Shown here piece by piece: positions 1-13,701 of a DNA stretch of 13,701 bases. The notes below the pieces were generated by a model. The model saw nothing but the letters and a program-made list of their open reading frames with translations. It searched no databases and was not told the origin of the DNA. The stretch is from a virus. Lineage: Duplodnaviria > Heunggongvirae > Uroviricota > Caudoviricetes. The DNA is taken from positions 1 to 13,701 of the IMG/VR virus record IMGVR_UViG_2660238190_000005; one strand, given 5' to 3'. A program made the position numbers and the translations under genes. Within the stretch, counting starts at the first letter, position 1, and every line of letters begins with the position of its first letter.

Positions 1-477
1 ATGTTGCGTAAATTCATCACCGAAAATGACTTAAAAGAAAGTTACGACTATATCTTTATCGATAGCCCCCCAACAATCTCATTATTTACAGATACCGCAC
101 TCCTTGCTTCTGATTATTATCTTACTCCGGTTAAAATTGATCACTACTCGGTGCTTGGAGCAAGCAGTTTAAATAGCGTTATAAGAAATATGCGCACACA
201 TCATGAGAAAGAAATCAAGCAAGTCGGTTACATTTATACAAACACTGATGCTGAAATGACCAATAAAACAAGGGAAATTAAAGAGCAATTCGAAAACCAT
301 ACTCAATTTACAAATTTTTATTTCTTTGAAAATCAATTAACCTACGTGCGTGATTTAATGGTAGGTTATCAAGGGAATATTCCTTCTTGTTATTCAAAGT
401 CACGCCAAGATATAGAAAAGATCTGTAACGAATTTATTAACAGAGTGGCTCACTTGGAAGGTAACACAAATGAATAA
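1..477 (+). CDS. ParA/MinD-family ATPase-like protein, C-terminal portion only (no Walker A visible; either cut by the window edge or an N-terminally truncated fragment)
   Basis: Translation contains YDYIFIDSPPTISLFTDTALLASDYYLTPVKID, which matches the ParA Walker-B/switch region pattern (D-x-IIID-x-PP ... NAL-x-A-D ... IP). Very AT-rich. Stop at 475..477 overlaps the next start. Confidence 0.45.
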   Translation: MLRKFITENDLKESYDYIFIDSPPTISLFTDTALLASDYYLTPVKIDHYSVLGASSLNSVIRNMRTHHEKEIKQVGYIYTNTDAEMTNKTREIKEQFENHTQFTNFYFFENQLTYVRDLMVGYQGNIPSCYSKSRQDIEKICNEFINRVAHLEGNTNE

Positions 478-868
478 ACAATTAATTAAAGCGCTCAATA
501 AAGCTAACAATATGCCCATGACCAAAGAAAACTTCTTAGGCTTGGTAATTATGTTGATTCTTTCAAAAGAGGTTTTTAGATCAAATTTTGATGTTAGTAA
601 ATTTATTAACAAAACCTTCAAAATATCTTTTTTGAATTATGCTGTACGGTCAAGAACTTTGATGTGCGCTAAAATTTGCAAACATATTAATGAATTAAGT
701 GAGAATGACATAAAGATGGCTTATACGCATTTCTTAAACAACATTAACACATTAGACATTATTTTTAATGATGCAAATAAAACAAGCCAAAAATCCACAT
801 CTAAAAGCAAGCATGCTATAAGGAATTTAAATATTTGGATTAATGCAAATAAAAAGGAAGAAGAATAA
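470..868 (+). CDS. hypothetical protein (gene 2 of AT-rich cargo operon)
   Basis: 132-aa ORF; ATG at 470 overlaps the upstream stop by 8 nt; GGAAGG upstream; AT-rich codon usage matching its neighbours; no recognisable domain. Confidence 0.45.
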   Translation: MNKQLIKALNKANNMPMTKENFLGLVIMLILSKEVFRSNFDVSKFINKTFKISFLNYAVRSRTLMCAKICKHINELSENDIKMAYTHFLNNINTLDIIFNDANKTSQKSTSKSKHAIRNLNIWINANKKEEE

Positions 869-1533
869 TGCTCACGCAGGATCCCTTCAACATTGGAAGA
901 GATGTAAATTATTTTAGAGCGGAGGTGCAAAAGCACCTCAGAACCACTGATGAAATAAACAAATCAGTATCAATATTTAGGCAAATAAGTCTTTGTAATA
1001 CAATTTTAAGTCACAATCCTAATCTAAATCACTCTTCTTATATAAAAGGTTTTATATATGATACCTTAAACTCCTTAATTGCCATTATAAAAAAAAGAGA
1101 ACGGTATCTCCAACTGAACTTCCGCTCAATGGTGGAGCATGTGGCCAGAATAAGCCTCAATAAGAACTACAATGGTGGGGATTTTGACCAAACTGTACGT
1201 CGTAGAGACTTTGACTTCTTAAAAGCCCAACAAGTCGATGAAGGCTGGTCTTATTTACATAATGTCTATATCAACGCCTGTTATTATGTTCACTCCTCCC
1301 CCCAAGCGAACCTAAATGTTACATCAACATTTATATCACTTATGGAGGGAGATTGTAATTCAACACAGCATAAAATGGTGAAAAAACTTCATGAGGTAGT
1401 ATCGGCGCTGATGAGAATCATTATAAAGTATTATCATCAGCATATCTCAAACATTTTCTTTAGAAACAAAAAGGATTTAGAGAAAATAATGGGAAAAAGC
1501 CTTTATTCATATTATACCAGCTTAGACAATTAA
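868..1533 (+). CDS. hypothetical protein (gene 3 of AT-rich cargo operon)
   Basis: 221-aa ORF; start overlaps the upstream stop (TAATG); strong RBS AAGGAAGAAG upstream; contains a weak R-x4-H tetrad (RSMVEH); no family recognised. Confidence 0.5.
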   Translation: MLTQDPFNIGRDVNYFRAEVQKHLRTTDEINKSVSIFRQISLCNTILSHNPNLNHSSYIKGFIYDTLNSLIAIIKKRERYLQLNFRSMVEHVARISLNKNYNGGDFDQTVRRRDFDFLKAQQVDEGWSYLHNVYINACYYVHSSPQANLNVTSTFISLMEGDCNSTQHKMVKKLHEVVSALMRIIIKYYHQHISNIFFRNKKDLEKIMGKSLYSYYTSLDN

Positions 1534-1570
1534 TTCTCTCATATTCATTGCGTAGAGCATAAATATCTAT

Positions 1571-1960
1571 CTAACCACCTAAAATGCCAGAAAATCTAGT
1601 TGTATACCGGTGCGAAAATATCTCGCGTTTCATCTGCCACTGCTGCTGAATGCCCTGCCCAGCGAAACAGAGTGTTTCCTTCCCGTCTTTTGCGTTGAGG
1701 TGCTCCAGCACGCTCATTAACTTTTCGCTCCCAGGACCCAGCGCGTTATCGTCGAATAGGTTAGGGCATGCTCTGACTGAAGAAGTCCCCCAGCATTACC
1801 CCGGCTTTCTGATATCGGTGTCCGTCTTTCCATATTGCATCCAGACTCCCCGTTGCTACTGCAATGATATCCCGACTGTCCTGTGTCGGGATGAGCAGCT
1901 TCACCGACGCGTTGTTACAGTAGTACGACTCGTTCAACGCAAAGGGTATCGTGTAAAACC
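1571..1960 (-). pseudogene. umuC-like (Y-family translesion polymerase) C-terminal fragment, disrupted by a stop and frameshift
   Basis: Minus-strand translation gives ...PTQDSRDIIAVATGSLDAIWKDGHRYQKAGVMLGDFFSQSMP*, then in a shifted frame FDDNALGPGSEKLMSVLEHLNAKDGKETLCFAGQGIQQQWQMKREIFSHRYTTRFSGILGG*. This resembles the UmuC/MucB C-terminus as I remember it (HRYQKAGVML...LFDDNA...AGQGIQQQWQMKR...RYTTR). No N-terminal part or umuD is present. Upstream boundary is approximate. Confidence 0.5.
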
Positions 1961-2403
1961 GATGATGACACTGCCGGCAATCAGCACTGACGTCAGCAAA
2001 CGTGAGAAAGAACAGATAAGCCGAACGATTTAGGAAATGTTTGAAGAGACTGATATGTGGATGGTTTCAGTTTAAACGCCTTGAACCGTCATATTACCTA
2101 AGTACAATCCGCTGTGACTGGCAATCATTCAATACTTGCACTATCAAAAGTGCATCAGCCAACCGCAGCACGTCTTGCATACGACCTGTCTGCGGTTTCA
2201 ATCACCTCTCACCACCAGTCCCATCAATAATAATTAAACAGCGCCTAAACAAAATAAATAACAACAAGTCAACAACCTCGACAGGATGCCGATGGGATGA
2301 TGAAGAGATAAGAAAGAATAACTAGTAAAGCCCTAAAACGTCAGCGTTCAGACGCGTTTTTTACTTAACCGGTAACAAATACGTTGTATCATAGCAACAT
2401 AAA

Positions 2404-4353
2404 ATGATTGTTCTAAATCAGATTAACTCCTCACTTTTGTACAATGTCGCTTACAGGTATACCATGAAATCCGAGACGCTAACTGTCCAACAACTTTTTC
2501 AAGACCGCCGACAATACTGTGTTCCATTCTATCAACGTGCCTATGTATGGACTCAGCGAAACCAATGGTCAGCTCTACTGGAGGATATCCTAGAGAAAGC
2601 ACAATCCCGGCTCTCGGGTACAAAACCAACTCCCCATTTCCTTGGTGCAGTTGTACTGGAACCTCAACCAAAAAAAGGATTATTCGGTGTAGATTCCATA
2701 CATATTATTGATGGTCAGCAACGATTGACCACTCTTCAATATGTTCTGGCATCCATCCGATTAGCATTACGTGCAACAGATCTTTCCAACTTAGAGCCTC
2801 TCATTTCGTCTTGCCTGAAAAACTCAAACGAAGACACAATGCGAAATAAAGAAGTAGAGCGCTTCAAACTGTGGCCAACTTTTCGGGATCAAACTCATTT
2901 TATTCAAAGTTTTAATGTTGAAAATATTGACGATATCCGGAATGTATTCTCTGATAGTTTCACGCAGCATGGTACGTTGCGTAAGCATTTTAATCACCCG
3001 CCATCACTAGAAGCATTATGTTTTTTTACTGAAGCCTTTATAAAGTGGATTAAAATAGAAAATCACTCACCACGAGAAAATGCTGTAGCATTAATTGAGG
3101 CTGTCTTGACGGATCTGAAACTAGTAAGCATATTTCTCGAGGCTGAAGATGACGCTCAAATAATTTTTGAAACATTAAATGGCAGAGGTGCGGAACTTCA
3201 TGCCACAGATCTTATTCGCAATTATATTTTTATGTGCGCTGAACATGAAAATATTAATGCTGTTGAATTATATGAGAATGAGTGGAAGATCTTTGAAGAT
3301 ACGTACTGGTCAGAAAGACAACGTCGTGGTCGTATTAATAAACCACGCATGGAGTGGCTAGTGCATGCAACATTGCAATCAGAAAGGCAACGTGAAATCG
3401 ATCTGTCTCGTCTTTACAATGAGTATCGTGATTATGTAAGTAAGGACTTGCCTTCACAACGAGCAGATCTGCAAGTAAAGCGCCTCAAACAATATGCATC
3501 ACAATATAAAGAATTGGTTGGTGGTTTTGGCACAACCCCCATCTCACACTTTGGACATCGCATCGCAGCCTATGATGTGACGACACTTTATCCGCTTGCT
3601 TTGTTCATTTCGATAGCTAACATCGCCGATGATGAGAAAGCAGCCATGTATAATGATCTTGTCTCCTACGTAGTACGAAGAGCCGTATGTGGCCTGACGC
3701 CAAAGAATTACAACAATGTATTTATGAATGTATTGCGGCACTTGTCTAAAACAGAAATTTCCAGTGTTGAGTTACGTAATATCCTCAATAGCTTAAATGG
3801 CGAAGCCTCACGTTGGCCTGGGGACTCAGAATTTCTCAACGCTTGCATCAATGCTCCACTTTATCCTGGCAGGCTCGACGCACCGAAAATGCGCTCAATG
3901 TTAACGGAACTTGAAAGAGAACTTTGTCGCCAAGTGAAGACAGAGAAGCCTGATGTTCCAAATCTTTCTAACCTCGATATCGATCATCTTATGCCTCAAA
4001 GTTGGTATTCCTGTTGGCCTCTCGAAAATGGTCATATGGTGACAAATTCAGATGCTACGGTATTGAACCAAATTGTTCTGTCTGGAACCGATCTTACCCC
4101 AGAACAGCTACTGGTAAGGAAACGGCAACAAGCGATAGCTACGTTGGGAAATCTAACTTTGCTTAACCTTAGCGTAAACCGTTCTGTTCAGAATGCTGTA
4201 TTTCTGAAAAAACGTGATGCTCTCATCGTCCACACCAATCTACGACTGAACATTCCACTTATAGTTAAGGATAAATGGGATGAGGATGAAATCCTGGAGC
4301 GGGGTAAAATGTTGGGGGAAATTGCATTGAAAGTATGGCCAAAACACGATTAA
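2404..4353 (+). CDS. GmrSD-family type IV (modification-dependent) restriction endonuclease: N-terminal DUF262 ParB-like NTPase domain plus C-terminal DUF1524 His-Me finger nuclease domain
   Basis: N-terminus has VPFYQRAYVW and IIDGQQRLTTLQY (the DGQQR motif of DUF262). C-terminus has DIDHLMPQSW ... LGNLTLLNLSVNRSVQN, typical of DUF1524. Long uninterrupted ORF. True start may be the internal ATG at 2464 (MKSETLTVQQL...). Confidence 0.8.
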   Translation: MIVLNQINSSLLYNVAYRYTMKSETLTVQQLFQDRRQYCVPFYQRAYVWTQRNQWSALLEDILEKAQSRLSGTKPTPHFLGAVVLEPQPKKGLFGVDSIHIIDGQQRLTTLQYVLASIRLALRATDLSNLEPLISSCLKNSNEDTMRNKEVERFKLWPTFRDQTHFIQSFNVENIDDIRNVFSDSFTQHGTLRKHFNHPPSLEALCFFTEAFIKWIKIENHSPRENAVALIEAVLTDLKLVSIFLEAEDDAQIIFETLNGRGAELHATDLIRNYIFMCAEHENINAVELYENEWKIFEDTYWSERQRRGRINKPRMEWLVHATLQSERQREIDLSRLYNEYRDYVSKDLPSQRADLQVKRLKQYASQYKELVGGFGTTPISHFGHRIAAYDVTTLYPLALFISIANIADDEKAAMYNDLVSYVVRRAVCGLTPKNYNNVFMNVLRHLSKTEISSVELRNILNSLNGEASRWPGDSEFLNACINAPLYPGRLDAPKMRSMLTELERELCRQVKTEKPDVPNLSNLDIDHLMPQSWYSCWPLENGHMVTNSDATVLNQIVLSGTDLTPEQLLVRKRQQAIATLGNLTLLNLSVNRSVQNAVFLKKRDALIVHTNLRLNIPLIVKDKWDEDEILERGKMLGEIALKVWPKHD

Positions 4354-4374
4354 TGCAATTAATAAAATGATTAT

Positions 4375-4400
4375 AGCGGCCTTACATTAGTAAGGCCGCT
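4375..4400 (+). terminator. Hairpin immediately downstream of the GmrSD gene (candidate intrinsic terminator; weak T-tract)
   Basis: Perfect inverted repeat AGCGGCCTTAC-atta-GTAAGGCCGCT starting 22 bp after the stop codon. Following sequence is A/T-rich but not a clean U-run. Confidence 0.45.
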
Positions 4401-4582
4401 ACTCACTATTAAATCCTTTAATTTGCAACAAGAACAGCAGTGTCAGCCCTAGGTTTCGGACTTTGTACCGCTTATCTTGTCTTCAAAAATCAGCTCGCAT
4501 CCTGCACAGCTCAACGCATTACGTTGTAGATCGGTATTCTGGTCATTTGTTGATACGCGTACATAGCCAATAAGCATGGTAG

Positions 4583-5176
4583 ATCCCCCTGACAAAAGCA
4601 GGAATGATGCCATTTGCTCGTTATTTCTGCATTTTCATAAACGTTGGTTTGGGAGAAGGTGCTCCAGCTATTGGCGTTCCGTTCTTCTGGCCGTCCGCCG
4701 CAATGCCAAATACTGTAATCGACAGTTGGTCCAGTATGGTGTTTTTGAAGTTCAACGGCGCGAAATTCTCTGCCACTGATTACCCTGTGCTGGCGAAAGT
4801 GTTTCCGGCGCTAGCATTACCTGACGCACGGGGTGATTTCATTCGTATCTGGGATGATGGGCGCGGGATTGATGTCGGACGTACCCTACTTTCAGGGCAA
4901 TCACACACAATTATGGATCATGCACACAATATGGAATTGTGGACGGGGGACGGGCTTGCCGCAGGAAGTGCACGGGAAGGAGTAAACCCAGGAATACTGG
5001 CTACATACGGTGACGGGGGAATAGTTAAAACGGACGAACCCGGTCTTAAGGTGCCTTCCTCACTACGAGCTCTTAGCTCTCGTAGTGTTAAACGTTATGG
5101 TGAAATTAGTGGAAATGTAGATACAGAAACCCGTCCACGAAATATTGCATTTAACTTTCTGGTGAGGGCTAAATAA
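4583..5176 (+). pseudogene. Phage tail fiber protein, C-terminal fragment only
   Basis: Translation ...PFFWPSAAMP...FNGAKFSATDYPVLAKVFPALALPDARGDFIRIWDDGRGIDVGRTLLSGQSHTIMDHAHNM...RPRNIAFNFLVRAK matches the conserved C-terminal region of lambda Stf / P2 H-type tail fibers. Frame opens only at 4583, far too short for a full fiber. Followed at 5176 by a 30-codon ORF overlapping by TAATG, possibly a tail-fiber-assembly remnant. Confidence 0.6.
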
Positions 5177-5237
5177 TGATACCTGTTTTTGATGAAAATG
5201 GGCTGGCTACAGTGCCGGGCGATATGCGTTGTTTTTA

Positions 5238-5411
5238 TTATAATGCAGTATCCCCTTCACAACGGTGAGCCACACGCCCACTCTGACGTAACTTGCTTGC
5301 TGACTGCTGAACGCGCTGCCGCGAGTAACCAGCAAAAGCATCCGCAATGTCTCCGGAAGTACACCCCGGATTGGCTTCAATGAATTTCTGAACGTCATTT
5401 AACAGACTCAT
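5238..5411 (-). CDS. small winged-helix/HTH DNA-binding protein (57 aa), below the ORF-track length cutoff
   Basis: ATG 2 nt after the replication-gene stop (TGATCATG). Translation MSLLNDVQKFIEANPGCTSGDIADAFAGYSRQRVQQSASKLRQSGRVAHRCEGDTAL has a classic HTH pattern (SGDIADAFAGYSRQRVQQ...L...G). Preferred over the overlapping 63-aa ORF in another frame. Confidence 0.4.
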   Translation of the reverse strand: MSLLNDVQKFIEANPGCTSGDIADAFAGYSRQRVQQSASKLRQSGRVAHRCEGDTAL

Positions 5412-5413
5412 GA

Positions 5414-6355
5414 TCACCCCCTGAATCCTGCCGGGATCTGGCTGTAGTCCACGTTGTCGTAACTGGCTTTGAAGTACGGGTCTTCACGTTTTTCTGTGTG
5501 CGTGCTGACGGACGGCGATAAGCGCAGGGAAAGCTCATCCCATTTTTCCCGCAACTTCGACGGGCTGAGCACGTTACGGCACCAGAACGGATCGCGGCTG
5601 ACGCGGCTGTACATCTCGCAGATTTGTTTGTGAGTACGACCATCCTGCACACACATCAGGCGAATTTCGTTTGCCCAGGCTGTCCAGTTAGGTTCTTTGG
5701 GACGAACCACCTCGCCGTCACATTCGGCGGCCTGCTCGTACAGGGCGATGATTTTTTTCCAGAGCCACTGTGCGCAGGTCAAATCATCCTGCGTTCCCCA
5801 CTGGCGCTTTTTAGAGCTGAATACAACCGCATCAGGATGACGAGTTAAAAAATCCTGTTCATCCTTCTTCATGTCCGGTTGCGAAGCGTCCGGACGAGAA
5901 GTTTTTTTATCTGACGGATCATGTTTTGATTTTACTGACGGATCCCCGCCAGATTCTGACGGGTGAAAACCCGCTTTTTTGCCAGATTTCGACGCATCAA
6001 ATTTTGACGGGTCAGATTTTGATGCGTCAGATTTTGACGGGTCAGAATCTGACAGTTGAGAAAATGCCGCTGCCTGAAGCTTCGCAACGTTAAGCTGATA
6101 AACATTCGACGCATTGCGGTTACCCTGGCGACGCGCCTTACGCGTTAACCAGCCTTCTGCTTCCAGCCGTGCGATAGCCGTTCTGACGGTACTCATCCCC
6201 GCGCCAATCTGGCGGGCAATGGTTTCAATTGATGGCCAGCACACACCTTCGTCATTACTGAAATCAGCCAGGCGGGCCATAATTGCCACGCTGGATAACT
6301 TCATGCCTGACGCAGCGCAACCATCCCATACATAGCCGGTTAATTTAGTGCTCAT
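5414..6355 (-). CDS. Phage replication initiation protein (O-like; N-terminal winged-helix DNA-binding domain, repeat-containing linker, C-terminal domain)
   Basis: N-terminus ...VAIMARLADFSNDEGVCWPSIETIARQIGAGMSTVRTAIARLEAEGWL is HTH-like. Internal pentapeptide repeats (DPSKS/DASKS) are encoded by tandem DNA repeats. Sits last in the cro-cII-O-type operon. Start overlaps the upstream gene. Confidence 0.65.
   Translation of the reverse strand: MSTKLTGYVWDGCAASGMKLSSVAIMARLADFSNDEGVCWPSIETIARQIGAGMSTVRTAIARLEAEGWLTRKARRQGNRNASNVYQLNVAKLQAAAFSQLSDSDPSKSDASKSDPSKFDASKSGKKAGFHPSESGGDPSVKSKHDPSDKKTSRPDASQPDMKKDEQDFLTRHPDAVVFSSKKRQWGTQDDLTCAQWLWKKIIALYEQAAECDGEVVRPKEPNWTAWANEIRLMCVQDGRTHKQICEMYSRVSRDPFWCRNVLSPSKLREKWDELSLRLSPSVSTHTEKREDPYFKASYDNVDYSQIPAGFRG
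5949..6057. repeat. Iteron-like 15-bp tandem repeats (consensus about TCAGATTTTGACGGG) inside the replication gene; candidate origin of replication
   Basis: Copies at 5949, 5982, 5998, 6013, 6028 and 6043, with further CTGACGG motifs at 5913 and 5936 and an adjacent T-rich stretch. Layout parallels iterons inside lambda O. Confidence 0.5.
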
Positions 6356-6364
6356 GACCGACCT

Positions 6365-6703
6365 CTATTTCCCTGAATTTACGACGAAACTGTTCGAGCG
6401 GGCTGAAGCACTCATGCTCATAGCCTTCGCGGAGGTAGATAACCCGTTGTGTTTCCGGCTCCCAACGAATGACTCTGACGGGTACTCCGTAGTGATCTTT
6501 GAACCAGCGGTTAACTTGTCGCAAAGGACTGTCTCCTTCTGCCGGTTGAAATCACCCACAGCCCACTCTGCAAAGCTGTGGGTTACAATTTCCCTGTCAC
6601 CTGGTACATTCACTGCATAGCAATATTCCACCTTCGCTTTTCCACCCGGTACAGGAAGCGCAATCAGTTGCGAGCGACGGTAGTGTGTTATTAAACTGTT
6701 CAT
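6365..6703 (-). CDS. hypothetical phage protein, probably frameshifted (N-terminal part in this frame, more protein-like C-terminal part in another frame ending at 6345)
   Basis: ATG at 6703 overlaps the upstream stop (ATGA). From about 6550 the listed frame turns Ser-rich and low-complexity, while an alternative frame reads ...[66 protein letters not shown] with its stop overlapping the replication-gene start. Confidence 0.4.
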
Positions 6704-7269
6704 GCGTTAGTTTCTCCACAACCAGAAGCAATCGACGCCACGACGCCCGGAGCTGCACACTCGCGGGCGTCATTACTTTCTGAAATGCAAAAAATTTTGT
6801 AAACAAGTGCTGCATGCTCCTGCAGCTTCGAAATTGAGAGATACAGCTCGTCGTTAATTGCTGTCTTCTCATGCGGTTCCACTACACCGTCTTCGATTGC
6901 TGAACGAATCTGTTTTGAATAACTGCCGATCTGTTCAATGACTTCCAGCAGACGCTGGTTAATATCGGCGTTGTCCACATCCTCGACGTCAGGAAGAGAC
7001 ACAAAGACGCCATTTGCAGACTGCGCCACAGCATCAGCAATGAAGTGAGTGCCACCAGCACGCTGTAAAACCATTGCCCATCCCAGCGGGAAAATCTGAT
7101 CGCCATCTGCACGAAGGCGGTTGAATAAAGCGTTTTCTGTTACATCGAGCCAGTCAGCCGCTTCAGCGTAACCACCCGGCAACGCCGCGATAGTTTTTCT
7201 GACAGCTTTCACGTACCACTCAGGCTGTTTTTCTATTTTCCAGTGATGCTTACCCACGATTAGCCTCAT
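6700..7269 (-). CDS. CII-like / YdaT-like phage regulatory protein (189 aa)
   Basis: Sits immediately downstream of the cro-like gene, in the cII position. Family assignment is from position and vague similarity only. GTG at 7255..7257 is an alternative start. Confidence 0.4.
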
Positions 7270-7300
7270 CGTTCTGTGGTTAAAAATTGAAAGTGTTCTG

Positions 7301-7501
7301 CTAATCTTTCGGATAGATATCCGGTCTTAAGTCAGATTTCGTAATTGCACCTGACGTGCATTGCTCAAGTTTTTTAGCCAGCACAAAACTGGCTTTTTTA
7401 TAGCCATTGAAAACCAGCCGTAAGTAGCCAGGTGTTGAGCCAACTTTTCCGGCCAACTCGCCCTGCTGTTCTTTGGTTAAAGAGTCCCAATACGATTTCA
7501 T
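7301..7501 (-). CDS. Cro-like HTH regulator (YdaS/Cro family, 66 aa)
   Basis: Translation MKSYWDSLTKEQQGELAGKVGSTPGYLRLVFNGYKKASFVLAKKLEQCTSGAITKSDLRPDIYPKD has an HTH and the LRPD motif typical of Cro/YdaS-like proteins. GGAGG lies 10 nt upstream of the ATG. Divergent from the repressor gene. The longer 167-aa ORF-track version is rejected. Confidence 0.65.
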   Translation of the reverse strand: MKSYWDSLTKEQQGELAGKVGSTPGYLRLVFNGYKKASFVLAKKLEQCTSGAITKSDLRPDIYPKD

Positions 7502-7591
7502 ACGATATGTACCTCCGGTGTACATATTACATGATTGAAATGAACCTTCAAGATACTTGTACCTTAACGGTACAAGGGTTTTAATTTCGTT
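7502..7591. promoter_or_regulatory. Divergent repressor/cro operator-promoter region (OR-like) with GTAC-core palindromes
   Basis: Palindromes ATGTAC-ctccggt-GTACAT (7507..7525) and CTTGTACC-ttaac-GGTACAAG (7556..7576). On the cro-sense strand, TTGAAG, a 16-bp spacer and TAATAT form a candidate -35/-10. Confidence 0.5.

Positions 7592-13701: not shown

Follow-up and report, generated by a model that had tools for sequence, protein, structure and literature searches.

An AT-rich ATPase operon in an Escherichia coli prophage remnant is very probably a member of the RemAIN anti-phage family

Results

Layout of the locus

The window, as the whole analysed stretch of 13,701 nucleotides is called here, is a segment of the Escherichia coli chromosome with proA at its right end, followed by tRNA-Thr(CGT), a tyrosine integrase gene and a decayed lambdoid prophage. 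Its left end holds a trio of genes (Table 1), which are referred to as homologs of remA, remI and remN on the grounds given below. As read from the sequence, the stop codon of the remA homolog (TAA, 475–477) and the start codon of the remI homolog (ATG, 470–472) share an 8-nt overlap, ATGAATAA at 470–477, and the stop codon of the latter (TAA, 866–868) overlaps the start codon of the remN homolog (ATG, 868–870) by 1 nt in the TAATG at 866–870. The GC content is 0.29–0.36 over positions 1–1600 and 0.40–0.60 in the remaining window. An earlier, sequence-only reading of this DNA had described three AT-rich reading frames overlapping start-to-stop, and its coordinates, junctions and GC contrast were all borne out. 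The trio is a single horizontally acquired, translationally coupled operon beginning with a ParA/MinD-type ATPase gene, as was also claimed there.

Table 1. Positions and properties of the features of the window.
Feature	Position	Strand	Remarks
Gene 1, remA homolog (3′ part)	1–477	+	C-terminal 158 aa of a 281-aa ATPase
Gene 2, remI homolog	470–868	+	132-aa all-helical protein
Gene 3, remN homolog	868–1533	+	221-aa HEPN-like helical protein, predicted anticodon/tRNA endoribonuclease effector
RemN signature R86-S87-x-x-E90-H91	1123–1140	+	Conserved residues
RemN signature Y134-x3-C138-x3-H142	1267–1293	+	Conserved residues
umuC (DUF4113) remnant, frameshifted	just downstream of the trio	minus	RefSeq annotation
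GmrSD type IV restriction gene, intact	2404/2464–4353		Pfam GmrSD_N/C; PADLOC mREase_IV, E=0
tRNA-Thr(CGT)	12258–12333		Adjoins the integrase gene

The trio is followed by remnants of umuC and dinI and by the GmrSD gene. The adjoining type IV restriction gene and umuC remnant of the earlier reading were thus both recovered, the former as GmrSD by Pfam and PADLOC and the latter as a frameshifted DUF4113/umuC gene, and its tRNA-associated island was found again in the tRNA gene beside the integrase and the att repeats. The 3′ part of tRNA-Thr is present as a 44-nt copy 748 bp ahead of the remA homolog and again at the tRNA itself, which indicates an island bounded by att repeats. Within this island the trio is the cargo lying outermost, on the side away from the integrase. 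Its prophage or island location is backed by the att repeats, the integrase and the phage genes; a repressor gene is not adjacent. In the surrounding thrW prophage remnant umuC, dinI, the SOS peptidase, the invertase and the tail fibre genes are pseudogenes. Scans for promoters and terminators around the E. coli trio gave nothing above shuffled sequences. The same DNA occurs at an identity of at least 99% in 52 of 5,426 complete E. coli genomes, every copy being chromosomal.

The ParA/Soj-type ATPase

The first 369 bp of the remA homolog fall outside the window, and gene 1 lacks a Walker A motif because the window starts inside the gene. The complete gene of strain BS74R-D (positions 14632–15477 of locus L001) codes for a 281-aa ParA family protein, and the full-length protein of complete E. 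coli genomes carries the deviant Walker A motif NMKGGVGKTT. Recognition of a ParA-like product from its C-terminal half was hence correct, and its description as a Walker-B-only fragment was not. A standard parA–parB cassette, which would have told against the earlier reading, was not found upstream.

Pfam assigns the full-length protein to AAA_31 (8e-38) and CbiA (7e-17), and the nearest solved structure is Soj of Helicobacter pylori (pdb-code: 6iub; 1.5e-18), chromosomal Soj proteins being closest. The best NCBIfam matches, ParA_partition and PrgP, are both far under the cut-offs, and the PHROG label reads “ParA-like partition protein”. The module ATPases form a clade of their own, with 36–63% identity to the E. 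coli protein and conserved Walker A, A′ and B residues; among 43 of them K12, K17 and T18 of Walker A, D40/D42 and D144 are at least 95% conserved. In other lineages the ATPase gene is disrupted, by a frameshift in Erwinia and by an IS1 insertion in Dickeya, with genes 2 and 3 remaining intact.

The small middle protein

The remI homolog has no match in Pfam, NCBIfam or PADLOC, and PHROGs offers only a family of unknown function. A fold search gave no meaningful match and none to RHH, HTH or ParB folds. Homologs fall into 328 clusters, found chiefly in gut Firmicutes and Caudoviricetes assemblies.

The HEPN-like third protein

In the remN homolog the stretch R86-S-M-V-E-H91 occupies the C-terminal half of a helix (residues 78–96) ahead of a disordered loop, and a conserved aspartate, D65, is located in the preceding helix. 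This helix-then-loop arrangement around an R-x4-H motif matches the description of HEPN domains (PMC3710099), and on this analysis alone the protein is a probable, not a proven, HEPN protein. General searches were silent on this point. A profile search of the PDB sequences with the gene 3 alignment had zero matches at E≤10 and Foldseek against the PDB nothing significant; Pfam searches with 29 close and 80 distant family members revealed no consistent family and no HEPN family match at E≤1–10; and among Pfam, NCBIfam, PADLOC and PHROGs only a PHROG family of unknown function was hit. Matches to PD-T4-2_B (E 0.0027) and Pns11_12 encountered in the searches with genes 2 and 3 were weak and judged to be noise.

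Among 29 close relatives there is no variation at R86, S87, E90, H91, H131 and H142. Across 80–87 distant family members R86, E90, Y134 and H142 are 100% conserved, S87 reaches 98%, C138 92%, and D65 and R94 at least 91%. The R-x4-H motif, which the sequence-only reading had noticed and called weak, is present but anything but weak, constituting an invariant HEPN-like core in the enterobacterial branch: R86 and H91 are both invariant within the Enterobacterales homologs. In 77% of 87 family representatives position 91 is an asparagine in place of the motif histidine, the Asn91 members being essentially a branch of Firmicutes prophages. The most conserved residues are arranged in two stripes, 86/90/94 and 134/138/142, each with an i, i+4, i+8 spacing which places the stripe on one helix face. 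Even the highly diverged third gene of Lactococcus phage PLg-TB25 retains R-S-A-I-E-S and Y-x3-S-x3-H.

Distribution and genomic context

To analyse synteny, profile HMMs were run on 58 loci drawn from IMG/VR, metagenomes, species representatives and complete genomes. The same order recurs in 55 of these, with homologs of the ParA gene and gene 2 lying immediately ahead of the gene 3 homolog, co-directional and tightly spaced; the exceptions are two loci without upstream DNA and one truncated copy. The order persists even at an identity of only about 20% between a gene 3 homolog and the copy in the window, and it extends from Enterobacterales and Halomonadaceae to gut Firmicutes prophages and, according to the profile HMMs, to the phages Javan1 and PLg-TB25. 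Co-occurrence in more than 50 independent loci implies that the three genes form a unit not assembled by chance; the co-occurrence that the sequence-only reading had wanted tested turned out to be strictly conserved.

Gene 3 comprises about 30 close clusters in Enterobacterales and, among 1.84 billion proteins, 102 representatives at 50% clustering, nearly all of them stand-alone proteins of about 220 aa. A scan of the GTDB species representatives recovered only two loci. A tblastn search of isolated phages with the E. coli and Megamonas versions of gene 3 gave no match, which in part reflects limited sensitivity since profile HMMs detected the module in Javan1 and PLg-TB25. Among 72,556 plasmid records, queried with the E. 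coli and the Megamonas/Firmicutes versions, no true plasmid carries gene 3; the sole matching records are a circular lambdoid phage genome of 44.6 kb and a 2.1-Mb Fusobacterium replicon. Matches to the module ATPase clade at E≤1e-20 were confined to five plasmid records, and four of these are the same circular prophage or mislabelled replicons larger than 2 Mb.

The position of the trio varies with the host. In the Salmonella lambdoid prophage a gap of 58 bp and no terminator separate it from the co-directional cI-type repressor gene ahead of it, and a strong terminator follows 72 nt after gene 3; this location corresponds to the rexAB slot of lambda. Megamonas prophages have the order repressor, ImmA protease, one ORF, trio, two ORFs and integrase on a single strand, and Streptococcus phage Javan1 the order repressor, ParA, unannotated gene 2 homolog, gene 3 homolog and integrase. 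The trio lies behind the holin/endolysin genes in Clostridioides difficile prophages, between a late regulator gene and terS in gut siphoviruses, next to int/att in E. coli and Vreelandella, and in a variable chromosomal island in Anaerostipes, where it is once directly followed by an AAA_15/AAA_21 pair. These are standard lysogeny or moron places for accessory and exclusion genes expressed in the lysogen.

Correspondence with Salmonella RemAIN

A literature search by accession numbers found no mention of the trio, and certain large papers on the discovery of defence systems are silent on any ParA-type system. The sequence-only reading had regarded the operon as a candidate uncharacterised system. 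This view has to be abandoned, as the Gifsy-1 homolog was mapped in 2023 (PMC9879122) and named RemAIN in 2024 (PMC13043305). Working with S. Typhimurium 14028s, Kurasz et al. [quoted passage not shown] STM14_3218–3220 were needed, with a 50-fold effect, for the activation of RtcR in the SOS response, the RtcR signal being RNA with a 2′,3′-cyclic phosphate end; their deletion raised Gifsy titres 2–4 fold, and mitomycin C did not induce STM14_3217–3220 while the flanking lytic genes rose more than 32-fold. No function could be assigned to 3219 and 3220 in that study (PMC9879122). [quoted passage not shown]

In our Salmonella locus L071 the cI-type repressor gene is followed by a ParA-like gene of 840 bp, a small gene and one of 663 bp. 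It was equated with a Gifsy-1 of the 14028s type by gene lengths, neighbours and a HepS-like gene: its neighbours O, P, cII-like, repressor and recE are those reported for STM14_3218–3220, and a further product of 210 aa carries R100-N-K-Y-A-H105, as described for HepS/STM14_3211. Against those of L071, the proteins of the E. coli operon align over their full length with 65% identity for the ATPase (E 1e-141), 32% for the immunity protein (E 8e-22) and 49% for the nuclease (E 6e-88). Both modules are prophage-borne and AT-rich, agree in their three genes, in the gene order and in the 8-nt overlap between the ATPase and immunity genes, and share the motif R-S-M-[VI]-E-H. They differ in that the window copy sits at the distal end of the degraded thrW prophage beside GmrSD whereas Gifsy-1 RemAIN directly follows the repressor gene, and in the strong divergence of the immunity protein.

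Discussion

Based on gene order, overlaps and full-length similarity, the operon very probably belongs, as an E. coli copy, to the RemAIN family of prophage-carried systems, in which three proteins serve anti-phage defence and prophage competition. Functional data belong to the Salmonella system, for which others have demonstrated the defence phenotype, the cleavage of tRNA, the roles of ATPase, immunity protein and nuclease, and the need of the region for the RtcR signal; the window copy is, judged by its sequence, a diverged homolog. The defence-type function proposed by the sequence-only reading agrees with the role of Salmonella RemAIN (PMC13043305). The observation is thus real and the idea of a defence cargo was right, but the system was already described as RemAIN.

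Three other explanations have to be weighed against a working RemAIN system. The cassette might be an inert relic, derived from RemAIN but no longer expressed or functional in the degraded thrW prophage remnant, as the heavy decay of the surrounding element with its many pseudogenes, the missing repressor-gene neighbour and the disrupted ATPase genes of other lineages (IS1 or frameshifts) would suggest. In two E. coli genomes (p10A/p10B) an IS3 even breaks gene 3 before Y134/H142, leaving the other two genes intact. Against this, all three frames and the overlaps are intact in 50 of the 52 complete E. coli carrier genomes, and the adjacent GmrSD gene is intact as well, which suggests that within the decayed phage genes the defence cargo was what was retained. 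Given the identity of at least 99% among the E. coli copies, this intactness reflects recent spread as much as purifying selection. On balance we consider an inert relic improbable.

The second explanation, to which we attach a very small probability, is a module mainly serving addiction, i.e. a toxin-antitoxin system in which the ParA-like ATPase is the antitoxin and which keeps the island stable. Exactly this was predicted for pairs of ParA/Soj ATPases and HEPN proteins of the MAE_18760 family (Anantharaman et al. 2013, PMC3710099), and an architecture of toxin-like effector plus immunity protein would fit. It conflicts with the presence of three genes, the middle one being the named immunity protein (PMC13043305), with the lack of any match between gene 3 and a Pfam HEPN family model, and with the Erwinia frameshift and Dickeya IS1 copies, whose loss of the ATPase and retention of genes 2 and 3 are hard to reconcile with an essential antitoxin. 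Because ATPase-disrupted copies keep genes 2 and 3 and the IS3 copies keep genes 1 and 2, the decay patterns fit RemI rather than RemA as the essential antidote, although the events are few and polarity effects are possible. Thirdly, a type Ib-like partition or maintenance cassette stabilising an excised circular prophage or island is hardly credible: the ATPase is a bona fide ParA/Soj relative with sub-cut-off ParA_partition/PrgP matches and a PHROG partition label, and the cassette often adjoins int/att, but no iterated repeat array lies up- or downstream (only short two-copy matches in L001 13700–16700), searches by fold and by family linked gene 2 to no RHH, HTH or ParB protein, gene 3 is on no true plasmid and the ParA clade nearly absent from plasmids, the hosts are integrating prophages, and a role in defence and as a nuclease has been demonstrated for the Salmonella homolog (PMC13043305).

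For the RemAIN reading we propose a scenario that draws its effector steps from the Salmonella system. In the Gifsy-1 prototype the lysogen expresses the three genes along with that of the repressor, and RemI keeps RemN harmless. The lytic growth of an incoming phage or of a co-resident prophage would activate RemN, which would then cleave tRNA anticodon loops, leaving 2′,3′-cyclic-phosphate ends, and thereby halt translation and phage production. We infer that RemA might act as a nucleotide-dependent sensor or switch on the RemI–RemN pair, its ATP-dependent dimerisation perhaps providing the sensing or the release by which RemN is set free from RemI. By the same analogy the E. coli copy would be expressed and active. 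A model in which a nucleoid-tethered effector is released upon host DNA damage, considered before the literature match, is speculation.

The loss of the motif histidine in most family representatives raises the issue of how the nuclease operates. AF0298-like and AbiV HEPN proteins are also without the motif histidine and appear to use an alternative one (PMC3710099). From the conserved stripes, R86/E90/R94 on one helix and Y134/C138/H142 on another may form a candidate non-canonical active site of RemN; alternatively, the Firmicutes branch may act otherwise than by RNA cleavage. We grant only a minor chance to the combined proposal that RemN has such a two-helix site or a non-RNase Firmicutes branch and that a ParA-type ATPase serves as the switch of an immune nuclease. 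If true, this would give the ParA-type ATPase family a role new to it, namely the sensing or release control of an immune nuclease. In any case the divergent active-site signature poses a concrete question on how the RemN nuclease family works.

The present analysis may add to the described system the breadth of the family across Enterobacterales, Halomonadaceae and many gut Firmicutes prophages, the recurrent repressor and integrase slots and the non-canonical conservation pattern of the nuclease. RemAIN-type modules thereby appear as widespread prophage cargo well beyond Salmonella, located in slots of RexAB-type exclusion genes. About 1% of complete E. coli genomes carry the cassette under the label “ParA family protein” plus two hypothetical proteins, as do many Enterobacterales and gut Firmicutes prophages. 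Since no Pfam, NCBIfam or PADLOC v2 model exists for it, defence censuses miss the trio and partition-gene censuses miscount it. If active, the E. coli copy would supply, from within a prophage, tRNA fragments that end in cyclic phosphates, and might thereby activate the Rtc RNA-repair response.

Among known systems the ParA/Soj–HEPN dyads of the MAE_18760 family offer an obvious comparison, as they likewise combine a gene for a ParA/Soj-type SIMIBI ATPase just upstream of one for a HEPN-type RNase in conflict-system contexts. They consist of two genes, whereas here a gene for a dedicated small protein is always inserted between those of the ATPase and the nuclease. None of 109 trio members has a Pfam HEPN match, and the two groups are set apart by Pfam models, including PF18737, which covers MAE_18760. 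ParABS systems of type Ib share with the trio an ATPase of similar size with a deviant Walker A (KGGVGKT), A′ and B motifs; the trio differs from them by lacking a ParB or ParG-like partner and centromere repeats and by its absence from plasmids. In Salmonella, and analogously in Megamonas and Javan1, the trio shares with lambda RexAB a co-directional position immediately behind the repressor gene, and Salmonella RemAIN is likewise expressed in the lysogen and excludes other phages. There is no sequence or fold relationship between them, and RexAB acts via a membrane ion channel and RemAIN via an RNase. PrrC, RloC and HepS resemble RemAIN in the output, an abortive infection by HEPN-type cleavage of tRNA anticodon loops, and PrrC and RloC also in the coupling of an NTPase to a HEPN nuclease. 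HepS, the solo HEPN protein of Gifsy-1, works alone and is triggered by the tail-tip protein J (PMC13043305). PrrC and RloC combine an ABC-type ATPase and the nuclease in one fusion protein, with a restriction enzyme restraining the nuclease, whereas RemAIN is distinguished from all three by a separate ParA-type ATPase and a dedicated immunity protein.

The remAIN operon in its E. coli island

In strain BS74R-D (locus L001), an island of approximately 16.2 kb is flanked by two identical copies, in direct orientation, of a 44-nt stretch from the 3′ part of tRNA-Thr(CGT). The operon lies on the inner side of the distal copy and starts 748 bp away from it, and is therefore the outermost cargo at the end opposite the integrase. 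SOS-related remnants on both sides of the operon are debris from another element or earlier cargo. An intact GmrSD gene is located at a distance of 0.9 kb in the window. The same block, consisting of remAIN, the umuC and dinI remnants and GmrSD, is present in E. coli p10A but with a different integrase upstream, and may thus travel as one unit. The invertase and tail-fibre remnants represent a decayed tail-fibre inversion switch; at this site BS74R-D carries an ISCro1 insertion (IS66 family; L001 20082-22697), which is absent from the window. Positions 9000-9600 of the window are GC-rich (0.50-0.54) with ORFs overlapping on both strands; RefSeq annotates there only a 'frameshifted hypothetical protein', and no Rfam match was obtained for this segment.

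Coordinates of features at and around the module in the loci discussed
Feature	Location	Strand	Match
44-nt direct repeat	L001 13840-13883 and 29965-30008 (the latter window 12258-12301)		tRNA-Thr(CGT), 3′ part
SOS-response peptidase fragment, upstream of operon	L001 14265-14404		
Frameshifted umuC/DUF4113 and dinI fragment	window 1571-2033		
GmrSD/DUF262 type IV restriction gene	window 2404 (RefSeq start 2464)-4353	+	PADLOC mREase_IV, E=0
Serine invertase N-terminal remnant, adjoining tail-fibre gene remnants	window 4449-5176	- (invertase)	
Unannotated 113-aa ORF, Streptococcus phage Javan1 (MK448665)	L076 4399-4740		remI, E 1e-29
ParA homolog, remI homolog and 251-aa protein, Lactococcus phage PLg-TB25 (KX833905)	L077 3492-5489		remI, E 1e-10
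Module, then ATPase and 250-aa genes directly downstream, Anaerostipes hadrus metagenome contig	L064 11335-13370		AAA_15/AAA_21/SMC_N (ATPase)
Module adjoining gene for 2,773-aa protein, Yersinia enterocolitica	L074 8942-16669		LPD1, LPD5, LPD38, MuF_C
210-aa protein with R100-N-K-Y-A-H105, Salmonella	L071 2581-3213	-	HepS (STM14_3211)

The module in phages and in conflict-system neighbourhoods

In Javan1, the clear remI homolog sits between a 'partitioning protein' and a hypothetical protein, and the module is therefore complete there, between the repressor and integrase genes. The 251-aa protein of PLg-TB25 was not detected by the RemN profile and retains R-S-A-I-E-S and Y-x3-S-x3-H, being either a very divergent RemN or else a swapped effector.

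The ATPase/250-aa gene pair of Anaerostipes looks like another defence pair. The chromosomal island that harbours it is variable: the pair belongs to one version, and in sister contigs its place is taken by unrelated genes. In Yersinia, the giant protein has domains typical of polymorphic toxins or conjugative elements, and a gene for a deaminase C-terminal domain is located near the module; these surroundings are a further conflict-system neighbourhood.

In Salmonella, the literature gives a length of 309 bp for STM14_3219, the remI gene. The family alignment favours a 387-bp gene (L071 7615-8001), with the same 8-nt overlap between its ATG and the stop of the ATPase gene that is present in E. 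coli; the annotated start is therefore probably misplaced too far downstream. The same locus encodes a 210-aa protein without a Pfam match whose R100-N-K-Y-A-H105 motif matches HepS, a solo-HEPN defence protein described in 2026 (PMC13043305), and a single prophage region therefore contains two HEPN nuclease defences.

What the first reader, a model, noticed from the sequence alone, without database searches (positions are those of the whole stretch)
5949..6057. Iteron-like tandem repeats inside the replication initiator gene: probable prophage origin
Six to eight copies of a 15-bp unit carrying a CTGACGG-type core are embedded in frame within the O-like gene, encoding repeated D-x-SKS pentapeptides, next to a T-rich stretch. 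This mirrors lambda, where ori iterons lie inside O and are bound by the initiator's N-terminal domain. It suggests the remnant may keep a functional ori.
Basis: partly seen in the sequence, partly recalled or inferred. Interest (0 to 1): 0.45.

Follow-up and report, generated by a model that had tools for sequence, protein, structure and literature searches.

The report
Replication origin inside a prophage initiator gene
The repeats are real and are very probably the replication origin of an SfII/SfIV-type temperate phage, lying inside its own initiator gene as in phage lambda, so this is a well-known arrangement in a family where it has not been written up.

Summary
Gene 5414-6355 (minus strand, 313 aa) has five tandem 15-bp units at 5981-6057 and a sixth at 5948-5960. 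Each unit holds a 13-bp near-palindrome, GTCARAATCTGAC. Next to them lies a 72% A+T stretch (5896-5944) with two GATCCGTCAG copies.

The repeats encode a predicted disordered linker between a winged-helix N-domain and a C-domain homologous to phage phi80 gp15. The evidence points to selection on the DNA, not on the peptide:
- Synonymous changes drop from about 50-60% in both flanking domains to 8-20% here, while amino-acid changes rise.
- Conservation follows the palindrome, not codon position.
- Phage phiP27 keeps one copy in a different reading frame.
- Relatives with diverged or unrelated N-domains carry different repeats at the same place.

The sequence is identical in the viable phage SfIV. 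This is a new member of the lambda/phi80/P22 "origin inside the initiator gene" kind. It differs in its HTH_36 N-domain, its 15-bp in-frame period, and the lack of a neighbouring helicase-loader gene. Whether the remnant still fires is unknown.

The parts
5414..6355 (-). Replication initiator gene, 313 aa (equivalent to SfIV gp41; RefSeq names it 'helix-turn-helix domain-containing protein')
   Evidence: ORF. 98% identical to SfIV/SfII replication protein genes. PHROG 391 'replication initiation O-like', 1e-134. Pfam HTH_36 at aa 23-70.
6059..6355 (-). Coding region of the N-terminal winged-helix domain (aa 1-99), the presumed origin-binding domain
   Evidence: The AF2 model gives helices 2-15, 19-30, 42-49 and 53-65 and strands 69-73 and 83-87, pLDDT 70-85. 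Foldseek matches MarR/ArsR/PadR winged-helix dimers weakly, E about 4e-3. Pfam HTH_36, with weak DnaD_N and RP-C matches.
6041..6053 (.). Dyad 1 (GTCAGATTCTGAC in gene sense)
6026..6038 (.). Dyad 2 (GTCAAAATCTGAC)
6011..6023 (.). Dyad 3 (ATCAAAATCTGAC)
5996..6008 (.). Dyad 4 (GTCAAAATTTGAT)
5981..5993 (.). Dyad 5 (GTCGAAATCTGGC), the most degenerate copy
5948..5960 (.). Dyad 6 (GTCAGAATCTGGC), separated from dyad 5 by the spacer GCAAAAAAGCGGGTTTTCACCC. It is almost invariant in subtype-A relatives (GCC for GTC in YeP2).
5896..5944 (.). A+T-rich element with two GATCCGTCAG copies (5935-5944 and 5911-5920, 24 bp apart, each with a Dam GATC site). Presumed unwinding region.
   Evidence: G+C minimum of the gene. 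72% A+T. GATC sites at 5917 and 5941. Conserved in N-domain subtypes A, B and C and in phiP27, although their iterons differ.
5877..5899 (-). Module junction TCTCGTCCGGACGCTTCGCAACC. Homology with phiNP ends here and homology with mEp460_4F5 begins here.
5417..5800 (-). Coding region of the helical C-terminal domain (aa 186-313), the presumed replisome- or helicase-recruiting domain
   Evidence: AF2 pLDDT 80-92. 35% identity to phi80 gp15 aa 176-275, E 6e-24. Weaker PHROG matches to 'DnaD-like helicase loader' and 'replisome organizer' families.
7592..8266 (+). Context: LexA/S24-type cI-like repressor (ymfK) of the same remnant, which would control transcription into the origin
   Evidence: RefSeq annotation of the identical region. 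98% identical to SfIV.

Best explanation
The stretch 5896-6057 is the vegetative replication origin of an SfII/SfIV/SfV-type temperate phage, embedded in the linker-coding part of its own initiator gene.

Inferred mechanism:
1. After derepression, rightward early transcription (leftward in the window) makes the 313-aa initiator.
2. Dimers of its winged-helix N-domain bind the 13-bp dyads GTCARAATCTGAC (six copies) and build a nucleoprotein complex.
3. The adjacent 72% A+T stretch, which carries two GATCCGTCAG/GATC elements, melts.
4. The C-domain, tethered by the flexible linker, brings in the host helicase machinery.

Shown here: the repeats, their dyad symmetry, their position, the DNA-level constraint, the co-variation with N-domain type, and the homology of the C-domain to a characterised initiator.

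Inferred, not shown: binding, unwinding, helicase recruitment, and activity in this remnant.
For: 1. The repeats are far above chance: 14 motif hits against 2.44 expected, 0 of 200 shuffles, plus the TRF result.

2. The domain layout matches lambda and phi80.
- Winged-helix N-domain, disordered aa 101-166, helical C-domain.
- The C-domain is homologous to phi80 gp15 (E 6e-24).
- phi80 gene 15 contains four annotated gp15 binding sites followed by an A+T-rich stretch.

3. Synonymous sites are frozen.
- Window vs phiNP: 40 synonymous changes in 99 N-domain codons against 2 in 56 origin codons.
- Across the 15 pairs among six subtype-A homologues, synonymous change at amino-acid-identical codons is 0.43-0.64 in the N-domain and 0.04-0.27 in the origin for the 14 diverged pairs, Fisher p 3e-7 to 5e-3. 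The near-identical pair Kp1LV/KpF5 is uninformative (p 0.1). The six pairs with phiP27 are weaker (origin 0.17-0.42, p 0.001-0.09).
- In four pairs the origin is an island (0.08-0.20) between diverged N-domains (0.51-0.63) and C-domains (0.41-0.46), while amino-acid change is higher in the origin.

4. Over 34 distinct units, the conserved block is TCARAATCTGA. It includes three third-codon positions at 1.3-1.5 bits, while the first two positions of codon 2 are the least conserved.

5. phiP27 keeps one copy in another reading frame, read as TLQNL instead of DPSES.

6. The repeats co-vary with the N-domain.
- Subtype B has GTCAAnnnTTGAC and subtype C has GTCCAGAATCTGGAC.
- mEp460_4F5 has the same C-domain but an unrelated N-domain, and carries 23-bp repeats plus 3 x 12-bp A+T-rich units at the same place.
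- Min27, ST64B, ZF40 and Vibrio phage D62 each have their own dyad repeats there.
- phiNP has the same N-domain and repeats with a different C-domain.

7. The sequence is identical in the viable phage SfIV.

8. The paradigm is documented for lambda, P22, L and Stx phages (bioRxiv 10.1101/2020.10.05.325894; PMC7466680).
Against: - There is no experimental evidence for this family. The SfIV genome paper names a replication module but no origin (PMC3851460).
- No P-, DnaC- or DnaB-like gene follows the initiator in the window or in SfIV, unlike lambda, phi80, P22 and phiP27.
- The 15-bp spacing of 13-bp dyads leaves little room for neighbouring dimers.
- Natural variants with only one or two tandem units exist: P0017, P0015, P0032, P0067. 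Whether those prophages replicate is unknown.
- Part of the low synonymous divergence could reflect recombination at a module junction rather than selection.
- The N-domain structural matches are weak (E about 4e-3).
Confidence: 0.8

Rival explanations
1. The repeats are only a slippage-prone, low-complexity linker (D-x-S-K-S)n with no function at the DNA level. The origin lies elsewhere in the phage.
For: The copy number varies from about 1 to about 10 units among homologues, as expected for slippage. The encoded segment is predicted to be disordered.
Against: The synonymous freeze with raised amino-acid change. Conservation that follows the dyad rather than codon position. A frame-shifted copy in phiP27. 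Dyad symmetry. Different repeats with different N-domains at the same position.
Confidence: 0.05
2. The dyads are binding sites for the initiator, but they serve control (autoregulation, roadblock or titration/handcuffing) rather than initiation. Unwinding and helicase loading happen at another site.
For: Iterons of plasmids serve both initiation and control (established knowledge). The 15-bp packing looks more like a titrating array than an ordered complex. No helicase-loader gene is nearby.
Against: A conserved A+T-rich element directly abuts the array on the promoter-distal side, as in lambda and phi80. Array and A+T-rich element are inherited together with the N-domain as one module. No other repeat cluster was seen in the early region of the window.
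Confidence: 0.08
3. The high DNA conservation reflects a recombination 'boundary sequence' between exchangeable N- and C-domain modules. It is kept similar by frequent exchange, not by selection for a binding site.
For: The joints with phiNP and mEp460_4F5 lie immediately next to the element, at 5877-5899. Mosaicism is rampant in these phages.
Against: In four pairs both flanks are equally diverged and only the origin is conserved. Recent exchange would lower amino-acid changes too, yet they are higher here. It does not explain dyad symmetry, the tandem periodicity, the frame-independent copy, or subtype-specific repeats.
Confidence: 0.05

Closest known systems
ori-lambda inside gene O (also 434, 82, 21, and Stx phages such as 933W)
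   Same: Both have an array of dyad-symmetric initiator-binding repeats in the middle of the initiator gene, in the part that encodes the linker between the DNA-binding N-domain and the C-domain. In both, an A+T-rich stretch follows on the promoter-distal side, the number of repeats varies between phages (4 or 6), and extra repeats add residues to the protein (PMC7466680).
   Different: The N-domain here is Pfam HTH_36, not Phage_rep_O. The repeats are 13-bp dyads on a 15-bp in-frame period, against the ~20-bp repeats reported for lambda. No P gene follows. No experimental proof exists for this family.
Phage phi80 gene 15 / ori-phi80
   Same: The C-domain is homologous (35% identity, E 6e-24). 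Four annotated gp15 binding sites lie inside the gene, followed by an A+T-rich stretch and then the conserved start of the C-domain.
   Different: The phi80 N-domain is Phage_rep_O and its sites are unrelated in sequence (TTCCCGAAAACGG type, about 21-bp period). phi80 has gene 14 (P-like) immediately downstream.
P22 gene 18 and phage L gene 18 origins
   Same: They are distantly related initiators, each with its own iterons inside the coding region: four ~20-bp repeats in P22 and six 11-bp repeats in L. For L the origin was proposed from sequence only, as here (bioRxiv 10.1101/2020.10.05.325894).
   Different: These phages encode their own DnaB-type helicase (gp12). The repeat sequences and periods differ.
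Iteron origins of plasmids (pSC101, R6K, RK2, P1/F Rep proteins)
   Same: Winged-helix initiator, tandem binding sites, and a neighbouring A+T-rich unwinding element.
   Different: Plasmid iterons lie outside the rep gene and are usually flanked by DnaA boxes. None was found in 5800-6100. Rep proteins have tandem WH1-WH2 domains, which is not the layout predicted here.

Membership tests
Lambdoid 'origin inside the initiator gene' (ori-lambda / ori-phi80 / P22 ori kind) | Two-domain initiator: N-terminal sequence-specific DNA-binding domain, flexible linker, C-terminal replisome-recruiting domain | tested here: met
   Winged-helix N-domain, aa 101-166 at pLDDT below 50, helical C-domain. C-domain homologous to phi80 gp15. 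PHROG 391.
Lambdoid 'origin inside the initiator gene' (ori-lambda / ori-phi80 / P22 ori kind) | Three or more repeated, dyad-symmetric sites inside the linker-coding part of the gene | tested here: met
   Six 13-bp dyads at 5948-6053, encoding aa 100-136.
Lambdoid 'origin inside the initiator gene' (ori-lambda / ori-phi80 / P22 ori kind) | A+T-rich stretch next to the repeats on the promoter-distal side | tested here: met
   5896-5944 is 72% A+T and is the G+C minimum of the gene.
Lambdoid 'origin inside the initiator gene' (ori-lambda / ori-phi80 / P22 ori kind) | Repeats co-vary with the N-domain and are exchanged together with it, independently of the C-domain | tested here: met
   phiNP, mEp460_4F5, subtypes B and C, and four distant relatives.
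Lambdoid 'origin inside the initiator gene' (ori-lambda / ori-phi80 / P22 ori kind) | DNA-level constraint overlapping the coding sequence | tested here: met
   Synonymous freeze, dyad-patterned conservation, and a frame-independent copy.
Lambdoid 'origin inside the initiator gene' (ori-lambda / ori-phi80 / P22 ori kind) | Initiator binds the repeats, and the fragment supports initiator-dependent replication | not testable with these tools
   Needs EMSA/footprinting and a mini-replicon or marker-frequency assay.
Lambdoid 'origin inside the initiator gene' (ori-lambda / ori-phi80 / P22 ori kind) | Partner gene for helicase delivery (P, gp14, DnaC-like or DnaB-like) directly downstream | tested here: not met
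   In SfIV the initiator is followed by PerC-like, LexA_DNA_bind-like, KilA-N, DUF968/HNH and Q genes. In the window it is followed by a truncated PerC-like gene. phiP27 (DnaC) and ZF40 (DnaB-like) do have a partner gene.
Lambda O protein family proper (Pfam PF04492 Phage_rep_O) | N-domain matches Phage_rep_O | tested here: not met
   The window protein matches HTH_36 (4e-11) and has no Phage_rep_O hit, whereas phi80 gp15 matches Phage_rep_O at 6e-25.
Plasmid iteron/Rep origins | Iterons outside the rep gene, with DnaA boxes adjacent | tested here: not met
   The repeats lie inside the gene, and no DnaA box with 1 mismatch or fewer occurs in 5800-6100.

The most novel reading that the evidence does not exclude
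The initiator plus its internal origin may be a self-sufficient replicon that needs no phage-encoded helicase loader, with the phi80-gp15-like C-domain recruiting host DnaB/DnaC or the primosome directly. If so, this remnant, which keeps the repressor, the early promoter region, the initiator and the origin, could still fire after SOS induction and amplify the neighbouring chromosome in situ, including the adjacent DUF262/ParA island. A further possibility is that the twice-repeated GATCCGTCAG element, conserved across relatives whose iterons differ, is a second, separately recognised site, for example a Dam/SeqA-controlled unwinding or loading element.
Probability: 0.2. Interest if true: 0.5.

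Novelty: new member of a known kind. Interest (0 to 1): 0.3.

Why it matters
- It assigns a concrete origin (about 160 bp) to a very common group of Enterobacterales prophages. The gene occurs in 2725 of 5426 complete E. coli genomes, and 2374 related proteins were found. Genome papers for this group name a replication module but no ori.
- It supplies a natural series of matched initiator/iteron specificities (subtypes A, B and C, plus 21-bp-period relatives) for studying how winged-helix initiators change DNA specificity.
- It marks these widespread remnants as candidates for SOS-induced local over-replication.
- It is a clear worked case of a cis-element hidden in a coding sequence and detectable by synonymous constraint.
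- It does not change the current understanding of phage replication.

Tried and rejected
- DnaA boxes: none in 5800-6100, and no enrichment in the window (41 against 33.8 expected).
- GATC sites are not enriched overall (50 against 50.8). Only the two conserved sites in the A+T-rich element are of note.
- Rfam finds only tRNA-Thr, so no known RNA element explains the constraint.
- A profile search of PDB sequences gave only weak MarR/GntR winged-helix hits (E about 0.09). Foldseek gave weak winged-helix hits for the N-domain, and the top 50 PDB hits appear to be winged-helix N-domain matches, with nothing evident for the C-domain. The helicase-recruiting role of the C-domain therefore rests on homology to phi80 gp15 and on PHROG labels only.
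- NCBIfam gave nothing useful for the window protein.
- An antisense terminator-like hairpin at 5960-5973 is not conserved in Kp1LV or KpF5, so I treat it as chance.
- The small ORFs 5926-6093 (+) and 5932-6114 (-) overlapping the repeats are treated as by-products of the repeats.
- Literature: the SfV genome paper (PMC134923) is not held. Searches for yfdO, SfV/SfIV origins and phi80 gp15 iterons found no description of this origin.

Full report
**Where the window comes from**

The window is an E. coli chromosomal segment next to proA and tRNA-Thr (thrW), and it carries the integrase-proximal half of an SfII/SfIV/SfV-type prophage. Positions 5248-11058 are 97-98% identical to phage SfIV. The RefSeq annotation of a 99.98-99.99%-identical strain lists, in order: integrase, excisionase-like genes, a LexA-type cI-like repressor (ymfK, 7592-8266), a cro-like gene (ymfT), ymfL, a DUF4222 ORF, and then a 313-aa 'helix-turn-helix domain-containing protein' at 5414-6355 on the minus strand. 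Beyond 5248 the phage is lost. It is replaced by tail-fibre fragments and an unrelated island.

The same gene at 97-98.5% identity is called replication protein, protein O or primosomal protein in the isolated phages SfIV, SfII, Kati, PhiR29 and others. It occurs in 2725 of 5426 complete E. coli genomes.

**The observation**

The repeats are real.
- Tandem Repeats Finder gives a 15-bp period over 5983-6046 (4.3 copies) and a 30-bp super-period.
- In gene sense there are five head-to-tail units (6057-5983), a sixth unit after an 18-bp spacer (5964-5950), and two partial copies that share only GATCCGTCAG (5944-5935 and 5920-5911).
- The motif RTCARAWTCTG with up to 1 mismatch is found 14 times against 2.44 expected. 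None of 200 shuffles reached 14, and 11 of the hits lie in 5948-6053.
- Each unit is a 13-bp near-palindrome, GTCARAATCTGAC (half-sites GTCA/TGAC 9 bp apart), plus two variable bases, so the motif matches on both strands.
- The units are in frame and encode SDSDPSKSDASKSDPSKFDASKS.
- Promoter-distal to them lies the G+C minimum of the gene: 30% over 5900-5939 and 72% A+T over 40 nt.

The element extends about 50 bp further, to 5896.

**The protein**

Pfam finds HTH_36 at aa 23-70, with weak DnaD_N and RP-C matches. PHROGs places the protein in family 391, 'replication initiation O-like', at 1e-134. An AlphaFold2 model built on 23 homologues shows three parts:
- a winged-helix N-domain (aa 1-97, pLDDT 70-85);
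- an unstructured segment (aa 101-166, pLDDT below 50);
- a helical C-domain (aa 186-280, pLDDT 80-92).

The repeats and the A+T-rich stretch encode aa 100-153, which is the disordered linker. Foldseek matches the N-domain weakly to dimeric MarR/ArsR/PadR winged-helix proteins.

The C-domain is 35% identical (E 6e-24) to the C-domain of phage phi80 gp15. The phi80 record annotates gp15 as a replication initiation protein with four gp15 binding sites inside its own gene. Those sites are followed by an A+T-rich stretch and then by the conserved start of the C-domain. The phi80 N-domain is Phage_rep_O. The window protein is therefore an O/gp15-type initiator with a different origin-binding module.

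**Is the DNA or the peptide under selection?**

Four independent results point to the DNA.

1. *Synonymous sites.* Window against Citrobacter phage phiNP gives 47 identical, 40 synonymous and 12 non-synonymous codons in the N-domain (99 codons). The repeat and A+T region (56 codons) gives 44, 2 and 10. Across the 15 pairs among six subtype-A homologues, synonymous change at amino-acid-identical codons is 0.43-0.64 in the N-domain and 0.04-0.27 in the origin for the 14 diverged pairs (Fisher p 3e-7 to 5e-3). The near-identical pair Kp1LV/KpF5 is uninformative, and pairs involving phiP27 are weaker (p 0.001-0.09). Against Klebsiella and Pantoea homologues in which both domains have diverged, the origin is an island of 0.08-0.20 between 0.51-0.63 (N-domain) and 0.41-0.46 (C-domain). 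Amino-acid replacement is higher in the origin.
2. *Position of conservation.* Over 34 distinct units, the conserved block is TCARAATCTGA. It includes three third-codon positions at 1.3-1.5 bits. The least conserved positions include the first two bases of the second codon, which form the spacer between dyads.
3. *Reading frame.* Phage phiP27 (N-domain 60% identical) keeps one copy, TTTTGACCCTTCAGAATCTGG, in a different reading frame. It is translated TLQNL instead of DPSES.
4. *Copy number.* The number of units varies freely, from about 1 to about 10, and protein length varies from 274 to 338 aa. This shows that the peptide itself is not constrained.

**Co-variation with the N-domain**

- phiNP, Flotzy and YeP2 share the N-domain, the repeats and the A+T-rich element, but have a different C-domain (Phg_2220_C).
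- mEp460_4F5 shares the C-domain but has an unrelated N-domain. At the same place it carries five or six 23-bp repeats and three 12-bp A+T-rich units.
- Both joints fall at 5877-5899, just beyond the A+T-rich element.
- Within the HTH_36 family, N-domains about 55% identical carry altered dyads: GTCAAnnnTTGAC in subtype B and GTCCAGAATCTGGAC in subtype C. These go with substitutions in the predicted recognition helix, aa 53-65 (inference).
- More distant members (Min27, ST64B, ZF40, Vibrio phage D62) each have their own dyad repeats, with a 21-bp period, at the same place in the gene.

This is the classic signature of initiator/iteron modules in lambdoid phages. Lambda, P22 and L each bind different iterons inside their own coding regions (bioRxiv 10.1101/2020.10.05.325894). 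In lambda and Stx phages the origin consists of iterons plus an A+T-rich tract in the middle of O, and extra iterons lengthen the protein (PMC7466680).

**Most likely mechanism (inferred)**

Dimers of the N-domain bind the six dyads. The resulting complex melts the adjacent A+T-rich element. The tethered C-domain then recruits the host helicase machinery.

Several points remain open.
- No P-, DnaC- or DnaB-like gene lies next to the initiator in SfIV or in the window. phi80, phiP27 and ZF40 do have such a gene.
- The 15-bp packing of 13-bp dyads may not allow all sites to be occupied at once. The 30-bp super-period hints that alternate sites are used.
- GATCCGTCAG occurs twice in the A+T-rich element and is conserved even where the iterons differ. 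It may therefore be a separate site. It carries Dam GATC sites.

**Rivals**

- *A pure slippage linker* is contradicted by the four DNA-level results above.
- *A recombination boundary sequence* could add to the conservation. It does not explain the island pattern with raised amino-acid change, the dyad symmetry, or the subtype-specific repeats.
- *A control-only array with initiation elsewhere* cannot be excluded without experiments. It is less likely given the abutting conserved A+T-rich element, which is inherited together with the array.

**Is the remnant's origin functional?**

The origin sequence 5895-6130 is identical to that of SfIV, which is a viable, lysogenising phage (PMC3851460). 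The initiator ORF is intact, and the repressor and early region are 98% SfIV-like. So the cis-element and its initiator are preserved. Whether they fire, and whether lost downstream genes are needed, is untested.

**Novelty**

The arrangement is textbook. For this family I found no description of the origin. The SfIV paper names orf41-45 as the replication module without an origin, the SfV paper is not held, and other searches were negative. I rate it a new member of a known kind, of modest interest.

Noticed in passing
window 8278-8349: After the cI-like gene (7592-8266) there is a terminator-like hairpin at 8278-8297. It is followed by a near-consensus promoter-like site (TTGACA-16-CATAAT, 11 of 12) at 8306-8333, which overlaps two tandem 20-bp repeats AATGTACCCAAGAGAAACAT at 8311-8349. 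This could be an operator/promoter of a moron or of the leftward operon.
   Followed up: no
window 5044-5051; L001 4931-7631: Strain BS74R-D carries a 2.7-kb IS66-family element (ISCro1 tnpA/tnpB/transposase) that the window lacks. The two alignment blocks overlap by 8 bp (5044-5051), as expected for an 8-bp target duplication.
   Followed up: partly
window 1-4353: Left of the prophage remnant lies an unrelated island with a ParA-family gene, two hypothetical genes, DinI/UmuC-like fragments and a 649-aa DUF262 protein at 2404-4353, which might be a defence island (speculative).
   Followed up: no
window 6345-6703: Two overlapping minus-strand ORFs upstream of the initiator are annotated differently in different records. 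The 112-aa ORF (6365-6703) is SfIV gp40, 'hypothetical'. The 59-aa DUF4222 ORF (6345-6524) is the RefSeq call and overlaps the initiator start by 11 nt.
   Followed up: no
window 5911-5920 and 5935-5944; L016 1810-1849; L018 1768-1795: A short element is repeated just after the iterons. In the window family it is GATCCGTCAG x2, conserved across subtypes whose iterons differ. In Salmonella phage ST64B and Vibrio phage D62 it is AGAACCAGTCA x2-3, identical in these two distant phages. It may be a second class of site in these origins.
   Followed up: partly
window 5960-5973 (+ strand): An antisense terminator-like hairpin, CGGGTGAAAACCCG plus a T-run, lies in the spacer between dyads 5 and 6. 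It is not conserved in the Klebsiella phage homologues.
   Followed up: partly
SfIV L002 2437-6004; L010 3987-6990: SfIV-type phages have no recognisable helicase or helicase-loader gene. The initiator is followed by PerC-like, LexA_DNA_bind-like, RusA/KilA-N, DUF968/HNH and Q genes, even though its C-domain is homologous to that of phi80 gp15, whose neighbouring gene 14 is annotated as a replication initiation protein similar to lambda P.
   Followed up: partly
L009 (AJ298298.1 phiP27) 1501-3300: The GenBank phage P27 record encodes an HTH_36-type initiator (L17) followed by a DnaC-like gene. PMC7466680 describes a 'P27' with a lambda-like O and six lambda-type iterons. The two may not be the same replication module, so care is needed when citing 'P27'.
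   Followed up: no
window 5890-6060 (minus strand as ssDNA): The origin strand folds much better than shuffles (-28.7 kcal/mol, z = -5.2), a consequence of the packed dyads. Hairpins or cruciforms could form once it is unwound.
   Followed up: no
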